A stretch of 58,650 nucleotides of DNA, taken from contig JAFXAC010000059.1 of assembly GCA_017522125.1 (NCBI GenBank), positions 1-58,650 of the forward strand, given 5' to 3'. Below, piece after piece: positions 1 to 58,650 of the stretch. The translations under genes were made by a program, and so were the position numbers. The DNA comes from Clostridia bacterium (lineage in GTDB: Bacteria > Bacillota > Clostridia > Oscillospirales > CAG-272). The notes under the pieces are model-generated. The model was not told the DNA's origin, did no database searches, and saw only the letters and a program-made list of their open reading frames with translations. How positions within the stretch are numbered: the first letter of the stretch is position 1; the number at the start of each line of letters is the position of its first letter.

Positions 1-61
1 CTTAACTTTCACTTTGCACTTTGCACTCTGCACTTTATTTGCCGTAAGGCAAATATTTCAC
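1..61 (-). repeat. Truncated GTGAAAT-word / mini-hairpin array (reverse orientation) downstream of the PAP2 gene
   Basis: The minus strand reads GTGAAATATTTGCC-ttac-GGCAAAT, then AAAGTGC/AGAGTGC/AAAGTGC/AAAGTGA 7-mers and GTTAAG at the window edge. The TGA of the first word (58-60) is the PAP2 stop codon. The grammar matches the arrays at 30.5, 51.7, 51.9 and 58.4 kb. Confidence 0.7.
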
Positions 62-639
62 CCAACGAGGTCGGAGCTGCCCGAAAACAGCCTTGGATAT
101 TTTCTCGCCACTGCGTTTACGATAAAGTAGGCGGCTACGGCGTAAAGAACGCCGAGGAGCGAGCCTATGAGCACGTCCGTAAAATAATGGACGTAGAGAT
201 AAAGCCTTGAAAACGCTATCAGCGCCGCCAGCGCGAGCGCCGCCGCGCCCCATTTTTTGTTAAAGAGGAAAACGCCCATAGCCCCCTCAAACGCGGCAAG
301 CGAATGCCCCGACGGGAACGACGCGTCGTGCGTCGACACAAGCGGCTCGCGCACGGCGATAAGCGCCGCGTAAAGCTCGTTTTCATACGGTCTTACGCGC
401 CCGACGAGTGGCTTTAAGCCGAGATTCACGGTGAGAAGCCCGATAACGAGCGCAACGCCTATGACCGCGCCCATTTTGCGCGTCCGCTTAAAGCACAAGA
501 ACACGGCGGCAAGCACTATCCAAAACCAGCCCGCGTCGCACAGGTGCGTCACAAACGTCAAAAATCCGTCAAGAAAGCCACATCGTATGCTTTGAATGCC
601 ATTCAGTATGGCATAGTCAAACTCATAAATTGCGTTCAT
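58..639 (-). CDS. PAP2-family membrane phosphatase (undecaprenyl-diphosphate / lipid phosphatase-like)
   Basis: ORF 58..666. PAP2 motifs KPLVGRVRP, PSGHS and SRLYLYVHYFTDV, plus several TM segments. I moved the start to the ATG at 639: it has a GGAGGAGGAAG RBS and an ATGA overlap with the upstream GT stop. Confidence 0.8.
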   Translation of the reverse strand: MNAIYEFDYAILNGIQSIRCGFLDGFLTFVTHLCDAGWFWIVLAAVFLCFKRTRKMGAVIGVALVIGLLTVNLGLKPLVGRVRPYENELYAALIAVREPLVSTHDASFPSGHSLAAFEGAMGVFLFNKKWGAAALALAALIAFSRLYLYVHYFTDVLIGSLLGVLYAVAAYFIVNAVARKYPRLFSGSSDLVG

Positions 640-1721
640 TTCTTCCTCCTCGGTGCAAACACCCACTCCCTTTGTATGCGGAAGTTGATAAAATAAAGCA
701 CCGTGTCGACTGCCATCTTAAGCAGAGTTGCCAGCGCGGGAGCCTCCACGCCAAACGTGTCCGAAAGAAGTCTTACCGAGCCTGCCGAAATAAGCATCAC
801 GGGTATCGCCAGAGCGTAGTATTTAAGGCAGGTGCGAGCCACCGACTCGCCCGACTTGAACACCGCCTTGCGATTCAGCGTAAAATTAGTTACCGAGGAC
901 ACCGCGCGCGCGATAGCCGTGGGGATAAGCACGGGTAGCACGGGCAGCACGGGGGACAAAAACCTTTTGAGAAGATAGAACAAAAGCAGGTCCACCACCG
1001 TGGATATGCCCGAGCTGCAAACAAACTTCAGTATAAGCGAATAAATTCTTATAGAATCTATCACGGGGCGGAAATGCGAGGTCTGATTCTCATCGATATA
1101 GACCGTTTCTATCTTTTGCTCAAGCCACGAAACGCCAAGGCGCTTCATTTCAAGGAGCATATTCGTTTCGTATTCGTACCTGTCGCCGTCGACCTCGCAA
1201 AGCTCACCGAGATATCTTTCGGGGATCGCGCGAAGCCCCGTTTGCGTGTCGGAAATTTTGAGTCCGCAAAGCAGTAAAAACACCGTAGAGGTTATTTTAT
1301 TGCCCATTCGGCTTTTCGCGGGGACGTGCTCAAGGTCAAAATCGCGCACGCCAAGCACGGGTGCGTCCCTCTCGACCATAAGGCGCGAGCAAGCCGCGAT
1401 ATCCGACGCGCGATGCTGTGCGTCACCGTCGGCGGTAACGACACCCGCGCGGTCGGGGCGGTTGGCGCGGAAATATTCAAACGCCGTTTTCAGCGCCGCG
1501 CCCTTGCCGCGATTGACCTCGTGCTCCAGCAGAGTTACCGCAGGATGCTCCTTGGGATCGGGGAAAAACGCCCTTTTTTCGGGCGATGAGCCGTCGTTTA
1601 TCACTATTATATCGTCAAAGCCCTCCGCTTCCAGCTCGCCGACTATTCGGCACAGCTTTTCGTCGGGCTGATATGACGGTATGACAAGCGTAACGCGTTG
1701 TTTAAAGCTCTTTTCTGTCAT
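636..1721 (-). CDS. Family-2 glycosyltransferase fused to a C-terminal GtrA-like membrane domain
   Basis: N-terminus VTLVIPSYQPDEKL...INDGS...DGDAQH is typical of GT2 polyprenol-phosphate glycosyltransferases. The C-terminal ~120 aa form 4 TM helices with the GtrA-like pattern (VVDLLLFYLL...FTLNRKAVF). Confidence 0.8.
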   Translation of the reverse strand: MTEKSFKQRVTLVIPSYQPDEKLCRIVGELEAEGFDDIIVINDGSSPEKRAFFPDPKEHPAVTLLEHEVNRGKGAALKTAFEYFRANRPDRAGVVTADGDAQHRASDIAACSRLMVERDAPVLGVRDFDLEHVPAKSRMGNKITSTVFLLLCGLKISDTQTGLRAIPERYLGELCEVDGDRYEYETNMLLEMKRLGVSWLEQKIETVYIDENQTSHFRPVIDSIRIYSLILKFVCSSGISTVVDLLLFYLLKRFLSPVLPVLPVLIPTAIARAVSSVTNFTLNRKAVFKSGESVARTCLKYYALAIPVMLISAGSVRLLSDTFGVEAPALATLLKMAVDTVLYFINFRIQREWVFAPRRKK

Positions 1722-1919
1722 TTTACGACTATTCCTTTATATCATTCCTGCAAAATTTTTCATAAAAATATACCACGCAGCAACTACTGCTGCAAAAACG
1801 GCAAGCCAAAAGACCGTATGCTTCCAGCCACCGCCGTTGGGTGAGCCATTATTCATATCCACTACCCCCTATTTTTATGCTATTATTATACCACAACGCA
1901 CAAAAAAGTCAAGTTTTAC

Positions 1920-1948
1920 TTGAACATTCGCGCCTTTGGTTGTATAAT
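1920..1948 (+). promoter_or_regulatory. Sigma-A type promoter (TTGAAC-17-TATAAT, TG-extended)
   Basis: TTGAAC at 1920-1925, 17-nt spacer, TATAAT at 1943-1948. It lies 29 nt upstream of the ATG at 1977, which has a GGGGGG RBS. Confidence 0.55.
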
Positions 1949-1976
1949 GTAATCATAACGGAAAGGGGGGCGAGAG

Positions 1977-3461
1977 ATGCCGCAAAAATTGAAAATTGAA
2001 ATAATTTCGGGCGGCAAGCGGCTCACGCTTCCCGCCGAGCGCGACCAAACCATACGCCACGCGCTTGCCCTTGCGGGCTTTTTTGTCGGCGTTTGCGGCG
2101 GCGGAAGGTGCGGCAAATGCCGCGTGCGCGTCCTTTCGGGCGCGGTGAGCGAAGCACCCGACGCCGACGGCTGTGTGCTTTCGTGCAAGGCAAAAATACT
2201 CTCCGACCTCGTTATTGCCGAGGTCGCGTCCTGCCCCATTCGCCGCACGCAAGGTGAGGGAAAGGCTTGTACCGCCGCGGGCGAGCTTGGCGTTGCCGTT
2301 GATATCGGTACGACCACCGTTGCCGTTTCAGCATACGACCTTACCACGCACGCGCACGTCGGCACGCTGACTGCGAAAAATCCGCAAGCCGCCTTCGGCG
2401 CGGACGTGATCTCGCGCATATCCGCATCACAAACGCATCTTTTTGAGCTTTCACGCTGCGTTCGCGCGGCGCTTGCAAATATGATGGCAAGCCTTTGCGG
2501 CGGTAGCATAAAGCGCGCCGTTATCGCGGCAAACACGGTAATGAGCGAGCTACTTCTCGGCAACGATCCCCGATATCTCGGTAACGCACACGCGACGCTT
2601 GCGCATCACCGCGCGGTAAGACTATACGGCGCGGATTGCGCGGCTATGACGGGCATTTCTGCCGACGAAGTAACGCTGTTTCCGCACATCTCCCCCTTCG
2701 TCGGCGGAGATATCACCGCGGGAATATTCAGCCTTTTCCCCGCACCGCCCGCCGAGCCCGCCTTGCTTTGCGACCTCGGCACTAACGGCGAGGTGGCACT
2801 GATACACGGCGAGGAAATCGTCTGCTCAAGCGCCGCCGCAGGCCCTGCGTTTGAGGGTGGCGGCATAGAATGCGGAATGGAATACGCCGATGGCGCAATT
2901 TCGCACGTCAGCGACGGCGGCAACAGCCTGACGCTTGAGGTAGTCGGCAAAAAAACGCCCGTCGGCATTTGCGGAAGCGGCATTTGCGACGCGCTTGCCT
3001 TTATGCTCCGCCGCGGCATTATAAGACGCGACGGCAGCCTTGCCCCGCGAGGCGAGCTGCCCGACGCATTTGCGACGAGGGTGCGCGACGGTAGATTTTA
3101 CCTTACGGGAAGCGTTTATATCTCCCAAGAGGACGTCCGCGCGTTTCAGCTTGCGCGCGCGGCAATAAAATGCGCCGTTGACGCGGTGTGCACAAGGCTT
3201 GGCAAAGCGCCCGCTACCGTGTTCGTGGCGGGCGGCTTCGGAAGTGCGGCGCACCCCGACGCGCTAAAAACGCTCGGTATACTCCCCGACGGCGCAAGAG
3301 CCGAGGCTGTAGGCTGCTCCGCGCTCGACGGCGCAAAAAGGCTACTGCTCTCCCCCGAGCTTTTACCGAGCGCGGAGAGCATCGCCACCCGTGCCGTCAA
3401 CGTTCCCCTCGCACTCTCGGAGAGCTTTGAGAGTGATTTTATGAAACGAATTAATTTTTAA
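1977..3461 (+). CDS. 2Fe-2S ferredoxin domain fused to an ASKHA/DUF4445-type ATPase (RACo-like corrinoid-activation family)
   Basis: N-terminal plant-type ferredoxin Cys pattern CGGGRCGKCRV...LSC. This is followed by an acetate/sugar-kinase-like fold with DIGTTTV and DLGTNGE phosphate motifs, typical of DUF4445 proteins. Confidence 0.7.
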   Translation: MPQKLKIEIISGGKRLTLPAERDQTIRHALALAGFFVGVCGGGRCGKCRVRVLSGAVSEAPDADGCVLSCKAKILSDLVIAEVASCPIRRTQGEGKACTAAGELGVAVDIGTTTVAVSAYDLTTHAHVGTLTAKNPQAAFGADVISRISASQTHLFELSRCVRAALANMMASLCGGSIKRAVIAANTVMSELLLGNDPRYLGNAHATLAHHRAVRLYGADCAAMTGISADEVTLFPHISPFVGGDITAGIFSLFPAPPAEPALLCDLGTNGEVALIHGEEIVCSSAAAGPAFEGGGIECGMEYADGAISHVSDGGNSLTLEVVGKKTPVGICGSGICDALAFMLRRGIIRRDGSLAPRGELPDAFATRVRDGRFYLTGSVYISQEDVRAFQLARAAIKCAVDAVCTRLGKAPATVFVAGGFGSAAHPDALKTLGILPDGARAEAVGCSALDGAKRLLLSPELLPSAESIATRAVNVPLALSESFESDFMKRINF

Positions 3462-3462
3462 C

Positions 3463-3500
3463 GAAAAGACTTCACAAGCGCAAGCGCTTGTGAAGTCTTT
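3463..3500. terminator. Bidirectional intrinsic terminator between convergent genes
   Basis: AAAA-GACTTCACAAGCGC/GCGCTTGTGAAGTC-TTTT, a 14-bp palindromic stem flanked by A and T runs. Confidence 0.75.
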
Positions 3501-3516
3501 TCTTCTATAACTGAAC

Positions 3517-5427
3517 TTATGCAACGGTCGTTTCGGGAGCTACGGGAGCCTCGGGAGCCTCGGGAGCTACGGGAGCTTCGGGAGCTACGGGAGCTTCAGG
3601 AGCTACGGGGGCTTCGGGAGCTACGGGAGCTACGGGCTTGCGGTGATCGTCGCGATCGTCATCGTGATCGTCGCGGTCATCATCGCGGTCATCGTCGTGA
3701 TCGTCATCGTCGAAATCCTCGTCGTGATCGTCATCGTCATCGTCGAAATCCTCGTCGTCATCGTCGTCGTGATCGTCGCGGTCAGCCTCGGGAGCTTTAT
3801 CAGCATCGGGCTTGTTGTCCTCAGCCTCGGTTCTCTCGGCAAGGATAGCCGCGCTTACGGCGTCAACTACGTACTTATACTCCGTATCAGCGGTTTCAAG
3901 CTCGACCTCGTATACCCAAGTCTCGCCCTTATGCTCAAGCTCGCAATCCTTTTCGATAACCTGCTCGGCACTAAGACCTGCGGCGGTGATGGCGGCGTTT
4001 ATAGCTGCCTCCTCGCCTATAAGGTTTTCGGGAAGCGCGGGAGCGGGGTGCTTTTCGTCCTCGTCCTTGTCATCATCGTGATCGTCGCGATCATCATCGC
4101 GATCGTCGTCATCGTCGTCGAAATCCTTGTCGTCGTGATCGTCGCGATCATCATCCTTGTCGTCGTCAGCCTCAACTCTGCTGTCGATAACTGCCGCACT
4201 CGTAGCGTCGATGCGGTATTCGTACTCGTTTGCCTCTACCTCGAACTCGATCTCGTAGAACCAAACGCCGCCCTTGCACTCAAGGTCGCATTCGATCTCG
4301 CCTGCCTGACTGGAGGAGAATCCGGCGGCGGCAAGCGCGGCGTTAACTGCTGCTTCCTTACCGATAAGGTTTTCGGGGCGCTCGACCTTTGCGGGCTTCT
4401 CGCCCTCGGGGCGCTCGACCTTATGGTCATCATCGTCATCGTCCTCGTCGTCAGCCTCGACCTTGCTCTTGAGGATCTCGCCCGTTGATGCGTCGATCTT
4501 ATATTCGTACTCGTTAGAGCCCGACTTGAACTCGACCTCGTATATCATTGCGCCCTTCTTATAATCAAGCTCGACCTCAACGTCCGTAGCCTGCTCGGCG
4601 GTAAGACCTGCCGCGCTGAGCGCGATGGCAACAACGGCGTCCTTGCCGATATAAGCGGAATCGCTTGCGCTTCCGCTGCCCGTTACGTCGTCGGGAGTCG
4701 TTCCCGTTGCGTCAAGCAGGAGTGCAAGCTCATTAACGGTAAGAGCCTTAAGCTCGTCAAAGGTGTGTGCGCCGCCGCGGGTAACAAGCTCGCAAATGAG
4801 TCTTGCCTTGCCCTGCGACATCTGATTTTCCTTTGCAAGAGCCTTTACGGCGTCGTCGACCTCGTCGGTGATTATCTGCGTCATAACGGCGGCTTCAATG
4901 CTTTCAGCCTTCAAAAGCTCGGTAACGCTGTCGGTGAGGTGCTGACGGAGTGCCTCGCCGTCGCCCTTGGTGTCAACGGTGATAAGAACGGAGTTCGCAT
5001 CAGCGCTGATGTATCCTGCCTTCAGCATCTCGCCGATGATGGCGGAAACTGCGGTGTCAACGTCAACGTCCTTAAGCTCGAGTCCCTCGAGTATACGGGT
5101 GCCGTCGTCGTTGGTGGCAACTGCCTTTTTAACGGTATCGTTTTTACCGATGGAAAGCTCGATGCCGGGGTTTACGTCGATGGAAACCACCGAGGTGATG
5201 GTATCCGAACCCGTCTGCATACCTATAACGGCGGTAAGAACCATAACGAGCACCAGAGCCGCAGCTATTGCAGATGCCCATTTTGCGCTTGAAAATCTCT
5301 TTTTCATTGTAAGTACCTTTCCCTTTCTCTCAACAGAACCACAAGCGGAAAGCACCTTTTCGTAATTATTAGGTGTCACAGCCTCTATATCGGCGGACAG
5401 CTTTTTCTCAATTTCGTTGTTTCTCAT
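3517..5427 (-). CDS. Anti-sigma factor: single TM segment, three extracytoplasmic PepSY-like modules, Asp/His-rich linkers
   Basis: It overlaps the ECF sigma stop by 1 nt (TGATG). TM segment WASAIAAALVLVMVLTAVIG. Three repeats of ~IGKxAAxxxAxxxAGxxxxQ...YExEF...xEYEYxIDAxSxxI (PepSY-like), separated by DDDxDDHDD runs. C-terminal (APE/APV)n tail. Confidence 0.7.
   Translation of the reverse strand: MRNNEIEKKLSADIEAVTPNNYEKVLSACGSVERKGKVLTMKKRFSSAKWASAIAAALVLVMVLTAVIGMQTGSDTITSVVSIDVNPGIELSIGKNDTVKKAVATNDDGTRILEGLELKDVDVDTAVSAIIGEMLKAGYISADANSVLITVDTKGDGEALRQHLTDSVTELLKAESIEAAVMTQIITDEVDDAVKALAKENQMSQGKARLICELVTRGGAHTFDELKALTVNELALLLDATGTTPDDVTGSGSASDSAYIGKDAVVAIALSAAGLTAEQATDVEVELDYKKGAMIYEVEFKSGSNEYEYKIDASTGEILKSKVEADDEDDDDDDHKVERPEGEKPAKVERPENLIGKEAAVNAALAAAGFSSSQAGEIECDLECKGGVWFYEIEFEVEANEYEYRIDATSAAVIDSRVEADDDKDDDRDDHDDKDFDDDDDDRDDDRDDHDDDKDEDEKHPAPALPENLIGEEAAINAAITAAGLSAEQVIEKDCELEHKGETWVYEVELETADTEYKYVVDAVSAAILAERTEAEDNKPDADKAPEADRDDHDDDDDEDFDDDDDDHDEDFDDDDHDDDRDDDRDDHDDDRDDHRKPVAPVAPEAPVAPEAPVAPEAPVAPEAPEAPVAPETTVA
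3532..3639 (-). repeat. About 12 tandem 9-bp units (GGGAGCTWC) encoding the (PEA/PVA)n C-terminal tail
   Basis: Read directly: cgggagcta/cgggagcct/cgggagctt units, head to tail, inside the 3' end of the anti-sigma CDS. Confidence 0.85.
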
Positions 5428-5993
5428 CAGTCTTCTCCCTGTAATCTGTTTCTGAGTTTTTTCATCGCCCTGCTGTATTTTGAAAGTACCGTGGGCAGCG
5501 GCATTCCCATTACCTCGGCTATCTGCCTGTGCTTCATATCGGAAAGCGCGTGAAGGGTAACTATCTGTCTTTCCTCGTCGGAAAGAGCCGTCATAGCCTC
5601 CCTTAGCACTATACCGTCAAGCAGTCGCTCACCCTCAGCCGCGCTGTCGGCGTGACGCTCCCAATCCTCCTCGTTTTCGAGAAGCCTTGCAGTCTTACGC
5701 AAGCGGTGCAGGCAGAGGTTGCGCGTGATGGTCAGTATCCACGCCATCGGCTTTCCCTGCGGTTGGTACCTATCCGCTTCGGAAAAGACCTTGACGAAGG
5801 CGTCCTGCATCACGTCCTCGGCATCGTGAGAATTTTTAAGTATGGAAAGTGCGAAGCCGTAGACCGAAACTCTGCAAGTGTCGTATATCACGGCAAGTGC
5901 ATCGTTCTCCCCACTTGCGAGCCGCAAAAGCGCGTCCTCAAGCACGTGGACCTTATCGTCATCAGGCTTTTTAGCTGATGTCTTGTTCTTCAT
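5427..5993 (-). CDS. ECF-type RNA polymerase sigma-70 family factor
   Basis: About 188 aa. Region 2 (DAEDVMQDAFVKVF, YQPQGKPMAWILTITRN) and a region 4 HTH (LSDMKHRQIAEVMGMPLPTVLSKYSRAMKKLR). Translationally coupled to the downstream anti-sigma gene. Confidence 0.85.
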   Translation of the reverse strand: MKNKTSAKKPDDDKVHVLEDALLRLASGENDALAVIYDTCRVSVYGFALSILKNSHDAEDVMQDAFVKVFSEADRYQPQGKPMAWILTITRNLCLHRLRKTARLLENEEDWERHADSAAEGERLLDGIVLREAMTALSDEERQIVTLHALSDMKHRQIAEVMGMPLPTVLSKYSRAMKKLRNRLQGED

Positions 5994-6038
5994 GGTCGGC
6001 TTGCTCCTTTCATTAAGTTAATACAGCATATGGCACTT

Positions 6039-6998
6039 TTATTGCACGGATCTAAAAAATTTTCCCTGCCAAATATCATTTTCATACATTTTTTTGTCGA
6101 TATCGTTTATTACAGCCGTTTTTTGACGGCTCCAAAGGGGTGCGACGAGGTCCTCGGCAAGTCCGTCGCCCGTCAGGCGACCTATCACGGTGTCGGGCGG
6201 AAGGTACGTCAGCGCCTCGGCAACGAGGCTTACGTATTCGTCCCTTTCAAGCGGACGGTACGCGCCTTCATTATATATATCGCACATCGGCGTGCCGCGA
6301 AGGACGTGCAAAAGGTGTATCTTGACCTGCTCGGGCGCAAGCACGGCAACGTCGCGCACCGTGCGCATCATATCATCGCGGCTCTCGCGTGGCAGACCGA
6401 AAATTATATGCACGCATATCTCGGCACGAGGCGCGAGCGAGCGCAGACGGCGATAACCCTCGCAAAACTGCGAAAAGCTATGTCCGCGTCCGATTGCGGC
6501 GGCGGTAGCGTCAGAGCTACTTTGAAGCCCCAGCTCCACCGTCAGCACCGTGCGCTCCGACACCTCGGCAAGCAGGTGGCAGACCTCCTCGGAAAGGCAA
6601 TCGGCGCGGGTGGCTATATTAAATCCCAAAACGCCCTCGAACGAAAGTATCTCCTCATAGGTGCGGCGAAGCACCTCGACGGGCGCGTATGTGTTCGTAT
6701 GCGCCTGAAGATACGCAATACAGCGCGAGGTATCCCATTTCGAGCTGAGCGAGGTGCGCCCCGCCTCGTATTGCTCGCGTAGCGCAAGTCCGCACGGAAT
6801 GCTGTCGCCGCTTCCGCGCCCCGAGCAATATATACAGCCGCCGCCCGCGTCTATATTGGGACAGGAAAAGCCCGCGTCAAGCGGTATCTTGGCGCATTTT
6901 GCACCAAAGCGGCGGCGCAGGTAGTATTCATAGGTATAATACCGCTTGTTCGTGTCGCTGTTGGGATATGGATTGGTTTGTGCTTGTGTTTTTTTCAT
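6039..6998 (-). CDS. TIGR01212-family radical SAM protein (B. subtilis YtqA-like)
   Basis: N-terminal RYYTYEYYLRRRFGAKCAKIPLDAGFSCPNIDAGGGCIYC cluster motif, with the length and layout typical of TIGR01212/ELP3-like radical SAM proteins. Confidence 0.75.
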   Translation of the reverse strand: MKKTQAQTNPYPNSDTNKRYYTYEYYLRRRFGAKCAKIPLDAGFSCPNIDAGGGCIYCSGRGSGDSIPCGLALREQYEAGRTSLSSKWDTSRCIAYLQAHTNTYAPVEVLRRTYEEILSFEGVLGFNIATRADCLSEEVCHLLAEVSERTVLTVELGLQSSSDATAAAIGRGHSFSQFCEGYRRLRSLAPRAEICVHIIFGLPRESRDDMMRTVRDVAVLAPEQVKIHLLHVLRGTPMCDIYNEGAYRPLERDEYVSLVAEALTYLPPDTVIGRLTGDGLAEDLVAPLWSRQKTAVINDIDKKMYENDIWQGKFFRSVQ

Positions 6999-7010
6999 AT
7001 TCTCTTTAGA

Positions 7011-7042
7011 AAAAATCGAGACTGATTTCAGCCTCGATTTTT
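7011..7042 (-). terminator. Intrinsic terminator after the aminotransferase gene
   Basis: AAAAATCGAG-n12-CTCGATTTTT hairpin, 4 nt after the stop at 7046. Confidence 0.6.
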
Positions 7043-7045
7043 AAA

Positions 7046-8326
7046 TCATTTCTCAATGAGTTTTTCAATAGCCGCCATTCTTGCGCAGAGCGTAAGCACG
7101 CGCATAGCCTCGGTAAGCTCGGAGTACGAGGGGTAGGTGGGGGCAATACGGATGTTCGAGTCGTCGGGGTCTACGCCGTAGGGGTAGCTTGCGCCCGCGC
7201 CCGTCAGCTTAACGCCCGCGTCAAGACAGAGCCTGTAGGTGCGCTTTGCACATCCCTTTGCAACGAAAAGGCTGATAAAATAACCGCCGCGAGGCTCGGT
7301 CCAACGAGCTATACCCGTGCCGTCAAGGTCCTCGTGAAGAATGCCTATGACCGCCTCGAACTTCGGGCGGATAAGCTCCGCAAGCATCTTCATATGCGCG
7401 CGAATATTCTCGGCATTTCCGAAATACTTGACGTGGCGTATCTGATTTAACTTATCGTGTCCTATGGTCTGAATGCTCATAATGGGCTTGATATGCGCCA
7501 TATTGCAATCGGATGCGGCAAAAACAGCCACGCCCGCGCCCGGGAAGGATATCTTCGAGGTGGATGCGAAATAGAAAACGCGATCCTCCGTGCCGGCGTC
7601 CTCGCAAGCCTTGAATACGTTTAGAAGCTCTGGTGCATCGTCGTAAAGGTCGTGAACGGCGTAAGCGTTATCCCAGAAGATCCTGAAATCCTTTGCGGCG
7701 CACTTGAGTGAGGCAAGGCGGCGAACTACTCTATCGGAATAAGTAATGCCGTCGGGATTGGAAAATCTCGGACAGCACCAAATGCCCTTTATCGAGGCAT
7801 CGGACGCAACGAGGCGCTCGACCATATCCATATCGGGGCCGTCCGCAAGCATCGGGACGTTTATCATCTTGATGCCGAGCGACTGACAGATAGCAAAATG
7901 TCTGTCGTAGCCCGGTACGGGACAAATGAACTTGACCTCACCCTGCTTTACCCACGGCTCACAGCCGTCGGACGTACCGTAGAGCATACAACGCGCAACG
8001 GTGTCGTACATAAGGTTGAGCGAGGAGTTTCCTGCTACGATAAGGTTCTTTTCGGGAATATCAAGAAGCTCCGAGAAGAGCTTTTTAGCCTCGGGAATAC
8101 CGTCAAGCACGCCGTAGTTACGGTAGTCAAAGCCGCTTTCCGAGAAGCAATCCTCTGCCTCGGTCACTGCGGTGAGCATACCCGTAAGCTTGTCAAGCTG
8201 CTCCTTGGCGGGCTTACCGCGCGACAGGTCAAGACTTATATTTTTTGCCTTTACGGCGGCGTATTCTTCACTTAATTTCGAATAAAGCGCGCGCAGCTCC
8301 TCTGCGCTCATCTGGGAATAAAGCAT
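7046..8326 (-). CDS. PLP-dependent aminotransferase, class I/II fold
   Basis: 426 aa. The pattern fits fold-type I aminotransferases (LSRGKP..., [28 protein letters not shown] with the PLP lysine). Substrate is not assignable by eye. Confidence 0.7.
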
Positions 8327-8357
8327 AATTTCTCCTTTATCCGCGCATCAACAAAAA

Positions 8358-9752
8358 TTAGAAATCAGCGCAGCCCGTGGTTCTGGGGAACGCCTCCACG
8401 TCTCTGATGTTAGTGATGCCGGTAATATACATTATCATTCTTTCAAAGCCAAGACCGAAGCCTGCGTGCTTTGTGCCGCCGTAGCGGCGAAGGTCGCAAT
8501 ACCAGGAATAATCGGCAGGGTCAAGACCGAAGCGAAGGATAGCCTCCTCCAGCTTATCAAGTCTTTCCTCGCGCTGTGAGCCGCCTATCAGCTCACCGAC
8601 TCCGGGAACGAGCATATCTGCGGCGGCAACGGTCTTGCCGTCGTCGTTCTGGCGCATATAGAACGCCTTGATATCGCGGGGGTAGTCGGTAACGAATACG
8701 GGCTTTTTGAATATCTGCTCGGTGAGATATCTTTCGTGCTCGGTCTGAAGGTCGATACCCCATTCTACAGGATATTCAAACTTCTGTCCGCTTGCCTTAA
8801 GCATCTCAACTGCCTCGGTGTAGCTTACTCTGCCGAAATCAGCGTCGCAAAGCGCCGTCATTCTTTCGATAAGGGTGTTGTCGAAGAACTTGTTGAAGAA
8901 CTCAAGCTCGGCAGGGCATTCGCGCATAACGAACCTGATAACGTACTTCACCATAGCCTCGGCGGTGTCCATATAATCGTTAAGGTCTGCAAACGCCATC
9001 TCGGGCTCTACCATCCAGAACTCTGCGGCGTGGCGCTGAGTGTAGGAGCGCTCGGCGCGGAAGGTAGGACCGAAGGTGTAAACGTTGGCAAACGCCATAG
9101 CAAAGGTCTCAACGTTGAGCTGTCCCGAAACGGTAAGTCCCGTCTTCTTGCCGAAGAAGTCCTGCGAGTAGTCTATCTCGCCGTCCTCGGTTCTGGGGGG
9201 GTTATTAAGGTCAAGAGTAGTGACCTGAAACATCTCGCCCGCGCCCTCACAGTCGGAGCCTGTGATAAGGGGGGTGTGAACGTATACGAAGCCGCGCTCA
9301 AAGAAGAAGCTGTGGAGCGCGTAAGCCACCACCGAACGCACGCGGAAAACGGCGTTGAAGGTGTTTGCGCGGGGGCGCAGATGTGCGATGGTGCGCAGAT
9401 ACTCCATGCTGTGACGCTTTTTCTGAAGCGGGAAGTCGGGGGTGGACGCACCCTCAAGCTCGACCTTCTCCGCCTTCATCTCGAAGGGCTGGGGAGCGTT
9501 GGGGGTAAGCTCTATCGTTCCCGTGCAGACGAAGGACGCGCCTACGTTCTGCTTGACCGTTTCTTTATAATTGGTAAGCTTTTCGCTTTCAAGCACTACC
9601 TGAAGATTTTTGAAATACGAGCCGTCGTTAAGCTCGATAAATCCGAACACGTTGCTGGAGCGTATAGTTCTTGCCCAACCTGCAACGGTGATGCTCTTGC
9701 CCGCGTAAGCGGCGGGGTCGCTGTAAAGCTGTTTTACTGTGATTCGTTCCAT
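8358..9752 (-). CDS. asnS: Asparagine--tRNA ligase
   Basis: 464 aa class IIb aaRS. OB-fold N-terminus ([25 protein letters not shown]); motif 2/3 regions ([44 protein letters not shown]). Confidence 0.92.
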
Positions 9753-9843
9753 TTTTCAGTTTCCTCTCTTTATTGATGGGCATCAATTAAAAAGTGCAAC
9801 TTTTTTTGCCGAGGTTGCAATATTTTCCTCAACCATAGGTCAC

Positions 9844-9872
9844 ATTATAACACATAATGCCCGAATATGCAA
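9844..9872 (-). promoter_or_regulatory. Sigma-A type promoter for asnS (TTGCAT-17-TATAAT)
   Basis: On the minus strand, TTGCAT (9872-9867), 17-nt spacer, TATAAT (9849-9844). The leader is about 90 nt. Confidence 0.5.
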
Positions 9873-9912
9873 GCAAAAAATAAAATTTTTGCAATTTTTT
9901 ATTGAAAAAAAT

Positions 9913-12186
9913 TCATTTTTTCCAAAATTCCATAAGCTGAGCCTGTAAGTCGCGAAGCTCGGGGACAAATTTTATCCCCTCCCAATGCGGCGGCATAAGC
10001 GCGCGGTATTTTTCCGTGGCGTATCTGTCGTCCACAAGCACCACCACGCCGCGGTCGGTATCCCGCCTGATAACTCTGCCCGCCGCCTGCAATATCCCGT
10101 TCATTCCGGGGTAGGTGTAGGCGTAATCGTAGCCGTTTTCACTCTTTACCTCGTAATAGTCGCGAATGATATTTCGCTCCGCGGATATACCGGGGAGCCC
10201 AACGCCCACGACCACCGTGCCGATAAGGCGGCTGCCGGGTAGGTCCATTCCCTCGGAAAAGCTGCCGCCAAGCACGCAAAAGCCCACGCGCAGCTTGCCC
10301 TCGTCCTCGCGGAAGAAGGAGATGAACTCATCTCGCTCGTTCCTTGTCATTCCGCGCTTTTGCACCGCGAGTGGCACGTTTGGATACTTATTTTTGAAGA
10401 TATCAAGCACGCCTTCCATATATTTATACGAAGGAAAATAAACGATGTAATTTCCCGCGCGTGCGGAGCAGGTGGCGGCAATTACGGCAGAAATGCGCTT
10501 ATAGCTCTTTTCCCTGTCCTCGTACCGCGTGCTTATGGCGGTGACGGCACAAAGAAAGAGATTTTCGCGCGGAAACGGCGAGGGGAGCGAGAGCACCCTG
10601 TGGTCCTTGCCGCCGCCGAGAATGTCGGAATAGTATTCCGACGGTGAAAGAGTTGCCGAAAAGAACACCGAGGCGCGCGCCGCGCCGAGCGCGTCGTCAA
10701 GCCGCCCTGCAGGGTCAAGGCAATATAGCTTTGCGGACATTTTTCCGCAGTTCATTTCAATATAGGTGCGATATCTGCCGTCGTAGGCGTCCGACGCGTC
10801 CTGCCACTTGCGGCACAGCCGCAAGAACGCGGCGGCGGCAGAGGCTACGGGGATATCGTCCTTGTGTGCGTGGTAAAATTTCTCAACGGCGTCCGCCGCG
10901 TGCGCCACCGCACGCTCAAGCCCCTCTATCGGCTCGCGATTGAAATAATATCCGAACTCCCTGCCCTCGTCGTCGCAAAAGCGGCTGTCGGCGCAAAGCT
11001 TTGCCGTTGCACAAAGTGCGCCCTGAAGCGCCTCAAGCGCACCGTCAGCCTTCGGAAACGCCGCCGTGTATTCGCGAAGCGTCGCTATATCGTCCTCGGT
11101 AAGGCACGCCGAGTATATATCCCTTGCCCTTTCGGGGAGATTGTGCGCCTCGTCGATAAGGAAAACGCAATCTCCGTCGCCCCCCGCAAAATACCTTTGG
11201 AGCTTGACCTGCGGGTCAAAGGCGTAATTGTAATCGCAGATTATCACGTCGCAGTATTCGGAAAGGTCGAGCGAAAGCTCGTACGGGCATATCCCGTGTG
11301 CCGAGGCACAGCGCAATATCTCGCGTGCGGGATAGCCGTGGTACGCACCGAGAAGCTCGCCTATCGCCTCGGAGCGCTTTTGCATATATCCACTCATATA
11401 CGGACAGCTCTCGGCGTTGCAAACGAAGCCGTCACCGCCGCGCAACGCGCGAATGGGACACATCTGCTCCTTCGCCGTAAGGACTACCGTGCGAAGCGGT
11501 GCGCCCGCGGCGCATATCCTGCCTGCGGCGGCGTAAGCCTCGCGCCGCGTGCTTGCCTTGGCGGTAAGATAAAATATCCTGCGAAAGCCGCCCTCACTCC
11601 ACGCCCTGACTGCTCCGTAAAGCACGGAAACCGTTTTTCCGATACCCGTGGGCGCGGCGGCAAATAGGCGTTTTCCCCCTTTACAAGCCGAGTAAACAGA
11701 CGATATCAGCTCGCGCTGACCCGCACGCAGAGAGCCGTGAGGGAAGCGTAGCTTTTTCGCCGCGGGCATAACGTGCGTTACCCTCTCGCGCTCGTTTTCG
11801 GCTCTGCGCCTTACGAGCGAGAGCGTCATATTAAGCATTCCCTCAAGGTCCGAGCGCTCCGCCACGCTCTCGCTGTGCTTTTCGCCGTCCGTGATGGAGA
11901 GCCTTATTTTGTCAAGCCCAAGCTCGCGGCACACGAGCGCGCCGAAAAGCCCGAGGCGCATATTTTGCACCCTCTTATTCCCATCGGCGTGAAGAGTGAA
12001 CGGCTCTGTGCCGCTTGGCGGCAAAAGCTCGACGCCTCCGCCGATGAGATAATCTATATCCCCCGCGCTCACGCGCTCGCTGACGGAGTGAGCGCCGCCC
12101 GTGCCAAAATCGGAAAAGCCGTAGGCGGCGGCGCAAAGCTCGTCCACCGTGATAAGAACGGCGTTTTTCTCGGCGTCGTATATCAT
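9913..12186 (-). CDS. XPD/Rad3/DinG-family Fe-S ATP-dependent DNA helicase with an uncharacterised ~190-aa N-terminal extension
   Basis: Walker A AAAPTGIGKT, DEAH box (FLIDEAHNL), Fe-S Cys set (CP...CNAESCPY...CPYE) and a C-terminal helicase domain (GSFSEGMDLPG...QAAGRVIRR). Start set to the ATG at 12186 (GGGAGGG RBS) rather than the ORF-track start at 12309. Confidence 0.8.
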   Translation of the reverse strand: MIYDAEKNAVLITVDELCAAAYGFSDFGTGGAHSVSERVSAGDIDYLIGGGVELLPPSGTEPFTLHADGNKRVQNMRLGLFGALVCRELGLDKIRLSITDGEKHSESVAERSDLEGMLNMTLSLVRRRAENERERVTHVMPAAKKLRFPHGSLRAGQRELISSVYSACKGGKRLFAAAPTGIGKTVSVLYGAVRAWSEGGFRRIFYLTAKASTRREAYAAAGRICAAGAPLRTVVLTAKEQMCPIRALRGGDGFVCNAESCPYMSGYMQKRSEAIGELLGAYHGYPAREILRCASAHGICPYELSLDLSEYCDVIICDYNYAFDPQVKLQRYFAGGDGDCVFLIDEAHNLPERARDIYSACLTEDDIATLREYTAAFPKADGALEALQGALCATAKLCADSRFCDDEGREFGYYFNREPIEGLERAVAHAADAVEKFYHAHKDDIPVASAAAAFLRLCRKWQDASDAYDGRYRTYIEMNCGKMSAKLYCLDPAGRLDDALGAARASVFFSATLSPSEYYSDILGGGKDHRVLSLPSPFPRENLFLCAVTAISTRYEDREKSYKRISAVIAATCSARAGNYIVYFPSYKYMEGVLDIFKNKYPNVPLAVQKRGMTRNERDEFISFFREDEGKLRVGFCVLGGSFSEGMDLPGSRLIGTVVVGVGLPGISAERNIIRDYYEVKSENGYDYAYTYPGMNGILQAAGRVIRRDTDRGVVVLVDDRYATEKYRALMPPHWEGIKFVPELRDLQAQLMEFWKK

Positions 12187-12302
12187 TTCACAGCCCTCCC
12201 AAAAAAGTATATATATAGTATAATAACATAGTTCTTTATATAAGTCAATAATAAAGAAATTTGCACTTAAAAATAAATTTACATAAAACACTCCGTCAAG
12301 GA

Positions 12303-12332
12303 TTGACAAGACTCCACTTTATACAGTATAAT
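12303..12332 (+). promoter_or_regulatory. Sigma-A type promoter (TTGACA-18-TATAAT)
   Basis: TTGACA at 12303-12308 and TATAAT at 12327-12332, upstream of the Ig-like surface protein gene. Confidence 0.5.
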
Positions 12333-12406
12333 AGATTAATAATACCCTAATGGCGGCGGCTCTTTCGCGCCGCCCGATATACATTTTTCAAAAAAGGACT
12401 TTACGC

Positions 12407-14035
12407 ATGAAAAACAAAAGCCCCATACGATATATGAACCGCACGGCGCTTTGGCGCATCGTGGGCTTTACGCTTTTCGCGCTGTGCATTTTTATTCTTC
12501 CCGTTTTTGCTAACGCAGCCGAGGACACCACGCCCCCCATCGTTATCGTTCCGCCCGCCGAGGTAAGCTCCATTGAGATAAGCTCCGCCCCCAAAAAGAC
12601 CGAGTATTTCGAGGGGGAAACGCTATCCCTTGACGGCGCGAAAATAAAGATAACGTACTCCGATGGTGAAATCGAGACCGTAAGCATAAGCTCCGCTTGG
12701 GTAAGCTGTGACCTCTCCAAGGTCGGTGAGCAGACCGTGACCGTGACGTATCAGGAGCATAGCGCCACCTTTACCGTCACCGTAAAGGCGATAGAGGTCG
12801 TTTCCATTAAAATAACCCAAGAACCGATAAAGACAGAATACTTCGTCGGTGAGCCGATAGATACCGAGGGGCTTGCCGTCACCGCATACTACAACAACGG
12901 CGACAAAAAGGTCATTACGTCCGAGATAGTCCTGACGGGGCTTGACTCCGCCACTGCGGGAGAAAAGACCGTCAGCGTAACGTACGGAGATTTTACCGAC
13001 ACCTTTACGCTGAATATCATCGAGCCGTCGATATCGGAGCTGTCGTTTGTTACGATGCCCAAGACCGAATATTTTGACGGCGAGGAGTTCTCCCCCGAGG
13101 GCTGTACCGTCCTTGCCGTTTACAACAGCGGCGAGCGCGAGGAGATAAGCGAGGGCTTTACGTTTTCGGGCTTCAACCCCGCCCTGCTTGGTGAGCAGGA
13201 GATAACCCTGCACTACGGCGGACTTACCCTGACCTTTAAGGTAAACGTCACGCTTTCGCCGTACCACACGCACACGCCCCTGCCCGCGGAGCATATAACG
13301 CTACCCACCTGCACCGAAAGCGGCTTTGACAGAATAAGCTGTGCCGTGTGCCTTGCCGTCATAAGCGAGCATTCCGTAGCTCCGCTCGGACACAGCTTTG
13401 GCGAGCTTACCCTTATCACTCCCCCCACCGCCGACGTCGAGGGAAAGCAATCGCACGCCTGCACCGTTTGCTCACACGTCGAGGAGCTTCCGATAGCGAA
13501 GCTGACGGGCATTCTCACAAACGGCGATTTCACCCTTGAGCTGCTTGGCGAGGGCTGTGTTTTCCCCTACCTTGCAACGCTTAAGGCTGAAGAAATAATA
13601 GAAACGCTCACCCCCAAGAACGTCAGCGACCTTAACGCACAGCTTTCGGGACTCGTGCCCGAGGCAAAGCTCGTTTACGTTATAAACGTAAGCGTTATTC
13701 TGCAAAACGGTGAAAAATTCACCCCCGAATGCGACGTAAGGCTGACCTATGCCGCCGACGGCGGAGAATACTCGAAGCTTTATTCGATAGTCGGTGCAAG
13801 GCTCGTCGAGCTTGAGCGCGGCGACGCCATAAGCCTTACCGACTCGAAAACGGGGCAGTTCCTCATCTTCACCTCTACCGCACCCGAAACCACCGTCCCC
13901 GAAACCACCGAGGTGAAAACAAGCGCTCCGTCCCCCAACGCGTCGTCGGCTATCATACTCGTAGCCGCCATTGCCGTGGTGATAGTGATGATAGTTGTCG
14001 CCTACGTTTACGTTATTAAGAAATTTTATTACTGA
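12407..14035 (+). CDS. Cell-surface protein: four tandem bacterial Ig-like (Big_3-type) domains, a Cys-rich segment and a C-terminal TM anchor
   Basis: Signal/TM at the N-terminus. Four ~75-aa repeats (P.KTEYF.GE.L...G..V...Y..G....I......SG.D....GEQTVTVTY....TF.V). CxxC pairs. C-terminal hydrophobic helix plus KKFYY. Start at MKNK (12407). Confidence 0.7.
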   Translation: MKNKSPIRYMNRTALWRIVGFTLFALCIFILPVFANAAEDTTPPIVIVPPAEVSSIEISSAPKKTEYFEGETLSLDGAKIKITYSDGEIETVSISSAWVSCDLSKVGEQTVTVTYQEHSATFTVTVKAIEVVSIKITQEPIKTEYFVGEPIDTEGLAVTAYYNNGDKKVITSEIVLTGLDSATAGEKTVSVTYGDFTDTFTLNIIEPSISELSFVTMPKTEYFDGEEFSPEGCTVLAVYNSGEREEISEGFTFSGFNPALLGEQEITLHYGGLTLTFKVNVTLSPYHTHTPLPAEHITLPTCTESGFDRISCAVCLAVISEHSVAPLGHSFGELTLITPPTADVEGKQSHACTVCSHVEELPIAKLTGILTNGDFTLELLGEGCVFPYLATLKAEEIIETLTPKNVSDLNAQLSGLVPEAKLVYVINVSVILQNGEKFTPECDVRLTYAADGGEYSKLYSIVGARLVELERGDAISLTDSKTGQFLIFTSTAPETTVPETTEVKTSAPSPNASSAIILVAAIAVVIVMIVVAYVYVIKKFYY

Positions 14036-14117
14036 TATTGTAAATTTTCTCATTTTGCAAGTTGCTTCGGAGCTTTTTGCGGTAAAATAATAATAAACGA
14101 AAATAAGGAAACGAAAA

Positions 14118-14669
14118 ATGATATATCTTTTTCTTGCCAACGGCTTTGAGGAATGCGAGGCTCTTTGCCCGCTTGACCTTATGCGCCGTGCGAAAATTGA
14201 AGTGACCACCGTCGGAATAGGCGGAAAATATATCGAGGGAGCGCACGGCATAACCGTTTGCGCCGACATAACCGACGCAGAGCTTTGCGACGACGCGCCC
14301 GACGGCGTTATCCTGCCCGGCGGTATGCCGGGAACGCTGAACCTTGACGCATCAAGCGTCGTTCACAGGGCGCTTGACGCCGCAGAAAAGCGCGGTGCGC
14401 TTATCTGCGCCATCTGCGCCGCCCCCTCGGTGCTTGGCAAGCGCGGAATGCTGCGCGGCAAGCGTGCGGTGTGCTTCCCGGGCTTTGAGAGCTATCTTGA
14501 GGGTGCAATTCTCTCGGACGAGCGCGCGGTAAGGGACGGAAGCATCATCACCGCCGTCGGAATGGGCGCGGCGCTTGAATTCGGCATTCTCATCGTTTCC
14601 ACCGTCAAGGGCGACGAGGCAGGCGCGGCACTTGCGGCGTCGGCACTTCTGCCCGATATCTCAAAATGA
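14118..14669 (+). CDS. DJ-1/PfpI (ThiJ) family protein
   Basis: 183 aa. GFEECEAL, ILPGG and the nucleophile elbow AICAAP are typical of DJ-1/YajL-type proteins. Confidence 0.85.
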   Translation: MIYLFLANGFEECEALCPLDLMRRAKIEVTTVGIGGKYIEGAHGITVCADITDAELCDDAPDGVILPGGMPGTLNLDASSVVHRALDAAEKRGALICAICAAPSVLGKRGMLRGKRAVCFPGFESYLEGAILSDERAVRDGSIITAVGMGAALEFGILIVSTVKGDEAGAALAASALLPDISK

Positions 14670-15628
14670 AAAAGCTCACCCACAAAAGAAGCATAACCGC
14701 GCCGCTTGCGGTGCTTGCCGTGTTTTTACTGCTTATCCTCACAAGATTTCTTGAGGGGGAGCTACTGACACGCGAGAACGAATACGTTGCGATAATAGTG
14801 CTTCAATTACTGATATTTATGCTCCCCGCGACGATATATATAAAGCTGACGGCGGGGAACACAAGCGAGCTTCGCCTTGCCCCCTTCGGGCTTGGTCACC
14901 TATTGCTGATAATTTCGGCAATAGTGGCGATAAGCACGGGCTCGCTTCTGATACGCTACTATACCGCGGGCTACAGCGCCCTGTCCGAAAACTACGACCT
15001 GTACGGCGTTTTTATCTCCAAAAACGACGGCGGCGTGGGCGACACGCTCTACCTCATACTTGCATACGCCGCGCTCCCCGCAGTTTGCGAGGAAACGGTG
15101 TTTCGGGGCTTGCTTTGCGCCGAATATCAGCACAGGAGCAGCTTTTCAGCTATCTTTATGTCCTCGCTCTTTTTTGCGATGATACATTTTGATACCGAAA
15201 ACTTCCTCTCCCTGTTTTTTGCGGGAGTGGTGCTTGCCCTGACGCTTTACGCCACGCGCTCGCTACTTGCGCCCATCGTAGTGCATTTTTGCCAGAACCT
15301 TTTGTCCGTGTTCGGCAGACCCGTCATTCAGACCGTCTACGACCTTGGCGGTGAGAAGCTGTTTATCTTCATCGCGACGGCACTTGCCCTGCTGTTTTCA
15401 TTCATCTTCTGCTCCGAGGCAGCAAGGCTCTACAGAAGCTACTCAAGGCAAAACCTGCCGTCCGATTACCGCGAGCTTGACAGCGTCCCGACCCCCGACA
15501 CCCCCACGCAATGGGACGAATTTGCAAAGCGGTTTCCGCGCGTTTCGGCAACGCTCGGCGCGCTGTTTTCCCCCACCGCCCTGCTTTGCTACGTGACCTA
15601 CGCTATCGCACTTTTTATAAAAATCTAA
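14666..15628 (+). CDS. CPBP-family intramembrane glutamic endopeptidase (CAAX protease-like)
   Basis: Polytopic. Motifs EETVFRG, FAMIHF and VHFCQN. ATGA overlap with the DJ-1 gene stop. Confidence 0.75.
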   Translation: MKKLTHKRSITAPLAVLAVFLLLILTRFLEGELLTRENEYVAIIVLQLLIFMLPATIYIKLTAGNTSELRLAPFGLGHLLLIISAIVAISTGSLLIRYYTAGYSALSENYDLYGVFISKNDGGVGDTLYLILAYAALPAVCEETVFRGLLCAEYQHRSSFSAIFMSSLFFAMIHFDTENFLSLFFAGVVLALTLYATRSLLAPIVVHFCQNLLSVFGRPVIQTVYDLGGEKLFIFIATALALLFSFIFCSEAARLYRSYSRQNLPSDYRELDSVPTPDTPTQWDEFAKRFPRVSATLGALFSPTALLCYVTYAIALFIKI

Positions 15629-15645
15629 CCCAACGAGGTACTTAA

Positions 15646-16980
15646 ATGTCTAAGGATTTCAAGGAAAAAACGCCCCGTGACGAAACACCCGTCACGAAGG
15701 ACGCAAATATCCCCTCCGACGATTTTCCGACCGCCCCCTCGGACACGCCTAAAGCCAAGGACGCTACCGCGCCCAAGGAAAGCCGCAAGCCGTCCGACGA
15801 GGTAATTTGCGGCTATACAAGACAGCAATACGAGGACGCAATATCCGAGCTTGACGAGCCCGCGTCGGACGAGCCCTTTATAGGCAGGACCGTGACCGAG
15901 TCGCAAAGCACGGTAATGGCGATAATAAAGGCTGTGGTTTACGTTGCCTTTATCGTATCTATGGCTATTATGATAGCCTATTTCGGTCTTAGCTGTGCAA
16001 ACGACGTGTTCGCCTTCGTCAAGGACGACGAGGTCATTGAGGTAACGATACCCGAAAACGCTACGTCAAGCGAGCTTTCCGAGATACTCGGAGATGCGGG
16101 CGCTATCGAGCATCCGTGGCTGTTCCGCCTTTACGCAAGCCTTAAGGGCATCGACACGAACCCCAAATACACCTTCGTCGCGGGCGACTACACCATAACG
16201 CCGAATATGAACTACGACGAGATGTTCCTCGCCTTCGTGAAAACGGCAAGCGCAGAGGTTATAAGAATAACCATTCCCGAGGGCTATACCGTGGACGAGA
16301 TAATTGCCCTGTTCGTATCAAAGGGCATCGGAACGAAGGAAGGCTTCGTTGACACTATAAACAACTATGAATTCGAGGGATACGATTTCCTTGACGAGAT
16401 AGATATGACGAATCGCATCTACCGCCTTGAAGGATATCTTTACCCCGACACCTACGAGTTTTATATGGGCAAAAGCGAGGCATACTATATATACAAGCTA
16501 CTTGACCGCTTTGACCAGATAATGAACGACGAGCTTCGCGCATACGCAAAGGAGCGCGGCGTTACGATAGACGAGGCACTTGCCATCGCGTCCATCATAG
16601 AAAAGGAAGCGTATTTCAAGAACGACTACGATATAGTTTCATCTGTGCTTTGGAACAGACTTGAAAGCAATAACTACCCGAACCTCGAATGCGACACCAC
16701 TCTCCTTTACCTTCTCACGCACCAGCGCGGCGAGCGCGTGACGGACCTTACCAAGGAGGAGCTGGCTATGGACCATCCCTATAACTCCTACAAGTACGAG
16801 GGATTGCCGCCAAGCCCAATCTGCAACCCCAGCTTTACGGCCATAACCTGTGCGCTGTACCCCGAAACCACGCCGTACTACTTCTTCGTTTCCGACAAGG
16901 AAATGACGCTGTACTATGCAAAAACGCTTGCGGAGCATAACAAAAACATCGAGCAGATCAAAAAACAGGAAGCAGAATGA
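15646..16980 (+). CDS. mltG: Endolytic murein transglycosylase MltG (YceG-like)
   Basis: Disordered N-terminus, one TM segment, then a YceG domain with the catalytic ASIIEKEA motif and the YNSY...GLPPSPICNP signature. Confidence 0.85.
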   Translation: MSKDFKEKTPRDETPVTKDANIPSDDFPTAPSDTPKAKDATAPKESRKPSDEVICGYTRQQYEDAISELDEPASDEPFIGRTVTESQSTVMAIIKAVVYVAFIVSMAIMIAYFGLSCANDVFAFVKDDEVIEVTIPENATSSELSEILGDAGAIEHPWLFRLYASLKGIDTNPKYTFVAGDYTITPNMNYDEMFLAFVKTASAEVIRITIPEGYTVDEIIALFVSKGIGTKEGFVDTINNYEFEGYDFLDEIDMTNRIYRLEGYLYPDTYEFYMGKSEAYYIYKLLDRFDQIMNDELRAYAKERGVTIDEALAIASIIEKEAYFKNDYDIVSSVLWNRLESNNYPNLECDTTLLYLLTHQRGERVTDLTKEELAMDHPYNSYKYEGLPPSPICNPSFTAITCALYPETTPYYFFVSDKEMTLYYAKTLAEHNKNIEQIKKQEAE

Positions 16981-16993
16981 CACTTTAATATAT

Positions 16994-17032
16994 GGAAGCA
17001 GTTGCCCCGATCAGCGCAGCTGCTTCCTTTTT
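16994..17032 (+). terminator. Intrinsic terminator after mltG
   Basis: GGAAGCAG-n18-CTGCTTCC followed by TTTTT. Confidence 0.7.
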
Positions 17033-17042
17033 ATAATATATG

Positions 17043-17071
17043 TTGACAAAATACGTCTTTTGTTATATAAT
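17043..17071 (+). promoter_or_regulatory. Sigma-A type promoter (TTGACA-17-TATAAT)
   Basis: Consensus hexamers at 17043-17048 and 17066-17071, upstream of the capD-like gene. Confidence 0.55.
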
Positions 17072-17134
17072 AATTATATATGGTTTGTATATGACCGTAG
17101 GTTCTTTATCATTGAAACGCTAAGGAGCATTAAA

Positions 17135-19021
17135 ATGTTTAAATCAGTAGCCAGATTTTGGCACAATCACATACGAATAATTCTGTCAATACTTTTGGAC
17201 TGCGCCGTTGTATTCGTGCTTTTGTCTGCTTGCTATTTCATTTGCAGCCTTGATATGTACGACATCGGTGACGCTATAACGTACTGGAAGCTGGTAGCGA
17301 TAGCGATCCCCACGTATCTTGGCGTTTTCACCGCTATGGGACTTTACAAAAATCTTTGGAGCTACGCACAGCCGCGCGAATATCTCCTTTCCAACCTCGC
17401 CTCTATCGTGGCAGGTATACTGTTTTACATTATAGTCCGTCTTGCCGACATAGGAAACACGCCCGTTTTCGCGTTTTTCGCATTCAATATGTTTGCGGTT
17501 TCCGTGGGAACGGTCAGCGTTCGCCTTTTCTACCGCGCGTTCAAGTCCGCGCGCAAGGCAAAGCACAACCCCGACTGCAAAAGAGTTATGGTCATCGGCT
17601 GTGGTGCGGCTTGCTCCACTCTTCTTAATGAGATAGCCGTTACGAAGGACTGTAATCTCCTTCCCGTCGTGGGAATCGACGACGACGAAAGCAAGATAGG
17701 CTGTACCATTTGCGGAATGCGCATAGAGGGCGGCAACGAGGACATCGTTCGCCTTGCCAAAAAGCACCAAATAGACCTGATACTCGTGGCTATCCCCTCG
17801 GCAGACAACGCACACCGTGCGCGTATACTCGATTTCTGTCAGGGCTCGGGCTGTGAGATAAAAATGCTCCCGCGCCTTCACGACTTCCACGACGATGATG
17901 CGGGCTGTATCCAAAAGCTGCGCGATATCACGCCTGAGGAGCTTCTCGGCCGTGAGCCCATAAACATCAATAACACGAGCCTTGCGGGTTATATCGCAGG
18001 AAAGACCGTAATGGTTACGGGCGGCGGCGGCTCGATAGGCTCGGAGCTTTGCCGTCAGGTTGCGCGCTTCAACCCCAAAAAGCTGATAATAGTTGATATT
18101 TACGAAAATAACGCATATGAAATTCAGCAGGAGCTGATTCGCACCTACGGTCACGAGCTTGACCTTGAGGTACACATAGCGTCCGTGCGCGACAAGGAGC
18201 ATCTTGCGGCTCTTATGCGCCGCCTGCGCCCACAGCTCGTCATTCACGCCGCCGCGCATAAGCACGTTCCCCTTATGGAGGACTCGCCCACCGAGGCTGT
18301 GAAGAACAATATAATCGGCACGCTTAACGCCGCCGAGGCGGCTATCGCCGCGGACGTCGATCGCTTCATTATGATATCCACCGACAAGGCGGTAAACCCC
18401 ACGAACGTAATGGGCGCGTCAAAGCGCGTCTGCGAGCTTATAGTTGAGTCGATGAACGGCTGCGGAACGGACTTCTGCGCCGTGCGCTTCGGAAACGTGC
18501 TTGGCTCTAACGGCTCCGTAATTCCTCTGTTCAAAAATCAGATCGAGGCGGGCGGTCCCGTTACCGTTACCCACCCCGAAATAACGCGCTTCTTTATGAC
18601 TATTCCCGAGGCTGTTCAGCTTGTGCTTGCCGCAGGCTCTATGGCAAAGGGCGGTGAGATATTCGTGCTGAATATGGGCGAGCCCGTAAGGATTGCCGAC
18701 CTCGCGGCGAAGATGATACGCCTTTCAGGCTACGAGCCCGATAAGGACATCGACATCGAATACACGGGACTTCGTCCGGGTGAAAAGCTCTACGAGGAGC
18801 TTCTTACGCGCGAGGAGGGACTTTCCGCCACGGAAAATGAAAAGATATTCATCGGCAGACCTACCCATATCGACACGGCGCTGCTCTACTCCACTATTGC
18901 GGAGCTGCGCGCTGTCGCTCTTGACGAAACGCTCACGCACGAGGAGCAGGACGACGGCATTGAGGAGCTGCTGCTGCGTATAGTTCCCGAATTCAAGCGC
19001 TTCGATCCTAAAAAATCTTAA
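17135..19021 (+). CDS. Membrane-anchored polysaccharide biosynthesis protein, CapD/PglF-type NDP-sugar 4,6-dehydratase/epimerase
   Basis: Four N-terminal TM helices, then two Rossmann regions (VMVIGCGAA; VTGGGGSIGSEL) and an SDR core (STDKAVNPTNVMGASKR). Start at the ATG at 17135 (AAGGAG RBS). Confidence 0.85.
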   Translation: MFKSVARFWHNHIRIILSILLDCAVVFVLLSACYFICSLDMYDIGDAITYWKLVAIAIPTYLGVFTAMGLYKNLWSYAQPREYLLSNLASIVAGILFYIIVRLADIGNTPVFAFFAFNMFAVSVGTVSVRLFYRAFKSARKAKHNPDCKRVMVIGCGAACSTLLNEIAVTKDCNLLPVVGIDDDESKIGCTICGMRIEGGNEDIVRLAKKHQIDLILVAIPSADNAHRARILDFCQGSGCEIKMLPRLHDFHDDDAGCIQKLRDITPEELLGREPININNTSLAGYIAGKTVMVTGGGGSIGSELCRQVARFNPKKLIIVDIYENNAYEIQQELIRTYGHELDLEVHIASVRDKEHLAALMRRLRPQLVIHAAAHKHVPLMEDSPTEAVKNNIIGTLNAAEAAIAADVDRFIMISTDKAVNPTNVMGASKRVCELIVESMNGCGTDFCAVRFGNVLGSNGSVIPLFKNQIEAGGPVTVTHPEITRFFMTIPEAVQLVLAAGSMAKGGEIFVLNMGEPVRIADLAAKMIRLSGYEPDKDIDIEYTGLRPGEKLYEELLTREEGLSATENEKIFIGRPTHIDTALLYSTIAELRAVALDETLTHEEQDDGIEELLLRIVPEFKRFDPKKS

Positions 19022-19023
19022 AT

Positions 19024-20175
19024 ATGAAGAAAGAAGTAAACGGAAAAACAAAAAAAATAATTCTGATATCCGTAATCGTCATCTCCTCGCTTGCGGCGCT
19101 CGTCGCAACGGCGTTTTTCATCGTAACGCGATATTACTACGGCTTGCTGAATTTCGACCCGCTTGACGGCGGCTACGTGCCGATCACCACGATCGACTAC
19201 GACCCATACGCTCCGCCCTCAAGCACGGCGGGCGAAACCACTCGCGCCCCCGAAACGTCGCTTCCGAGTGATACCACTACCCCCGACACAACAGCCCCCG
19301 ATTCTACGGAATCCACCACCGCACCCACACCACCCGACACCGACGTGCCGCACGTCCTCCCCCCCGATATGCCCCAGCCGCCCGTGCTTACCCCCGACGG
19401 CGACGACGTAAAGCATATTTTGCTTATCGGTGCGGACTACGTGAGCGACAACGGACTTTCGGACATTATGGTAATAGCGTCCATAAACAATACCGAAAAA
19501 ACGATAACCTGCACCTCGCTGATGCGCGACACCTACGTTTATATCCCCATAGACGGCGGCATCAGAACGAAGCTAAACGCCGCGCACCAAAAGGGCGGAA
19601 TAAAGCTGCTTATAGAAACGATCGAGCTTAATTTCGGCATAAAATTTGATAACTATATGAAGCTCGATTTTGAAAAAGCCGTTGACGTATTCGACCGCCT
19701 TGGCGGACTTGAGATACGAATAAACAAGGAAGAAGCGGAATTTATCAGACGTTGGGAGCCTTCAAGCAAGCTTGAGTTCGACTCATCAAAGGCAGATGGC
19801 GAGGGCTACCTTACCGTGCATCTTAACGGTGCGGAGCTTCGCGCACACGCGCGGAATCGCTCCACGGGCGGCGGAGTAGACTTCAACCGCACGCGCCGCC
19901 AAAGAGATATTCTTACAGCCGCGTTTGAAAAGGCAAAGACCATGAGCTTCACACAGCTTTTGACCTTCCTTGACGGCGTATTTCCCCTCGTTACCACCGA
20001 TATCCACTACTCGGAGTTCGTGGGCTACATTCTCCACGCGTCCTCTTACTCCTCGTACAAATTCCAGACCTTCAGGATACCTTCCGACGGCTGTTGGAAA
20101 TATTGGAGCTATTATATCCTTATAACCAAGCCCGAAAAGACAATGAACGAATGGTACGATTTGGTATATAACTAA
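19024..20175 (+). CDS. LCP (LytR-CpsA-Psr) family cell-wall glycopolymer ligase
   Basis: N-terminal TM, Pro/Thr-rich linker, then an LCP core (ILLIGAD...SDIMVIASIN...SLMRDTYV...KLNAA...NFGIKFDNYMKLDF). Confidence 0.8.
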   Translation: MKKEVNGKTKKIILISVIVISSLAALVATAFFIVTRYYYGLLNFDPLDGGYVPITTIDYDPYAPPSSTAGETTRAPETSLPSDTTTPDTTAPDSTESTTAPTPPDTDVPHVLPPDMPQPPVLTPDGDDVKHILLIGADYVSDNGLSDIMVIASINNTEKTITCTSLMRDTYVYIPIDGGIRTKLNAAHQKGGIKLLIETIELNFGIKFDNYMKLDFEKAVDVFDRLGGLEIRINKEEAEFIRRWEPSSKLEFDSSKADGEGYLTVHLNGAELRAHARNRSTGGGVDFNRTRRQRDILTAAFEKAKTMSFTQLLTFLDGVFPLVTTDIHYSEFVGYILHASSYSSYKFQTFRIPSDGCWKYWSYYILITKPEKTMNEWYDLVYN

Positions 20176-20582
20176 AAAACAGAAGCCGTATGCGTGATGT
20201 CCTTAACGGACAAATCACGCATCGAGATAATCCCTAACGGGATTTTCGATATGTTGCTAGCGCAACTCGATATGCCTACGGCTCGATATGTTTGCTCCGC
20301 AAACGAGGGATTTATCTCATATCGAATTGGCGCGAAGCGACAATATATCGAGCTTGAACGAAGTGAAAGCATATCGAGTCAACGAAGTTGACATATCGAC
20401 AGAAAGAAAAAACAGAGCAAGAATAGAAGGTTTTATATCCTTTTATCCTTGCTCTTTTCTGCTTGTATAAGGGTTTGGGCTTAGCCCATTTGCGTTTGAC
20501 CCGACAAACGCGATACTCGCACTTAGCGACATTTTTAAATTCTCCGCTAAGAGTATCACCCGTAAGGGCTTCTGTTTTTTAG
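20172..20582. repeat. Composite intergenic element bracketed by a 16-bp perfect inverted repeat (CTAAAAAACAGAAGCC / GGCTTCTGTTTTTTAG)
   Basis: Left arm 20172-20187 overlaps the LCP stop codon. Right arm 20567-20582 ends 4 nt before the esterase stop. The interior holds the TCGATAT/ATATCGA word array (20222-20399) and a hairpin-dense segment (20401-20566). Confidence 0.8.
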
Positions 20583-20585
20583 TTT

Positions 20586-21410
20586 TTATCCAAAGAAGTC
20601 GCGCAGCCACTTTACTGCCAGCTCCACCCAGCACGCGCAATGCGGCACGGGCTTGACGTTTGCGCCCGTCAAATCGTTCGACAGCGCAAGTCCGTGCGGG
20701 CCCTTCGGGAAGATGTGAAGCTCAAAGGGTACGTTCTTCTCGCGCAGAGCCGACGCGTACATAAGCGAGTTCTGTACGGGAACTACCTGATCCTCAAAGG
20801 TATGCCAGAGGAACGCGGGGGGCGTGTCGGTGTCAACGTGGTTTTCAAGCGAGAATTTGTAAATATCCTCCTCGGTCAGCTCCGACTTGTCGGCTCTGCC
20901 CGCAAGGCGGCAGATGGAATTCTTGTGCGCGAACTCACCGCCCGTGATAACGGGGTAGGAAAGGATGGTCGCCGTGGGACGTGCGATGTCGACAGGACAA
21001 TCACCAAGCTCGGCTCTTACCGCGGGGTGCTTCCAGAAAACGCCCGAGCTTGCGGCAAGATGTCCGCCCGCGGAAAAGCCGCAGGTGAAAAGACGGTCGG
21101 GGTCTACGTTATATTTTTCGGCGTTGTCGCGGATGTACTTGATAGCAAGCGCGACCTCGATAGCGGGCGTGTAATCGACCGCACCCGCGCCTACGCTGTA
21201 CATAAGCACGAAAACGTTGTAGCCCTCCTTCAAAAACTGAATGGCAATGGGCTCAGCCTCGCGGCTCGAAAGATACGAATATCCTCCGCCCGGGCAGACG
21301 AGAACTGTAGGAAGCGGCGGGTAGCGAAGCTCGTCGTCGCTCGTAAGCACGTAAGAGGTAAGCGTAGCCTCGGGATGCTTATCCCAAATTTGAACGGTTT
21401 CGTAAAGCAT
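20586..21410 (-). CDS. Alpha/beta hydrolase (esterase/lipase-type)
   Basis: 274 aa. Oxyanion HGGG-like CPGGGY, nucleophile elbow GFSAGGHL and a C-terminal His region, as in carbohydrate/acetyl esterases. Confidence 0.75.
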   Translation of the reverse strand: MLYETVQIWDKHPEATLTSYVLTSDDELRYPPLPTVLVCPGGGYSYLSSREAEPIAIQFLKEGYNVFVLMYSVGAGAVDYTPAIEVALAIKYIRDNAEKYNVDPDRLFTCGFSAGGHLAASSGVFWKHPAVRAELGDCPVDIARPTATILSYPVITGGEFAHKNSICRLAGRADKSELTEEDIYKFSLENHVDTDTPPAFLWHTFEDQVVPVQNSLMYASALREKNVPFELHIFPKGPHGLALSNDLTGANVKPVPHCACWVELAVKWLRDFFG

Positions 21411-21421
21411 GGTATTCTCCT

Positions 21422-23200
21422 TTATTTCATAAGAGCGTCAAGCTCTCTTACTGTTTCATCAAAAAGCTTCATAGCATCCGCGACGGCATCGGGGCGCGTC
21501 AGGTCAACGCCCGCGACCTTAAGCTCCTCAAGCGGATAGTCCGAGCCGCCGAGCGTAAGGAATTTCTTGTAGCCCGAAATATCGCCGCCCTCGGCTATCT
21601 TGCCCGCGATAGCGACCGCACTGCAAAAGCCCGTGGCGTACTGATAAACGTAGAACGCGCGGTAGAAATGCGGAACGTACGACCACTCGTAGCGCATAAT
21701 ATCGTTTATACTTGCGCCCTCGTAATAATCGGAAACAAGGCTGTGGTACAGCTCGGAGAGGCTGTCCGCGGTAAGCGGCTGACCTGCTTCGTACATTTCG
21801 TGCGCGCGAAGCTCGAACTCCGCAAAGAGCGTCTGACGGAACACGGTGGTACGGAAGCCCTCAAGGAAGCGGTTGAGAATATACGCGCGGCGCTTTTCGT
21901 CCGTCTCCTTTTTAAGAAGATGCTTGATAAGAAGCACCTCGTTGACGGTCGACGCGACCTCGGCTACCATTATGCGATAATCGTGGTTGGGGTAGTCCTG
22001 CGTGTTATCGGAATAGTACGAATGCATCGAATGTCCAAGCTCGTGTGCGAGCGTAAAGGCATCGTCGAGCGTGTCGGTGTAGTTGAGAAGAACGTAGGGG
22101 TGAACGCCGTAAACTCCGCAGGAGAATGCGCCCGAGCTTTTGCCCTTGCTCTCGTAAACGTCTATCCAGCCCTCGTTATAGGCTCTGTCAAGAAGCGCGG
22201 CATAGTCCTCGCCAAGAGGCGCAAGCGCCTCCTTTACAAGCGCCTTTGCGCTCTCGTAGGGCATAGGATACTCCACGCCGTCCACCATAGGAACGTAAAG
22301 GTCGAAAAGGTCTATCTGCTCCTTGCCCATCACCCTTGCCCTGAGGTCGAGGTATTTTCTCATCGTGGGCAATGCGCCGCGCACGGCGGCGATAAGCGAA
22401 TCGTAGACGGATATCGGCACGTTGCCGCCCGAAAGCGCGGCGTGGCACGCGGAGTCATAGCCCCTCGTTTTTGCCTCGAAGCAATCAAGCTTCACCGAGC
22501 CTGCGTAGGTCGCGGCAAAGGTGTTTTTAAATCTCTTATACTCGCCAAAATATTTATTGAACGCGTCCTCGCGCACGGCGCGGCACTTGCTCTCACGGTA
22601 AACGCCGAACGTCCCCGCTGTCAGCGGAAGCTCCTCGCCATTCTCGCCCGTAACGGCGGGAAACTCAAGGTCAACGCCCGAAAGCATCGTAAAGCAATCG
22701 TTGGGGGTCTGTGCCGCCTCGCCGAGCGACGCGAGAAGTGCCTCCCTGCCCTCGTCGAGAATATGCTCCGAGGAGCGAATGAGGTCCTCTATCTTGAATT
22801 TATAGGTTGCAAGGCGAGCCTCGTCAGCAAGATACGCGCGGAGCGTGTCCGCACCCGCCGCGAGCATTTCGGGGTCGGCAAACGCTACCGCCGTGCTGAA
22901 CTTAACGTAGAGCGACATCGCCCTGCCCTGCATCACCTGATATTCCGAGGAGGAATTGTCGCTCTCCTTGTGGAGCATTGCGTAGATATACACGCGGTTC
23001 ACCTTCTCGGCGGCGGCATATATCGCGTCAAGTCCGTCGGCAAGTGCGCTCGCGGACGCGGCAAGACTGCCGCGCAACGCCGAAAGCCCCTCCACCATAG
23101 CGTCGGCGGCACTCATATCCGCCTCCCACGCGTTGGCGTCGGGGTATATAGCCTCAAGCTCCCACATAAACTGCGGGTCCATTTCTTTTCTTGTTTTCAT
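21422..23200 (-). CDS. pepF: Oligoendopeptidase F (M3B family)
   Basis: 592 aa. Zinc motif HELGHSMH and overall M3B layout. Confidence 0.9.
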   Translation of the reverse strand: MKTRKEMDPQFMWELEAIYPDANAWEADMSAADAMVEGLSALRGSLAASASALADGLDAIYAAAEKVNRVYIYAMLHKESDNSSSEYQVMQGRAMSLYVKFSTAVAFADPEMLAAGADTLRAYLADEARLATYKFKIEDLIRSSEHILDEGREALLASLGEAAQTPNDCFTMLSGVDLEFPAVTGENGEELPLTAGTFGVYRESKCRAVREDAFNKYFGEYKRFKNTFAATYAGSVKLDCFEAKTRGYDSACHAALSGGNVPISVYDSLIAAVRGALPTMRKYLDLRARVMGKEQIDLFDLYVPMVDGVEYPMPYESAKALVKEALAPLGEDYAALLDRAYNEGWIDVYESKGKSSGAFSCGVYGVHPYVLLNYTDTLDDAFTLAHELGHSMHSYYSDNTQDYPNHDYRIMVAEVASTVNEVLLIKHLLKKETDEKRRAYILNRFLEGFRTTVFRQTLFAEFELRAHEMYEAGQPLTADSLSELYHSLVSDYYEGASINDIMRYEWSYVPHFYRAFYVYQYATGFCSAVAIAGKIAEGGDISGYKKFLTLGGSDYPLEELKVAGVDLTRPDAVADAMKLFDETVRELDALMK

Positions 23201-23264
23201 AATAACCTCTTTTTAGTGTAGTAGAAATTCGGCGAAGCTGTAGCTCCGCCGATGAATATATAAA

Positions 23265-23801
23265 TCAGTAAAGCCTGCCACGTCGCATCGCCCACGCCTC
23301 GATAAAAATTGCCACCATTATGAGCAGTACGGAAAGCTCGGGCAGGAAAGCAATAAAGTCTGCGGGAGGCGAGAGAAAGATATCCTGCACGAAAACGTGA
23401 AAGAGAAACGGCAGTGCGCACATCAGCATAAGCGGTATGCGGCTGCCAAGCACTCCGTGAACGGTCAGAATATACACGAGCGCGAATGCGGCGTAAAGCG
23501 CCATGCAGAAAACGCAGTGCCACAGGGAAAAATCAAGCGATTTGAGCATAAAAAACAGCACGCCGAAAAGCATTGGCCACACCGTCGGCACAAGGCTGTT
23601 TTTTCTTGACATAAGCATAATTCCCATCACCGCACAACAGCCGACGGGAAGCAAAATATGGATCAAAACGGTCGGCACGTCAAGCGCAACGCCCGAAATT
23701 AAAAAATATATTCCACGAATTATCGCCGATGCAAACAGTAAAAGCGCGGCTGTGTAAGCAAACGGCGAGTCATGCGATAGAGTTCTTCTGTTGTATGACA
23801 T
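23265..23801 (-). CDS. Small polytopic membrane protein of unknown function (about 5-6 TM segments)
   Basis: Hydrophobic ORF. Start placed at the ATG at 23801 (GGTGGA RBS). It is preceded by a promoter overlapped by two NrdR-box-like palindromes. Confidence 0.5.
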   Translation of the reverse strand: MSYNRRTLSHDSPFAYTAALLLFASAIIRGIYFLISGVALDVPTVLIHILLPVGCCAVMGIMLMSRKNSLVPTVWPMLFGVLFFMLKSLDFSLWHCVFCMALYAAFALVYILTVHGVLGSRIPLMLMCALPFLFHVFVQDIFLSPPADFIAFLPELSVLLIMVAIFIEAWAMRRGRLY

Positions 23802-23826
23802 ATTATCCACCCAATAATACAGTATA

Positions 23827-23842
23827 ACACAATATATTGTAC
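23827..23842. promoter_or_regulatory. NrdR-box-like palindrome (ACACAATATATTGTAC) overlapping the -10 element
   Basis: 14/16 match to the palindromic NrdR box consensus acaCwAtATaTwGtgt, and close to the three boxes upstream of nrdD in this window. Confidence 0.6.
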
Positions 23843-23864
23843 AACAAGCGCGATAATTTGTCAA
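23836..23864 (-). promoter_or_regulatory. Sigma-A type promoter (TTGACA-17-TACAAT) for the 23265..23801 gene
   Basis: On the minus strand, TTGACA (23864-23859), 17-nt spacer, TACAAT (23841-23836). Each hexamer lies inside an NrdR-like box. Confidence 0.55.
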
Positions 23865-23874
23865 TATATAGTTT
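23859..23874. promoter_or_regulatory. NrdR-box-like palindrome (minus strand AAACTATATATTGACA) overlapping the -35 element
   Basis: Shares the 14-nt string AAAACTATATATTG with the distal nrdD box. Its centre is 32 bp from the box at 23827-23842. Confidence 0.55.
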
Positions 23875-23892
23875 TCAAATTAGTCATTATGC

Positions 23893-23931
23893 AAAAAAAA
23901 TTTGGTACGGTTGCACAAGTGCAACCGTACC
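23893..23931 (-). terminator. Intrinsic terminator of the ABC/GldG/DUF4340-like operon
   Basis: GGTACGGTTGCAC/GTGCAACCGTACC stem, followed on the minus strand by a T-rich run (AAATTTTTTTT). Confidence 0.75.
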
Positions 23932-23937
23932 GTTTTA

Positions 23938-26160
23938 TCAATATTTCGAGGTGGAATTGACAGCCTCTCCCTTGATGACTCGGAGCGCATCGGCGGCTAT
24001 CTTGTCCGTGAAGCTGCGAAGAACGTAAAACTCGCCGTCCGCGCCGTTTATGGTTATCATAGCGCGGCGCTCGGAGTACGGATAAAACCTGTATTCCATA
24101 CTAACGCCCTTGTAGCTCGTTTCCACCGTGAGCTTTACCGAGTAGCCCTCGTCGGGCTTTGCAAGGATATCCGCTATCTGCTCCTCGGTGAGTGCAAAAT
24201 CGCCCTCTCGCACCGAGCCCTCTATGGTGGCGTGAAGTATCGAAACGTAAAAGCGTCTGAATATCTCCGTGCCGTATCGCAGATACACGTTCGACTTGCC
24301 CGACGGCTCAACGATAGTAAGCGTGTTCGCGCCGACGGAAACGAGCGTGCCGTCCTTGCCCTCTATCTGACCGAGAAGCACCACCACCGTCTGACCGATG
24401 GCGTTCGTGTCAAGGTATCCGTCGTTAACTATCTCAACGGATTTGCCGTTTGCGTCCTTTACCGTTATCGTGTCCTCGTCAATGGTCCAAACGTAGCCAC
24501 TCTTGTCCGTTACGGTGTAGCTTGTAATGCTCGACATTTTATTGCCCTTGCTGTCGTAAGCATAGACCTTGAGCTTTTCGGAGGAAATGCTGTTTTCCTT
24601 CTTCGCGCTCTCCGAGCAATTCGGATTAGTGATAGAATCGGACTCGGAGTTGTCAAGCACGAAGGTAAACACGTCCTCGGGCGTTTCGAGCGTTATTTTA
24701 TTTATCCACGCTATATTGTAATCGAAATATTCCTCGGTTATCCAATCCACAAGGCTGTATTCGAGGAACAAAAGCTCGCCGCGGCTGACCTCAAGCACCA
24801 TATCGTAAAGCGAGGATATAATATAGTACGTACCCGCCTCGGTCAGCTTGGAAACGAAAACGTAATGCTCAACGTCGCTATACTCGAAGTAAATAAGGTA
24901 TTCGGGATTTGAAAGACCGTATTTGTCCACGTCCTGCTCGGTGTATTTTACGTCCACAACGCGCAAGAACTTCATATTGTAGATGGACGAAAGCGCGTTT
25001 TTCACCGCCGCGTCGCTGACGTTATACCCCTTCGGGTAGTGGAGCTTGTAGGCGTAGCTGCTGTAAAGCGTGCCCTGACGGTCCGCCATATCCCAATACG
25101 AGAAGCTGACAAGCGGCATTCCGTCCTCGGTGGTCGAGTCCGTGCCGTCCTTCAGAGCTTCAGCCTCAAAGATCGAAAACTTATCGACCTTGACGTAGGA
25201 ATACATATCGAGTGGAACCGTTATCGAGGGACTTATATAACGCTCGACGGGGCAAGCGATAAGATTGTCCTCGGATTCTATCTTCTCAAACGTCGGCTCG
25301 TAGTATTCGACAAGCGCGGTATCGTTCTCGTCAAGCGCGTAGTTCATAATGTAAACGCAATCGCGCTCGGCGTATTTTGCGTAGTAGCCCGAGCCGTCGG
25401 GGGCGGCGTCGCCAACGTAAACGGTATACATATTGCCCCTTGAGTCGGTAATTCGGTACCACATCGGCTTGTGCACGTACTCGTTGCCGTCGTCGTCAAC
25501 GCGCACCTGCTCGGTAAGACCGTACTCGGCGTAATCGCCGTTTTCGTCCTTGATGGGGTCGGTGACCTTGTATCTCGTAAGCGAATAGCCGCAGTTACCC
25601 GCAACACACTCAAAAAGCGCGTTTGAAACGGGGAAATCCTCGTATCCCCTTATCTGTATTTTGTTATCCTTATCGCGGTAGAACTCAAACTGACCGCTAT
25701 CGTTGCATATCGTAAGCTCCTGTATATCGTCGTTTTCGATATACTCAAACATCTGAAAGCGTCCTATCGAGGTCGTATATATCTCCTGTGCGTCCTCGGT
25801 ATCCACAATAGCCACGGTCTTGCACGCGCCCGATTTTTCATCGACCTCGACGAGCGTACCCGCCGCGGTGCTGAAATATCCGTCGGGAGTTACGGGGAGA
25901 GTATATCCGTCCGCATCACAGAGGACGAACTCGCCCTCCTTTTCCTTAACGTAGTACCTTGCTCCGTCAAGCTCGTCGGTATACACTATCCTGCCGACGA
26001 AATAGCTGACAAGTCCAAGCGCTATAGCGAGAAGCACCGTCAGCACGCCGATAATTATTATCGCGCGCTTTTGTGCGCGAAGCGTGGAACGGCGGCGGCG
26101 TTTGCGGCTGACGCTTGCACCTACCGAAGCATCGTATGAATATTTACTGTTATTATCCAT
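23938..26160 (-). CDS. Large extracytoplasmic protein with N-terminal TM anchor (DUF4340-like accessory protein of the GldG-type ABC module)
   Basis: 740 aa, one N-terminal TM segment. Its start overlaps the GldG-like gene stop by 1 nt. The family assignment rests on position in the conserved ABC/ABC-2/GldG/DUF4340 gene order, not on a recognised motif. Confidence 0.5.
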   Translation of the reverse strand: MDNNSKYSYDASVGASVSRKRRRRSTLRAQKRAIIIIGVLTVLLAIALGLVSYFVGRIVYTDELDGARYYVKEKEGEFVLCDADGYTLPVTPDGYFSTAAGTLVEVDEKSGACKTVAIVDTEDAQEIYTTSIGRFQMFEYIENDDIQELTICNDSGQFEFYRDKDNKIQIRGYEDFPVSNALFECVAGNCGYSLTRYKVTDPIKDENGDYAEYGLTEQVRVDDDGNEYVHKPMWYRITDSRGNMYTVYVGDAAPDGSGYYAKYAERDCVYIMNYALDENDTALVEYYEPTFEKIESEDNLIACPVERYISPSITVPLDMYSYVKVDKFSIFEAEALKDGTDSTTEDGMPLVSFSYWDMADRQGTLYSSYAYKLHYPKGYNVSDAAVKNALSSIYNMKFLRVVDVKYTEQDVDKYGLSNPEYLIYFEYSDVEHYVFVSKLTEAGTYYIISSLYDMVLEVSRGELLFLEYSLVDWITEEYFDYNIAWINKITLETPEDVFTFVLDNSESDSITNPNCSESAKKENSISSEKLKVYAYDSKGNKMSSITSYTVTDKSGYVWTIDEDTITVKDANGKSVEIVNDGYLDTNAIGQTVVVLLGQIEGKDGTLVSVGANTLTIVEPSGKSNVYLRYGTEIFRRFYVSILHATIEGSVREGDFALTEEQIADILAKPDEGYSVKLTVETSYKGVSMEYRFYPYSERRAMITINGADGEFYVLRSFTDKIAADALRVIKGEAVNSTSKY

Positions 26161-27755
26161 TACGCGTTCTTTCTCCTAACAAGCACGAAAATGCCACAGC
26201 CCAGCGCAGCGACCGCAGGAATAATAACGAGTACGGCGGTGTATCTGTTTGCGGTAGCCGCAGTAATGCTTGATATCTCAAGGCTTGCGAACGGCTTGTG
26301 GGCGATATCCACCACTACAAGCTCGTGTCCCATGGAACGGAATGCGCCGAGCATAACGTCCGAGTTTGCGTATGCGTTGGTGTATACGACCTCGGGGGAC
26401 AAAAACTCGGTCGAGCCGCACGCGATAACGTGCGTATGCTCAAAGCTATCACCCACGCCGTGGCTCTCACGCGTGACCGTCATAAGATTATAGAGCGAAT
26501 TGGAGCTTGCGTATCCTACCTCGTTGCCGCCGACCACGACGCTTGCGTTCTCGCTTGAGGTAAAGACGTTGTAAATGGAACGGCTGATGCCGTTAGCCTC
26601 GTAGCTTCCGTAGATGTAGTTCTTGTACTTATCGTAAGAGGGATCGTCCTCAACGGTGCCGAAGCGCACGGGATCGTAGGTAAAGTTTATCGGCATAGCG
26701 TTGCGGAAAACGGCAAGCGGATATACCTCGTTCTTGCGAAGAACGGAGTGCATCGACGCGCCGACGCCCATTTCGGCGTATTTTGCAACGACGGAGAAGC
26801 CGTCGCCCGTCAGGGAGTTTTCAAGCGGCTCCTTTACCGTAGTGCCGCTGACGAGTCCGTCGGGCGCTTTGTAGCGGTCAAACTCTATTCCCCACTCCAC
26901 AAGATATTCCTCAAAATGAGGAAGCACGGGGGTGGTGGGGTCGACAAAGAGCATAAGCGCGTTTGCGCCGTCAAGGAATTTATCGAGCTTTTCTATCTCG
27001 GATATCTCCGAAATATTGTCGCGCACGAGAAGATCCTCTTGCGGGTCGTAAACGACTATCATTCGGCAATCGGCGGGGATCTCCTCGGTCGCAAGGTTGA
27101 GAAGCTGTACCTCGTAGCCCGCATCGTAAAGCAGATTACCGAGCGGAGTCGCAAGGAGCGCCTCCTTAGTCGTAAAGGGCTCGCCGTGGTTATTCGTAAC
27201 GCACGCGATGGGTGCCTTTGCCATAGTTACGGCAAGCATACCCGTGATCAGCTTATTCTCGCCGTTATACGTCCAGGGCGTAGTGCTGTTATCGTTGTAG
27301 CCGTACATCGCCTCGTAGGAGTATATCCTATACTCCGAGCCCGAGTAAACGATGATGTTCGTGGTGTATATATTTGATTTCGACGTGGTCTTGAATCTGT
27401 TGACCGCGGTGGGATTGCGCAATATATTTACCGTTTCAACGTGGATATACTCGTTAAGCTCGGCAAGATTTAGCGCGGTATTGTAAACGTAGAAAAGATA
27501 GTCGTTCTCCGCGAGATTGTCGGGGTCGTCGCAGAAAAGCACCGTAACGTCACTCTTTATCTCCTTTACAGCCTCTATCGCGCTGTCGGAGAGCGTGTAT
27601 ATCTCCTCGGGGGTGAGGTCGGTATACCACATAAATTTCGCCGCGAGTGCGGAGAAAACGGAGTTAAACAGTATCACCGCCGCAATAACGAAAACGGTAA
27701 GAACGGTCGATATCGCGCCGTGCTTGAAACGGCGAGAGGAAAGTCCGCTATTCAT
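26160..27755 (-). CDS. GldG-like ABC-transporter auxiliary protein (ABC-type uncharacterized transport system domain)
   Basis: 531 aa with TM anchors at both termini and a large external domain, located directly after the ABC-2 permease. Confidence 0.6.
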   Translation of the reverse strand: MNSGLSSRRFKHGAISTVLTVFVIAAVILFNSVFSALAAKFMWYTDLTPEEIYTLSDSAIEAVKEIKSDVTVLFCDDPDNLAENDYLFYVYNTALNLAELNEYIHVETVNILRNPTAVNRFKTTSKSNIYTTNIIVYSGSEYRIYSYEAMYGYNDNSTTPWTYNGENKLITGMLAVTMAKAPIACVTNNHGEPFTTKEALLATPLGNLLYDAGYEVQLLNLATEEIPADCRMIVVYDPQEDLLVRDNISEISEIEKLDKFLDGANALMLFVDPTTPVLPHFEEYLVEWGIEFDRYKAPDGLVSGTTVKEPLENSLTGDGFSVVAKYAEMGVGASMHSVLRKNEVYPLAVFRNAMPINFTYDPVRFGTVEDDPSYDKYKNYIYGSYEANGISRSIYNVFTSSENASVVVGGNEVGYASSNSLYNLMTVTRESHGVGDSFEHTHVIACGSTEFLSPEVVYTNAYANSDVMLGAFRSMGHELVVVDIAHKPFASLEISSITAATANRYTAVLVIIPAVAALGCGIFVLVRRKNA

Positions 27756-27770
27756 TTTTCGCGCCCCCTT

Positions 27771-28541
27771 TCACGCCCAACGGCGACGCTCGTAAATGCG
27801 TACCGTAAGGAAAAGGAATACGAAAACGAGCGAGCAGTAGTAAAGCATCGCAGACCAATCAAGATATCCCGCGCGGAAATAATCGTACCTTGAAACGACG
27901 CTTATCCAATCTATAACGTATCTTACGGCATAGTTGTTTATAAGGCGAGTGCCTGCCTCCTCGCTACCGATGGAGTTGAGGACGTTAAGCACGAGCATCA
28001 GCGCAAGCACGCCGATGGTGATAACCGCGGCGGAAAGCTGATTTTCCGTAAGCGCGGAAACGAAAACGCCGATAGCGATAAACACCGCACCGATGAAAAG
28101 CACGCCCAAAAACTGACCGATTATTTCGGGGGTGGACGGGCCTACGGGAATGGACGACTCCTCAAGCGCTCTGTCGCGCGCGCCCATAATATAAAGAGGA
28201 ATGAGATTTACGCAAGAGGCAAGAAGCGCACCGCCGAAAAGAGAGAGCGCGGCAAAAAACTTACCAAGCACCATACCCGTAATGGAAACGGGGGCGGTCA
28301 GGAGCATCTGCTCCGTGCGCATTTTGCGCTCCTCGGCAAACGTGCGCATAGTGAGAAGCGGAATGATGATTATCATAACGAGTATCATCAGATAGAAGAA
28401 CGATGCCGTATCGTAAGAGCGGCTTTGCAACGTGGTGTAGGTGCAAAGTCCCGCCGCGATGGTCAGGAAAACTCCGAGAAAAACGTATCCTACGGGGTTG
28501 ATAAAATAGGAACGCATCTCCTTTTTATATATTGCAAGCAC
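27771..28541 (-). CDS. ABC-2 type transporter permease (GldF-like)
   Basis: 256 aa with 6 predicted TM helices, adjacent to the ABC ATPase. Confidence 0.75.
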   Translation of the reverse strand: MLAIYKKEMRSYFINPVGYVFLGVFLTIAAGLCTYTTLQSRSYDTASFFYLMILVMIIIIPLLTMRTFAEERKMRTEQMLLTAPVSITGMVLGKFFAALSLFGGALLASCVNLIPLYIMGARDRALEESSIPVGPSTPEIIGQFLGVLFIGAVFIAIGVFVSALTENQLSAAVITIGVLALMLVLNVLNSIGSEEAGTRLINNYAVRYVIDWISVVSRYDYFRAGYLDWSAMLYYCSLVFVFLFLTVRIYERRRWA

Positions 28542-28558
28542 AGCGTCATCCTCCTTCC

Positions 28559-29707
28559 TTATTCCTTGTCGCCGCCGTCCGCGCGAAAGCTATCGGACGC
28601 GGGCGTGTAGTCCTCGTAATACTTGCCCTCGGGAGCAGACTCCTCCTCCGCGGGAGCGTTCTCTGCCTCACGGGCAGTTTTTTCTATAATTTGGTCAGCC
28701 ATTTCCTTTTCGGCGGCGGCACGGCCTGCCTCTATGGAACGGCTCTTTTTGCGCTCGGCAGGTTGACGCTCTCCGCCGCTCTTATCCACAACCGCAATAA
28801 AGATGTCCTCGATGCTCATTCCGAGTGCCTCCATGCCTATCATGGGCCACTTCTTTTCCGCAAGCGTGAAGAATAGCTTTTTGCGGATATCAACGCCGAC
28901 GTCGCTCTCTATCATATAGGTGTAAGCGTCGCCGTCGCGTGCGGCAAGCACCTCGGCGTAGCAGATGCCCGACATATTGCGAAGCATTGCAAGCACCTCG
29001 CGTTGCGGACCGCTAATCTTGACATTGAAGCGGCGGGTGTTCTCCACCGCGCGCGAAATGTTTTCGGTAAGCTCGTCCGCAACTATCTTACCCTTGTTGA
29101 TGATAACTATCCTGTCGCAGACCGCCTGAACCTCGCCGAGAATGTGCGTCGAGAGGATAACGGTATGCTCCCTGCCGAGCGTTCTGATAAGGTTTCTTAT
29201 CTCGATTATCTGCTTGGGGTCAAGGCCTATGGTCGGCTCGTCAAAAATAATGACGGGCGGGTTTCCAACAAGCGCCTGCGCAATGCCCACGCGCTGCTTA
29301 TAGCCCTTTGAGAGATTTTTTATAAGCCTTTTTTGCACGTCGCCTATCTTTACCACGTCGCATATCTCGCCGAGATGCTTTGCGCGGTCAAGCTTACAGC
29401 CCTTGAGGTCGTATGCGAAATTAAGATATTCCTCGACCGTCATATCGGGATAAAGCGGGGGCTGCTCGGGCAGATATCCTATAAGGCGCTTGGCGTTGAG
29501 CGGATCGTCAAGCACGTCCACGCCGCCGACCTTGATGCTTCCCGCAGTTGATGACAGATATCCCGTCAGCATATTCATAGTCGTGCTTTTTCCTGCGCCG
29601 TTAGGGCCGAGGAAGCCGACTATCTCGCCCTTTGCGACCTCAAAGCTGATGTCGTCAACGGCGCAAAATGAGCCGTAATTCTTTACCAGATGTGATATTT
29701 TTATCAT
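28559..29707 (-). CDS. ABC transporter ATP-binding protein (GldA-like) with an acidic ~80-aa C-terminal tail
   Basis: Walker A GPNGAGKST, signature LSKGYKQR, Walker B IIFDEPTIGLD. Start at MIKISHL (ATG at 29707, AAGGAA RBS), not the ORF-track start at 29896. Confidence 0.9.
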   Translation of the reverse strand: MIKISHLVKNYGSFCAVDDISFEVAKGEIVGFLGPNGAGKSTTMNMLTGYLSSTAGSIKVGGVDVLDDPLNAKRLIGYLPEQPPLYPDMTVEEYLNFAYDLKGCKLDRAKHLGEICDVVKIGDVQKRLIKNLSKGYKQRVGIAQALVGNPPVIIFDEPTIGLDPKQIIEIRNLIRTLGREHTVILSTHILGEVQAVCDRIVIINKGKIVADELTENISRAVENTRRFNVKISGPQREVLAMLRNMSGICYAEVLAARDGDAYTYMIESDVGVDIRKKLFFTLAEKKWPMIGMEALGMSIEDIFIAVVDKSGGERQPAERKKSRSIEAGRAAAEKEMADQIIEKTAREAENAPAEEESAPEGKYYEDYTPASDSFRADGGDKE

Positions 29708-29827
29708 TTTCGGTTCCTTTCCCGTACACATCATAATTATACATCGTACATTATAGCATAGATATGTAAACGATTTGTGAACAAGAGGCGTTTGAGAATA
29801 AATCTTATGTGATTTTTGCGTGCCGCC

Positions 29828-29856
29828 TTGACTTTTTTCGGCACGGGTTGTATAAT
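29828..29856 (+). promoter_or_regulatory. Sigma-A type promoter (TTGACT-17-TATAAT, TG-extended)
   Basis: Hexamers at 29828-29833 and 29851-29856, upstream of the phosphoribosyltransferase gene. Confidence 0.55.
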
Positions 29857-29897
29857 TGATTTGATAAAAAACTGCATACCAAGGGAGTTTTTGCAAA

Positions 29898-30464
29898 ATG
29901 AGTGAAAGAAAAAGCTATAAAATGAATATCGCGGGCTGTGAGCGCGCGCTCCCCCTTTGTCCCCTCAACGACGAGCTGCAGATCGGCGCGTTCGTCATTT
30001 TTGGCGACCCCGAGCTGACCACCGCCTGCTCACGCGCGCTTCTTGACAAAGCGCCCGAATACGATTACCTCATCTCCGCCGAGGCGAAGGGCATTCCGCT
30101 CGTTCACGAGATGGCACGCCTTGCGGGAAATCAGAAATACTTCCTCGCACGCAAAGCGCCGAAGCTCTATATGACGGGCGTTTTCGAGGTCAAGGTTCGC
30201 TCCATCACCACCGACAAACAGCAGACGCTTTACCTTGACACCGCCGACGCGGAGCTGATGCGCGGCAAGCGTATCCTCATCGTCGACGACGTTATCTCCA
30301 CGGGAGAGTCGCTTCGCGCCGTTGAGGAGCTTGTCCGTCAGGCGGGCGGCATTTGCTGCGGCAGAATGGCAATTCTCGCCGAGGGCGAGGCGGCAGACCG
30401 CGACGACCTTATCTATCTTGAAAAGCTCCCGCTTTTCGATAAGGACGGAAAGGCGTTGAATTGA
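29898..30464 (+). CDS. Type I phosphoribosyltransferase family protein (purine PRT-like)
   Basis: PRPP-binding motif RILIVDDVISTGESL. 188 aa. Confidence 0.7.
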   Translation: MSERKSYKMNIAGCERALPLCPLNDELQIGAFVIFGDPELTTACSRALLDKAPEYDYLISAEAKGIPLVHEMARLAGNQKYFLARKAPKLYMTGVFEVKVRSITTDKQQTLYLDTADAELMRGKRILIVDDVISTGESLRAVEELVRQAGGICCGRMAILAEGEAADRDDLIYLEKLPLFDKDGKALN

Positions 30465-30590
30465 AAACACGACAGTGTTTTCAATTCAATGAAATCCGAC
30501 TCCGTCGGGTGAAATACGGCTTCGCCGTGTGAAATATTTCGCTACGCGAAATGTGAAATATTTGCCTTGCGGCAAACGTTAAGGAAAAAA
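30462..30590 (+). repeat. GTGAAAT-word / mini-hairpin array (forward orientation)
   Basis: TGAAAACAC-gaca-GTGTTTTCA. Then words at 30489, 30509, 30529 and 30553 (spacing 20/20/24 nt) alternating with the hairpins CCGAC-tcc-GTCGG, CGGC-ttc-GCCG, TCGC-tac-GCGA and TTTGCC-ttgc-GGCAAA. Ends in GTTAAGGAAAAAA. Confidence 0.85.
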
Positions 30591-30624
30591 ATCGGTCAAA
30601 GCGAGGCTTTGACCGATTTTGTTT
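30591..30624 (+). terminator. Intrinsic terminator closing the array
   Basis: ATCGGTCAAAGC-gag-GCTTTGACCGAT followed by TTTTGTTTT. Confidence 0.75.
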
Positions 30625-30652
30625 TATAAAAAAGAGCAGACCACCTTTAGCG

Positions 30653-31144
30653 TCATTTCGAAACAGCTCTTATTGTGATGCTGTCGTCTTCGATGCTTAC
30701 CGAGGCGCTAACCGTCCAATTCTCATATATTTCGCTTTGCCCTTCGCAAATGATATCCAAGGCTGTTTCAATAAATGCATTAGCATCAAAAGTTTCCTTA
30801 TCAATGAAAAGACCGCAAACCTCCACTACTGCCAAATATGCATTGCACATGCGCAGATCCTTCCAACTCAATTGCATAGAATCCTCATACAGAGTATCTA
30901 TCACTTTTTTCAAGCGCTCTCTGTCTTTTATTTTAGAAGCATTAATATCATGTACAACCAAGGTGAACGCGCTTACATCGTCCGAAGAGCCTTCAAAAGT
31001 AAGCTCGCATTCATCTTCTTCCAGAGTTTCATTGTAAAGCGCAGATTTGATTTGCGACTCGCTTACAGTTATTCCACCGCCACACGAGGAAAGGGCAAGA
31101 ATCAGCATGCATACAAGAAGTGATGTACTAATTATTTTTTTCAT
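30653..31144 (-). CDS. Putative lipoprotein, unknown function
   Basis: Signal peptide with lipobox LALSSC. Low-GC coding sequence. The start could be 31144 or 31156. Confidence 0.5.
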   Translation of the reverse strand: MKKIISTSLLVCMLILALSSCGGGITVSESQIKSALYNETLEEDECELTFEGSSDDVSAFTLVVHDINASKIKDRERLKKVIDTLYEDSMQLSWKDLRMCNAYLAVVEVCGLFIDKETFDANAFIETALDIICEGQSEIYENWTVSASVSIEDDSITIRAVSK

Positions 31145-31198
31145 ACTTTTCTCCATTAAATTATTAAATATTTTGTAAAAACGCCGTTAGCTGCTTAA

Positions 31199-31504
31199 TC
31201 AAAAAATATATCTAATTATATCTCCCATAAGCACAAAAGAAAACAAAAAGCTTACACCCCAAGCGACAAGCGCCGTAATACCGCAAGCCTTCGCCTTTTT
31301 GGGAGTTTCTTTGTGCTTAACGCCCCAATAAATAAGTCCAAACAGTGGTATCAGCGCCGACAAAACGCAAAGTCCTATATTGACCTCATCGTCGGGATTG
31401 TTAATAAGGTTATTACTTTTTCCGCTGGCGGTAGGACATCCGCAGTTTGGACAAATAACAGCCTCGTCCATTATTTCTTTTCCGCAATGTGTGCAAAATT
31501 TCAT
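31199..31504 (-). CDS. Zinc-ribbon domain membrane protein (2 TM segments)
   Basis: N-terminal CTHCG...CPNCG zinc ribbon followed by two hydrophobic helices. Divergent from the XRE regulator gene. Confidence 0.6.
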   Translation of the reverse strand: MKFCTHCGKEIMDEAVICPNCGCPTASGKSNNLINNPDDEVNIGLCVLSALIPLFGLIYWGVKHKETPKKAKACGITALVAWGVSFLFSFVLMGDIIRYIF

Positions 31505-31559
31505 TTTTTGCCTCCTTAAATGATATTGTTTTTAAATATCCCGTTTTGGGATAAAATTA

Positions 31560-31578
31560 TTATACCAAAATGGTATAA
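31560..31578. promoter_or_regulatory. Candidate operator: perfect 8-bp inverted repeat TTATACCA-aaa-TGGTATAA overlapping a TATAAT box
   Basis: Read directly. It lies in the divergent region between the zinc-ribbon gene and the XRE gene. A second inverted repeat, TATCCC-n5-GGGATA, is at 31537-31553. Confidence 0.4.
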
Positions 31579-31612
31579 TAATGTCAAGATATTTTTTAAA
31601 AAAGGTAGAAAA

Positions 31613-31822
31613 ATGTATTTTAGGCTGAAGGACTTACGAAAAGAGCGCAATATTTCCCAATTAAAGCTCTCTCTTGACCTGCACATGAATCAAAATACAA
31701 TATCGAGATATGAAACTATGGAGCGCGAGGCAGATTACGAAACACTGATAAAATTTGCAGACTATTTCGACGTCTCGCTTGATTATTTATTAGGAAGAAG
31801 CGACGTAAAAAAGCCCCTATGA
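31613..31822 (+). CDS. XRE-family helix-turn-helix transcriptional regulator (69 aa)
   Basis: LKDLRKERNISQLKLSLDLHMNQNTISRYE...LIKFADYFDVSLDYLLGR is a canonical Cro/C1-type HTH. Start at the internal ATG at 31613. Confidence 0.75.
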   Translation: MYFRLKDLRKERNISQLKLSLDLHMNQNTISRYETMEREADYETLIKFADYFDVSLDYLLGRSDVKKPL

Positions 31823-31849
31823 CTTGAAACAAGTGCATAGGAGCTTTTT
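31807..31849. terminator. Bidirectional terminator between the XRE gene and the trxB-like gene
   Basis: AAAAAGCCCCTATG-n14-CATAGGAGCTTTTT, an imperfect stem with A/T runs on both sides. Confidence 0.6.
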
Positions 31850-31859
31850 ATTATTCATA

Positions 31860-32777
31860 TTATTTAAGCGAATCAATATATCTGCACGCCGATACCGCGG
31901 CAACTGCGCCGTCGGCGGTGGCTGTGGATATCTGGCGCACCGCTTTCGTGCGGCAATCTCCGACGGCGAAAACACCGTCCGTGCCCGTCGCACAGCTCTC
32001 GCCCGCCTCGATATATCCGCGAGCGTCGATAGCGCCGACCTTACTAAAGGGCGCATTCGCAGGGGCAAGCCCTATTGCGATAAACACGCCGTCGACTGTA
32101 AGCTCGCTTCTCTCCCCCGACGTATTTTTAAGCACGAGTCCCGAAAACGCGCCGTCCTTTACGACATACGATTCGACCACGGTGTCGCAAATGACCTCTA
32201 CGTTATCGTGCGCAAGGAGCGCGTCGACCGCCGCCGCCTCGGCTGTGAGCGTGGCAAGGTTTTGCACCACCACGACCTTTTTCGACGTTTCGGCAAGCAG
32301 GCTCGCCTCAACTACTGCGGAATTTCCGCCGCCTATCACAGCAACCGTTTGCCCTGCGTAAAACGCGCCGTCGCACACGGCGCAAAACGAAACGCCGTTT
32401 CCGATAAGAGCGTCCTCGCCCTCAAGTCCGAGCCTTCTGTGCTCAGCACCCGCGGCAATAATGACCGACGCGGCGCTGTGCTCACCGTCGGTGGTGGTAA
32501 CGGTGAAATCTCCCTCGCCGTTCTTTGCGACGCCCACTACCTCCTCAAGCTCAATCTCCGCGCCGAGCGCGAGAGCCTGAGTTACCATCTTGTCGGCAAG
32601 CTCGATGCCCGAAATGGCGTCAAATGCGGGGTAATTTTCGATCTTCGGTGAATACGTCATCTGTCCGCCGAAGGTGGACTTTTCAATTATCTTCACGCTT
32701 TTTCCCGCGCGGCGCGCGTATATCGCCGCCGTAAGTCCCGCAGGGCCTGCGCCTATGATTATAATATCAGTTTTCAT
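31860..32777 (-). CDS. Thioredoxin-reductase-family flavoprotein lacking the NADPH 2'-phosphate (HRRxxxR) motif
   Basis: FAD motif IIIGAGPAGLTAA, redox CAVC, second dinucleotide fold VIGGGNSAVVEA, C-terminal GVFAVGDC. Where TrxB has V(H/I)xxHRRDxFRA, this protein has VVVVQNLATLTA. Confidence 0.8.
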   Translation of the reverse strand: MKTDIIIIGAGPAGLTAAIYARRAGKSVKIIEKSTFGGQMTYSPKIENYPAFDAISGIELADKMVTQALALGAEIELEEVVGVAKNGEGDFTVTTTDGEHSAASVIIAAGAEHRRLGLEGEDALIGNGVSFCAVCDGAFYAGQTVAVIGGGNSAVVEASLLAETSKKVVVVQNLATLTAEAAAVDALLAHDNVEVICDTVVESYVVKDGAFSGLVLKNTSGERSELTVDGVFIAIGLAPANAPFSKVGAIDARGYIEAGESCATGTDGVFAVGDCRTKAVRQISTATADGAVAAVSACRYIDSLK

Positions 32778-32790
32778 TTTCCCTCTATGC

Positions 32791-32829
32791 GAAGCTGTCG
32801 CGCCTATTGGCGCGACAGCTTCTTTTTTT
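32791..32829 (+). other. Perfect 14-bp GC-rich hairpin between nrdD and trxB-like, with a T7 run only on the antisense (+) strand
   Basis: GAAGCTGTCGCGCC-tatt-GGCGCGACAGCTTC-TTTTTTT. In the sense (minus) direction the stem is followed by GCATAGAGGG (RBS), not a U tract. Confidence 0.7.
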
Positions 32830-32831
32830 AT

Positions 32832-35213
32832 TTAGGCGGTTGCCATTACCTTTATAAATTCCTTAACGCCCGTGATATCGGGGAAGGTGGTCACGTCGTC
32901 GCCCACGATGTAAAGCAGCGTGGGAGCCTGCTTCGTGCCGTACATTACGGCAAAGCCGGGATCATCCTCGTGATATACCTTGTCGTAGGCTATTCCTGCC
33001 TGATCGAGCAGAGATGCCGCGACCTTGCACTTGGGGCAGGTCTTGGTTGCGAAAAGCACTACTCTGCCGCCGTCGGAAACCGTAGCCTCTGCCGCGGGAG
33101 CAGCGTTTACGGTGTTGTGAGCCTTGGAATCAAAGCTCTCCATCGAAGCGGGAATATCGTATTCAAGTCTTTCCTTGTACTCCTGCGACTTGCCGTCGTT
33201 CCAGTTCTGAACGGGACGGTAGTAGCCCGTGATACGGCTGTATACCTCGGCGCGCTTGCCACAGGTGGGGCAGGTGAAATGCTCGCCTGCGATGTAGCCG
33301 TGGTCGGTACATACGGAGTAGGTGGGAGAGAGCGTGTAGTAGGGCAGACGGTAGTTCTCCGCTATCTTGCGAACGAGCGCGGCAGCAGCCTTCCAGTCGG
33401 GAAGCTTCTCACCAAGGAAGGTGTGGAAAACGGTTCCCGATGTGTAAAGCGTCTGAAGCTCGTCCTGAACGTCAAGCGCGGTAAATACGTCGTCCGTGTA
33501 ACCAACGGGCAGGTGAGAGCTGTTGGTGTAGTAGGGAGTTTCAGCGTCGGAAGCCGCGATAATGTTGGGATAACGCTTCTTATCGTGCTTTGCAAGGCGG
33601 TAAGAGGTGGACTCTGCGGGAGTTGCCTCAAGGTTGTAGAGGTCGCCGTACTTCTCCTGATAGTCGGAGAGGCGCTCTCTCATATGGTTGAGGACGTCCT
33701 GCGTGAACTTCTGCGCCTTCTTGCCCGTCATATCCTCGCGGATCCAGCTTGCGTTGAGGCAAGCCTCGTTCATACCGACAAGACCGATGGTGGAGAAGTG
33801 GGTGTTGAACGTGCCGAGATAGCGTCGGGTGTAGGGGTAAAGTCCCTCGTCAAGCAGCTTTGTGATGATGTCGCGCTTGATCTTGAGCGATCTTGCGGCG
33901 ATATCCATCATGTGGTCAAGGCGGCGGTAGAAATCCTCCTCGTTCTCGGCAAGGTAGCCAAGACGGGGCATATTGATGGTAACTACGCCGACCGAGCCCG
34001 TGCTTTCGCCCGAGCCGAAGTATCCGCCCGACTTCTTGCGAAGCTCACGGAGGTCAAGACGCAGTCTGCAGCACATGGAGCGAACGTCGCTCGGCTCCAT
34101 ATCGCTGTTGATATAGTTGGAGAAATAGGGAGTTCCGTACTTCGAGGTCATCTCGAACAGCAGTCGGTTGTTCTCGGTTTCCGACCAGTCGAAATCGCGG
34201 GTGATGGAGTAGGTTGGAATGGGGTACTGGAAGCCGCGGCCGTTTGCGTCGCCCTCGATCATTATCTCGATGAACGCGCGGTTGACCATATCCATTTCCT
34301 TCTTACACTCACCGTAGGTGAAGTCAGCCTCCTTGCCGCCGATGATGGCAGGGCGGTTCTCGAGGTCAGGGGGGCATACCCAGTCCAGCGTGATGTTGGA
34401 GAAGGGCGCCTGAGTTCCCCAACGGGAGGGAGTGTTAACGCCGTAAACGAAGGACTCGATGCACTTCTTTACCTGATCGTAATCAAGATTGTCAGCCTTC
34501 GCAAAGGATGCAAGATATGTGTCGAAGGAGGAGAACGCTTGCGCGCCCGCCCACTCGTTCTGCATGATTCCGAGGAAGTTTACCATCTGGTTGCAGAGCG
34601 TTGCAAGGTGCTTTGCGGGGGCAGAGGTGATCTTGCCGGGGATCCCGCCAAGGCCCTCCTTGATGAGCTGACCGAGCGACCAGCCTGCGCAATAACCCGT
34701 CAGCATGGACAGGTCGTGCAGGTGGAGGTCCGCGTTGCGGTGAGCAGAGGCAATCTCGTCGTCGTAGATCTCGGAGAGCCAGTAGTTCGCCGTGATCGCG
34801 CCCGAGTTCGAGAGGATGAGTCCGCCGACCGAATAGGTAACGGTGGAGTTTTCCTTAACTCGCCAGTCGATGTTCTTAACGTAGGAGTCAACGGTGTCCT
34901 TGTAGTCAAGGATGGTGGACTTCATGTTGCGGAGCTTCTCTCTCTGGCGGCGGTAGAGGATGTACGCCTTAGCAACGTCCTCGTAGCCCGCCTGAGCGAG
35001 AACAGACTCAACGCTGTCCTGAATGTCCTCAACGGCGACCTTGCCCTCGACTATCTTCGACTCGAAATGCGAGGTCACGCGAAGAGCGATGAGGTCGATA
35101 ACGTTGGGGTTGTATTGTTTCTCACAAGCCTCGAATGCCTGAGTGATTGCACGTGTTATCTTGGAAATGTCAAACTCTACGACCTTTCCGTTTCTTTTTA
35201 CTACCTGATACAT
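32832..35213 (-). CDS. nrdD: Anaerobic (class III) ribonucleoside-triphosphate reductase with a fused C-terminal glutaredoxin/NrdH-like CPKC domain
   Basis: N-terminal ATP-cone (VVKRNGKVVEFDISKI). Finger-loop SMCCRL. Zn ribbon CPTCG and glycyl-radical motif SRITGYYRPV. An extra ~105 aa follows (VVLFATKTCPKCKVAASLLDQAGIAYDKV...) with the Grx fold pattern. Confidence 0.92.
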   Translation of the reverse strand: MYQVVKRNGKVVEFDISKITRAITQAFEACEKQYNPNVIDLIALRVTSHFESKIVEGKVAVEDIQDSVESVLAQAGYEDVAKAYILYRRQREKLRNMKSTILDYKDTVDSYVKNIDWRVKENSTVTYSVGGLILSNSGAITANYWLSEIYDDEIASAHRNADLHLHDLSMLTGYCAGWSLGQLIKEGLGGIPGKITSAPAKHLATLCNQMVNFLGIMQNEWAGAQAFSSFDTYLASFAKADNLDYDQVKKCIESFVYGVNTPSRWGTQAPFSNITLDWVCPPDLENRPAIIGGKEADFTYGECKKEMDMVNRAFIEIMIEGDANGRGFQYPIPTYSITRDFDWSETENNRLLFEMTSKYGTPYFSNYINSDMEPSDVRSMCCRLRLDLRELRKKSGGYFGSGESTGSVGVVTINMPRLGYLAENEEDFYRRLDHMMDIAARSLKIKRDIITKLLDEGLYPYTRRYLGTFNTHFSTIGLVGMNEACLNASWIREDMTGKKAQKFTQDVLNHMRERLSDYQEKYGDLYNLEATPAESTSYRLAKHDKKRYPNIIAASDAETPYYTNSSHLPVGYTDDVFTALDVQDELQTLYTSGTVFHTFLGEKLPDWKAAAALVRKIAENYRLPYYTLSPTYSVCTDHGYIAGEHFTCPTCGKRAEVYSRITGYYRPVQNWNDGKSQEYKERLEYDIPASMESFDSKAHNTVNAAPAAEATVSDGGRVVLFATKTCPKCKVAASLLDQAGIAYDKVYHEDDPGFAVMYGTKQAPTLLYIVGDDVTTFPDITGVKEFIKVMATA

Positions 35214-35251
35214 GTATTTATCCGTCCTTTTCTATTTTTGTTTGCTTGCCC

Positions 35252-35280
35252 ATTATACTATATATTGTGGTCAATGTCAA
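35252..35280 (-). promoter_or_regulatory. Sigma-A type promoter of nrdD (TTGACA-17-TATAAT)
   Basis: On the minus strand, TTGACA (35280-35275) and TATAAT (35257-35252). The spacer and -10 element are overlapped by the proximal NrdR box. Confidence 0.65.
35255..35270. promoter_or_regulatory. NrdR box, proximal
   Basis: Minus strand CCACAATATATAGTAT, matching the consensus acaCwAtATaTwGtgt. Confidence 0.7.
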
Positions 35281-35287
35281 GAATGAA

Positions 35288-35303
35288 AAACTATATATTG
35301 TGG
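35288..35303. promoter_or_regulatory. NrdR box, middle
   Basis: Minus strand CCACAATATATAGTTT. Its centre is 33 bp from the proximal box. Confidence 0.7.
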
Positions 35304-35320
35304 TTTTTTTGAAAAAATAG

Positions 35321-35336
35321 CACAATATATAGTTTT
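35321..35336. promoter_or_regulatory. NrdR box, distal
   Basis: Plus strand CACAATATATAGTTTT. Its centre is 33 bp from the middle box. Confidence 0.65.
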
Positions 35337-35373
35337 GGGTTTTCATTTTTGTGTATTTTGCCTATGAATAAAA

Positions 35374-36066
35374 TTAAATTCCGCGCAACTCCACCGAGCC
35401 GACGCTTCCTCTTACGATATCGGCAAAACGCTGCATTTGATGCTCATCAAATCCGCTCATTCCCTCGCCTATAAGCGCGCCCGAATCGACGAAATTCTGA
35501 ATGAAATATCTCCTCGCTCCGCGGATAAAATCTGCAATTTCCGAGAACGCCTCCTCGTTGTGAAGCGGAGCAACGGCGGTGGTGCGGAACTCGTAATCCA
35601 CGCGCCCCTCAAGCAAGAGCGCGACCGAGGCGCGCACGCCCGACACGTCAAAGCCCGAAATTCCCACGGTCTCGGGATAGCGTGCGGGAGAATTTTTGAT
35701 ATCCATCGCAACGTAATCGCAAAGCCCCCTGTCGATTATGGAGCGAAGTCTGTCGGGGTGTGTGCCGTTGGTGTCGAGCTTTATCGCGTAAGCGTCAAGC
35801 TCGCGCACGCGGGCGAGAAAATCCTCGGCGTCCTGCCAAAGCAGAGGCTCGCCGCCCGTAAGCACCACTCCGTCGAGAATTCCCTTTCTTTTATTAAGGA
35901 AGGAAAAAATTTCGTCAATATCCACGGGCGTGGCGTTTGGCGAAAGAACGAGCGAGGAATTGTGGCAAAAGGGACAGCGCAGGTCACAGCCGCCCGTAAA
36001 AATCGTGCAAGCGACCTTCCCGGGAAAGTCAAGCAGAGTCATTTTGTTAAAGCCTTGAATATTCAT
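35374..36066 (-). CDS. nrdG: Anaerobic ribonucleotide reductase activating protein (radical SAM)
   Basis: CDLRCPFCHN cluster motif near the N-terminus. About 230 aa. Start at MNIQGF (ATG at 36066), not the ORF-track start at 36126. Confidence 0.88.
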   Translation of the reverse strand: MNIQGFNKMTLLDFPGKVACTIFTGGCDLRCPFCHNSSLVLSPNATPVDIDEIFSFLNKRKGILDGVVLTGGEPLLWQDAEDFLARVRELDAYAIKLDTNGTHPDRLRSIIDRGLCDYVAMDIKNSPARYPETVGISGFDVSGVRASVALLLEGRVDYEFRTTAVAPLHNEEAFSEIADFIRGARRYFIQNFVDSGALIGEGMSGFDEHQMQRFADIVRGSVGSVELRGI

Positions 36067-36094
36067 TTGCCGTCTCCTTTTGTGATGTAAGAAT

Positions 36095-36123
36095 ATTATA
36101 CCCCGAAACGCGCGGCGTGTCAA
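36095..36123 (-). promoter_or_regulatory. Sigma-A type promoter of nrdG (TTGACA-17-TATAAT)
   Basis: On the minus strand, TTGACA (36123-36118) and TATAAT (36100-36095). No NrdR-like box is visible here. Confidence 0.55.
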
Positions 36124-36238
36124 CACCTTTTTTGAAAGTTTTTGTTCCTTTTTCGGAATTTTCTTTGTATTAGTGTTTTTCTTTTTGCGGTTTATGAAAA
36201 TATTTTTCCGTTTTCGGAAAATTTATTTCAAAAAGCTA

Positions 36239-36267
36239 TTGACAAGTCGCCGCCGCGGTTGTATAAT
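36239..36267 (+). promoter_or_regulatory. Sigma-A type promoter of recA (TTGACA-17-TATAAT, TG-extended)
   Basis: Perfect consensus hexamers at 36239-36244 and 36262-36267. Confidence 0.65.
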
Positions 36268-36323
36268 GTATTCAACACGCTACTAAAAGCTTAAAAACGA
36301 TTATATAAAAAGGAAAATATCAA

Positions 36324-37424
36324 ATGAAAGCTACGAAAAAGACCGCGGCTGTAACTCCCGCCGCTGATTCCTCCGAAAAGAAAAAAGCACTTGCCACCGC
36401 ACTCTCGCAGATACAGCGCGACTTCGGCACGGGCGCGGTAATGCGCCTCGGTGAGAACGCGCAGATGGAGGTGCAGGCAGTTCACACGGGCTCTATATCC
36501 CTTGACCTTGCCCTCGGTATCGGCGGACTTCCCCGCGGACGAATCGTTGAGATATTTGGCCCTGAATCCTCGGGTAAGACCACCGTTGCACTGCACGTTG
36601 TGGCAGAGGTGCAAAAGGCGGGCGGAGAGGCAGCCTTCATCGACGCGGAGCACGCGCTCGACCCCGTTTACGCAAAGGCACTCGGTGTTAATATTGACGA
36701 TCTTCTCGTTTCCCAGCCCGACTGCGGCGAGGACGCGCTTGACATAACCGAATCCCTCGTGCGCTCGGGCGCCGTTGACATCATCGTAATAGACTCCGTT
36801 GCCGCGCTCGTTCCCCGTCAGGAGATCGAGGGCGATATGGGCGCGTCGCAGGTCGGCGTTCAGGCACGCCTTATGTCGCAGGCAATGCGCAAGCTCTCCG
36901 CCGCCATTTCAAAATCCAACTGTATCGTCATCTTTATAAATCAGCTTCGTGAAAAGGTCGGCGTAATGTACGGCAACCCCGAGGTAACGACGGGCGGTCG
37001 CGCGCTGAAATTCTATTCCTCGGTGCGCATCGACGTGCGCAAGTCCGAGCAGCTCAAAAACGGAAACGACATCTACGGAAACCGCGTAAAGTGCAAGGTC
37101 GTCAAGAACAAGGTCGCGCCTCCCTTCCGCACCGCGGAGTTCGATATTCTTTACGGCAAGGGAATCTCCCGCGCGGGCGAGCTTGTCGATATGGGTGCCG
37201 CACTCGGCGTTATCAACAAGAGCGGCTCGTGGTTCTCCTACAACGGCGAGCGCATCGGTCAGGGCCGCGACAACGCACGCAAGGCACTTGAGCAGGACGA
37301 GGCACTTTTTGCCGAGATAGATGAAAAGATCCGCGCTATGAGCGACAGCATTGGCGACGCCGAGGTAGACGACGGCGATTTCGACCTTGACGACGATCTT
37401 GACATCGACCTTCTCGGTGAATAA
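36324..37424 (+). CDS. recA: Recombinase RecA
   Basis: Walker [10 protein letters not shown], the FIDAEHALD region, and L1/L2 loop regions. Acidic C-terminal tail. Confidence 0.97.
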
Positions 37425-38057
37425 ATGATAGAAATAAAAAGCTTCAGGGCAGCCGACGGCGGCTCTCTGATACTTTGCGAGATAAAAATATGCGACGAGG
37501 ACTGCAACGAAAAGCTCATATGCCGCCTCTTACCTGAGCAATACAAGGAGCTTCGGCTAAAAAAGGGTGAGATAAGCGAGGCCGTCCTTGCCGAAATTCT
37601 GGATGCCGACGAGCTGTGCCGCGCACTGCGCAGTGGGCGCTCCTCCCTTGCGCACTCCGCAAGTTCGGAGGCGGCGCTAAAGCAAAAGCTGCGAATGAAG
37701 GGCTTTTCGGCGCGAAGCGCCGAAGGGGCAGTAGAAATACTCGTTAGCGAGGACGCTATGACCGAGGATGAGGACGCCGCGCGTGAGGCGGAACGATGCC
37801 TTAAAAAGCTATGGGGCAAAAACCGAATCGCGGCGCATCTTCGCTCAAAGAGCTACCGCCGCGAATCCGTCGATCACGCGCTCCTCTCCATTGAATATAC
37901 CGATTTTTCCGTCGTCTGCCGCAGGGCGATAGAAAAAAAGTGGGGTTCTCTGCCAAAAAACACGGAGGACGCACCCACGGCGCGCGACCGCGCCGTAGCC
38001 GCGCTTTTGCGCCTCGGCTTTACGATGAGCGAGATAAACCAAGCGGCAAGGCAGTAA
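37425..38057 (+). CDS. recX: RecA regulator RecX
   Basis: The ATG directly abuts the recA stop (TAAATG). About 210 aa of repeated three-helix modules, consistent with RecX. Assignment relies largely on position. Confidence 0.7.
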   Translation: MIEIKSFRAADGGSLILCEIKICDEDCNEKLICRLLPEQYKELRLKKGEISEAVLAEILDADELCRALRSGRSSLAHSASSEAALKQKLRMKGFSARSAEGAVEILVSEDAMTEDEDAAREAERCLKKLWGKNRIAAHLRSKSYRRESVDHALLSIEYTDFSVVCRRAIEKKWGSLPKNTEDAPTARDRAVAALLRLGFTMSEINQAARQ

Positions 38058-38189
38058 AATCAAGAAATACTCTACAAGAATACGCAAAAAAGCTCGGCAG
38101 GGACGTTGTTTTCCCTGCCGAGCTATGTTATAATTTAATAAAAGAAAATCACCGCATTTCCCACCGCAGACTCTAAAGGAGAAGAAAAG

Positions 38190-38579
38190 ATGAAAAAGAA
38201 ATTATACTATGCAATTCCATTTATAGTCATTCCCGCACTGCTACTGCTGCTTGAGCTATTCGATAATTCGGGAATTATCGAGATGTCCCCCTACGTAATG
38301 GCGGCTTTCCTGATGGTTGCCTGCGCCGTCTTCGGATTTTTCTCATCCTCGGAGCATTTTTCCGATTATCTGTTGACTCTTATCCTACCACTCTCACTGT
38401 TTTGTTTTACGTTCATTGGGGGCTTTTTGGACGAAAACGACATTGGGGCCCGATTCAGCCTTGACCGCGCCGTCCAAGTATCATTTCAGCCCTTCTTTTC
38501 GCTGATGTACGCTTGCATGGCGGCAGTAACCTTTTTAACATCTATCAAAGCCTTTAGAAATCTCAAAAAACGAAATTAA
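38190..38579 (+). CDS. Small membrane protein, unknown function (4 TM segments)
   Basis: Hydrophobic 129-aa ORF with a GGAG RBS. No recognisable motif. Confidence 0.45.
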   Translation: MKKKLYYAIPFIVIPALLLLLELFDNSGIIEMSPYVMAAFLMVACAVFGFFSSSEHFSDYLLTLILPLSLFCFTFIGGFLDENDIGARFSLDRAVQVSFQPFFSLMYACMAAVTFLTSIKAFRNLKKRN

Positions 38580-38583
38580 AGCA

Positions 38584-38625
38584 ATCCCCCGACGTAAAAC
38601 ACTCCGTCGGGGGATCGTTATTTTA
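38584..38625. terminator. Bidirectional terminator
   Basis: ATCCCCCGACG-n10-CGTCGGGGGAT followed by CGTTATTTT, between convergent genes. Confidence 0.7.
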
Positions 38626-38631
38626 TAAAAA

Positions 38632-40560
38632 TCAAGAATTAAGCTCCTGCGATTTGAGTATGCGCGAGCTGTTTATCAGCACCGCAAACGCGCCCGCGTT
38701 GTGAAGCACCGAGCCTGCAAGCGCACTTATCACGCCAAAGGCGGACAGCGCGATCATCACAAGGCTGATGCTCATCGAAAGCGCGATGTTCTGATATATT
38801 ATCTTGCGCGTCTGCTTTGCAAGCTTTATCGCAAACGGAACGTTCATCAAATTGTTATTCATAAGGGCGATATCCGCCGACTGAATAGCAAGGTCCGAGC
38901 CCATAGCGCCCATTGCGATACCCACGCTCGCCTCGCGGAGCGCAAGCGCATCGTTGATGCCGTCGCCAACCGCAAGAACGCGATGCTCCTCGCCGCCGAG
39001 CTTTTGCATATGGGTGAGCTTATCCTGAGGCAGAAGCTTTGCGTGAAGCTCGTCGATGCCCACGCTGTCGCAAACGCTCCTTGCCGCCTCCTCACGGTCG
39101 CCCGTGAGCATAACGGTGCGCTCAACGCCGAGCCCCTTAAGCTCCGCAATACTCTTTGCCGCATTCTCGCGCGGCGTGTCGCCAAAGCACAAATAGCCAA
39201 GAAGCTGTTCCTTACGGGTAACGAAGCTGACGCTTCCCGCCTCACCCTTGCCCATCTCGGCAGGGATCTTATATCCGAGCGAGGAAAGCCACTCGCGGTT
39301 ACCGAATCTTACGGTAAGCTCGCCGCACTCGCCCTCCATACCGCTACCCGAAATCTCGCGGACGCTCATATCCGTGCGGTATTTGAGCTTTCCGTCCTTC
39401 TCGCACGCCGCGATAACGGCGCGGGAAACGGGGTGAGTAGATGCCGACGCGACGGACGCCGCCGCCTCAAGCAGCTCACGCTCGCCGATGCCGTCGACGG
39501 GACAAGCGCGAACGAGCGAAAGCTCGCCCACGGTGACAGTTCCCGTTTTGTCAAACACAACGGTATCTATCTCGGTGAGCTCCTCGATGAATTTCGAGTT
39601 TTTGATAAGCACGCCGCGCTTCGTCGCCACGGAGAGCGATGCTATCATCGGTGCTGACGAAACGAGCATCTGTCCGCAGGGGCAGGACACGACGAGGATG
39701 GCGATAGCCTTCGACACGTCAGCGCTGATGAGCGCCGCGCCCGCCGCGATAGCAAGCGCGAAGGGTATGTAGTACGCCATAAAGCGGTCGATTATTCGCG
39801 TTTCGGGAATGGTAATTCCCTCGGACTCCTCAAGGAGTCGAAGTATCTTTGAAAACGAGGTATCAACGTATTCCTTCGTTACCTCGACGACGATGCGGCC
39901 GTCAAGATTGACCGTACCGGCATAGACCTGCTCGCCTTTGCTTACAAAGAACGGCTGGGGCTCACCCGTCAGCGATTTCTGGTCGACGTGGCTCTCGCCC
40001 GACACGACGACACCGTCGATGGCGATGCCGCTACCCGGCTTTATCACGATCTTCTGTCCGAGCTTCAGCTCGCGTGCGTCGATAACGCTTTCCGTTCCGT
40101 CATCCGCAAGGAGAATGGCGGTGGTCTGCTGCATCTTTTTAAGTCCGTCGATAACGTCGCGGCCGCCCATAATGCTTCTTTCCTCTAAGAGATGCACCGC
40201 GTTGAGTATCAGCGGAATGAGCAGAGCAAGTATCAGGTCCTGATTGAAAACGCAGGCGATTATCGCAATGGCAACGAGTATCTCCATCGCGTTTTTGAGG
40301 TCGCGGGAGAAAATACCCTTGACTGCCGTTATCATAACGGGAACGCCCTCGATAAGAAAGCCGAGGAAGTACAAAAGCTGAGGGACGATGGTGTACGCGC
40401 CCTTGTAGATATAAGTGTAGATAAGTCCTACACCGAGGCACGAAAGCGATATCAGGGCGCAAACTATCTCGACTGCAAGCTTTTTCTTGCTTCTTTCGTT
40501 GAGATTGTCGCGCGACAGAGCCTCAAGGCTCTTTTTTCCTATATTATCTATATTTTCCAT
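38632..40560 (-). CDS. P1B-like (heavy-metal type) P-type ATPase without an N-terminal metal-binding domain
   Basis: TGE motif (LTGEPQP), TM6 SCPCGQ, phosphorylation site DKTGTVT, MLTGD and VGDGINDALAL. No GMxCxxC/HMA domain at the N-terminus. GGAGG RBS. Confidence 0.88.
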   Translation of the reverse strand: MENIDNIGKKSLEALSRDNLNERSKKKLAVEIVCALISLSCLGVGLIYTYIYKGAYTIVPQLLYFLGFLIEGVPVMITAVKGIFSRDLKNAMEILVAIAIIACVFNQDLILALLIPLILNAVHLLEERSIMGGRDVIDGLKKMQQTTAILLADDGTESVIDARELKLGQKIVIKPGSGIAIDGVVVSGESHVDQKSLTGEPQPFFVSKGEQVYAGTVNLDGRIVVEVTKEYVDTSFSKILRLLEESEGITIPETRIIDRFMAYYIPFALAIAAGAALISADVSKAIAILVVSCPCGQMLVSSAPMIASLSVATKRGVLIKNSKFIEELTEIDTVVFDKTGTVTVGELSLVRACPVDGIGERELLEAAASVASASTHPVSRAVIAACEKDGKLKYRTDMSVREISGSGMEGECGELTVRFGNREWLSSLGYKIPAEMGKGEAGSVSFVTRKEQLLGYLCFGDTPRENAAKSIAELKGLGVERTVMLTGDREEAARSVCDSVGIDELHAKLLPQDKLTHMQKLGGEEHRVLAVGDGINDALALREASVGIAMGAMGSDLAIQSADIALMNNNLMNVPFAIKLAKQTRKIIYQNIALSMSISLVMIALSAFGVISALAGSVLHNAGAFAVLINSSRILKSQELNS

Positions 40561-40569
40561 ACTGCCTCC

Positions 40570-41520
40570 TTACGCCAAGGGCTTGAGGAATATCTTCATC
40601 TCGCCGTCCTCGACCACGCGAACGTAAGCAAGCCGCTTCAAGAACGTGGTGAGCTTGTTGCTGTAGATACGCGCCTTGACGACGTCGGGGTTAGCCTCGT
40701 ATTCCTCAAGAACGCCCCAGAACTCGTAAAGCTCGGAATTTGCATTCGCGCTCTTTTCGGCAAGAGTGACCTTTGCCGAGGCTATCTCGTTGTTCGCGCT
40801 GGTGTTCGCGTTGGCAATGACCTTCGTGCGGTACTGCGCCGCCTCCTGAAGCATGGTCGCCGCCTGAACGGTGGACGAATTTACCTGCTCGTAGATGTCC
40901 TTGACCTCGGCGGGCATGGAAACCTGCGTAAGCTCAAGGGTGCTTATCGTGACGCCAACGTCCGCCGCCTTAAGCTTTGCCGCCGCGGTGTTGAGCACGG
41001 CAGAGTTGAAATCGTCCTTACCGTCGGTAAGCAGGCTGTCAACTCCGAGAGTTGCCGCCTCGGTTATCATTGCGTTGCTGACGCTCGCGTTGATAATGGA
41101 GCTTACGTCCGCAACGTGCAGAGCGTACGCAACGGGGTCGGAAATAACGTACTTGACCGACGCCGAGATCACGGCGATGTTCTGGTCACCCGTTATAACG
41201 TAGCCGCCGCTGCTGCCCGACATAATATTTCCGTCGGTGTAGTGGGTGGTAACGAGCTGCTCGATAACGCTGTCGGTGGGGATCATCACCACCTCGTCGA
41301 TTATGTAGGGGAAAGCAAGCAGAAGTCCGGGCTTGTGGACCTGCTCCTCGTAGCTGTCGCCGACTATCTCGCCAAAGCGCAGTATGACAGCCACGTTGCC
41401 GCTGTCGACTATCTTAAGTCCCGACAGGGCAATACATATCACGACAACGACGACGAGAATAATAAAATACTTCGTCAGCGTGCCGAGTATGTCGGCAAAA
41501 AGAGTCTTTTTCTTTTTCAT
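40570..41520 (-). CDS. SPFH/band-7 protein, HflK-like
   Basis: N-terminal TM segment. SPFH core (VAVILRFGE..., ITGDQNIAVISASVKYVISDPVAYAL) and a C-terminal coiled-coil region. Confidence 0.7.
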   Translation of the reverse strand: MKKKKTLFADILGTLTKYFIILVVVVVICIALSGLKIVDSGNVAVILRFGEIVGDSYEEQVHKPGLLLAFPYIIDEVVMIPTDSVIEQLVTTHYTDGNIMSGSSGGYVITGDQNIAVISASVKYVISDPVAYALHVADVSSIINASVSNAMITEAATLGVDSLLTDGKDDFNSAVLNTAAAKLKAADVGVTISTLELTQVSMPAEVKDIYEQVNSSTVQAATMLQEAAQYRTKVIANANTSANNEIASAKVTLAEKSANANSELYEFWGVLEEYEANPDVVKARIYSNKLTTFLKRLAYVRVVEDGEMKIFLKPLA

Positions 41521-41521
41521 A

Positions 41522-42619
41522 TCAGCTCTCTCCTGCGGCTATTTCGGGGATATCCACCTTTGCCGCCTCGGTGATAAGCTCACCGACCGCGGACACGAGC
41601 GCCTCCTTATCCTTTTCGGGAAGCTGAGTCAGAATGTAGCTGAGGTCGTAGATAACGCTCTCCTCGCCACCCGACGTCATGCTGTCGGAGTATTTCTCGA
41701 GGACGTTGAAGGGGTATTCGTTCATCTTAACGATAAGCACCGTGCGCTGATCCACGGCACCTATAACGGTATCAAGCTCCTTTAAGAACTTATAAAGGTC
41801 AAGGTTTGCGGACTGTGCGGCGGCGTATATCTTTGCGACCTCGGTCTCCGCCTCGGCAAGTATCTTTGCCGCCTCGGTAGTACCCTGCGCGACGATCTCT
41901 GCCGCCTCGCGGTCTGCCTCGGTGGTTATGTTGCTTGCCTCAAGGCGTGCGGCGGCAAGGATAACGTCGATGTCGGTCTGACGCTCCTGACGCATCTGGT
42001 CAAACACGCTCTCAAGGTTGGTGTCGGGGAGCGACAGACGCAGAATGCTTACGTCGGTAACGCTGATACCGTAGTTTTTCAGGCAGTTTTCCTTTACTCT
42101 TGCGAATATCTCGTCCTGGATCTGATTTATCTTTATCTGCTCCTTGTCAAGAGAAACTATGGACGTAAGCTCGTAGCCGCCAAGCACGCTGTTGGTCGCG
42201 CTGAACACCTGATCCCTGATATTGGTAGCGATAGAGCCGCGCGCGCCCACGCTGTTGTGGTAGAACACGGGGTCCTCTATCTCCCAGAGAACGTAGGACT
42301 GAATGATGATGTTTCGCTTGTCCTTGGTGGTCGTTTCAAGACGGTTGGACTCAAGATACTGAAGTCTTGCGTCGTACGTAACTACGCTCTCGAAGGGCCA
42401 CGGGAGCTTGAAGTAAAGTCCTGCCTCGGTTATCTCCTCGCGGACCGCGCCGAAGCGAAGAATGACGGCGCAATCGCCCTCTCTGACCTGCGTGGTGAAG
42501 CCAAACCAAACGAGAACGGCAACGACCGCAAGTGCTATAACGTATTTCATAACGGTAACGCCTACCGAGGAGCCTTCCTTTTTAGCCTTTACCTTGGGTT
42601 CTTTTATTTTCTTGCTCAT
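41522..42619 (-). CDS. SPFH/band-7 protein, HflC-like
   Basis: N-terminal TM segment. AVILRFGAV...GLYFKLPWPFESVVTYD and TKDKRNIIIQSYVLWEIEDPVFY, typical of HflC. Confidence 0.75.
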   Translation of the reverse strand: MSKKIKEPKVKAKKEGSSVGVTVMKYVIALAVVAVLVWFGFTTQVREGDCAVILRFGAVREEITEAGLYFKLPWPFESVVTYDARLQYLESNRLETTTKDKRNIIIQSYVLWEIEDPVFYHNSVGARGSIATNIRDQVFSATNSVLGGYELTSIVSLDKEQIKINQIQDEIFARVKENCLKNYGISVTDVSILRLSLPDTNLESVFDQMRQERQTDIDVILAAARLEASNITTEADREAAEIVAQGTTEAAKILAEAETEVAKIYAAAQSANLDLYKFLKELDTVIGAVDQRTVLIVKMNEYPFNVLEKYSDSMTSGGEESVIYDLSYILTQLPEKDKEALVSAVGELITEAAKVDIPEIAAGES

Positions 42620-42640
42620 TTTATATTCCTTTCACGCGGA

Positions 42641-44386
42641 TCATTCCGCCTCGACGTAATCGTTTGCGCTGGTAAAGTAGATGTTCGAGGTGTCTATTCC
42701 CTCGCCTACCAGAACGAGATCCGCGTTCTTGTATGCGGTGGTAAGTGCGTTGAGATATTTGTAATAGCGGTAATTGCCGGGGTACGCCTTATCCGCCGAA
42801 ACGCTTGCCATAAACTCGGCAACCTCGGAGTTGGCGGCGGCGATCCTTTGCAGCTTCAACGCCTTGTTTGCGTTGACGGTCTTGAGATATTCCCTTCTCG
42901 CCTCGGACTTGCGCACCTCTGCGGTCGCCTGCGCCGCAAGGATTATCTCCTGCGCCTGTATCTCGGCGCTTATCATCTGCTGATATATATCGGCAACGTC
43001 AACGGGGGGATGTATGCTTTCAAGCACGACTCCAACGACGGAAAGTCCCGTGCCGCACGCCGCCATCTCTGCCGTAAGCTCCTCGTGAAAGCTTGCCGAA
43101 AACGCCTGACGGTCGGTTGAGAGTATCGTGTTGAGGTCGGTGTTTATCGTTCTTTCGGTGATAAGCTCGTACGCCTTGGCGGTCAGTATCGACGCGGGCG
43201 AGGAGGAGCTTGCAAGGTACTGTCTGAGGTCCGCTATCTTGTATTCGATGCGAAGGTTTATCGCAACGACCTCGTTTCCGCTTCCGAGAAGGAGCTTATA
43301 CTCCTCGCTGTTATGTCCCTCGGTCCAGAGGTTGTCGGCGGTGGTGAGTGAGTCGTAGCCTATCGTCACCTTGTTTACCGTTTCGGTGTCGTATATCTCT
43401 ACCTTGTCAAAGGGCCACGGCAGAGTGAAGTGAAGTCCCGCGTCAAGCGTTTCCTCGCGCAGATGTCCGAGGCGGTAGACGGCGCCCTGCTGATTTGCCT
43501 CGACCATTACGATGCCCGTTGCGCCCCAGAAGATGAGCGCACAGCAGATTATCGCGGCGGGGACGAGCGCCTTGATGAACTTGATGCTCCACAGCGAGCG
43601 CATGGTCATTCCCGTATTTTCCTCAAGGTAGTCCATAACGCCGACGCCGCTTTCCTCGCTCGCCATATTGAACATGGGAACGGAAACGTCGGGAATATCG
43701 CTGAACTCACGGCGGATAAGCCTTGTCGCCATAGTTATCAGCATAAAGACGGATTGATAAACTATCTCAATCGCGGCGGCGATAGCGAGCCAAGCCGTAA
43801 GGTCGAAAAATCCGAGGAGCTTGAGCGTCATCGTGAGCGCGGAAAGCACGAGCGATATGCGGCAAACGCCGATAGCCGTGCGCAGATTGCGTATGACCGC
43901 GGCGCTGTAGCGGCTTGCGCCCTCGGCGGAATGCTTGCACCATTTATCGACTATGATAAACAGCACGAAGCACACGACCTCGGCAACGGGAAGCACGGCA
44001 CTGAGTGCATAGACCTCGCTCGTGGCACTGTAAGAGAGCCAGAACCAAATATTCGCGCCCGCGGTGAGCGCCACCGTAAATATCGCGGCGACCTTCGCGT
44101 GATAGATATTTGAAAGACCGACGAGGTCAAGTATCCTCCAAAGCACGCCGAGGACCGCATTCCTTGGCGGCTCGCTTGCCTTTTCCTTTCTCGGAAGCCT
44201 GCCGCACAAGAGCAGCAGAACGAGATTTACCGCCGCAGGCAAAAGCTGGCAGATGCCGAGCAGGAGAAGCGGCAGGTATTTTGAATACGAATAAAGCGCG
44301 ATATGCGCCACGGCTGACGCGGCAAGAAGCGCGGTAGCTACCACCGCCGACGCCGACGTCGCCATTGATTTCTTGACTTTTTTCAT
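42641..44386 (-). CDS. SPFH/band-7 domain protein with a ~280-aa polytopic (about 7 TM) N-terminal domain
   Basis: The C-terminal half carries an SPFH core (GAVYRLGHL...GLHFTLPWPFDKVEIYD). The N-terminal half consists of multiple hydrophobic helices with no recognisable motif. Confidence 0.7.
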   Translation of the reverse strand: MKKVKKSMATSASAVVATALLAASAVAHIALYSYSKYLPLLLLGICQLLPAAVNLVLLLLCGRLPRKEKASEPPRNAVLGVLWRILDLVGLSNIYHAKVAAIFTVALTAGANIWFWLSYSATSEVYALSAVLPVAEVVCFVLFIIVDKWCKHSAEGASRYSAAVIRNLRTAIGVCRISLVLSALTMTLKLLGFFDLTAWLAIAAAIEIVYQSVFMLITMATRLIRREFSDIPDVSVPMFNMASEESGVGVMDYLEENTGMTMRSLWSIKFIKALVPAAIICCALIFWGATGIVMVEANQQGAVYRLGHLREETLDAGLHFTLPWPFDKVEIYDTETVNKVTIGYDSLTTADNLWTEGHNSEEYKLLLGSGNEVVAINLRIEYKIADLRQYLASSSSPASILTAKAYELITERTINTDLNTILSTDRQAFSASFHEELTAEMAACGTGLSVVGVVLESIHPPVDVADIYQQMISAEIQAQEIILAAQATAEVRKSEARREYLKTVNANKALKLQRIAAANSEVAEFMASVSADKAYPGNYRYYKYLNALTTAYKNADLVLVGEGIDTSNIYFTSANDYVEAE

Positions 44387-44416
44387 TTTTTCGGGTATTA
44401 CCTTTCTTTTTGGGGA

Positions 44417-45277
44417 TTATGAATCCGCGCCGCCGCGATAAACGACGAGCGCTTCTTCAGCGAATATCTCGTTTCCTTCGGCAAGCTCCAAATGTGTAAA
44501 TTCAACGTCCGTTCCGCAGTAAGTCACCACCGCAAGCTCGGGGCAGGAGGTAAATGCGTTTTTGCGTACCTGCAAAAGCGTTTTCGGAACGACTGCCTCC
44601 TCCATAAGCACACAGCTTTGAAAAGCGCTCTCACCGATAAGCACAAGGCTGTCGCCGAGGTCAAGGTGAATGAGCTTGTTGCAGGCGGCAAACGCGCCCT
44701 TGCCGACCGTTAAAACGGAGCTGAGGTCGACCGCCTTCATCTGGCGCGTGGCAAACGCGCCGCCTGCGATATGCCTTACGCCGTCGGGCAGCTTGACGCT
44801 CGGTGACGTGCCGTTGTACCTTATAAGCACGCCATCACCCACTATCGCAAACTCGTCCGTCAGCGAGGCAAGCCACGGCGTGCCGTCAAAGGCGTTAAGA
44901 CCTACAGACCAGACCGCCTTGCCAAGCTCCACGTCCGAGAGGGCGCTACAGCCTAAAAACGCACCGTCACCGATAATTTCAAGGCTGTCGGGGAGCTTTA
45001 CCGAGGTGATATCCTCCCTGCCCTCGAAAAGCGAGGCGGCAAGCTCCACGACGGGCATTCCGTCAAGCTCACGGGGCAGCTCTATATTCCCCGCGCCGTT
45101 ATGGTCTATTATTATAACGCTTCCATCATCGTATTTTCGGTAGCCGATATCCGTGCCGTAGCGTTGGTCGCTGATGAGTACGCGCGATTTGAGCGAAAAC
45201 TCCTCGCGCGGGGCTTCACAGCCCGAAAAAAGCAAAATCGCGGCAAAAATTATAGCAAAAAGCTTGATCCTTTTCAT
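44417..45277 (-). CDS. BspA-type leucine-rich-repeat lipoprotein
   Basis: Lipobox LLFSGC. Repeated ...I.. AF..C..L..V.L units (LRR_5 type). Confidence 0.75.
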   Translation of the reverse strand: MKRIKLFAIIFAAILLFSGCEAPREEFSLKSRVLISDQRYGTDIGYRKYDDGSVIIIDHNGAGNIELPRELDGMPVVELAASLFEGREDITSVKLPDSLEIIGDGAFLGCSALSDVELGKAVWSVGLNAFDGTPWLASLTDEFAIVGDGVLIRYNGTSPSVKLPDGVRHIAGGAFATRQMKAVDLSSVLTVGKGAFAACNKLIHLDLGDSLVLIGESAFQSCVLMEEAVVPKTLLQVRKNAFTSCPELAVVTYCGTDVEFTHLELAEGNEIFAEEALVVYRGGADS

Positions 45278-45289
45278 TATCGCACCTCC

Positions 45290-46570
45290 TTACGGTCTTT
45301 CGCCGTGCGCGATATTCGCGCCCGTCAGGTGCGTGTTGCCGAGGGATACGTTGATTTTTGCAAAATCTTCAGCATCGCCCGCGTACTTCACCGAGGACAA
45401 AAGCAAGCAACCGCTAAACGCGCTGTCGCCTATCTCCTCAAGCGAGTCGGGAAGATATAGAGTGCGAAGTCGACTGCACGACATAAACGCACCGTCACCG
45501 ATAAGGCTGACGTCTGCGGAAATAAGCACGCTTTCAAGCGCGCGGCAGGCGTAAAAGGCGTTAGTGCCTATCACCGTCGCCTTGCCCGATATCTCAACGC
45601 TTACTATTTCCTTGTTTTCCGCAAACGCGTCCGAAACGTACTTAACGCCGCGCGGGAGCTTGACGCTACCGCCGCCGCCGTTATATTTTATAAGCACGCC
45701 GTCACCGACGGTGGCAAACTCGTCCGTCAGCGAGGCAAGCCAAGGAGAGCCGTAAAACGCAGAGCTGCCCACCCTCTCAAGAGTGGAGTCCTCGTCCACG
45801 CTCGAAAGCGCGGTACAGCCGTAAAAGGCACGGTCACCGACCGAGGAAATTTCACTAAGGTCTACGCTAACGAGCGACGAACAGTTGTAAAATGCCTCGT
45901 CGGGTATCTCGCAAAGCCCGCCAAGCTCTACTCTGTAAAGCGAGGAGCAGCCGTAAAACGCCTGCGGACCTATAACAACGCCGTCGGGCAGCTCCACCTC
46001 GCAAAGGCTTGAAGCGCCGTAAAAGGCACTCGCGCCTATCTCTTTAAGAGTTTCGGGAAGCTCGAGCTTGCAAAGCGCGGGACACGCCCAGAACGCCGAA
46101 TCGAATATCTTAACAAGTCCCGTTGCTCCATTTACGCTCGAAAGGAGCGAGCAACCGTAAAATGCAAAAAATCCTATGCTCTCAAGCGCCGCGGTCGCGT
46201 CTACGCGAACAAGCTCGGTACAGCCGTAAAACGCGTTTTCACCGATGGTGCGCAGATTTGCGCCAAGCCTTGCGTACACAAGATAGCCGTCAAACGAAAA
46301 CGCCTCGTTTGCGACGGCGGTGACGGGACGAGAGTCGATCTCGTCGGGAATGATAAGCTCGCGCGTACCGTCGCGCCGCCCCGTTACCGTTACCTCGCCG
46401 TTATCGTACACGTCGTAAAAAAGCCCCTCGGGGGAAACGAGCCCCGCCGAAACGACCTTTGCCTCGGTCGTGTCCTCGCCCTCGCTTGGCGCGGGCATAC
46501 AGCCGACGAGCGAAAGCGCAAGCAACGCCGAAAGCATCAATATAATGAACTTTGTTTTTTTATGCTTCAT
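45290..46570 (-). CDS. BspA-type leucine-rich-repeat lipoprotein (longer paralogue)
   Basis: Lipobox LSLVGC. About 12 LRR_5 units (AFYGC..L..V.L). Shares the SPWLASLTDEFA.VGDGVLI.YNG block with the adjacent gene. Confidence 0.75.
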   Translation of the reverse strand: MKHKKTKFIILMLSALLALSLVGCMPAPSEGEDTTEAKVVSAGLVSPEGLFYDVYDNGEVTVTGRRDGTRELIIPDEIDSRPVTAVANEAFSFDGYLVYARLGANLRTIGENAFYGCTELVRVDATAALESIGFFAFYGCSLLSSVNGATGLVKIFDSAFWACPALCKLELPETLKEIGASAFYGASSLCEVELPDGVVIGPQAFYGCSSLYRVELGGLCEIPDEAFYNCSSLVSVDLSEISSVGDRAFYGCTALSSVDEDSTLERVGSSAFYGSPWLASLTDEFATVGDGVLIKYNGGGGSVKLPRGVKYVSDAFAENKEIVSVEISGKATVIGTNAFYACRALESVLISADVSLIGDGAFMSCSRLRTLYLPDSLEEIGDSAFSGCLLLSSVKYAGDAEDFAKINVSLGNTHLTGANIAHGERP

Positions 46571-46655
46571 TTTTGTTCTTTCAGATAGCCTTGTTTGGAT
46601 ACAAATATCTTAGAATATTATATCACTATAATGCTTTTTTGTCAATAATATATAA

Positions 46656-46685
46656 GAAAAAGCGGTGCAAAAGCACCGCTTTTCG
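46656..46685 (-). terminator. Intrinsic terminator after the CNNM/CorC gene
   Basis: AGCGGTGC-tttt-GCACCGCT followed by TTTTTC on the minus strand. Confidence 0.75.
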
Positions 46686-46692
46686 TTATATG

Positions 46693-47982
46693 TTACACCG
46701 GCTCAGCTTCGGCTTCCTCGGCTTCAGCCTCGGCATCCGCCGAAAGCTGCTTGTTGCAGGTAACGTTTATGAAAAGAACTCTCTGGAACTCGGTTTCGGT
46801 AACGGTAATGTCAAGGTCCTCGAAGGTGAAGGTATCTCCGACCTCGGGGATCTTTCCAAGCTCCTCCATTACCCAACCGCCGACGGAGATATTCTCGCTC
46901 TCGACGCTTATCTCAAAATTCTCGCAGAAATCGTCAAGATTCATCGTGCAGTCTATGCGATAATTATTGTCCTCGAGCCTTTCGAGCTCCTTTTCGACCT
47001 CGTCGTGCTCGTCCCAGATGTCACCGACAAGCTCCTCAAGAATGTCCTCCATCGTGACGATACCAAACGTTCCGCCGTATTCGTCAAGCACTACGGCGAT
47101 ATGGGATTTATTCTTTTGAAGCAACCTTAAAAGGTCGTTTATCTTTTCACTCTTTTGCGTAAATACGGGGGGAGTGATTATATCGTTAATGTCGCCGCCG
47201 TATATTCCGCTTGCGGTGTAGAAATCCTTTTGGTGTATCACGCCCGTGATATTATCAATGGACTCATCGTACACGACAAGACGCGAAAATCTACTCTCCT
47301 GAAATACGGACGATATTTTTTCCTTCGTGGCGTCGCGGCTTACAGCCTCGATATCCACGCGGTGAGTAAGAATGTCCTCCGCCTTGCGCTCGGTAAACTC
47401 GATAGCGTTCTGGAGCAGAGTGCTTTCCTCCTCGTCGATGCTTCCGTCCTGCTGGATCTCCTCAACGAGCATAAGAAGCTCCTCCTGCGACATTTTGGAG
47501 TCCTCTTCCTTTTTGAATATCTTCAAAATGAGCTTGCGCCACAGAGAAAACAGGAAGTTGAGGGGTGTCAAGATGAATATCAGCCCATTTATAAAGGGAG
47601 CTGAAAACATAGCGAATTTTTCAGGGCGGTCCTTGGCTATGCCCTTCGGAGTGATCTCGCCGAAGATAAGTACCGCTATGGTACTGACTACCGTGGAAAG
47701 CGTCGTTCCGAGGTCGTTGCTCTTTGCGATGTCAATAAAGAACACCGTACATACTGCGGTAAGAAGGATATTTACCAGGTTGTTTCCGATGAGAATGGTG
47801 GAAAGGAGAGTATCGTAATTCTCCGAAAGGCGCAGAGCAAGCGCCGCGCGCTTATTTCCCTTTTCCGCCAGTGTCTTCATCCTGGTCTTGTTGAAGGTGG
47901 ACATTGCCGTTTCAGTCGCGGAAAAATACGCCGACATGATAAGGCAGAAGAGCATGATCAACAATTGGGGTAAATGGTCCAT
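46693..47982 (-). CDS. CNNM/DUF21-CBS-CorC_HlyC family transporter (hemolysin-family / Mg/Co efflux-like)
   Basis: Four TM segments forming a DUF21 domain (SAYFSATETA...), a CBS pair, and a CorC_HlyC C-terminal domain (GGWVMEELGKIPEVGDTF). Confidence 0.88.
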   Translation of the reverse strand: MDHLPQLLIMLFCLIMSAYFSATETAMSTFNKTRMKTLAEKGNKRAALALRLSENYDTLLSTILIGNNLVNILLTAVCTVFFIDIAKSNDLGTTLSTVVSTIAVLIFGEITPKGIAKDRPEKFAMFSAPFINGLIFILTPLNFLFSLWRKLILKIFKKEEDSKMSQEELLMLVEEIQQDGSIDEEESTLLQNAIEFTERKAEDILTHRVDIEAVSRDATKEKISSVFQESRFSRLVVYDESIDNITGVIHQKDFYTASGIYGGDINDIITPPVFTQKSEKINDLLRLLQKNKSHIAVVLDEYGGTFGIVTMEDILEELVGDIWDEHDEVEKELERLEDNNYRIDCTMNLDDFCENFEISVESENISVGGWVMEELGKIPEVGDTFTFEDLDITVTETEFQRVLFINVTCNKQLSADAEAEAEEAEAEPV

Positions 47983-48043
47983 AATAGGTTTTTATCTCCT
48001 TAGCTTTTATAGCGGTCGACCGCTTATTTTGTAATTTAAGCGC

Positions 48044-48082
48044 AAAAAAGCATACCTGCAACGCCACGCGTTCAGATATGCC
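48044..48082 (-). terminator. Terminator/attenuator hairpin inside the 5' leader of the CNNM gene
   Basis: Minus strand GCATATCTG-n13-CAGGTATGC followed by TTTTTTG, about 60 nt upstream of the ATG and about 115 nt downstream of the predicted TSS. Confidence 0.55.
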
Positions 48083-48203
48083 TCACATATGAAAATTTGT
48101 CGATTACGTAATTGCAACTGTCGTTACAACAACTGTCGCCGTCCATAGACTTGTATTTTCTCCGTATGCTTAAATTTTACCGTTTTCGCGGTAATTCTTA
48201 TAC

Positions 48204-48232
48204 ATTATAGCAGAGTTGCACCGACAAGTCAA
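48204..48232 (-). promoter_or_regulatory. Sigma-A type promoter (TTGACT-17-TATAAT) driving a ~215-nt leader
   Basis: On the minus strand, TTGACT (48232-48227), 17-nt spacer, TATAAT (48209-48204). Confidence 0.6.
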
Positions 48233-48241
48233 TAGTTTTTC

Positions 48242-48278
48242 AAAAAAAATATGGGTGCGCGCGGCGCACCCATATTTA
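48242..48278 (-). terminator. Intrinsic terminator after the beta-helix surface protein gene
   Basis: ATATGGGTGCGC-cgcg-GCGCACCCATAT followed by TTTTTTTTG on the minus strand. Confidence 0.8.
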
Positions 48279-48286
48279 TATGTTTA

Positions 48287-49699
48287 TCAGTCTTCCTTCT
48301 TGCGAGCGATAGCTACAGCGCCAACGGCTGCTACGGCAACGATTGCAAGAGAGATGCTCGAGCCGCATCCGCCCTCTTCAGCCGCGGTGGTAACCGTGGG
48401 TGCGGGAGTGGTAGCGGGAGCAGGAGCGGGAGTGGTGTCAACCTTTGCGGTCGTGTCATTCGAGGGAGCGTCGGTATCAGCACCGTCATCAACGGTGGTA
48501 TCGTTACCTGCGTCCTCGGTGGTCTCCTCAGTGTCGGGAGCAGTAGTACCGGGAACATCGTAAGCCTTACCGAAATCAGCCATGATAGCGGCAACACCCG
48601 CGTCGATAGCTACCTGATCGGCATACTCAAAGCCCGTTGCAGTCTCGGATGCGGTGTAAGCGGTAGAGCCTGCTACTACGGAATTGTGGAGTATCTTAAC
48701 GTTCTCGGTCATAATAAGACCCGTGGAAGCGTACTGGCAAACAGCGTCTGCGCCCGAGGTAGCAGTAACCTCGCCCGTGGTTTCGTCAACAACGGTAGCG
48801 GGAGTAAACGTTCCGCTTACGAAGCTGTCGTAGATGCTGATGGTGCTGGTACCCGTGGTACGGGAAACAAGACCTGCAACGCCGTACTTTTCGCCTGCTC
48901 TTTCGGTGGTGGTAACGTTACCCGTGCTTGCGCACTTGTACATAATAACGTTTGCCTTACCGCCGAGGATACGGGAGATGATACCGCCTGCGATCTCACG
49001 GGCGGTGATGTCACCGGTGTTGATGCAACGAACCATTACGAAATCGCAGTGCTGGTTAACGTTACCAACGATACCTGCCGCGTAGTGGATGCTGGTGGTG
49101 ATGTCGCCGTTGTTTACGCAATCGATGAAGTTTGCGTAAAGGTATCCGCTTGCAAGGTCGGCGTTACCGATGATACCGCCCGCCTGCTCGTTGGAAATGA
49201 TGTTACCGTTGTTTACGCAGTTCTTGAAGGTGATGTGGTTCTCGTTATCGGTAGAGCCAACGATACCTGCAACACGGTTGGTGTTGCCCGATGCGTCAAC
49301 GTTTACGTTGTTGGTGATGTTCTCAAGAAGCACGGGAGCATCCTCGAAGCTTCCGTTAATAGCGAGAATGATGGGGCATACGTCGATAGCCTCGGTGTTG
49401 GTAGCGGTGAAGTTGGTGATGATAGCACCGCCGCCTACGTCCATAAACATGGTGTTCTTAACGGTGATGGTGTGACCGTTTCCGTCAAAGGTGCCGAAAA
49501 AGCCCTCAACGGAGGTCTCGCATACGGAGTCGCTCATAAGCTTGAAATTACCCTCGCCGTAGCTCAGGTTAGCCTTCTGCGCGAATTCTTCCCAGTCCTT
49601 ACACTCTACGGGAGCGTCAGCGGACGCGCCGATAGCCATAGTCGCGAGAAGAGCCGCAAGCATAGTGATCGTGATGATCACGGAAATAATTTTCTTCAT
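48287..49699 (-). CDS. Secreted GLUG-motif / parallel beta-helix repeat surface protein with a Thr/Pro-rich stalk and a C-terminal GGCGSS-TM-RKKED tail
   Basis: Signal peptide. FFGTFDGNGHTI plus repeated (A/G)G(I/L)(I/V)G...N.GNI units. TTPAPAPATTPAPT stalk, then a terminal hydrophobic helix with a basic end. Start at MKKIIS (ATG at 49699, AAAGGAA RBS). Confidence 0.6.
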   Translation of the reverse strand: MKKIISVIITITMLAALLATMAIGASADAPVECKDWEEFAQKANLSYGEGNFKLMSDSVCETSVEGFFGTFDGNGHTITVKNTMFMDVGGGAIITNFTATNTEAIDVCPIILAINGSFEDAPVLLENITNNVNVDASGNTNRVAGIVGSTDNENHITFKNCVNNGNIISNEQAGGIIGNADLASGYLYANFIDCVNNGDITTSIHYAAGIVGNVNQHCDFVMVRCINTGDITAREIAGGIISRILGGKANVIMYKCASTGNVTTTERAGEKYGVAGLVSRTTGTSTISIYDSFVSGTFTPATVVDETTGEVTATSGADAVCQYASTGLIMTENVKILHNSVVAGSTAYTASETATGFEYADQVAIDAGVAAIMADFGKAYDVPGTTAPDTEETTEDAGNDTTVDDGADTDAPSNDTTAKVDTTPAPAPATTPAPTVTTAAEEGGCGSSISLAIVAVAAVGAVAIARKKED

Positions 49700-49800
49700 A
49701 AGTTGCGTTCCTTTCTGTTTTGTGGTTTGTGGGCACTTGCCTAAATATATTTTACCATTCATAAATAATTATGTCAACACTTTTTATTTTGTCAAGTTGC

Positions 49801-50010
49801 ACAAAAAAGCGCAAGCTCGGCTTGCGCGTCGATATAAATCCCTTGCGGGATTTTCGATATGCGCCTACGGCGCACGTCGATATAAATCTGCGCAAGCTGA
49901 TTTATATCATATCGAGTTCGACCGAAGGGAGAACATATCGAATTCGAGCGAAGCGAGAATATATCGAGCCGAGCGCGAGCGAGGCATATCGACAAACCTT
50001 CTCGCTTGCG
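49801..50010. repeat. TCGATAT/ATATCGA-word / mini-hairpin array
   Basis: TCGATAT at 49829, 49854 and 49877, then the reverse-complement word ATATCGA at 49909, 49935, 49961 and 49986 (26/26/25-nt spacing). Words are separated by short imperfect palindromes, most with a central CGAAG. Bracketed by hairpins at both ends. Confidence 0.85.
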
Positions 50011-50045
50011 AAAAAAAGAACGGGGAATTTTAAAATTCCCCGTTA
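50011..50045 (-). terminator. Intrinsic terminator of fba
   Basis: AACGGGGAATTTT/AAAATTCCCCGTT stem followed by CTTTTTTT on the minus strand. Confidence 0.8.
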
Positions 50046-50057
50046 AGTTGTAATTTA

Positions 50058-51023
50058 TCAGAGAGCTCCGGAAGAGCCGAGAACGTTTGCGATCTTGTGC
50101 TGAACCATCTTCTTGACCTCTGCGCGAGCTACGGTCAGGTAGGTTCTGGGGTCGAATACGTCGGGCTGCTCGGTCATAACGCGGCGAATGCCTGCGGTCA
50201 TAGCAAGACGGATGTCGGAGTCGATGTTGATCTTACATACTGCCATACCTGCTGCCTTGCGGAGCTGCTCCTCGGGGATACCTACAGCGTCGGGGAGCTT
50301 GCCGCCGAGCGCGTTGATCTCCTTAACGTACTCCTGAGGAACGGAGGATGCGCCGTGAAGAACGATGGGGAACTCGGGAAGTCTCTTCTCTATCTCGGCA
50401 AGAATGTCGAAGCGGAGAGGCGGAGGAACGAGGATACCCTCTTCATTTCTGGTGCACTGCGCGGGAGTGAACTTGTATGCGCCGTGGGAGGTACCGATGG
50501 AGATAGCGAGGGAGTCAACGCCGGTGCGGTTTACGAACTCCTCAACCTCCTCGGGACGGGTGTAAGAGGAATGCTCTGCAACAACGTCGTCCTCAACGCC
50601 TGCGAGAACGCCAAGCTCACCCTCAACTACTACGCCGCGTGCGTGAGCGTACTCAACTACCTTGCGGGTAAGGGCGATATTGTCCTCGAAGGAGTGATGA
50701 GAGCCGTCGATCATAACGGAGGTAAAGCCGCCGTCGATGCAGGACTTGCAGATCTCAAAATCTGCGCCGTGGTCGAGGTGAAGTGCAAGGTCAACGCCGC
50801 TGTCAGCGATAGCAGCCTTAGCAAGAGCCATAAGATACTCGTGCTTTGCATACTTGCGCGCGCCTGCAGATACCTGAAGGATGACGGGGGACTTTTCAGC
50901 CGCTGCCGCCTCGGTGATCGCCTGAACGATCTCCATATTGTTTATGTTGAAAGCACCGATAGCGTAGCCGCCTGCGTATGCTTTCTTGAACATTTCCTTG
51001 GTTGTAACAAGTGCCATTTTCAA
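50058..51023 (-). CDS. fba: Class II fructose-1,6-bisphosphate aldolase
   Basis: About 321 aa. HLDHG, MIDGSH, VEGELG and SIGTSHGAYKF motifs of class II FBA. Confidence 0.93.
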   Translation of the reverse strand: MKMALVTTKEMFKKAYAGGYAIGAFNINNMEIVQAITEAAAAEKSPVILQVSAGARKYAKHEYLMALAKAAIADSGVDLALHLDHGADFEICKSCIDGGFTSVMIDGSHHSFEDNIALTRKVVEYAHARGVVVEGELGVLAGVEDDVVAEHSSYTRPEEVEEFVNRTGVDSLAISIGTSHGAYKFTPAQCTRNEEGILVPPPLRFDILAEIEKRLPEFPIVLHGASSVPQEYVKEINALGGKLPDAVGIPEEQLRKAAGMAVCKINIDSDIRLAMTAGIRRVMTEQPDVFDPRTYLTVARAEVKKMVQHKIANVLGSSGAL

Positions 51024-51149
51024 TTTCTCCTTGTGTATATTTTTTTACCAAAGTATATTTTACACTTTTTTGCGAGAAAAATCAAGTAAAATATAGCACA
51101 AAAGCAAACTTTTTTGCATTTTTTTGAAAAAAAGGCGTATTTTTTCGTT

Positions 51150-51566
51150 TTATCCTATCGCGCCGCCGCCCTCAACTCCCGTTGTAGCGGGCAAGGTCGC
51201 CGTCGCGGCGGCAGTTCCAAGACCGAAGCTCACCGCGATGGCGGCGTTCACCTCGTTCATCAGTCCCTCGTCAAGATGCCCCATCTTTTCCTTGAGGCGG
51301 CGCTTGTCAAGCGTCCTTATCTGCTCAAGCAGTATCACAGAGTCGCGCGAGAGTCCTGCCTTTTCGGCGTATATGTCGATATGTGTGGGCAGGCGCGTTT
51401 TTCCCATTCTTGATGTAATCGCGGCGGCAATGACCGTTGGGCTGTATTTGTTGCCAACGTCGTTTTGTATTATCAGCACGGGGCGAAGTCCCCCCTGCTC
51501 CGAGCCGACAACGGGCGAGAGGTCGGCGTAAAATATATCTCCTCTTTTTATGCTTTGCATATTCAT
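51150..51566 (-). CDS. mazF: MazF/PemK (EndoA-like) type II toxin endoribonuclease, no adjacent antitoxin ORF
   Basis: [47 protein letters not shown]...LPTHIDI...[13 protein letters not shown] is the canonical MazF/EndoA core. Start at the ATG at 51566 (AAGGAG RBS). An extra Gly/Ala/Thr-rich ~22-aa C-terminal tail is present. Confidence 0.85.
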
Positions 51567-51680
51567 TTTCTGCTCCTTGCGGGTTTTGCTTACATTCATA
51601 TTTTTACCGCCCGCCGCCCCTCTTAAACAGGCGCACGGAATTTTGCGGTAAGGAATTTTTACCCTACGTTAGCAGTATAT

Positions 51681-51808
51681 GTGAAAACACCGTTGGTGTT
51701 TTCACGGTGAAATCCGACTTCGTCGGGTGAAATCCACCTGCGGTGGATGAAATATTTCGCTACGCGAAATGTGAAATATTTGCCTTGCGGCAAATATTAA
51801 GGAAAAAA
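51681..51808 (+). repeat. GTGAAAT-word / mini-hairpin array (forward), colinear with the 30462-30590 copy
   Basis: GTGAAAACAC-cgtt-GTGTTTTCAC. Words at 51707, 51727, 51747 and 51771 (spacing 20/20/24) with hairpins CCGAC-ttc-GTCGG, CCACC-tgc-GGTGG, TCGC-tac-GCGA and TTTGCC-ttgc-GGCAAA. Ends in ATTAAGGAAAAAA. Confidence 0.85.
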
Positions 51809-51846
51809 GCGTAAGAAACGCACGCGTTTCTTACGCTTTTGTTTTT
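51809..51846. terminator. Bidirectional terminator shared by the two convergent arrays
   Basis: GCGTAAGAAACG-cacg-CGTTTCTTACGC, flanked by AAAAAA and TTTTGTTTTT. Confidence 0.8.
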
Positions 51847-51873
51847 ATAATTGCTTTTTGCGTAGCAAAAAGC

Positions 51874-51977
51874 TACCTTCATATTTTGCGAAGCAAAATA
51901 TTTCACATTTGCCCTTGGGCAAATATTTCACACGGCGAAGCCGTATTTCACCCGTTCCGACGGAACGGATTTCACTG
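51874..51977 (-). repeat. GTGAAAT-word / mini-hairpin array (reverse orientation) starting at the stop codon of the polyferredoxin-thioredoxin gene
   Basis: ATTTCAC at 51900, 51925, 51945 and 51969 on the plus strand. Hairpins TTGC-gaa-GCAA, TTTGCCC-ttg-GGCAAA, CGGC-gaa-GCCG and CCGTTCCGA-CGGAACGG. The TGA at 51974-51972 is the gene's stop. Confidence 0.85.
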
Positions 51978-53546
51978 AAAACGCAAAGCGTTTTCTATCG
52001 CTTCGTTCAGCTCGTCGGCGGTGACCGAGCCCTGCTGAGTAAAGGTGATAACGCCCTCTGCGTTGATAACGACCGTCATCGGGTAGCTTCCCATTCCGCC
52101 GAGGATATCGTAGTAGGAAAGTCCGTTTATCTGGCGGTCCTGACAGAATTTTATCGCGTAGTCGGCGTATTTCGTCTGCGCCGCGCTGAGGTCTGCCCCG
52201 TTATTTATGAAGTCCTGAACTATCTCGCCCTCGTAAATGTACGAATGCACGGCAATTATCTGCACGTCGTCGCCGTAGTGGAACGCCGCCTCGTTAAAGT
52301 GCGGAAGCTCGGCAAGACACGGGCCGCAGGACGTGTACCAGAAATTGAGAACGGTCACCTTGCCGCGCAGATCCTTGATATTTAACACCTCGCCCGCCGC
52401 CGTGCCGTTTGAGGCGTAGGCGGTAAGGTCCTGCTCGTAGCAAAGACTTCCGACGGTATTGCCGTACGCCACCTCGCTGTCCGTGGGGGGCGCGGGCGGC
52501 TCTACGGTCGGCACCTTGTCGATGAAGTTGTAGTAGATGAGCGCGGCGGCAAGGAGTGCCGTAGCAAGCACGCCGCCGACTGCCTTGACTATCCTCATAC
52601 GCTTTTGGCGCTTGGCTTCAACGGCTTCCTTTTGCTCAGCCGTTGACTCGTCGCTGTCGAGAACGGCAACGTCGCTCGGCGCAAGCACGAAGCGCGAGCC
52701 CTTCCACTGGATAGCCTTGGTTGCGCAGTACTCCATACATTCGCCGCAGGAGATGCACTCGCGGTCACCGACCTTTCTTACGTCGAGCTTGCATTTGCTA
52801 ACGCAAAGTCCGCAATGCGTGCATTTCGACTCTTCAAGCTTGATACCGAACAGGCAGAACTTGTTGAAAAGGCCGTATATCGCGCCCATTGGGCAGAAAA
52901 AGCGGCAGAAAAAGCGGTAAATAAATACCGAAGCTACCACAAAGCCGACGAGAAGCACGAATTTCCAAGTGAAAAGCGGGCCGAGCATTCCAAGCTGAGA
53001 TTCGTTTGCGCTGTTGGAGAGCAGACCTACCGCGCCCTCAAGCGTGCCCGCGGGGCAGATGTACTTGCAAAAGCCGGGAAGCGGGAAATTCCGTCCCGCA
53101 AAAAGGAGAGGAATTGCGATAACGAACACCGCAAGGATTATGTATTTAAGGTACGAAAGCACGCGCGTCACGCGGTTCTTTTTCAGCTTCGGCGTTTTTA
53201 TTTTATAAAGAAGGTCCTGAATGAAGCCGAAGGGGCAAAGGAAGGAGCATATCCAGCGTCCGAACATCAGTCCGTAGAGCATAATTATGCCGAAAATGTA
53301 AAAAGGAAGCGTTTTTCCGCTGCTTGCAAGCGCGTTTTGGAGCGCGCCAAGCGGGCAGGCGGCGGACGCGCCGGGGCAGGAATAGCAGTTTATGCCGGGG
53401 GCGCACATTGCCTTAAGGTCGCCCTGATATATCTTTCCGTTGCCAAATCCCTTGAGATTTGCGTTAAAGAGCAGAGCCGCGTAAAGCTGAACGTATCTGC
53501 GCTTCGTCGGGCGGTGGTCATAGAGCCATTTAGTAAGCTTATTCAT
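51972..53546 (-). CDS. Membrane polyferredoxin (NapH/MauN-like, 2x[4Fe-4S]) fused via a TM helix to a TlpA/ResA-like thioredoxin domain
   Basis: CPxG-containing TM helices (CPFG, CPAG, CPMG). Ferredoxin motifs CTHCGLCVSKC and CISCGECMEYC. An additional TM segment (VGGVLATALLAAALIYY). C-terminal redoxin fold with VTVLNFWYTSCGPC. Confidence 0.75.
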   Translation of the reverse strand: MNKLTKWLYDHRPTKRRYVQLYAALLFNANLKGFGNGKIYQGDLKAMCAPGINCYSCPGASAACPLGALQNALASSGKTLPFYIFGIIMLYGLMFGRWICSFLCPFGFIQDLLYKIKTPKLKKNRVTRVLSYLKYIILAVFVIAIPLLFAGRNFPLPGFCKYICPAGTLEGAVGLLSNSANESQLGMLGPLFTWKFVLLVGFVVASVFIYRFFCRFFCPMGAIYGLFNKFCLFGIKLEESKCTHCGLCVSKCKLDVRKVGDRECISCGECMEYCATKAIQWKGSRFVLAPSDVAVLDSDESTAEQKEAVEAKRQKRMRIVKAVGGVLATALLAAALIYYNFIDKVPTVEPPAPPTDSEVAYGNTVGSLCYEQDLTAYASNGTAAGEVLNIKDLRGKVTVLNFWYTSCGPCLAELPHFNEAAFHYGDDVQIIAVHSYIYEGEIVQDFINNGADLSAAQTKYADYAIKFCQDRQINGLSYYDILGGMGSYPMTVVINAEGVITFTQQGSVTADELNEAIENALRFQ

Positions 53547-53557
53547 ATCCTACCCCC

Positions 53558-54304
53558 TTATCCAAGACCGATACACTCGGTGCATATCGCGATAGCCTTC
53601 GCAAGCACGTCGGCAAGTCCGCCGTTAAGTGCGCCAACAACGATAAACACCGCGGCAATCACAAGCACGGCGGCTCTGACGGCAAAAATCACCCTCGTGT
53701 TCTTCTTCAGCTTCTCCACTACCTCGCGCTTGGGCGCGGCTTCAAGAGCCGCTATCTCACGAAGCACGCTTGCCCTTGCTATCGAGGCTATCACCACACC
53801 CACGCCGAGCGCGACGCTGACACAGGGCAAAAGGAGCTTCATAAACGCGATGATGGAAGGATTGGGATTTTGCGCGTCAAGATAGAAATTATCCGTATTC
53901 AGCATATAAATAACGCTCGGAACGGCGCAAAGCGTCCATATTGCCGCGCCGACGGCAAAAAGCACGCGGCGGTATTTCACCTCGCGGCGCGCACCGTCCG
54001 TCATCTCGCGGCGCAGGCGCAGGCGCGTCAGCTTTTCGGAGATGCTCGGTGAGGCAAGCGTTTTTTTGCCGCTGGGCATAAAAACAGCAAGTGCAAAGCC
54101 GCCGATTATCGCGCCAAGGCAGATGAAAACGGGGATCCTTATCACGTCAAATTGCGCACCTATGCTCTCGTAGGTAAAGGGGCGAGCGCCGCTTTTATAT
54201 ATGGCAACGCAGGACACGGCAAAGCACACGCCGACCGCCACCACCAGCACCGAAAGGCAGATGCCGTATATCAGACGTATTCTCGATTTTATTTTTTCAG
54301 ACAT
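53558..54304 (-). CDS. Polytopic membrane protein ending in a CTEC (CxxC) motif
   Basis: About 6 TM helices. The last 12 aa are AIAICTECIGLG. It lies 11 nt upstream of the polyferredoxin gene on the same strand. Confidence 0.5.
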   Translation of the reverse strand: MSEKIKSRIRLIYGICLSVLVVAVGVCFAVSCVAIYKSGARPFTYESIGAQFDVIRIPVFICLGAIIGGFALAVFMPSGKKTLASPSISEKLTRLRLRREMTDGARREVKYRRVLFAVGAAIWTLCAVPSVIYMLNTDNFYLDAQNPNPSIIAFMKLLLPCVSVALGVGVVIASIARASVLREIAALEAAPKREVVEKLKKNTRVIFAVRAAVLVIAAVFIVVGALNGGLADVLAKAIAICTECIGLG

Positions 54305-54366
54305 TTAAGACCTCTTGATTTAAGATATCTAAATTATACCATAAAGGAAAAATTTCGTCAATCTTT

Positions 54367-55251
54367 TTATTTTGATTCCTCGCGCTCCGCGTAAAAAAGA
54401 TACTGCTGTGCAAGCCCCGCGAAATCGCCGAGGGCGGCGGGGTCAAAGCCGTATTTTTCAATAACGCGGCGTATCCACACGTCAACGGGGAATGCGTCAA
54501 GCTTGCCAAAGCCGAAAAGGAGCGTGCAGGCGGCGACCTTCGGACCTACGCCCGATATCTCTTCAAGCATTTTGGAAGCCTCGGCAGTTGGGGCGGCATA
54601 TATCTCGCTAAAGGATATCCGACCGTCGCACACACGTCTTGCGGCGTCGTATATGTATTTTGCGCGAAAACCCGTTTTCAGCTCGCGGAGCACGTCCACC
54701 CCCGCCGCGCAGATAGTCTCGGGCGTGGGGAAGGTGTACTCGGTCGCACGCGCGCCGTGCGAGAGCATATCCGACGCGTCTATCGGCTCGCCAAGGCGCT
54801 CGCAAAGGGCGCGGATAAGAGATTTGATGCGCGGAATATTGTTGTTTTGCGAAATAATGAAGGAGCAAAGCGCTTCCCACGCGTCCTGACGCAGTATGCG
54901 AATGCCGCGACCGACCTCGGCGGCGTAGGATAGGCGCGGCGCGTCCGAGTGGGCAAGGATATCGCGCCTTATCGCCGCCATATCCGCGTCAAGCGCGAAA
55001 TATCCGCGCCAGATATTATAAAAATCCGCCTCGTCAGCGCCGTATATGATTATCTCGTCGCCGTCCTGCGCCAGCGAAATATAGCGTCCGTGCGCGACTC
55101 CGCCGTACTCCACGGCGTGGGCGCTTCCCTCGACCTTGTCAAAGCGGAACGCCTGACCGCACTCAAAAATCGCGCAAACGTCGAAAAAATCCACGCCGCG
55201 AAGCCTTACGCTTTGCTTGTTGAAATATATTTTGTCCGAAATGGTCTGCAT
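54367..55251 (-). CDS. ogg: 8-oxoguanine DNA glycosylase (OGG1-type, HhH-GPD superfamily)
   Basis: HhH-GPD region ISGVGPKVAACTLLFGFGKLDAFPVDVWIRR with the catalytic Lys and Asp in OGG1-like positions. N-terminal OGG_N-like domain. Confidence 0.78.
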   Translation of the reverse strand: MQTISDKIYFNKQSVRLRGVDFFDVCAIFECGQAFRFDKVEGSAHAVEYGGVAHGRYISLAQDGDEIIIYGADEADFYNIWRGYFALDADMAAIRRDILAHSDAPRLSYAAEVGRGIRILRQDAWEALCSFIISQNNNIPRIKSLIRALCERLGEPIDASDMLSHGARATEYTFPTPETICAAGVDVLRELKTGFRAKYIYDAARRVCDGRISFSEIYAAPTAEASKMLEEISGVGPKVAACTLLFGFGKLDAFPVDVWIRRVIEKYGFDPAALGDFAGLAQQYLFYAEREESK

Positions 55252-55348
55252 TTTGCTTTTTATCCTTGATATATCATAAATTTTCTGCTATAATTAACTA
55301 CGTATACATTATACAATAAAATACGACGGATTTCAAGACGGAGTTAAT

Positions 55349-56053
55349 ATGAATCAGATATACACCATACCGATAAACGAGCATTTTGATATGAGCCGCG
55401 ACGATCACTCCTGCGGCTGTCCCGTTTGCTCGCTCCTGCGCATGCTTGAGGAAAACGAGCTTGAGCTGATACTCGGCGCGTCGATGATGGAGCCCGACGT
55501 GCGCATACAGACCAATAAGCTTGGCTTTTGCGCGACGCACAGCAATATGATGTTCGAGCGCAAGAACCGCCTCGGAATGGCGCTTACGCTTGAGAGCCAC
55601 CTTGCCGAGATACGCCGCGATATAGCGGACAAGCCGCTTCTCGTCACGGGTTACCCCGCACGCGCACGCCTTGCCGAGCTTGAGGAGAGCTGCTACGTCT
55701 GCGGCAGGATAAACGCAAATTTCACGCTACTTATCGACAACCTTATATATCTTTGGGGAACGGACGAGGCATTCAGGGAGAAGTTCTCCGCACAGCCCTA
55801 TTTCTGCCTGCCGCACTCCCGCGCTATGCTTGAGGTCGCAAAGGCAAAGCTTTCCAAAAAGAGCTACGGCGAGTTCTCAAAGGCGGCGCAGGCGGTGGTG
55901 CTTCCGTACTTCGACTCGCTTTGCGAGGACGTTTCGTGGTTCTGCAAGAAGTTCGATTACCGCTACGACGACGAGCCGTGGGGCAATTCCAAGGACGCGG
56001 TGGAGAGGGCGATGAAGTTTTTACGCTCCGATCTGCACAGAAAAAACAAATAA
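55349..56053 (+). CDS. Uncharacterised Cys/His-rich protein with an internally duplicated CxxC...FCxxH module
   Basis: Module 1 CGCPVC...(36 aa)...FCATH. Module 2 CYVC...(39 aa)...FCLPH. No TM segment. I suspect membership of an uncharacterised DUF family but could not verify it. Confidence 0.55.
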   Translation: MNQIYTIPINEHFDMSRDDHSCGCPVCSLLRMLEENELELILGASMMEPDVRIQTNKLGFCATHSNMMFERKNRLGMALTLESHLAEIRRDIADKPLLVTGYPARARLAELEESCYVCGRINANFTLLIDNLIYLWGTDEAFREKFSAQPYFCLPHSRAMLEVAKAKLSKKSYGEFSKAAQAVVLPYFDSLCEDVSWFCKKFDYRYDDEPWGNSKDAVERAMKFLRSDLHRKNK

Positions 56054-56094
56054 AGGAATAATTTTCTCAAAATGACAAATAATAGAGGTGTGAA

Positions 56095-56655
56095 ATGATA
56101 GATCTTTTGTCGCTCCACAAGCAATTTATACTCACGCATCTCGGCGAGGGGGACGTTTGCGCCGATTTTACTATGGGAAACGGCTACGACACCGAATTTC
56201 TCTCCAAAACCGTCGGCGAGCGCGGAAAGGTCTACGCCTTTGACGTTCAAGCGCAGGCGGTGGAGTCCACGCGCACGCGCCTTCGTGAGGTCGGCTGTCC
56301 CGACAACTACACGCTGATACTCGACTCCCACCACAACGCCGCGAAATACGTTACCGAGCCGATAAAGGCGGGAATGTTCAATCTCGGCTGGCTACCCGGC
56401 GGCGACAAGAGCATCACCACGATGCGCGAGACCACGATGCCCGCAATAGAGACGGCAATATCGCTTCTCGGCGAGGACGCGGTGCTGACCGTTGCGGTCT
56501 ATCCAGGTCACCCCGAGGGAGATGCAGAGGGCAAGATGATAGAGGAATATCTTTCCTCGCTGTCGCGCTTTAAGCTCTGCGTTACAAAAATAAAAATCGT
56601 AAATTCACCCACGTCCCCTTATTTTTTCCTTATCGAAACCAAGGCAAAAAAATAA
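56095..56655 (+). CDS. mnmM: Class I SAM-dependent methyltransferase, YtqB/MnmM family (tRNA mnm5s2U34 methyltransferase-like)
   Basis: Close block-by-block resemblance to B. subtilis YtqB as I recall it: GEGD...D.TMGNG.DT.FL, G.VYAFD.Q, FNLG.LPGGDKSITT, Y.GHPEG. Confidence 0.75.
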   Translation: MIDLLSLHKQFILTHLGEGDVCADFTMGNGYDTEFLSKTVGERGKVYAFDVQAQAVESTRTRLREVGCPDNYTLILDSHHNAAKYVTEPIKAGMFNLGWLPGGDKSITTMRETTMPAIETAISLLGEDAVLTVAVYPGHPEGDAEGKMIEEYLSSLSRFKLCVTKIKIVNSPTSPYFFLIETKAKK

Positions 56656-56691
56656 AAGGGCATATAAATATTAAAGAAAGGAGGCGCAAAA

Positions 56692-58422
56692 ATGACGGGA
56701 AAGGACAGGATGGTCGCCGACCTCAAGGCACAGCACGAGGCAAACCGAAGAGAATACGAGGACAAGCAAAGAAAGGCGAGGATAGACGCAAAGGAGCCGA
56801 TAGTAGACCCTGCGCTTTTTACGCATCTTGAAAACAACCGCCGTGCCGCGCCCCCACAACAGCAACAGCCTCAGCCGCAAGCACCGAGCGTGCCGAGAAA
56901 AGCTCCCGCCGCACCGCGCACAGCGCCGCAGGCGCAGAGCGCACGCCCCGCCCACAAAAAAGCTCCGCGCCGCGAGGGTGCGCCCATAAGCCCCGAGGCG
57001 GCTCGCGCCGCCGCCGCACGCCGCGCCGCCGAGGAGGAAAGGCGCAAGCGCGAAAAGGCTGAAAAAGAAAAGAAAAAGGAAGAAAAAAAGAAGTCCGTGC
57101 TTGCCATAAGGCACGCGGTAATGGGATATTTCGGCATTTCCATATGCATTCTGCTCATCATTTGCGGCATTGCCGCCAGCATTTTTCTGCTCGGGCTTAC
57201 CTCGCACGACGAGGCAGAGACGTTGCCCGACAAGCTGATCTATTATGCGGGCAAGGACAAGACCTCTCTGCCGTATTCATCGGTATATATTGGCGGAAAA
57301 TACTTCGTTAATATGACGGATATCGCCGCACGCGCAGGTCTTACCATGAGTGGCGACAGCGAGAGTATGGTATTCTCCGCGCCGCCGAATGAAAAGGCGA
57401 TATTCACCGTCGGCGCGGGCCACGCCCTCGTAAACGGCGTGAGCGTCAATATGGGCGCGCCGTGCTTTTTGCGCGACGGCTCGCTGTGGGTGAGCGCCGA
57501 TTTTGCCGACAGATATATCAGCGGTGTCAGCGTCACCCTCTCGGACGACAAAACCACGCTGACGGTGGAGATAGGCGAGGCTTGCTCGTTCCTTCTTAAA
57601 AACGAAGCTCCGCTTGACACGCCCACCGTGGACGACCTTCCGCCCTCGGTGGTGATACTGCCAAGCGACACGCCGCGCTACGAATTCACCAACGACCTTT
57701 CGTCCTATTACAAGTACATGGACCCCGCCGACCGCGACGCGTTTTTACTGCTTATCAACCCGTCGCGCCCCTTTGACGCGACCTACGAGCCGCCCGACCT
57801 TACGAGCGTTCTGAACGTCAAAAAGGGCAAAAACTACACGATGTCGCTCTACGCGGAAAAGGCACTTGAGGCACTTTTCGTAGAGATGTACGCCGCGGGC
57901 TACACCGACGTGGTGGTAACTATGGCGTATCGCTCCTACGAGGCACAGGAAAAGCAGTTCAACACATACGTTTACAACGAAAGATATTACTACCGCACGA
58001 ATTTTGAAGCAACGGGAAAATGGTTCAGCGACGCGGCGTACAAGGCCCTCGGCGAGAGCTATATCAAGGAAAAATATATCTCAAAGGGAAAGACCACGCT
58101 GACAAAGGAGGACGCCGAGCGCGTCGTCAGATCGTATTCCGCCGCCCCGGGCACGGGTGACCACCAGACGGGATTTTCCTGCGATATGCACAATCTGTCC
58201 TCTACGTCGGTGAAGTTTGAGAAGGAGGAGGCATACGCGTGGCTTCTTGAAAATGCGCACAAATTCGGCTTTATACAGCGTTATCCCAAGGACAAGGAAA
58301 AGATAACGGGAATGAGCTTTGAGCCGTATCATTGGCGCTTCGTAGGTCAGTACCACGCGGCAGTTATGCGTGAAAACGGACTCTGCCTTGAGGAGTACGT
58401 AGCACTGTTAGAAAAGGAGTGA
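56692..58422 (+). CDS. Membrane-anchored M15B (VanY-type) D,D-carboxypeptidase with a copper-amine-oxidase-N-like stalk domain
   Basis: Lys/Glu/Pro/Ala-rich cytoplasmic N-terminus and one TM segment. Stalk domain (YIGGKYFVNMTDIA...). C-terminal VanY core (SAAPGTGDHQTGFSCDM...FEPYHWRFVG). Confidence 0.75.
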   Translation: MTGKDRMVADLKAQHEANRREYEDKQRKARIDAKEPIVDPALFTHLENNRRAAPPQQQQPQPQAPSVPRKAPAAPRTAPQAQSARPAHKKAPRREGAPISPEAARAAAARRAAEEERRKREKAEKEKKKEEKKKSVLAIRHAVMGYFGISICILLIICGIAASIFLLGLTSHDEAETLPDKLIYYAGKDKTSLPYSSVYIGGKYFVNMTDIAARAGLTMSGDSESMVFSAPPNEKAIFTVGAGHALVNGVSVNMGAPCFLRDGSLWVSADFADRYISGVSVTLSDDKTTLTVEIGEACSFLLKNEAPLDTPTVDDLPPSVVILPSDTPRYEFTNDLSSYYKYMDPADRDAFLLLINPSRPFDATYEPPDLTSVLNVKKGKNYTMSLYAEKALEALFVEMYAAGYTDVVVTMAYRSYEAQEKQFNTYVYNERYYYRTNFEATGKWFSDAAYKALGESYIKEKYISKGKTTLTKEDAERVVRSYSAAPGTGDHQTGFSCDMHNLSSTSVKFEKEEAYAWLLENAHKFGFIQRYPKDKEKITGMSFEPYHWRFVGQYHAAVMRENGLCLEEYVALLEKE

Positions 58423-58495
58423 AATCCACCTTCGGTGGGTGAAATACGGCTTCGCCGTGTGAAATATTTTGCTTCGCAAAATGTTAAGGAAAAAA
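58419..58495 (+). repeat. GTGAAAT-word / mini-hairpin array (forward) starting at the stop codon of the M15 gene
   Basis: Words at 58419, 58439 and 58459 (20/20 spacing) with hairpins CCACC-ttc-GGTGG, CGGC-ttc-GCCG and TTGC-ttc-GCAA. Ends in GTTAAGGAAAAAA. The TGA at 58420-58422 is the stop codon. Confidence 0.85.
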
Positions 58496-58525
58496 GCGGA
58501 AGAAACGTGAGTTTCTTCCGCTTTT
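58496..58525. terminator. Bidirectional terminator
   Basis: GCGGAAGAAAC-gtga-GTTTCTTCCGC followed by TTTT, preceded by AAAAAA. Confidence 0.8.
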
Positions 58526-58650
58526 AATTTTCTGCAAATAATTCGCTTATCGAAACGCCGAAAAGCTCGGCAAGCTTGGGAATTAGAGTGATGTCAGGTG
58601 AGTTTGCCGAGGTTTCCCACTTGGAAACCGCTTGACACGTTACGCCGAGC
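58524..58650 (-). CDS. XRE-family HTH regulator, C-terminal fragment (5' end outside the window)
   Basis: The reverse translation reads ...LGVTCQAVSKWETSANSPDITLIPKLAELFGVSISELFAEN*, the recognition helix and C-terminal part of a Cro/C1-type HTH. Confidence 0.6.
   Translation of the reverse strand, partial: LGVTCQAVSKWETSANSPDITLIPKLAELFGVSISELFAEN

Follow-up and report, generated by a model that had tools for sequence, protein, structure and literature searches.

Known reductants of class III ribonucleotide reductases

The closest described systems are the NrdD2 enzymes of Neisseria bacilliformis and Thermotoga maritima. Like the protein described here, these class III ribonucleotide reductases (RNRs) have a double-Cys finger loop, a beta-A Cys and an active-site Glu, and their reductant, proposed or shown, is a protein dithiol (Wei et al. 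2014, as reported in passages of PMC4493059, PMC9669993 and PMC4390871). The criteria for this thiol-dependent type, as given in passages of PMC4493059 and PMC9669993, are a third active-site Cys and a Glu (T. maritima Glu495, N. bacilliformis Glu438). Thioredoxin reduces the N. bacilliformis enzyme, and an NrdH-like redoxin serves the Methanosarcina barkeri enzyme (PMC9176816 Table 1, PMC4390871). The latter, NrdD3, is a class III RNR that works with a small redoxin dedicated to it and with a reductase of its own (Wei et al. 2015, cited in PMC5704485, ref. 9, and PMC9176816, Table 1). It lacks both the Met and the Glu (QCCR finger loop). The NrdH-like redoxin is encoded separately, and the reductase belongs to the Fe-S FTR type (ferredoxin:disulfide reductase) and is not a flavoprotein. 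The formate-type NrdD of P. copri has a Leu at the Glu position and an MGCR finger loop (PMC11226230), and MCCR enzymes are equipped for the use of either formate or thioredoxin (Burnim et al. 2022, PMC9669993). Class III RNRs are stated to lack an external C-terminal disulfide relay (review, PMC4390871).

A redoxin fused to an RNR polypeptide, with its reductant role shown, is known from the class I enzyme of Facklamia ignava, which is reduced by the Grx domain of a Grx::ATP-cone::NrdB protein (Rozman Grinberg et al. 2018, PMC6187632). There the redoxin sits at the N terminus of the radical-generating subunit, the enzyme is aerobic, and the system depends on glutathione. Table S1 of the same paper lists, without further study, one 'Glutaredoxin:NrdD' of subclass NrdDd in Lachnospiraceae bacterium TWA4 (WP_082039398.1). 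Our literature search for a C-terminal redoxin on NrdD found only this single table entry, and no biochemistry.

Organization of the locus

The window, a stretch of 58,650 nucleotides (JAFXAC010000059.1, GCA_017522125.1), has on its minus strand the genes nrdG, an nrdD::redoxin fusion and a thioredoxin reductase (TrxR)-like gene, in that order (Table 1). nrdG is directly upstream (5') of nrdD, and its product matches TIGR02495 NrdG2 (195.5 bits, cut-off 131) and Pfam Radical_SAM. A promoter scan identified the consensus TTGACA-17-TATAAT both for nrdG (36123-36095) and for nrdD (35280-35252, 12/12 consensus matches). The nrdD promoter is overlapped by three ACCACAATATATAGT-like palindromes, which can be called putative NrdR-box-like elements by resemblance only. 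The TrxR-like gene lies 54 nt downstream of nrdD, and the hairpin in the spacer has a T-run on its 3' side only on the plus (antisense) strand.

Table 1. Features of the nrdG-nrdD-trxB locus, in coordinates of the window
Feature	Position	Strand	Evidence
nrdG, radical-SAM activase of class III RNR, 230 aa	35374..36066	-	TIGR02495 NrdG2, Pfam Radical_SAM
nrdD promoter region and three palindrome repeats	35252..35340	-	sequence reading, promoter scan
nrdD::redoxin fusion gene, 793 aa + stop	32832..35213	-	ORF translation, Pfam, NCBIfam
ATP-cone, residues 3-92	34938..35207	-	PF03477, E 5.7e-24
Class III RNR catalytic core and glycyl-radical domain, residues 121-685	33159..34853	-	PF13597, TIGR02487
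Finger-loop motif Met380-Cys381-Cys382-Arg383, double-cysteine MCCR type	34065..34076	-	alignment with T. maritima SCCR 328-331
Linker, residues 687-716, IPASMESFDSKAHNTVNAAPAAEATVSDGG	33066..33155	-	full-length model, relatives
C-terminal thioredoxin-fold redoxin domain, residues 717-793	32835..33065	-	PF00462, AlphaFold2, Foldseek, invariant residues
14-bp GC-rich hairpin in nrdD-trxB spacer	32791..32822	.	sequence scan
TrxR-like flavoprotein gene, 305 aa	31860..32777	-	TIGR01292, PDB relatives, motif positions

The fusion gene is a single frame without internal stops, encoding an ATP-cone, the NrdD core, a 30-residue disordered linker and a 77-residue CPKC domain. All the strings picked out in the initial annotation are present in its translation: SRITGYYRPVQNWNDGK (with Gly663), SMCCRL (residues 379-384) and VVLFATKTCPKCKVAASLLDQAGIAYDKVYHEDDPGF...APTLLYIVGDD. 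The protein is identified as a class III RNR NrdD by family models that score above their curated cut-offs (TIGR02487, 513 bits, cut-off 326; NF006126, 1139 bits, cut-off 548) and by the Pfam NRDD match (E 8e-189). The full-length NrdD model NF006126 stops at residue 686 and leaves 107 extra residues, in line with the earlier claim that the frame runs past the normal NrdD end; the span 32832-33160 corresponds to residues ~685-793 and the stop codon. Chance read-through of the ORF does not account for this extension, which is conserved in relatives, has invariant CPxC and APT residues and is given a confident fold by AlphaFold2. The model of the full-length protein is of moderate quality (pLDDT 68.7) and carries no docking information.

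The redoxin domain starts ~30 residues past the end of the glycyl-radical/zinc-ribbon domain. The intervening linker has pLDDT values below 50 at residues 703-714 of the full-length model, and varies in length and sequence among relatives. A Cys pair is found in the linker of 57% of relatives; the copy in the 793-aa protein is without cysteines.

The NrdD core

Residue equivalences were taken from a phmmer alignment to the T. maritima NrdD structure 4coi (E 2e-40). Cys175 (34689-34691) aligns with T. maritima Cys125, and MCCR with S328-C329-C330-R331, so that C381-C382 correspond to C329-C330. Glu529 (33627-33629), in NLEAT, aligns with Glu495 of NIEQV, and the glycyl-radical motif SRITGYY, with Gly663 at 33225-33227, with RIVGY. 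A 40-sequence alignment (A1) shows no variation at Cys175, Glu529, Gly663 or the Cys3His zinc site (C635/H638/C648/C651), and the extra finger-loop Cys is, like Glu529, invariant in relatives. SMCCR is present in 136/136 scorable close NrdD relatives and in every one of the best 80 loci whose ORF covers the finger-loop region; the Glu motif YNLEATPAE is present in 74/74 loci with a long enough ORF.

In its residues the active site is of the thiol type, having both the third Cys and the Glu of the NrdD2 enzymes. The initial annotation had pointed to SMCCRL as a region to compare with formate- and thiol-type NrdDs, and the comparison with T. maritima through C175, MCCR and E529 favors the latter. 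A strict formate-type NrdD1, with a single-Cys MGCR loop and no active-site Glu, shares only the Met with this protein, which has MCCR and E529. Elsewhere in the order, NrdDs with MGCR and no Glu do occur (genomes with loci L100 and L101). The N. bacilliformis and T. maritima enzymes differ from this one in having a separate redoxin and SCCR, where here the redoxin is attached, the loop is MCCR and a TrxR gene is in the putative operon. Those two organisms are also without formate metabolism, whereas the source organism has a pyruvate formate-lyase (PFL).

The C-terminal redoxin domain

The active site of the tail is Cys726-Pro-Lys-Cys729 (33027-33038), and a thioredoxin-like cis-Pro motif, Q-A-P-T-L-L, includes Ala763-Pro764-Thr765 (32919-32927). 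C726, P727, C729 and A763-P764-T765 are invariant in the 40-sequence alignment, and CP[NK]C occurs in 141/150 HMMER matches to the domain. AlphaFold2 models the tail with a mean pLDDT of 87.5 (>90 over the folded part) and the topology beta-alpha-beta-alpha-beta-beta-alpha, the CxxC lying at the start of helix 1 and the cis-Pro ahead of strand 3. Foldseek with this model gave 154 PDB matches at E<=1e-3, and all of the top ones are thioredoxin-fold, led by spinach Trx m and E. coli Trx (TM 0.65-0.75, probability 1.0). The tail can thus be confidently predicted to be a minimal thioredoxin fold, as the initial annotation had expected.

PF00462 (Glutaredoxin) matches residues 718-753 with 24.6 bits against a gathering cut-off of 22.9, a match in which only profile positions 1-36 of 60 are aligned, and the NCBIfam Grx models reach 17-23 bits against cut-offs of 88-129. 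A classical glutaredoxin does not fit, as the tail has CPKC instead of CPYC, a Q-A-P-T cis-Pro and no GGxD, and no gshA/gshF was found in the genome. For an NrdH-redoxin, there was no TIGR02194 match at E<=0.01, CVQC and WSGFRP are absent, and NrdH structures are weak profile matches (~26 bits). A TrxA-type thioredoxin is likewise disfavored: the tail lacks WCGPC and the N-terminal beta-alpha unit, and has 77 aa compared with the ~105-aa five-strand form; PF00085 was not reported for the 793-aa protein at E<=0.01, and TrxA NF006898 gave 21 bits vs 138. The first label for the domain, a glutaredoxin/NrdH-like CPKC domain, therefore stands as to a fused CxxC redoxin with a thioredoxin fold, but not as to the NrdH family or classical glutaredoxins. 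The best profile matches among solved structures are the 'glutaredoxin-like' protein disulfide oxidoreductase (PDO) of Pyrococcus/Thermotoga (1j08/1a8l) and the Desulfovibrio desulfothioredoxin (2l6c). These share CPxC, the thioredoxin fold and an xPT cis-Pro with the tail, although they match it only weakly (35 bits, E ~1e-7) and PDO is a free-standing, two-unit protein.

The TrxR-like flavoprotein and the genome inventory

The protein encoded downstream of nrdD has the motifs GAGPAG, CAVC (132-135) and GGGNSA, and reads V-Q-N-L-A-T-L-T in place of the HRRxxxR of NADPH-dependent enzymes. Among PDB structures it is closest to the NADPH thioredoxin reductases of Firmicutes, in which that site reads VHRRDTLRA. 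An NADPH-dependent low-Mr TrxR is disfavored by the change to QNLATLT and by a TIGR01292 score of 301 bits, below the cut-off of 343. Since the lost HRR motif binds the 2'-phosphate of NADPH, the donor of this flavoprotein is, judged from its sequence, probably something other than NADPH, with NADH as one candidate and perhaps also reduced ferredoxin or flavodoxin. The known non-NADPH TrxRs (FFTR, TRi and NADH-TR; PMC10880999, PMC5627308) also combine a low-Mr TrxR fold and an intact CxxC with the lack of HRRxxxR. The protein does not appear to be an FFTR, with 235 bits to the NADPH TrxRs of Firmicutes compared with 134 bits to the C. acetobutylicum FFTR. It retains GxGxxA, and its Q-N-L differs from the TQ/NGK of TRi; no description of this replacement motif was found in PMC10880999 or PMC5627308.

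The genome (GCA_017522125.1) is 92% complete, and the absences given here refer to it at that completeness. No class I or II RNR was found, leaving the nrdD fusion as the only RNR found. The NrdD tail is its only PF00462 match, and the gene adjoining nrdD is its only close TrxR homologue. As regards glutathione synthesis, neither gshA/gshF nor a Glu-Cys ligase gene (PF04262) was found. Compared with the F. ignava protein, this fusion has its redoxin at the C terminus of the catalytic subunit, belongs to an anaerobic enzyme and is paired with a TrxR, in a genome where no gene for glutathione synthesis was found. A canonical WCGPC thioredoxin is encoded elsewhere in the genome, suggesting that the adjacent TrxR is the general reductase of the organism and not necessarily dedicated to NrdD. 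PFL is also encoded (TIGR01255, 1094 bits, cut-off 994).

Distribution of the module

The fusion is common, not rare, and hundreds of gut Clostridia have the same layout. It was found in 16 of the 18 genomes of its own family (source genome counted), in 126/301 sampled genomes of the same order and in 65/399 of the class, which answers how widespread it is, a point raised in the initial annotation. With the tail alone as query, 62 protein clusters with a conserved extension were recovered, and none of the 136 scorable close relatives of the NrdD lacks the extension. The reading frames in the surveyed genomes are almost all ~780-870 aa, a length that indicates fusion. Among the best 80 species-level loci, all have the redoxin domain in the NrdD reading frame, and 77 have a CAVCDG TrxR-like gene directly downstream (median gap 61 nt); a metagenome homologue has the same gene order. 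Two 90-aa proteins encoded between 'nrdD' and trxB (P0140 and P0142) looked like a free-standing ancestor beside an unfused nrdD, but the DNA shows them to be broken fused genes, one interrupted by a frameshift (L094) and the other by a masked N-run (L093). Many other small matches to the tail domain are fragments of fused NrdDs, and no separate-gene ancestor was established among those inspected.

Function of the fused redoxin

We favor, with a probability of roughly two in three, a thiol-dependent class III RNR that has its own electron donor fused to it, a tethered dithiol reductant recharged by the adjacent flavoprotein. Every electron-transfer step in this proposal is inferred from the architecture, the fold, the active-site residues and the conserved fusion and neighborhood. 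NrdG would place the glycyl radical on Gly663, and nucleotide reduction, with Glu529 as base, would leave a disulfide between Cys175 and Cys381-382. The CPKC domain, swinging on the ~30-residue disordered linker, would then reduce this disulfide, in its own or the partner subunit, by dithiol-disulfide exchange, and would itself be re-reduced by the TrxR-like flavoprotein. The initial annotation had seen in the fusion a reductant hard-wired to the enzyme. Fold, active-site pattern and conserved fusion agree with this; the reductant role is the inferred part, and formate is possible given Met380 and PFL.

Formate might instead serve as catalytic reductant, by way of a Cys175-Met380 thiosulfuranyl radical like that of E. 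coli NrdD. The redoxin would then have no turnover role, and would activate or repair the enzyme by keeping the zinc ribbon, the finger-loop pair or oxygen-damaged sites reduced, so that the glycyl radical can be installed and maintained. An activating role of thioredoxin is known for the class III enzyme of E. coli (Padovani et al. 2001, cited by PMC4390871), Met380 is conserved, with SMCCR in all relatives, and the redoxin is attached close (~30 residues) to the glycyl-radical/zinc-ribbon domain. The bona fide PFL encoded in the genome also means that formate should be available. Yet the invariant extra finger-loop Cys and Glu529 would be superfluous in a purely formate-driven enzyme, the formate-type enzymes of the same order have MGCR and lack the Glu, and a TrxR gene accompanies the fusion so closely and so regularly as to suggest that electrons flow stoichiometrically, not just for an occasional repair, making formate with a repair role for the redoxin unlikely. 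MCCR and Glu together are the residues for both chemistries (PMC9669993), which would suit a bifunctional enzyme that uses formate when fermentation provides it and the tethered redoxin otherwise, the fusion being a back-up electron route. PFL and the TrxR module are both encoded, as this would demand. We consider such dual use rather improbable, as we know of no class III enzyme shown to use both formate and a redoxin.

Thioredoxin-fold domains serve as sensors in other systems. The tail could likewise sense redox state or oxygen, or it could have a regulatory function or act as chaperone to a different partner, for instance NrdG; in none of these cases would it be the electron donor of NrdD. 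Nothing specific to such a role was found in this analysis, and it seems very improbable in view of the strictly conserved CPxC and cis-Pro and the disulfide reductase gene adjoining in 77 of 80 loci; from established redox potentials, dithiol reduction of the NrdG [4Fe-4S] cluster would also be implausible.

An extension of the tethered-reductant proposal is possible, though we hold it only tentatively. Here nrdG, nrdD::redoxin and trxB(QNL) would form a self-contained electron wire that bypasses both formate and NADPH, with a CxC relay in the linker of most relatives and thiol dependence throughout the MCCR+Glu group. Electrons would pass from NADH or reduced ferredoxin/flavodoxin to the HRR-less flavoprotein, on to the CPxC domain and to the Cys175/Cys381-382 disulfide. 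In most relatives the CxC pair of the linker would act before this last step, much as the cysteine pair on the swinging C terminus does in class I/II RNRs.

Implications

From the genomic side, a natural redoxin fusion beside a disulfide reductase speaks strongly for the thiol route in the MCCR+Glu group. MCCR enzymes could use formate or thioredoxin (Burnim et al. 2022), and the fusion offers a one-polypeptide system for testing the thiol route, as well as a handle on how a redoxin gains access to the buried class III active site, which the T. maritima structures leave as a question. The fusion and the linker Cys pairs of relatives also bear on the statement that there is no external C-terminal disulfide relay in class III (PMC4390871). 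If the electron wire proves true, the MCCR+Glu enzymes, a large group within class III, would generally depend on protein thiols, and class III would have independently acquired an external-disulfide relay. The HRR-less TrxR raises the separate question of the electron source for DNA synthesis. Since the module is present in ~40% of the genomes sampled from a major order of the gut and rumen, a sizeable fraction of gut anaerobes probably draws its dNTPs mainly from this enzyme.

Domain structure of the fused NrdD

The nrdD::redoxin gene encodes a class III ribonucleotide reductase (RNR) with an extra C-terminal CPKC domain, as the initial annotation had proposed; all the strings quoted there are found in the 793-aa translation, and the coordinates correspond to residues ~685-793. 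Pfam places an ATP-cone at residues 3-92 and the NRDD class III RNR family at residues 121-685 (E 8e-189). The match to the NCBI full-length NrdD model NF006126 (1139 bits) stops at residue 686, so that 107 residues are additional. Residues 718-753 match Glutaredoxin with 24.6 bits against a gathering score of 22.9, over profile positions 1-36 of 60 only.

The tail (residues 717-793) was aligned with 27 relatives and modeled with AlphaFold2. The mean pLDDT is 87.5 (>90 over the folded part), and the element order is strand-helix-strand-helix-strand-strand-helix, with CPKC opening helix 1. Foldseek gives 154 PDB matches for this model at E<=1e-3, the best being thioredoxins (spinach Trx m, E. 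coli Trx; TM 0.65-0.75, probability 1.0), in agreement with the thioredoxin fold expected of the extension. A model of the full-length protein (pLDDT 68.7) likewise shows a well-folded tail, with a disordered stretch at residues 703-714. A profile search of PDB sequences returns weak relatives only (25-35 bits): a Pyrococcus glutaredoxin-like protein disulfide oxidoreductase, Desulfovibrio desulfothioredoxin and thioredoxins, then NrdH and Grx. Of the earlier glutaredoxin/NrdH-like label, the thioredoxin-type redoxin fold stands, but neither family name does. The CPKC active site differs from WCGPC, CPYC and CVQC, the cis-proline region Q-A-P-T-L-L resembles I-P-T-L-L-L of thioredoxin, the NrdH model gives no match, and the tail has none of the glutathione-binding residues of glutaredoxins. 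These features suggest a minimal thioredoxin-fold dithiol redoxin outside each of these families.

Among relatives, both the length and the sequence of the linker are variable. At least two linker cysteines occur in 77 of 136 close fused NrdDs (57%; CxC in 58, CxxC in 14; e.g. loci L017, L022, L024 and matched proteins P0043, P0133), and linker cysteines are absent in 50 of the 136, including the window's copy. The Cys pair of these relatives is reminiscent of the one that swings at the mobile C-terminus of class I/II RNRs and that, according to reviews, is lacking in class III (PMC4390871). Since the window's copy does without the pair, the basic mechanism cannot require it.

Coordinates of the features of the nrdD locus and of the pyruvate formate-lyase ORF
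Feature	Position	Strand	Remarks
nrdG promoter	36123-36095	-	consensus; separate
Palindromes	35252-35340	-	three, ACCACAATATATAGT-like, putative NrdR-box-like; overlap and precede the consensus nrdD promoter
nrdD::redoxin ORF	32832..35213	-	793 residues, stop-free
Linker	33066..33155	-	residues 687-716
Hairpin	32791-32822		perfect, 14-bp, GC-rich, in the 54-nt nrdD-trxB spacer; intrinsic-terminator score on + strand only, antisense to nrdD and trxB
TrxR-like gene	31860..32777	-	305 aa
Pyruvate formate-lyase ORF	own-genome contig C55 11658-13406 (L011 1438-3531)		697 aa; covers TIGR01255 positions 2-664 of 744 only

Active-site type

Residue equivalences come from a phmmer alignment with T. maritima NrdD (4coi). 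Tyr174-Cys175 corresponds to Tyr124-Cys125, Met380-Cys381-Cys382-Arg383 to Ser328-Cys329-Cys330-Arg331, Glu529 (N-L-E-A-T) to Glu495 (N-I-E-Q-V), and Gly663 to the radical glycine. The adjacent cysteines of SMCCRL, singled out earlier for comparison with both NrdD types, match the thiol type, as does Glu529. Thiol-dependent NrdD2 is defined, by the criteria of Wei et al. as given in PMC4493059, by a third cysteine and an active-site glutamate, with Met also present in some members; the Glu has been proposed to be essential to formate-independent reduction (PMC9669993). Among double-Cys motifs MCCR is the most frequent (83%) according to Burnim et al. (PMC9669993), in whose view MCCR enzymes have what is needed to use either formate or thioredoxin. 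In P. copri NrdD, a formate-type enzyme, the finger loop reads MGCR and Leu takes the place of the Glu (PMC11226230), whereas the window's NrdD has MCCR and Glu529. By residue pattern, the latter is thus predicted to be of the thiol type and not of the strict formate type, while keeping the Met used by formate enzymes.

Gene neighborhood and genome context

The activase gene nrdG (TIGR02495) lies upstream of nrdD on the same strand, and nrdD has its own consensus promoter. The TrxR-like gene starts 54 nt downstream of nrdD, beyond the 14-bp hairpin. Its product has intact FAD, CAVC and GGGNSA motifs and reads V-Q-N-L-A-T-L-T (Q-N-L-A-T-L-T) at the position of HRRxxxR, the criterion for calling NADPH-dependent reductases (PMC10880999, PMC5627308). 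Over its whole sequence it scores 235 bits with Firmicute NADPH TrxRs and 134 bits with clostridial FFTR, and is thus nearer to the former.

No class I/II RNR was found in the organism's own genome (1.82 Mb, 92% complete), so the fused NrdD is the only RNR detected there. The NrdD tail is the sole Glutaredoxin-family match, and the thioredoxins are one canonical WCGPC protein and one further thioredoxin-domain ORF. No close TrxR homologue other than the nrdD-adjacent flavoprotein was found, so this protein presumably serves the canonical thioredoxin as well. Glutathione-dependent chemistry is unlikely given this inventory, in which no glutamate-cysteine ligase was found (genome 92% complete). 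A TrxR-driven route appears to be available, and formate probably is too. One ORF of the genome is a true pyruvate formate-lyase (1094 bits to TIGR01255), whose C-terminal glycyl-radical part may be missing or separately encoded; a second glycyl-radical enzyme is encoded as well.

Distribution of the fusion

How widespread the fusion is, a question raised by the initial annotation, was surveyed in several ways. A tail-only search of 5.8 billion proteins gives 62 clusters, every one a 779-802 aa NrdD. The 120 best catalytic-core matches (>=86% identity) are 787-802 aa long, one truncated entry excepted; they derive from Clostridia, Ruminococcaceae and Clostridiales MAGs and are annotated merely 'ribonucleoside triphosphate reductase'. 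Scanning 185,579 species genomes for TKTCP[KN]C[KR] identified at least 591 confirmed loci. Among the best 80 of these, 79 have the redoxin domain and the glycyl-radical motif in one reading frame, the other being interrupted by a contig end; SMCCR is present in all ORFs extending to the finger loop, the Glu motif in 74/74 long ORFs, and a CAVCDG flavoprotein gene lies directly downstream in 77. HRR is replaced by Q-N/D/K in 72 of these 77 neighbors and retained in five, which include an Acutalibacteraceae record titled strain SVS042, without MAG label.

When genomes were sampled evenly and the tail was scored without a motif requirement, 126 of the 301 genomes from the order carried it (61 of 152 genera), as did 16 of the 18 from the window's own family (its own genome counted) and 65 of the 399 from the class. 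Tail-bearing frames in order and class are nearly always 780-870 aa. Tail-less genomes of the order have an unfused MCCR+Glu NrdD (~52% identity, nrdG overlapping downstream instead of upstream), an MGCR formate-type NrdD, or no close match. The order, with loci L097-L101 examined among other genomes, holds three NrdD types: fused MCCR+Glu, with gene order nrdG-nrdD::trx-trxB; unfused MCCR+Glu; and MGCR without Glu.

Stand-alone 90-aa redoxins between nrdD and trxB in public metagenome gene calls are artefacts of a split fused gene. In two such loci the redoxin shares the reading frame of the NrdD glycyl-radical domain; an N-run (L093 4869-5273) or a frameshift (L094 4677-5273) splits the gene. 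The CPNC...QAPTL module also appears in candidate architectures (proteins P0162, P0166, P0239; P0149, P0160; P0141): fused to the N-terminal part of a TrxR-like protein, behind lipoprotein-type signal peptides, and as a tandem repeat protein. These may be real or chimeras of assembly or gene calling. One metagenome contig (L096 1543-2112) has the fused NrdD::redoxin, then a protein with zinc-ribbon, TPR and the same redoxin domain, then the TrxR-like gene.

Proposed role of the fused redoxin

Class III RNRs that depend on thioredoxin or NrdH are already known (PMC4493059, PMC9176816), as the first reading had stated, and in a class I RNR a Grx domain fused to NrdB works as a reductant (PMC6187632). 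Table S1 of the latter study has one entry for a 'Glutaredoxin:NrdD' protein (Lachnospiraceae bacterium TWA4), which that study took no further. Full-text literature searches, and the RNR reviews and extension analyses consulted, yielded no description of a C-terminal redoxin on NrdD as a clade, of a conserved pairing of fused NrdD with a TrxR gene, of HRR loss in the nrdD-adjacent TrxR, or of linker cysteine pairs of NrdD.

The main rival is that formate drives NrdD and the redoxin serves activation or repair only, by holding cysteines in the reduced state, a role reported for thioredoxin with E. coli NrdD in a passage of PMC4390871. Retention of Met380 and the encoded pyruvate formate-lyase are consistent with this, but the extra finger-loop Cys and the Glu are invariant and the TrxR-like neighbor is near-universal, and we consider it unlikely. 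It is possible that NrdD uses both formate and the redoxin.

The best-supported reading, with a probability of roughly 0.68, is that the fused tail is a tethered dithiol reductant of a thiol-type class III RNR. The tail would reduce NrdD through its dithiol and would be recharged by the adjacent TrxR-like flavoprotein; we infer every electron-transfer step, alongside an architecture, fold, residue pattern and conservation that are observed. The principle of the fusion could be foreseen by analogy with known systems, and we regard the NrdD::redoxin fusion itself as real and common.

Follow-up and report, generated by a model that had tools for sequence, protein, structure and literature searches.

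Inverted TCGATAT hairpin arrays in gut Clostridia form a strongly conserved family of structured elements built like Gut-1

Introduction

What kind of element repeats a seven-letter word between small hairpins and then switches, halfway along, to the reverse complement of that word? We address this question for two such arrays in a stretch of 58,650 nt from Clostridia bacterium (GTDB Oscillospirales; CAG-272). This stretch, hereafter the window, covers positions 1 to 58,650 of the forward strand of contig JAFXAC010000059.1 in assembly GCA_017522125.1. A first-pass annotation, made from the letters of the window alone, had described TCGATAT words that give way to ATATCGA words within a pseudo-palindrome about 200 nt long. 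It proposed that the two arrays represent a second array family, with the grammar of a GTGAAAT family (fixed word plus variable hairpin) but with a different word. Here, we ask whether such a family exists, which of its features are conserved, and what it is likely to do. Throughout, orientation A is the + strand of the window and orientation B is its complement.

Results

The window carries two arrays that share their words and differ in their stems. In copy 1, we confirm TCGATAT at 49829, 49854, and 49877 and ATATCGA at 49909, 49935, 49961, and 49986 (spacing 26/26/25). In copy 2, we confirm a degenerate word, TCGAGAT, at 20222, TCGATAT at 20246, 20267, and 20283, and ATATCGA at 20319, 20345, 20371, and 20393. 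The inter-word spacers had been described as small palindromes, and in both copies they are small hairpins without exception. An AATCCC-loop-GGGATTT-TCGATATG module is common to the two copies, as had also been reported. We count the heptamer 28 times in the window, compared with an expectation of 9.2, with 14 of the 28 inside the two arrays, and there are nine word pairs 10-30 nt apart, compared with none in 100 shuffles. About zero arrays of this kind are expected by chance. Copies 1 and 2 are 68% identical; it is the words that stay constant and the stems that differ. On the + strand, copy 1 folds at -82.2 kcal/mol (z = -6.2), and on the - strand at -73.8 kcal/mol (z = -3.45).

Copy 1 is a rearranged 3+4 variant of the 4+4 form of the family. 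It opens on the + strand with a hairpin, H0 (49809..49827; GCGCAAGC-TCG-GCTTGCGC), located 1 nt from word 1. Read on the - strand, this hairpin precedes a T6 run and is scored as an intrinsic terminator. The left arm (49829..49883, +) has three words versus the canonical four, with hairpin h1 at 49836-49853 (AAATCCC-TTGC-GGGATTT) and a second hairpin at 49861-49876, both on the + strand. In the centre (49879..49908, +), GATATAAATC (the 3' end of the third word followed by AAATC) is paired with x', GATTTATATC, at 49899-49908, which abuts the first ATATCGA on its 5' side. This is the “central palindrome” of the first-pass annotation. A paired centre is indeed present, but it is a collapsed form of P1 (x:x'), a conserved long-range helix of the family. 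The third unit (TCGATAT-AAATC...GATTTATATC) resembles the short forms at loci L066 and L085, where W2-h4 is missing and the same fused hairpin is found as in the centre of copy 1. The right arm (49909..49996, +) consists of four ATATCGA words and the tail CAAA. Its hairpins on the + strand, h5 (49916-49934), h6 (49942-49960), and h7 (49968-49985), are each built as a stem, a tandem G.A, a GC stem, and a GAA or GCGA loop.

Copy 2 has the full set of eight words. Its H0 (20191..20221, +; TGCGTGATGTCC-TTAAC-GGACAAATCACGCA) starts 15 nt past the stop codon of a co-directional LytR_cpsA_psr gene. In both copies, H0 falls outside the coordinates that were first given for the array. The left arm (20222..20318, +) comprises W1 (TCGAGAT, 20222), W2 (20246), W3 (20267), and W4 (20283), with h1 at 20229-20245, h2 at 20253-20266, h3 at 20274-20282, and h4 at 20290-20304, all on the + strand. 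It ends in x' (20305-20318, +; GAGGGATTTATCTC), which can pair with W1[3-7] and the 5' arm of h1; the ATCTC within this x' compensates the T-to-G change in W1. The right arm (20319..20403, +) carries ATATCGA at the four positions given above and ends in the tail CAGA; its hairpins h5 (20326-20344), h6 (20352-20370), and h7 (20378-20392), again on the + strand, have GAA loops throughout. A conserved right block, typical of the subfamily to which copy 2 belongs, follows at 20404..20575 (+) and contains an A-run, a long terminator-like hairpin (~20414-20455), and three more hairpins.

The two arrays belong to a strongly conserved family of structured non-coding elements. We searched the genomes of 185,579 species for runs of three words with 13-21 nt between neighbors, which returned at least 120 loci; approximately 80 of those listed were Clostridia MAGs. 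Among the matches listed, the Clostridia carriers were Oscillospiraceae, Acutalibacteraceae, Christensenellaceae, Faecousia, and Ruminococcus, and the gut sources of the carrier MAGs were human, goat, sheep, deer, and buffalo. Pattern matches in Bacillus, Vibrio, cyanobacteria, Actinomycetota, and others were rejected as unrelated tandem or coding repeats without hairpin spacers. A covariance model (R1) built from 29 full elements detected at least ~45 non-redundant full-length elements from at least ~40 species-level MAGs, scoring 100-181 bits in orientation A. Copy 2 scored 161.9 bits and copy 1 scored 130.6 bits. The elements are ~185-220 nt long. On the reverse strand of the same loci, R1 scored 50-80 bits. 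This difference between the two orientations shows that the element is polar and not a true palindrome. A plasmid search for the family returned no match, and three of 100 pattern-matching viral loci were true members; on these grounds, we rejected a phage or plasmid origin.

These searches largely uphold what the first-pass annotation proposed. The genome-wide search and covariance model that it called for recover an eight-word layout that recurs in the ~45 elements counted above, with a fixed word, variable hairpins, and a word different from that of the GTGAAAT family. There are far more copies than the two that a duplication could explain, and no described MITE, REP, or Rfam family matches. 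The idea of a ~200-nt pseudo-palindrome holds only in part: the word sets are inverted, but pairing between the words shows no compensatory change. Similarly, the orientation switch is present, but each arm is a module of its own, also seen alone or with the order of the arms changed.

Family members share a fixed order of hairpins and words. In orientation A, this order is H0, four TCGATAT words with h1-h4, a 12-nt x', and four ATATCGA words with h5-h7. H0, found in every family member, is a 7-13-bp hairpin that ends 0-1 nt before W1, usually in ...GCA. W1 (TCGATAT) is followed by h1 (consensus AAATCYC-loop-GRGATTT), and the remaining left-arm units (W2, h2, W3, h3, W4, and h4) lead to x' (consensus GRGATTTATATC), which sits between h4 and W5. 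W5 (ATATCGA) is followed by h5 (consensus RTTYGAGC-GNA-GCGARAAY), and the right arm ends with W6, h6, W7, h7, W8, and CAAA. The words are spaced 16 to 28 bp apart across elements, without helix phasing, and are exact in ~77% of cases in the left arm and ~90% in the right arm.

Pairing is kept in all seven inter-word hairpins while their sequences vary. We find that the outer 4 bp of h1-h7 are 85-100% paired, versus 53-88% when arms are permuted between elements; the real value was reached in none of 500 permutations. RNAalifold identifies 21 pairs with compensatory changes, and changes among related copies fall mainly in loops. Right-arm hairpins carry a tandem G.A/A.G internal loop in a Y-GA-R context (43 cells vs. 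1 C.T), which is confined to the + (A) strand. The h5 G.A loop and the x/x''/x' triple are position-specific features of the family.

The first word and hairpin also take part in a long-range helix. This helix, P1, is 12 bp long; one of its strands is x', and the other (GATATAAATCYC) consists of the five 3'-terminal bases of W1 and the 5' arm of h1. The same segment, GATATAAATCYC, is complementary both to the 3' arm of h1 and to x', which lies ~90 nt downstream, directly 5' of W5; h1 and P1 are mutually exclusive helices. Across 29 elements, P1 is 97.4% paired, with compensatory changes in 7 of its 12 pairs (33 cells). None of 500 shuffles reached the real pairing, and sliding the register destroys it. 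Variants of the h1/P1 module include AAATCTC, GAATTC, AAATCCC, AAATTCC, AAATCCGC, and TGCTCC, and the W1 variant TCGAGAT is compensated in x' (ATCTC), as in copy 2. Template-switch correction in DNA can also yield compensatory changes in short palindromes, and thus covariation is no proof of RNA function.

Energies, loops, and wobble pairs give mixed results as to the functional strand. With RNA energies, A is more stable in 22 elements and B in 19, which assigns no strand; with DNA energies, A is more stable in 24 elements versus 6. Counts of G.U versus A.C pairs (10 vs. 5) do not assign a strand either. Right-arm loops are of the cGNAg or GNRA type on strand A, while left-arm loops are UNC or UNNC on A and hence GNA or GNNA on B, so that the loop types favor opposite strands in each arm. 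We therefore rejected a decisive strand call from these data. The internal hairpins all lack a T-run; only the H0 of copy 1 (- strand) and flanking hairpins qualify as intrinsic terminators.

Elements tend to follow genes that read in their own direction. With ORFs filtered for coding potential, the gene upstream in A is co-directional in 31 cases versus 11 (31/42, p = 0.003; a cruder count gave 26/33). In most cases, the stop codon of this gene falls 0-64 nt upstream of W1, either within H0 or shortly ahead of it. The direction of the right-hand gene shows no bias (19 vs. 23). Only 2 of 39 elements lie in divergent intergenic regions, and convergent ones are common. A terminator is found within 130 nt of W8 in 25 of 40 elements, and ~60% of elements have terminators within 130 nt of one or both ends, with no direction bias among these flanking terminators. 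We found no conserved promoter owned by the element; an internal promoter at the AT-rich centre was considered and rejected, as it is present in just 9 of 44 elements. At two loci (L026 and L032), the element follows tRNA genes and its H0 is a full terminator, which places the array behind a terminator.

The two window copies differ in their gene neighborhoods. Copy 2 lies between the LytR_cpsA_psr gene (19024-20175, +) and an esterase gene (20586-21410, -). Copy 1 lies between fba (50058-51017, -; Pfam F_bP_aldolase) and a gene for a membrane-anchored protein of 491 aa (48287-49762, -), and it has no gene reading into it from the + strand. Its flanks on the - strand are the intrinsic terminator of fba (50019..50044, -; a hairpin plus T7 directly before copy 1) on one side and H0 with its T6 (49827-49809) on the other. 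Since copy 1 sits between two - strand terminators, transcription on that strand would reach it only by read-through of the fba terminator.

Arms and whole units occur in several arrangements. Permuted forms (>>>><<<<) are found at L013, L029, L060, L070, L074, and L081. A single-arm form (L011:2742-2906) consists of H0, the left arm, and x', followed by a terminator, which is the layout of Gut-1, the family compared below. Four 8-kb loci (L061, L050, L095, and L011) hold a pair of elements. Paralogues within one locus are 92-98% identical, and their homology stops sharply at H0 and W8 (L061 and L050); the L011 pair has only the left arm in common. In the copy-2 subfamily, the conserved unit runs ~165 nt further (20404-20575), giving a whole unit of ~420 nt that is 77-95% identical in L091, L059, L114, and L054. 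The right block of copy 2 is 80-87% identical to the block of six other MAG loci with unrelated gene contexts; beyond the loci with the whole unit, L079, L020, and L095 carry this block. We considered copy 2 as an orthologue of the elements at L114, L059, and L054 and rejected this, as the flanking genes are non-homologous and only the unit (~370-420 nt) is shared. Elements are 74-82% identical to the window copies where homologous coding genes are 67-68% identical.

Copy number varies between strains. A check for presence or absence in relatives, as first suggested, reveals that copy 1 is polymorphic: two loci (L123 and L124) encode an identical 319-aa fba protein and lack copy 1. On the 3' side of fba, these loci have another terminator hairpin, followed by the same T-run and promoter region, and in the filled allele, H0 takes the place of the terminator hairpin of the empty allele. 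No target-site duplication (TSD) is visible at the empty and filled fba site or at paralogue boundaries. We thus rejected a clean insertion junction at fba, since the alleles differ by replacement of a terminator hairpin and show no TSD. Copy 2 is seen in every sufficiently long contig among eight that share the same esterase protein.

The TCGATAT family has the same build as Gut-1 but is not a member of it. The GTGAAAT family of the first-pass annotation proved to be Rfam Gut-1 (RF01706), and the likeness in grammar that it noted was borne out by the layout. Gut-1 was described as a candidate sRNA from gut metagenomes only, in a single line that makes no statement on function (Weinberg et al. 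2010, PMC2864571). Rfam places four copies in the window, at 30487-30564 (+), 51682-51758 (+), 51895-51977 (-), and 58417-58492 (+), scoring 56-67 bits. Three of the four begin where a co-directional gene ends, at its stop codon, and are followed by a terminator, and two form a convergent pair (51682-51977) around a bidirectional terminator. The TCGATAT arrays, searched against Rfam, match no family; the best hit is to Gut-1 at 18.7 bits (E = 0.36), against a threshold of 50, and involves the left arm of copy 1 only, with no hit in copy 2. At gathering and permissive thresholds alike, Rfam returned this weak echo of Gut-1 and noise, and a known RNA family was therefore rejected. No Gut-1 was found in 18 element-bearing loci (137 kb).

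Discussion

We tentatively favor the reading that the element is a structured RNA module of the 3' untranslated region (3'-UTR) whose heptamers bind a protein. The fixed hairpin order with its position-specific features, the two covarying alternative helices, conservation above the level of coding genes, the orientation bias with proximity to a stop codon, and the Gut-1-like layout together suggest a structured element that is under purifying selection and is read in the same direction as the upstream gene. These five features favor a 3'-UTR RNA module. Copy 1 itself does not fit the picture of an A-strand 3'-UTR.

Such a module would act as RNA in the 3'-UTR of the gene upstream of H0, on the + strand, from the stop codon to the intrinsic terminator. 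The hairpin array would form a stable, exonuclease-resistant 3' domain. We infer that the heptamers (UCGAUAU on the left and AUAUCGA on the right) are single-stranded in this transcript and could be where a host factor binds, an RNA-binding protein or a nuclease being the likeliest candidates, with a possible effect on the mRNA. P1 closes the left arm, in competition with the local hairpin h1. Because the arms are inverted, a transcript from either side would meet a UCGAUAU-type arm first, which suits the frequent position between convergent genes.

The main rival, which we regard as rather unlikely, holds that the element is a DNA repeat of the REP/BIME or REPIN kind, with single-stranded hairpin-heptamer units recognized by a host enzyme of the HUH/Y1 or another type. 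That enzyme would copy the segment from H0 to W8 to new intergenic sites, and RNA effects would be secondary. This agrees with the multiplicity of copies (two in 58 kb, plus the pairs at L061, L050, L095, and L011), with paralogues that are 92-98% identical and end sharply at H0 and W8, with the absence of copy 1 from strains that have an identical fba protein, and with units shared at 85-95% identity across species in non-homologous gene contexts. It also agrees with the preference for 3' intergenic and convergent sites over divergent ones and with arms that are inverted, permuted, or single, as REPs are in BIMEs. Furthermore, cGNAg or GNRA-type loops and Y-GA-R tandem mismatches form stable mini-hairpins in DNA; the element has loops of this type and a weak A preference under DNA energies (24 vs. 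6). However, copies within a genome differ in their stems yet keep pairing, unlike near-identical REPIN populations, and it is the linker that is conserved, not the palindrome. The fba site, where a terminator hairpin has been replaced, shows no TSD or clean junction, and an orientation bias relative to the upstream gene is unexpected for a purely DNA-level element. In a tblastn search of the window and Clostridia loci (~0.7 Mb) with IS200 TnpA and E. coli RAYT probes, we found no Y1 or RAYT homologue; the same search detected an IS200-like gene in one unrelated viral locus. RAYTs, which typically have REPs on either side, are single-copy in a genome, so that their absence from ~0.7 Mb is weak evidence against this rival. 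The two readings are not mutually exclusive, because REPs are both mobile and active in mRNA.

Three further explanations are less likely than either the 3'-UTR RNA or the REP-like reading. The element could be selfish or neutral repeat DNA, with palindromes perfected by replication template-switching and words kept by copying. The dispensability of copy 1 in some strains, its structural rearrangement, and the mobile appearance of sharp-edged paralogues are in line with this, but a polar eight-hairpin architecture and position-specific features are conserved where genes are ~67% identical, and the biases in orientation and stop-codon proximity are also contrary to it; we consider neutrality unlikely. 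Very unlikely, in our view, is a double-stranded DNA binding array in which the heptamer is an operator for an iteron-, centromere-, or nucleoid-type protein, with four sites per orientation. Eight near-invariant heptamers in two inverted sets and the lack of a strong strand preference in energy would suit such an array. Against this, the spacing of 16 to 28 bp is not helix-phased, left-arm words are less conserved (~77%) than right-arm words (~90%), and members of the family lie on chromosomes, with plasmids giving no match and viral contigs almost none. A binding array would also leave unexplained P1 and the hairpin potential, with compensatory changes, of every spacer. A functional ladder, in which each of the four TCGATAT words forms a 7-bp rung with one of the four ATATCGA words and the rungs are separated by stacked four-way junctions, in RNA or extruded single-stranded DNA, has similarly little probability. 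The ladder (W1:W8, W2:W7, W3:W6, and W4:W5) is the minimum free energy (MFE) fold of both strands of six elements (-61 to -90 kcal/mol), the MFE fold of copy 1 agrees with it in broad outline, and it would account for two word sets that are both invariant and mutually complementary. However, no word variant is compensated in its partner (for W1:W8, 12 cells are broken and 0 show compensatory changes), W1 with the T-to-G change covaries with x' instead of W8, and single-arm forms and Gut-1 arrays exist without a complementary arm. P1 is topologically incompatible with the ladder, which we rejected as the conserved structure since, although it is the MFE fold, it lacks covariation support and is contradicted by P1.

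A broader reading, which we consider improbable, is that the element and Gut-1 together represent a new class of bacterial nucleic-acid module, in which an invariant heptamer and exactly four hairpins per arm would make up a defined three-dimensional scaffold read by dedicated machinery. Two shapes are conceivable for this scaffold, a four-way-junction stack or a cloverleaf that P1 closes and that switches with h1. The machinery could be, for instance, a tetrameric protein that binds RNA or ssDNA, or else a new copying enzyme. The element would then not be a passive 3' stabilizer. If true, gut Clostridia would possess a new RNA-protein or mobile-element system of their own.

The family matters beyond this window. 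Gut-1, an orphan motif since 2010, gains a sister family of like grammar that is larger and more elaborate, turning a single motif into a class. The TCGATAT family is abundant in Oscillospirales and Christensenellales, which are major and mostly uncultured members of the gut microbiome. It is conserved between genomes beyond the level of protein-coding genes, and h1 and P1 give it two alternative helices that covary. Should the words bind a factor, current annotation would be entirely overlooking a widespread post-transcriptional or genome-structural system. If the element is mobile, it represents a new kind of non-autonomous element without terminal inverted repeats or TSDs.

Gut-1 is the known family closest in layout. 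Both have a longer leading hairpin, followed by 3-4 short variable hairpins between invariant heptamers, often with an A-run and a terminator 3', and both are placed right after the stop codon of a co-directional gene. Both belong to uncultured gut bacteria, occur in this window, and can form convergent pairs. They differ in the word, which is GUGAAAU in Gut-1 and UCGAUAU/AUAUCGA in the TCGATAT family. In Gut-1, the AU and GU of successive words pair and leave a GAA linker, whereas the word of the TCGATAT family cannot do so. The latter also adds an inverted second arm with tandem G.A loops and the helix P1, which competes with h1, and spans ~185-220 nt versus 77 nt in Gut-1.

Several described systems share part of this design. 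REP, BIME, and REPIN sequences are likewise extragenic, multi-copy, and hairpin-forming, and lie in clusters of alternating orientation (PMC2817692). The likeness extends to a bias toward convergent regions and the 3' ends of genes, a short conserved motif beside each hairpin, and signs of duplication and presence/absence polymorphism. REP palindromes, however, are near-identical within a genome and are themselves the conserved part, whereas here the stems vary and the linker is invariant; the TCGATAT element also has a fixed order of eight hairpins and a long-range helix, and no GTAG-type 5' motif was found in the family. W1 and W8 are inverted as in a MITE, yet no TSD appears at the fba site or at paralogue boundaries, so that the element does not qualify as one. 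Compared with CRISPR arrays, which have direct repeats of ~23-50 nt, unique non-palindromic spacers, and cas genes or a leader, the repeat is only 7 nt, the 9-22-nt spacers are hairpins conserved by position, and the words switch orientation; the Rfam CRISPR-DR models give only 15-16 bits on the arrays. PATEs, non-autonomous elements derived from IS200/IS605, are defined by subterminal hairpins at both ends, the lack of terminal inverted repeats and TSDs, insertion 3' of a fixed tetra- or pentanucleotide, and a cognate TnpA. The copy-2 unit (~420 nt) opens with H0 and closes ~12 nt past a hairpin, left flanks of the copy-2 subfamily units end in TTA/TAT, and the ~0.7 Mb searched yielded no TnpA.

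STAR elements of Staphylococcus aureus and NIME/dRS3 of Neisseria are intergenic arrays of a short conserved word at near-regular intervals with variable spacers. Unlike those of the TCGATAT family, their spacers are not known to form position-specific hairpins, nor are the arrays known to have inverted arms or a covarying long-range helix, and their words and hosts are unrelated to those of the TCGATAT family. CsrB/RsmZ, CrcZ, and the targets of TRAP and HutP, in which a short single-stranded motif is repeated between or on hairpins, offer a mechanistic analogy for the heptamers. Each of these is a single-copy gene or a specific leader whose binding protein is known, whereas the TCGATAT element is a dispersed, multi-copy 3' module.

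The literature that we searched holds no description of the word, no follow-up of Gut-1, and no relevant Clostridial REP-like element. Judged by this literature and by Rfam, the element appears to be undescribed; candidate-RNA catalogues from microbiomes beyond Rfam may list it under another name. It is not a member of Gut-1, REP, MITE, or CRISPR, as it lacks features that define each of them. With a grammar like that of Gut-1 and a lifestyle like that of REP/BIME sequences, the TCGATAT family takes its place beside these known kinds.

TCGATAT elements and their flanking sequences

The 3' region of fba is allelic between strains. Strains encoding an identical fba protein have differing fba 3' regions (positions 1583-1640 in both L123 and L124, two contigs of other strains, versus window 49804-50057): one allele carries a simple terminator, while the other carries a different terminator together with an eight-word TCGATAT element and its H0, the longer hairpin abutting the first word. 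The last fba codons also differ synonymously between the two, so the variants are alleles of long standing rather than the product of a recent insertion.

TCGATAT elements also occur immediately 3' of tRNA genes (L026:2956-3378 and L032:1958-2043). In both loci, H0 is a canonical bidirectional terminator, preceded by an A-run and followed by a T-run. Arm order and number vary. Permuted forms (L013, L029, L060, L070, L074, and L081) start with the ATATCGA arm and continue, after a linker of 3-14 nt, with the TCGATAT arm; other elements have a single arm (L011:2742-2906 and L024:1750-1893).

Next to the second window copy, some 165 nt of non-coding sequence are conserved as a block (window 20404-20575). 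This block comprises a long terminator-like hairpin and three further hairpins (GGGCTTAGCCC; GCRTTTGAC..GTCAAAYGC; and CTTAGYGG..CCGCTAAG), and has no match in Rfam. It recurs at 80-87% identity in L114, L054, L059, L079, L020, and L095, attached to a TCGATAT element every time.

Unrelated repeats

ATATCGA words are also found at a 20-24-nt period in tandem repeats of the Bacillus cereus group and other genomes. These loci (L109, L058, L027, L089 (Bacillus), L033, L040, and L031) have no hairpins in their spacers, and we rejected them as family members; the word-spacing pattern picked them up as false positives. Within the window, the tandem repeats at positions 3536-4160 have periods of 18 nt and of other multiples of 3 (GGAGCTACGGGAG..., GATCGTCGT...). 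These are most likely coding repeats of a surface or low-complexity protein, and most likely bear no relation to the TCGATAT arrays.

Gut-1 motifs and neighboring genes

The orphan Gut-1 RNA motif is present in four copies within 58 kb: 30487-30564 (+), 51682-51758 (+), 51895-51977 (-), and 58417-58492 (+). In three of the four, the motif begins at the stop codon of a gene read in the same direction and has a terminator downstream. The fba gene is separated from the Gut-1 pair by a PemK/MazF-type toxin gene (PF02452; window 51150-51566, minus strand), upstream of which no obvious antitoxin ORF was noted. The heptamers could represent putative endoribonuclease sites.

The two motif families may occupy equivalent positions. 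This is suggested by the Fer4/redoxin gene, which has the Gut-1 pair at its 3' end in the window, whereas its homologue in L084 has a TCGATAT element downstream (L084:2847-3036 and 4181-5108 versus window 51895-53546). Two window Gut-1 copies converge around a bidirectional terminator at about 51790-51840, and this convergent pair shares its layout with the TCGATAT element: a sense arm, a center, and an antisense arm.

Follow-up and report, generated by a model that had tools for sequence, protein, structure and literature searches.

The spacer between a mazF-like open reading frame and a gene for a Fer4/redoxin membrane protein in a Clostridia bacterium raises the question of what kind of element is built from a short conserved word alternating with short hairpins, and whether such an element is read as RNA or as DNA. 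Within the 58.65-kb stretch of DNA that was analysed as a whole (the window), positions 51681-51977 hold two opposed combs of short hairpins, linked by the word (G/A)TGAAAT, that flank one bidirectional intrinsic terminator. The earlier note on this DNA had not taken the arrays for a described repeat or RNA family. This is contradicted by an Rfam scan, in which RF01706 (Gut-1) matched at four places in the window, with 66.9 bits at 30487-30564(+), 65.6 bits at 51895-51977(-) and 55.9 bits each at 58417-58492(+) and 51682-51758(+), all of them above the gathering score of 50 bits. The RF01706 consensus, UGAAAU-hairpin-GUGAAAU-hairpin-GUGAAAU-hairpin-UGUGAAAU, is the grammar seen in the spacer, and the spacer has the family's three covariation-backed hairpins separated by conserved UGAAAU words. 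It can be stated firmly that the spacer consists of new Gut-1 members, arranged here as a pair element with a common bidirectional terminator. What the earlier note had named as fatal to its proposal, a catalogued family with a known function, has been found only by half, since Gut-1 is catalogued but has no known function.

Gut-1 has been an orphan in Rfam since 2010, with a one-sentence published description and no function assigned. Weinberg 2010 reported it from environmental sequence of the human gut, without an occurrence in any sequenced organism, gave 43 representatives, scored it 'Y' as an RNA and 'n' both as cis-regulatory and as a riboswitch, and grouped it with non-coding RNAs unaffiliated with mRNAs (PMC2864571); its Rfam type is 'Gene; sRNA'. 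The supplements of that paper hold no gene-context remark on Gut-1, and a literature search on the GTGAAAT word returned nothing relevant, only a microRNA seed. Two parts of the existing description do not agree with what we observe. The trait of an independent sRNA gene, which is an Rfam annotation outside the covariance model, is not seen in the window, where four copies have a stop codon in their first word and a terminator after them; no space is left in which a promoter could lie, and the window copies are therefore not genes in their own right. Nor is Gut-1 restricted to the human gut, for matches above the gathering score occur in gut metagenome-assembled genomes (MAGs) from deer, goat, sheep, cattle, horse and chicken. 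The Rfam model gave 28 further above-gathering matches, in 20 of 20 related loci tested. Carriers are mostly MAGs of Clostridia, Oscillospiraceae, Acutalibacteraceae, Ruminococcaceae and Christensenellaceae from animal and human guts, and matches above the gathering score were also found in Akkermansia and Akkermansiaceae MAGs and in one MAG binned as Bacteroidaceae. A phage origin of the arrays was considered and rejected, only two real arrays having been found among 120 pattern matches in a scan of viral contigs.

The forward arm begins with an opening hairpin, H0 (GTGAAAACACC-GTT-GGTGTTTTCAC, 51681-51705, from the predicted fold), and the same opener recurs at 30462. There follow, at 51706-51796(+), four units identified with the Rfam model, our own model and the fold; their words start at 51707, 51727, 51747 and 51771, and their hairpins are CCGAC/GTCGG, CCACC/GGTGG, ATTTCGC/GCGAAAT and ATTTGCC/GGCAAAT. 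The spacing of 20/20/24 nt given earlier for this arm stands, but the description of all its words as GTGAAAT does not, the word at 51747 being ATGAAAT. The arm closes with the end motif TTAAGGAAAAAA (51797-51808, recognised from its sequence), which has related copies with GTTAAGGA. The A-run of TTAAGGAAAAAA also forms the upstream A-tract of the terminator. This shared terminator, at 51805-51850, comprises an A-tract, a G+C stem of 12-13 bp and a T-tract; the predicted fold has 16 pairs including an A/T extension, and the tail reads GTTTTT on the plus strand and TTTTTTCC on the minus strand. The G+C stem and T-run of a Rho-independent terminator are thus present, together with the upstream A-run needed for action in both directions. 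From the opposite side, the reverse arm runs from 51977 down to about 51874 to meet the same terminator. Its words, at 51883-51977(-) by the Rfam model and the fold, start at 51975, 51951, 51931 and 51906, which confirms the earlier spacing of 24/20/25 nt, and its hairpins are CCGTTCC/GGAACGG, ACGGC/GCCGT, ATTTGCC/GGCAAAT and ATTTTGC/GCAAAAT. The gene for the Fer4/redoxin membrane protein (51972-53546, minus strand) ends with its TGA at 51972-51974, within the first GTGAAAT of this arm, and the 3' end of the arm (51853-51882, minus strand) consists of the motif ATGAAGGTA and a predicted hairpin, GCTTTTTGC TAC GCAAAAAGC, an end module that is also present in the strain locus L211. The convergent layout around a common terminator is as the earlier note had proposed, and the terminator can be read on both strands.

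Neither the words nor the hairpins are what chance would give. The window contains 23 GTGAAAT words where 6.7 would be expected, a number that 0 of 100 shuffles attained; hairpin combs are predicted for both arms of the spacer, with z-scores of -8.8 and -5.9 against shuffled sequence. The word-plus-hairpin grammar produced zero arrays in 415 kb of unrelated control loci, which were fetched from metagenome contigs with the polyferredoxin protein and hold array-free relatives of at most 54% identity. A covariance model of our own, R1, was trained on the four copies in the window and run against the window and 99 loci from a pattern scan of genome contigs; it gave 117 matches, among them one of 101 bits at 51705-51782 in the forward arm. 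In the alignment of these matches, which is fitted to the structure and should be read with that caveat, 96.9% of paired cells are complementary against 52% after shuffling, double-sided changes occur at every one of the 17 pairs (722 cells altogether), and covariation scores 0.82, compared with 0.17 after shuffling and about 0.05 for slid partners; the words are near-invariant. The hairpins are real and they covary, and the grammar first described for the spacer, a conserved word with variable short stems, is borne out by sequence, folds and covariation alike. A spacing of about two helical turns had also been suggested for the words. This is unsupported: across 305 units the spacing runs from 15 to 29 nt, mostly 18-25, with neither helical nor reading-frame phasing; it is broad, and the length of stem plus loop sets it. 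Helical phasing of the words on duplex DNA can accordingly be ruled out.

The spacer is not alone in the window, which holds five copies in 58.65 kb, a single window being an unsafe base for extrapolating copy number. A search with the grammar recovers sister arrays at 30462, 58419 and 61 (minus strand). The first is a module of H0, four units, GTTAAGGAAAAAAA and a terminator (30462-30640, plus strand; Rfam 66.9 bits), which is polymorphic between strains and in which the TGA stop of a phosphoribosyltransferase gene (30462-30464, plus strand) lies inside the TGAAAA of H0. The second has three units, GTTAAGGAAAAAA and a terminator (58419-58530, plus strand; Rfam 55.9 bits), with the TGA stop of a VanY-like gene (58420-58422, plus strand) inside its first word. 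The third, at 1-61 on the minus strand, is a truncated or degenerate copy with one word-plus-hairpin unit, hairpin-less AGTGCAA/AGTGAAA words and GTTAAG, a tail that it shares with L211; the TGA stop of a PAP2 gene (60 to 58, minus strand) falls inside a word. Of the further arrays listed in the earlier note, those at 30462-30590 and 58419-58495 hold up as such, and that at 1-61 is cut by the window edge and contains one canonical unit only. The genes upstream of these copies (PAP2, phosphoribosyltransferase, Fer4/redoxin membrane protein and VanY) are functionally unrelated, and the hairpins of the copies come from a limited set of unit types, which keep the same order from one copy to the next. 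In this genome the first TGAAA word contains the TGA of the upstream gene in four of four gene-adjacent copies. This is no general rule and holds for this genome only; elsewhere the opening hairpin usually separates the stop from the first word. An exact match to the window's PAP2 protein was not on record.

Where the arrays lie relative to genes was read with our own rough caller of open reading frames, which reproduces the genes of the window. Of the 117 matches, 112 are intergenic. Where adjacent matches lie on opposite strands, 34 cases are convergent and 2 divergent, so that the convergent pair is a standard architecture and not a peculiarity of 51681-51977; the pairs lie mostly between co-directional genes, as does this one. 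Single arrays follow a co-oriented gene in 35 cases and an opposed gene in 9, and terminator-like sites are enriched four to five times on either side of arrays. Many arrays nevertheless lie behind terminators or exist as orphan arms, and in tRNA-linked pair elements the arrays come after the terminator and before the promoter, a layout from which it follows that a role in the 3' UTR cannot be general. The proposal of such a role in the earlier note fits the single arrays of the window, which run from stop codon through array to terminator, and fails as a generality. The statement that the arrays are always intergenic and at the 3' ends of genes is right for the window copies as to the first part but fails for the forward arm of the spacer as to the second: the mazF-like open reading frame (PF02452, 51150-51599) is encoded by the minus strand, which places the spacer upstream of it, and no co-oriented gene ends at the forward arm. 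The bias in orientation of single arrays is as compatible with an RNA-level role as with a DNA-level one.

The arrays appear to have been copied. Elsewhere, loci of one and the same genome that are otherwise unrelated carry modules of about 145-230 bp with 95-99% identity, which end sharply and have unrelated sequence on either side, and between species modules are 80-92% identical with non-homologous flanks; near-identical, sharp-edged copies in unrelated loci argue for copying and against convergent selection. Pair elements open with a terminator and a ...GAAAT word and close in ATTTCACT, their edges being sharp, and contig ends often fall inside arrays. The arrays are also quick to change. 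Downstream of a phosphoribosyltransferase protein that is 100% identical, and whose gene DNA has diverged by 0-6.7%, strains differ in units, unit number, word variants and end modules, with compensatory changes in H0, the word variants GCGATAT and GTGATAT, and an added reverse arm. At the locus of 51681-51977, on the other hand, a 405-nt spacer is unchanged in one strain although the flanking genes differ at 15 sites, which, judged from these sequences, looks like constraint or recent homogenisation rather than drift. No close empty site was found among the strain and relative loci compared, and target-site duplications, which together with terminal inverted repeats mark a MITE, were not recognised at module edges. 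The window contains no gene for a Y1/HUH (IS200/RAYT) or other transposase. With approximate transposase queries, tblastn found no match in most loci and one IS200-like gene beside an array, in L007, an Akkermansiaceae MAG (NF033573, 51 bits against a cut-off of 55; 190 nt from the array); a weak match to IS200 TnpA in another locus, L085, turned out to be an epimerase-like open reading frame. The idea that the arrays may be mobilised as non-autonomous elements recognised by their hairpins finds indirect support in the sharp-edged, near-identical dispersed copies, the perfect palindromes and the mini-hairpin loops of DNA type described below.

We consider it most probable, at roughly 0.55, that Gut-1 is here a multicopy, REP/BIME-like mosaic repeat at the boundaries of transcription units, co-transcribed in the window as a 3'-UTR hairpin stack, and not a free-standing sRNA gene. 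In each copy, short and almost perfect palindromes are linked into a comb by the invariant word GTGAAAT, between an opening hairpin at one end and an end motif of the GTTAAGGA type at the other. Copies would spread and be remodelled at the DNA level, by way of single-stranded hairpins and recombination between words, and a hairpin-specific enzyme is possibly involved in their spread. The single arrays of the window and the reverse arm of the spacer would be co-transcribed as 3' UTR, from the UGA to the terminator, where the hairpin stack may block 3'-exonucleases and back up termination; since the first hairpin begins 4 nt past the stop codon, the terminating ribosome may also be impeded. The forward arm would be the standard partner arm of a pair element and not a regulator of mazF. 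That the stack would stabilise the mRNA, back up termination or impede the ribosome is an inference by analogy with what is established for REP elements.

It is possible but unlikely that Gut-1 acts purely at the RNA level, as a structured non-coding or 3'-UTR RNA in which the GAA linkers and the A-U and U.G bases are read by an RNA-binding protein or an RNase, and it is likewise unlikely that the multicopy distribution reflects selection at many mRNA ends and not copying, as this reading would require. Several observations are in its favour. Rfam and Weinberg 2010 classified Gut-1 as an RNA on the basis of covariation, the predicted RNA folds are strong, single arrays stand behind co-oriented genes (35:9) in the order stop codon, array, terminator in the window, and the 405-nt spacer is conserved between strains. 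In predicted folds, moreover, the AU of a word and the GU of the next extend each helix by A-U and U.G pairs, which is possible on the word strand only. Set against these are the near-identical, sharp-edged copies at unrelated loci, the lack of promoter room for independent genes in the window, the many arrays that lie behind terminators or as orphan arms, and the nature of the hairpins themselves. Perfect Watson-Crick hairpins make up 206 of 314 distinct units, and among single mispairs the G.U type is not in excess over the A.C type (12 against 19 by units; 29 against 18 in the alignment of the model matches). A C-G pair closes the loop in 182 of the 206 perfect hairpins. On the word strand the loops are not of types that are stable in RNA: of 129 triloops, 78 are T..C and 1 is G..A, and of 64 tetraloops, 41 are T..C and 0 are G..A. 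Seen from the opposite (ATTTCAC) strand, the 78 triloops become c(GNA)g and the 41 tetraloops c(GNNA)g, and many units hold exact GCGAAGC or GCGTAGC. The motifs c(GNA)g and c(GNNA)g form extraordinarily stable DNA mini-hairpins (PMC13037366, PMC3201870), which act as hairpins of the non-template strand at ops sites (PMC11685472). This strand asymmetry of the loops suggests a constraint on single-stranded DNA.

Distinctly unlikely, in our estimation, is a third reading, in which the arrays would be cis docking combs, of single-stranded DNA or RNA, for an Avd-like PF05635/TIGR02436 protein, with the dispersed arrays as extra putative sites or derivatives of the protein's own cassette. The earlier note had listed a docking platform among its possible roles, and this protein is now a candidate for what would dock there. 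In all the DNA that we fetched, ten of ten copies of a gene for a four-helix-bundle protein (PF05635, 70-87 bits; TIGR02436, 85-98 bits) are situated no more than about 150 nt from an array, and the gene occurs nowhere else. We also performed the reciprocal test with the protein, which has at least 8000 close homologues: among 20 genomic places fetched by the protein alone, the gene spacing was identical in all 20, and in the five places that were read a complete Gut-1 pair (terminator, GTGAAAT arm and ATTTCAC arm) stood directly upstream of the gene, with a near-consensus promoter, TTCACA-17-TGTATAAT, between pair and gene. The gene overlaps one of the MazG family (PF03819, 27 bits), and the cassette sits, place by place, behind differing tRNA genes and integrated elements. 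PF05635 resembles DGR Avd, an accessory protein that handles nucleic acids (PMC10053308), and a folded array would offer a docking protein three to five uniform units. The window, however, has five arrays in 58 kb and no four-helix-bundle gene, the operon may merely adjoin a preferred landing site such as the ends of tRNA genes, and the PF05635 family is far more widespread than Gut-1. PADLOC returned no match for the four-helix-bundle protein or its MazG partner. A broader form of the idea strikes us as equally doubtful, namely that Gut-1 arrays may be no RNAs but hairpin combs of single-stranded DNA (or dual DNA/RNA) and putative cis sites for the PF05635 protein and its MazG-family partner, an unrecognised system of a protein plus dispersed repeats that would mark, remodel or propagate the boundaries of transcription units in gut Clostridia and Akkermansia; the pair-plus-promoter cassette would then be the 'autonomous' form and the window arrays solo derivatives.

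Two readings suggested by the position of the spacer and by the letters of the word are highly improbable. The arrays fill the entire region upstream of mazF, where there is no antitoxin-like open reading frame (no mazE), and might regulate the toxin gene, whether by acting as a type III-like antitoxin RNA or by forming a regulatory structure at its 5' side; yet identical modules follow four genes of unrelated function within the window and many others outside it, the arm that faces mazF is antisense to mazF transcription, the terminator divides it from the other arm, and MazF belongs to a type II toxin family. The adjacency of mazF appears incidental. It is just as improbable that the arrays are translation devices, whether as UGA stops in three frames or as GUGA start/stop chains of mini open reading frames for ribosome hopping. 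The word does carry overlapping GUG and UGA, the 20-nt spacings in the window would close mini open reading frames of seven codons, and the gene's stop codon is in the first word in four of four copies; against this, the stop is not in the first word in other genomes, and the spacing of the 305 units modulo 3 is 119/105/81 (residues 0/1/2), so that the class needed is the rarest and the re-initiation, mini-open-reading-frame or three-frame-stop model is refuted as a general rule. CRISPR arrays have identical repeats of 24-48 nt that alternate with unique, non-palindromic spacers, and this candidate was rejected because here the conserved part measures only 7 nt and what varies are palindromes of 11-19 nt; CRISPR-DR57 matched below threshold only, with 19 bits against a gathering score of 39. 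An integron attC site was also dismissed, as the end motif GTTAAGG resembles GTTRRRY only loosely, and varies.

What is new here are the multicopy modules with sharp edges, the swapping of units between strains, the canonical convergent pair, the position of single arrays behind co-oriented genes, the stop codon within the first word in this genome, the near-perfect Watson-Crick stems that lack an excess of wobble pairs, the DNA-type loops and the link to PF05635. Gut-1 is an abundant, modular and fast-evolving gene-end element in many uncultured gut Clostridia, it breaks metagenome assemblies, and it may be an element of DNA rather than of RNA. The link to PF05635 provides a concrete and testable protein partner for two orphan families together. 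If the analogy with REP/BIME is true, Gut-1 would be the Clostridial counterpart of a class of repeats known mainly from Proteobacteria, and would matter for the stability of mRNAs, for termination and for the plasticity of genomes in major lineages of the gut.

The window copies have the UGAAAU words and three covarying hairpins of Rfam's Gut-1 and share its association with the gut, but they are longer than the 77-nt Rfam model, having an opening hairpin, three to five units, an end motif and a terminator; they run from stop codon to terminator where Rfam has a stand-alone sRNA, and they are multicopy and also form opposed pairs, which the Rfam description does not include. With the DNA mini-hairpins GCGNAGC/GCGNNAGC of the phage G4 origin, ssiA and ops (PMC13037366, PMC11685472), about 60% of units share C-G-closed c(GNA)g or c(GNNA)g loops. 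The known mini-hairpins are single, with roles in priming or in the recruitment of NusG paralogues, whereas those of Gut-1 are arrayed in hundreds. To type III toxin-antitoxin systems of the ToxI kind there is the likeness of a tandem array of short period beside a toxin gene and a terminator, but the Gut-1 units differ from one another and are not identical tandem repeats as in ToxI, many loci are free of toxin genes, the orientation is wrong and the same arrays stand behind unrelated genes; nor is MazF a type III toxin, and we reject an antitoxin RNA of this type.

A further comparison is with REP/BIME in Enterobacteria and Pseudomonas and SMAG in Stenotrophomonas, which are short extragenic palindromes of high copy number with a conserved flanking word. 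Gut-1 resembles them in that stem subfamilies are mixed into mosaics, in its sites at 3' ends and between operons, in its inverted dimers and in a unit number that varies between strains; extragenic palindromic units in mosaics are what we find in the window, in the form of five copies in 58.65 kb, recurring units and swaps between strains. REP/BIME have a RAYT (Y1 HUH transposase) gene flanked by repeats, and a RAYT has so far not been found for Gut-1 in the window or in the loci searched. The conserved 5' GTAG of REP/BIME is absent from Gut-1, in which the conserved flank is (G/A)TGAAAT, and REP/BIME units alternate in orientation whereas those within an arm of Gut-1 are direct. Gut-1 stems are also much more variable than those of REP/BIME, and it is the linker between them that is conserved.

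In every place examined, a Gut-1 pair (two opposed arrays of Rfam family RF01706, with a terminator) precedes a gene for a four-helix-bundle protein (PF05635/TIGR02436, Avd-like). Among the related loci fetched for comparison, this gene lies at 1046-1390 in L036 and at 6174-6515 in L004, and is also found in L006, L019, L023, L047, L051, L064, L315 and L317; in the 20 places fetched through the protein alone (L337-L356) it occupies 901-1248 and is overlapped and followed by a MazG-family gene. Close homologues of the protein number at least 8000, many of them on very short contigs. We note that in L019 (~1000-1500) hairpin-less tandem words stand on both sides of the gene, as AGAAATT/AGAAATG repeats and then ATTTCAC-ATTGCTC repeats, and that these tracts resemble the degenerate tail at window 1-40.

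Many pair elements have a tRNA gene on the same strand directly upstream (L028 94-166, L057 4186-4258, L094 779-851, L023 7403-7475, L002 2001-2072, and the upstream regions of L338 and L344), and at these loci the pair begins immediately past the tRNA terminator. In two loci, L337 and L349, the pair is separated from a tRNA-like ...GCCA end by recombinase or phage-like DNA, an arrangement that suggests that elements have integrated there at the tRNA. An IS200-like Y1 transposase gene (L007 7300-7842, minus strand; NF033573, 51 bits, just below the cut-off) is inserted 190 nt past a Gut-1 array in an Akkermansiaceae metagenome-assembled genome; a hairpin sequence of about 40 nt stands on either side of the gene, in direct orientation (7108-7150 and 7953-7995).

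In the window, the arrays occupy the region upstream of a MazF/PemK-family toxin gene (51150-51599, minus strand; PF02452, 125 bits), and this upstream region, 51600-51680 included, contains no MazE-like antitoxin ORF. Its downstream neighbour encodes a class II fructose-bisphosphate aldolase; the C-terminal tail of the toxin ORF is rich in Gly/Ala/Thr. The arrays are also assembly-breaking repeats, since metagenome contigs of the window's species repeatedly end inside them, often just past a GTGAAAT word (L121, L122, L208, L209, L210 and L212). By translation, a putative HTH_3/XRE-like gene (window 58500-58650, minus strand) converges with its 3' end on the terminator of the 58419 array, a plus-strand sister module.

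The grammar of a word plus a variable hairpin also occurs with CGAGATT, ATATAACC, GTTATATC, GCGATAT and GTGATAT (L004 2150-3500 and 5650-7100; L211 and L205, downstream of a phosphoribosyltransferase gene), at times joined end to end with GTGAAAT arrays, so that Gut-1 may belong to a broader class. Across all array units the hairpin loops are strand-asymmetric, reading C-T-N-C-G on the strand that carries GTGAAAT; from the opposite strand they read as c(GNA)g or c(GNNA)g (for example at window 51734-51746, 51754-51770 and 51932-51944). These unit loops match the hyperstable DNA mini-hairpins GCGNAGC/GCGNNAGC.

Follow-up and report, generated by a model that had tools for sequence, protein, structure and literature searches.

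Four genes of the analysed window (the whole stretch of 58,650 nt of Clostridia DNA) end on a TGA that also opens an array of short hairpins, and across relatives of 55-99% identity this TGA is constant whilst the array behind it has been swapped, shortened, changed in word family or lost. We favour, at a probability of about one half, the view that each such site marks where a gene meets the 5' end of a Gut-1-type cassette, an element reminiscent of the REP/BIME repeats, whose array turns over by recombination at its words around a TGA anchor.

Table 1. Genes, arrays and terminator at the junctions described in the text
Feature	Positions	Strand	Detail
M15/VanY-type peptidase gene	56692..58422	+	576 aa; ORF list; Pfam VanY 3e-26; stop TGA 58420-58422 is part of array E first word (GAG-TGA-AAT)
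Polyferredoxin-thioredoxin/redoxin (FerTrx) gene	51972..53546	-	524 aa; ORF list and Pfam; stop TGA 51974-51972 is part of array D first word (CAG-TGA-AAT)
Adenine phosphoribosyltransferase-like (PRT) gene	29898..30464	+	188 aa; ORF list and Pfam; stop TGA 30462-30464 opens array B first hairpin (AAT-TGA-AAACAC)
PAP2 phosphatase gene	58..639	-	ORF 58..666; Pfam; stop TGA 60-58 is part of unit A's single word (GGG-TGA-AAT)
Array E (Gut-1)	58419..58489	+	words GTGAAAT at 58419, 58439, 58459; closing GTTAAGG 58483-58489
Close of cassette E: A-tract, intrinsic terminator, T-tract	58490..58533	+	terminator scan 58492-58525
Array D (Gut-1)	51850..51977	-	four words; Rfam match and sequence
Array C	51682..51845	+	four word-hairpin units, ATTAAGG, terminator
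Array B	30456..30625	+	four word-hairpin units, GTTAAGG 30578-30584, terminator
Unit A	1..61	-	GTGAAAT 61-55, hairpin ATTTGCC-TTAC-GGCAAAT, AAAGTGC heptamers; cut by the window edge

The cassettes share one build (Table 1). Each opens either with a first word, (A)GTGAAAT, or with a palindromic first unit, (G)TGAAAAC...GTTTTCA(C), continues through one to five units, each a short hairpin (usually a triloop closed by C-G) and a word, and ends with a closing GTTAAGG or ATGAAGG followed by an intrinsic terminator. Five arrays of this kind lie within 58 kb, together with two convergent pairs of a TCGATAT word family, all of them intergenic and using at least eight different hairpin stems; GTGAAAT occurs 23 times against an expected 6.7 ± 2.5, a count reached in 0 of 100 shuffles. 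Array E consists of the hairpins CCACC-TTC-GGTGG, ACGGC-TTC-GCCGT and ATTTTGC-TTC-GCAAAAT (predicted RNA fold -52.4 kcal/mol, z -7.0), and its terminator is homologous to those behind arrays C and D and behind the array of a related locus, L135. Array D carries CCGTTCC, ACGGC, ATTTGCCC and ATTTTGC hairpins, then ATGAAGG and a TAGCTTTTTGC hairpin. The fold predicted for array B is more stable still (-78.7 kcal/mol, z -8.9), and B shares 89% identity with C across 101 nt. Unit A is an 'array' of one word and one hairpin, followed by a run of four to five AAAGTGC heptamers; beyond the window edge, the full 3' region (seen in L145-L150) adds AAAGTTAAGG, a hairpin and a terminator.

The first-pass annotation of this DNA had placed the gene's stop inside the first repeat unit at four of five arrays, and all four of its stop positions are correct. 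The M15/VanY, FerTrx and PAP2 genes end NNG-TGA-AAT, where TGAAAT belongs to the first word of the array. In the PRT gene, the TGA opens the palindromic first unit of array B, TGAAAACAC...GTGTTTTCA, a 15-bp hairpin (TTGAATTGAAAACAC/GTGTTTTCAATTCAA) that spans the stop and holds no TGAAAT word. The last codons of FerTrx, GAAAACGC-TTT-GCGTTTTC, form a further hairpin within the coding sequence. PAP2 probably starts at 639 rather than at the listed 666; a look-up from the GTG start gave no match and one from the ATG at 639 did. The fifth array, C, has no same-strand gene upstream, nor did a promoter scan find a strong promoter there; its first unit, GTGAAAACACC-GTTG-GTGTTTTCAC, stands ahead of the four word-hairpin units. 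It is convergent with array D and, on its other side, lies ahead of a divergently oriented PemK/MazF-like endoribonuclease gene, an arrangement that recurs in L135 and L140; a possible connection of this gene with the words was considered. Homology between B, C and L135 begins at (G)TGAAAACAC, with unrelated sequences upstream. Because copy C has no ORF in front of it, the TGA is intrinsic to the element, and the repeated unit extends from the TGA through the terminator.

By covariance model, arrays B, D, E and C belong to Rfam family RF01706 (Gut-1 RNA), with scores of 66.9, 65.6, 55.9 and 55.9 bits against a gathering cut-off of 50 bits; unit A, cut by the window edge, gave no match to this family. 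Gut-1 was defined from human-gut metagenomes as at least three short hairpins split by GUGAAAU (Weinberg et al. 2010, PMC2864571). There, as in Rfam, it counts as a free-standing sRNA gene, 'probably not cis-regulatory' and of unknown function; in the literature searched, no other publication mentions it. Our arrays are identical to it in kind, in both sequence and structure: sequence and Rfam alignments alike have three consecutive hairpins split by single-stranded (G)UGAAAU, of which the MFE folds of arrays B and E leave only GAA unpaired in each word. The source also agrees, as the runs containing the locus are labelled gut metagenome. The arrays differ from the published motif in being 3' UTR arrays of variable length that reach from stop codon to terminator, in their palindromic first unit, sister word families and convergent pairs, and in their rapid allelic turnover. 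Four of the five copies begin on a same-strand stop and end in a terminator, which does not describe a free-standing sRNA gene; copy C alone might be one. The motif is thus already known, and its anchoring on a stop codon appears to be undescribed. The range of Gut-1 is also broader than 'human gut only': arrays are present in dozens of MAGs, the relatives that carry them are gut Clostridia/Eubacteriales MAGs of animal and human origin, and hairpin-containing arrays occur in some Akkermansia MAG contigs. A metagenome scan with the lineage-specific unit GTGAAATACGGCTTCGCCGTGTGAAAT returned 12 loci spread over several lineages, not enough to census the lineage as a whole. One metatranscriptome contig, colinear over 30339-30555, joins the PRT gene end, its stop and array B; such evidence from RNA runs consists of assembled contigs that may include DNA, with the depth across arrays inflated by their repeats. 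For an RNA motif that has been an orphan since 2010, with neither context nor function attached, this provides a concrete, testable setting: a modular 3'-UTR cassette whose first word supplies the stop codon, which comes in several word families and varies between near-identical strains.

At the orthologous junctions behind VanY, the GAG-TGA-AAT and three units of the window are replaced in L135 by GAG-TGA-AAACACC, a first unit and four further units, and in L138 by GAG-TGA-AGT with GTGAAGT words. Two strains that are ~99% identical have AAG-TGA-AAACGC... (run X3) and GAG-TGA-A-GTGAAAACGC... (run X1), L137 has CAG-TGA-AAACGC and one hairpin alone, and L136 and L139 keep the TGA with decayed remnants of the last unit (TTTGCCTTYGGA...TGAAGG). 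The FerTrx gene ends CAG-TGA-AAT with four units in the window, CAA-TGA-TAT with one unit in L140, CAG-TGA-TAT... in run X1, and CAG-TGA with the array absent in L137; for PRT, the AAT-TGA-AAACAC... of the window corresponds to AAT-TGA-AAT-CCGTTCC... in L141. The words thus vary between alleles (GTGAAAT, GTGATAT, GTGAAGT), orthologous arrays differ by whole units, and hairpins recur in similar order behind different genes. All the while the proteins hardly change: across orthologues, the C-termini of array-adjacent genes agree within 1-2 residues (at most two for VanY, at most one for PRT), with FerTrx ending ...ENALRFQ* against ...EEALAK/GK* in its orthologues.

A fixed TGA in front of a changing array points to recombination at the words around the anchor. 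The transcript of the upstream gene would carry the cassette as its 3' UTR, and the TGA at the cassette's 5' tip doubles as that gene's stop codon. The 7-nt words would recombine or slip, such that arrays grow, shrink, or swap units or whole word families, and the conserved terminator module would serve as the other flank of such exchanges. Because the 5'-most word overlaps the stop, each exchange would recreate an in-frame TGA in the same place, and any variant that altered the protein end would be purged by selection; array turnover could therefore be quick and the TGA anchor nonetheless stable. Several observations weigh against this scheme. Recombination events were not directly observed, and repeated independent insertions by an unknown enzyme would also fit; words of 7 nt are short substrates for homologous recombination; simple slippage sits poorly with words that are uniform inside an array and different between alleles; and arrays of the wider family are mostly not flush with a stop.

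The first-pass annotation had offered insertion targeted to TGA stops as one of two causes, neither of which is demonstrated by our results. With the TGA fixed while the array behind the same gene turns over, such targeting is not needed. In its fuller form, the proposal is that an enzyme inserts the arrays site-specifically as non-autonomous mobile elements (in the manner of REP/RAYT, IS200/IS605-derived palindromes or MITEs), a genome-encoded transposase targeting either TGA stops or the 3' foot of existing hairpins. The left boundary is indeed sharp at (G)TGAAA in unrelated loci, and in another species one and the same element start, TAAATTATAG..., lies behind three different genes (L073, L074, L086) and contains their stop, TAA or TAG. 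First words often come after a hairpin or terminator followed by AG (AG precedes 48% of them, against 22% of internal words), array density is high, and several word families suggest several specificities. However, we saw neither target-site duplications nor terminal inverted repeats, the hairpin stems are not copies of a single sequence and differ by compensatory changes, and alleles differ in internal units, not in the presence or absence of a fixed element. A domain search of 46 of the 49 window proteins found no transposase (a RAYT, or Y1 HUH transposase, included), integrase or reverse transcriptase, although such an enzyme could be encoded elsewhere in the genome. On balance we consider enzymatic insertion improbable. 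A MITE or IS-derived element proper was rejected, as unit number varies between copies, B, C, D and E lack flanking duplications, and the left end (G)TGAAA and the right terminator are not mutually inverted. Other repeat classes were set aside too: a CRISPR array (the repeat is 7 nt, not 23-50, the would-be 'spacers' are palindromes of 13-18 nt that recur from array to array, and the domain search found no cas domains in the window), an integron attC site (GTTAAGG does not match GTTRRRY) and a coding repeat.

Could the arrays simply have grown in place, by tandem duplication from a TGAAAT (or TGAAA) already lying behind the stop, the overlap being a historical seed? Slippage does occur, as the pure AAAGTGC run behind PAP2 attests; TGA-AA is found in 7 of the 20 TGA-ending window genes, four of the seven bearing arrays; and array-less L136 ends GAG-TGA-AAG. 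Yet the units within one array are different hairpins rather than tandem copies, identical hairpins and even terminators recur at unrelated genes, and no gene precedes copy C. The first-pass annotation had itself named a pre-existing TGAAAT in array-less orthologues as the sign of such growth, and the ends we found were TGA-AAG, TGA-GCG, TGA-GCC and TAA; moreover, the last-unit remnants in L136 and L139 point to loss rather than a primordial state. We thus regard local growth as very unlikely.

The position of array starts relative to stops is non-random in the window, amongst orthologues and in other genomes, as had been suspected. If the first word were in frame one time in three, four of four gene-adjacent arrays would give p = 0.012, and family-wide offsets lend independent support. 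The tally covers 41 non-identical arrays, each preceded by an ORF of 120 codons or more. The stop falls exactly on the first TGAAAT in eight (chance of eight arrays sharing one given offset, < 1e-4), 1-19 nt upstream of it in none, 20-38 nt upstream, i.e. one hairpin upstream, in 15, and 44-148 nt away in 16, some of these past a full terminator. The eight comprise two Pfam-confirmed window genes and six ORFs from other genomes, four of them Pfam-verified; neither of the other two (L104, L128) has a Pfam match, and both look spurious. This last point, and the successive TGAs that lie in all three frames of arrays B, C and E, might suggest that TGA-rich words merely stop any ORF reading into them, by chance or as an artefact of ORF calling. 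We consider this highly implausible, and the orthologue comparison contradicts it: four window genes and four outside it are real, with domains extending to the C-terminus, and their ends match orthologues within the residue or two given above. Of eight verified or remaining ORFs that extend to an array, six terminate on its first word (p = 0.02 under the one-in-three expectation, p = 0.0014 without the two short ORFs), and the empty interval from -1 to -19 cannot arise from ORF calling. The three-frame back-up stops noted in the first-pass annotation hold for B, C and E and fail for D (frames 0,0,2,0), and follow from the 20-nt spacing.

Stop overlap is lineage-enriched and not universal. About half of the arrays in the wider family have no clear upstream ORF, and most arrays elsewhere start at least one hairpin downstream of the stop; arrays are also found behind TAA and TAG genes, with no family-wide enrichment of TGA (46% of array-adjacent genes against 42%). 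A 6-mer census of all fetched loci returned almost only GTGAAAT because the loci were picked by that word, and the control for a stop-free word consists of the two TCGATAT pairs of the window alone, whose stops lie roughly 50-190 nt away.

The other proposed cause, selection linked to translation termination, is still a candidate, though a doubtful one as the primary explanation. Under this hypothesis the array must start at the stop because its action is coupled to termination: the terminating ribosome would melt the first hairpin and thereby adjust how much protein is made, set off or prevent ribosome rescue, or make a word accessible to a binding protein or RNase. The first hairpin begins 2-3 nt downstream of the stop (2 nt in array E), which is within the footprint of a terminating ribosome, and the offset tally, with its empty interval, eight arrays at zero and 15 with a hairpin directly past the stop, is in keeping with such coupling. 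Of 50 array-adjacent ORFs, 21 (42%) have a hairpin abutting the stop, against 124 of 1291 controls (10%, a set that contains spurious ORFs), roughly a 4-fold excess, and the junction is retained in relatives despite array change. REPs stabilise upstream mRNA. In E. coli, a REP that lies within 15 nt of a stop lowers translation (Liang, Rudd and Deutscher 2015, as summarised in PMC12306157), and many enterobacterial REPs lie 1-20 nt from the end of the upstream ORF and affect translation. On the other hand, there is no upstream gene to act on at copy C or at many arrays elsewhere, the 16 distant arrays of the tally and the TCGATAT arrays stand well away from stops, and orthologues that lost the array appear viable.

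Returning to the recombining cassette that we favour, its function could be like that of REP/BIME elements, i.e. 3'-end protection and/or termination-coupled modulation of translation. As in Enterobacteria, the palindromes are abundant, clustered, extragenic and 3' of genes, lying between stop and terminator or between convergent genes. The likeness has limits: REPs have a GTAG (or CGTC) head and near-identical stems, whereas the head here is GTGAAAT and the stems are diverse with compensatory changes; hairpins of 13-18 nt alternate with a fixed 7-nt word in direct orientation, unlike the alternating orientation of BIMEs; and the element itself contains the stop codon. The BOX elements of streptococci are modular intergenic repeats of the form boxA-(boxB)n-boxC. 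They too have a distinct first module, variable internal units and a distinct last module, and are intergenic and transcribed with stable RNA structure, but the arrays here are unrelated in sequence, have much shorter units, include a terminator and are anchored to a stop at their 5' end. Intrinsic terminators that overlap stops in compact bacterial genomes likewise begin at or right past the stop, and the cassette closes with a canonical A-tract, stem and T-tract; here, however, one to five extra hairpins and conserved linker words precede the terminator, and these hairpins are common to unrelated genes. We could speculate, with little confidence, that Gut-1 and its sister families (GTGATAT, GTGAAGT, TCGATAT) are unrecognised portable gene-end cassettes of stop, hairpin array and terminator, installed and exchanged at the 3' ends of genes by a dedicated word-guided mechanism, and that their place on the stop links the end of translation to what becomes of the mRNA, or to a binding factor particular to each word family.

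The arrays also have practical effects. They mark rearrangement breakpoints and break short-read assemblies, with Logan contigs terminating at them, and they can mislead gene callers, as in L140, where a 251-aa PemK gene call reads through an array.

All four stop codons that the first-pass annotation had placed within the first unit of an array of GTGAAAT words and hairpins are borne out, in coordinate and codon, by the sequence and the ORF list, and the observation as a whole is confirmed, with two qualifications. The PAP2 'array' does carry the TGA on its first word, but is a lone word and hairpin followed by AAAGTGC heptamers; the PRT stop does lie within the first unit, but that unit is a 15-bp palindrome across the stop. 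The window holds 23 copies of GTGAAAT, where 6.7 would be expected. The fifth array (array C, 51682-51800, +) has no same-strand upstream gene among the window ORFs, and its neighbour is a PemK/MazF-like gene (Pfam) on the opposite strand.

Genes with arrays and their stop-codon junctions. L-numbers are loci from other assemblies or contigs, X1 and X3 sequencing runs with near-identical strains; percentages are identities.
Gene and source	Position	Strand	Junction
VanY/M15 peptidase, window (Pfam; array E)	56692..58422	+	GAG-TGA-AAT+3 units
VanY, L135 (88%)			GAG-TGA-AAACACC; first unit + four units
VanY, L138 (88%)			GAG-TGA-AGT; all words GTGAAGT
VanY, X3 (strain ~99%)			AAG-TGA-AAACGC...; shorter by one codon
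VanY, X1 (strain ~99%)			GAG-TGA-A-GTGAAAACGC...
VanY, L137 (55%)			CAG-TGA-AAACGC; one hairpin, then terminator
VanY, L136 and L139 (73%)			TGA, then decayed remnants TTTGCCTTYGGA...TGAAGG
Fer4-plus-Redoxin protein (FerTrx), window (Pfam; array D)	51972..53546	-	CAG-TGA-AAT+4 units
FerTrx, L140 (94%)			CAA-TGA-TAT+1 unit
FerTrx, X1			CAG-TGA-TAT...
FerTrx, L137 (85%)			CAG-TGA, array absent; same TTAAGAAAAAAG terminator lead-in kept
PAP2 phosphatase, window (Pfam; array A)	58..666	-	GGG-TGA-AAT
Phosphoribosyltransferase (PRT), window (Pfam; array B)	29898..30464	+	AAT-TGA-AAACAC...
PRT, L141 (92%)			AAT-TGA-AAT-CCGTTCC..., then ATGATAT words
PRT, L142 (84%)			GCT-TAA, array absent; protein length equal

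By score and structure, these arrays are members of the Gut-1 RNA motif (Rfam RF01706), matching it at 55.9-66.9 bits (gathering score 50). Because the Rfam consensus opens CAaUGAAAU, the family model itself includes the first word's UGA. The predicted fold (z-scores -7.0 and -8.9) is a run of successive hairpins, mainly triloops with C-G closure, leaving just the GAA of each word unpaired; in array E, hairpin 1 is predicted to begin 2 nt past the stop, and every window array finishes at its 3' end with GTTAAGG or ATGAAGG and then an intrinsic terminator. Gut-1 was originally described from human-gut metagenomes as certainly an RNA and probably not cis-regulatory (PMC2864571), and our literature search found no other Gut-1 paper. 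The arrays are at odds with its being classed as a free-standing sRNA.

Judging by sequence comparison, the repeated unit extends from the TGA as far as the terminator. Arrays B and C share 89% identity across 101 nt; in these two and in the orthologous array of L135, homology starts at (G)TGAAAACAC, and the sequence 5' of this start is unrelated. Terminators are also homologous across loci (those of E, C/D and L135 with one another), and that of array B resembles the L137 VanY terminator. As copy C is preceded by no ORF, the TGA is part of the element and not of the gene. The hairpins CCGAC, CCGTTCC, CCACC, ACGGC, ATTTCGC, ATTTGCC(C) and ATTTTGC recur, in roughly the same order, in the arrays of different genes, as would be expected if arrays derive by deletion from a longer master element, and the arrays starting in TGAAAT (E, D and A) look like joins of the first palindromic unit's TGAAA to that of an internal word.

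Protein ends of VanY orthologues (43-88% identity) lie at most 2 residues from that of the window protein; the FerTrx C-terminus reads ...ENALRFQ*, where dozens of orthologues have ...EEALAK/GK*, and the PRT one ...DGKALN*, against ...DGNPLD*/NGQPLA*. The native stop is therefore where the arrays start. The DNA junctions show that the TGA stays fixed whilst the array changes, and at the VanY, FerTrx and PRT junctions examined, array-less orthologues do not already end in TGAAAT. Other words occupy orthologous positions (L138:3229-3320, L140:2699-2940, L141:1765-1880, and X1 contigs at window 51972): GTGAAGT, GTGATAT and ATGATAT, uniform per array, with partly the same hairpins. The last eight FerTrx codons (51977-52000, -), GAAAACGC-TTT-GCGTTTTC-AG-TGA, form a hairpin whose stem recurs in the hairpin of the first unit downstream of L137 VanY, and the protein's last residues, RFQ where orthologues have AK/GK, may come from the element.

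The most economical account of the overlap is word-to-word turnover. The 5' end of the cassette would be the word itself, and recombination or slippage from one word to another would turn the arrays over; wherever the first word overlaps the stop, any such exchange would put back a TGA in frame, and selection acting on the C-terminus would do the remainder. We propose that this is why the TGA is constant whilst arrays vary, why orthologous arrays differ by whole units, and why rearrangements have arrays at their breakpoints; the one-codon shift of the X3 allele fits a crossover within AG-TGAAA. Gene order differs among relatives with arrays at breakpoints (L135:2261-2670 against window 51600-51980 and 58419-58535): PemK adjoins VanY in L135, but FerTrx in the window and L140. 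However, turnover fails to explain words that are uniform within an array yet different between alleles, a pattern that would allow for a word-specific factor or enzyme. A domain search found no transposase, integrase or reverse transcriptase among 46/49 window proteins, which belong to ordinary housekeeping genes (e.g. recA, fba, class II tRNA synthetase).

A pattern scan of species-representative genomes gave 118 loci, mostly from MAGs of gut Clostridia, Eubacteriales, Oscillospiraceae or Acutalibacteraceae, with a few hairpin-containing arrays on Akkermansia MAG contigs. Among 118 non-identical hairpin arrays, 41 have on their upstream side an ORF of 120 codons or more with its end close by. 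Its stop sits exactly on the first TGAAAT for 8 of them, 1-19 nt upstream of the first word for none and 20-38 nt upstream for 15; another 16 have it further off, and 2 on a later word. Six exact cases lie outside the window, four at real genes (RNase III, MFS transporter, PcrA/UvrD, GH120) and two that look spurious. The 20-38 nt class typically runs stop, one hairpin directly, then AG/GG-TGAAAT; one element start, TAAATTATAG..., stands behind three different genes in one species, with TAA or TAG as stop. A hairpin begins 0-3 nt past the stop in 21/50 array-adjacent ORFs against 124/1291 other long ORFs, controls that include spurious ORFs (Fisher p = 6e-9). ORFs reaching an array end on its first word above the one-in-three rate (p = 0.02 to 0.001), and TGA is not over-used family-wide (46% of array-adjacent genes against 42%). 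The overlap is enriched, not universal: many arrays sit behind a full terminator or lack an upstream gene. The earlier interpretation, insertion at TGA stops or selection for arrays to begin at termination, is partly supported, in that the link to stops exceeds chance.

We infer function by analogy: hairpin stacks protect 3' ends, and termination on the first word would require the ribosome to unwind hairpin 1. One contig from a metatranscriptome runs across the end of the PRT gene, its stop and the array, although an assembled contig gives no ends or strands. In E. coli, REPs at most 15 nt from the stop reduce translation (Liang et al. 2015, as cited in PMC12306157). The window arrays may work like REP/BIME elements but are not members, having no GTAG head and diverse stems. 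The Gut-1 motif and REP/BIME elements near stop codons were already known; new, to our knowledge, are the placement of the stop codon inside the first word, a cassette running from stop to terminator, the sister word families and the strain-level turnover around a fixed TGA.

A second word-plus-hairpin family (20215-20400 and 49825-49995; TCGATAT on +, ATATCGA in the second half) forms convergent pairs between convergent genes, with no Rfam match at gathering threshold; its word holds no stop codon, and its arrays lie ~50-190 nt from stops, not on them. Hairpin-free AAAGTGC heptamers, four to five in tandem (window 1-40, -; L145:2100-2140), lie downstream of PAP2, after its single Gut-1 unit and ahead of the closing AAAGTTAAGG, with a one-base difference between the window copy and six other assemblies. 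Logan short-read contigs L133, L134 and L148-L150 end inside or just past arrays; the repeats thus break assemblies. The PemK/MazF-like endoribonuclease gene (51150-51599, -) has no adjacent antitoxin gene; array C (51600-51800 region) is directly upstream in divergent orientation, the flank ...cagtatatG|TGAAA is kept in three genomes (window, L135, L140), and a 251-aa PemK gene call in L140 runs through the array. An anti-sigma RsgI-like/PepSY gene (3517-5427, -), adjoining an ECF-type sigma factor gene (5427-5993), contains long stretches of coding sequence repeated in tandem with units of 9 and 12 nt (GGGAGCYWC and acidic GAT/GAC-rich runs), and two neighbouring BspA-type LRR_5 genes (44417-46570, -) carry internal 66-nt periodic repeats and have in common an 84-nt segment at 85% identity.
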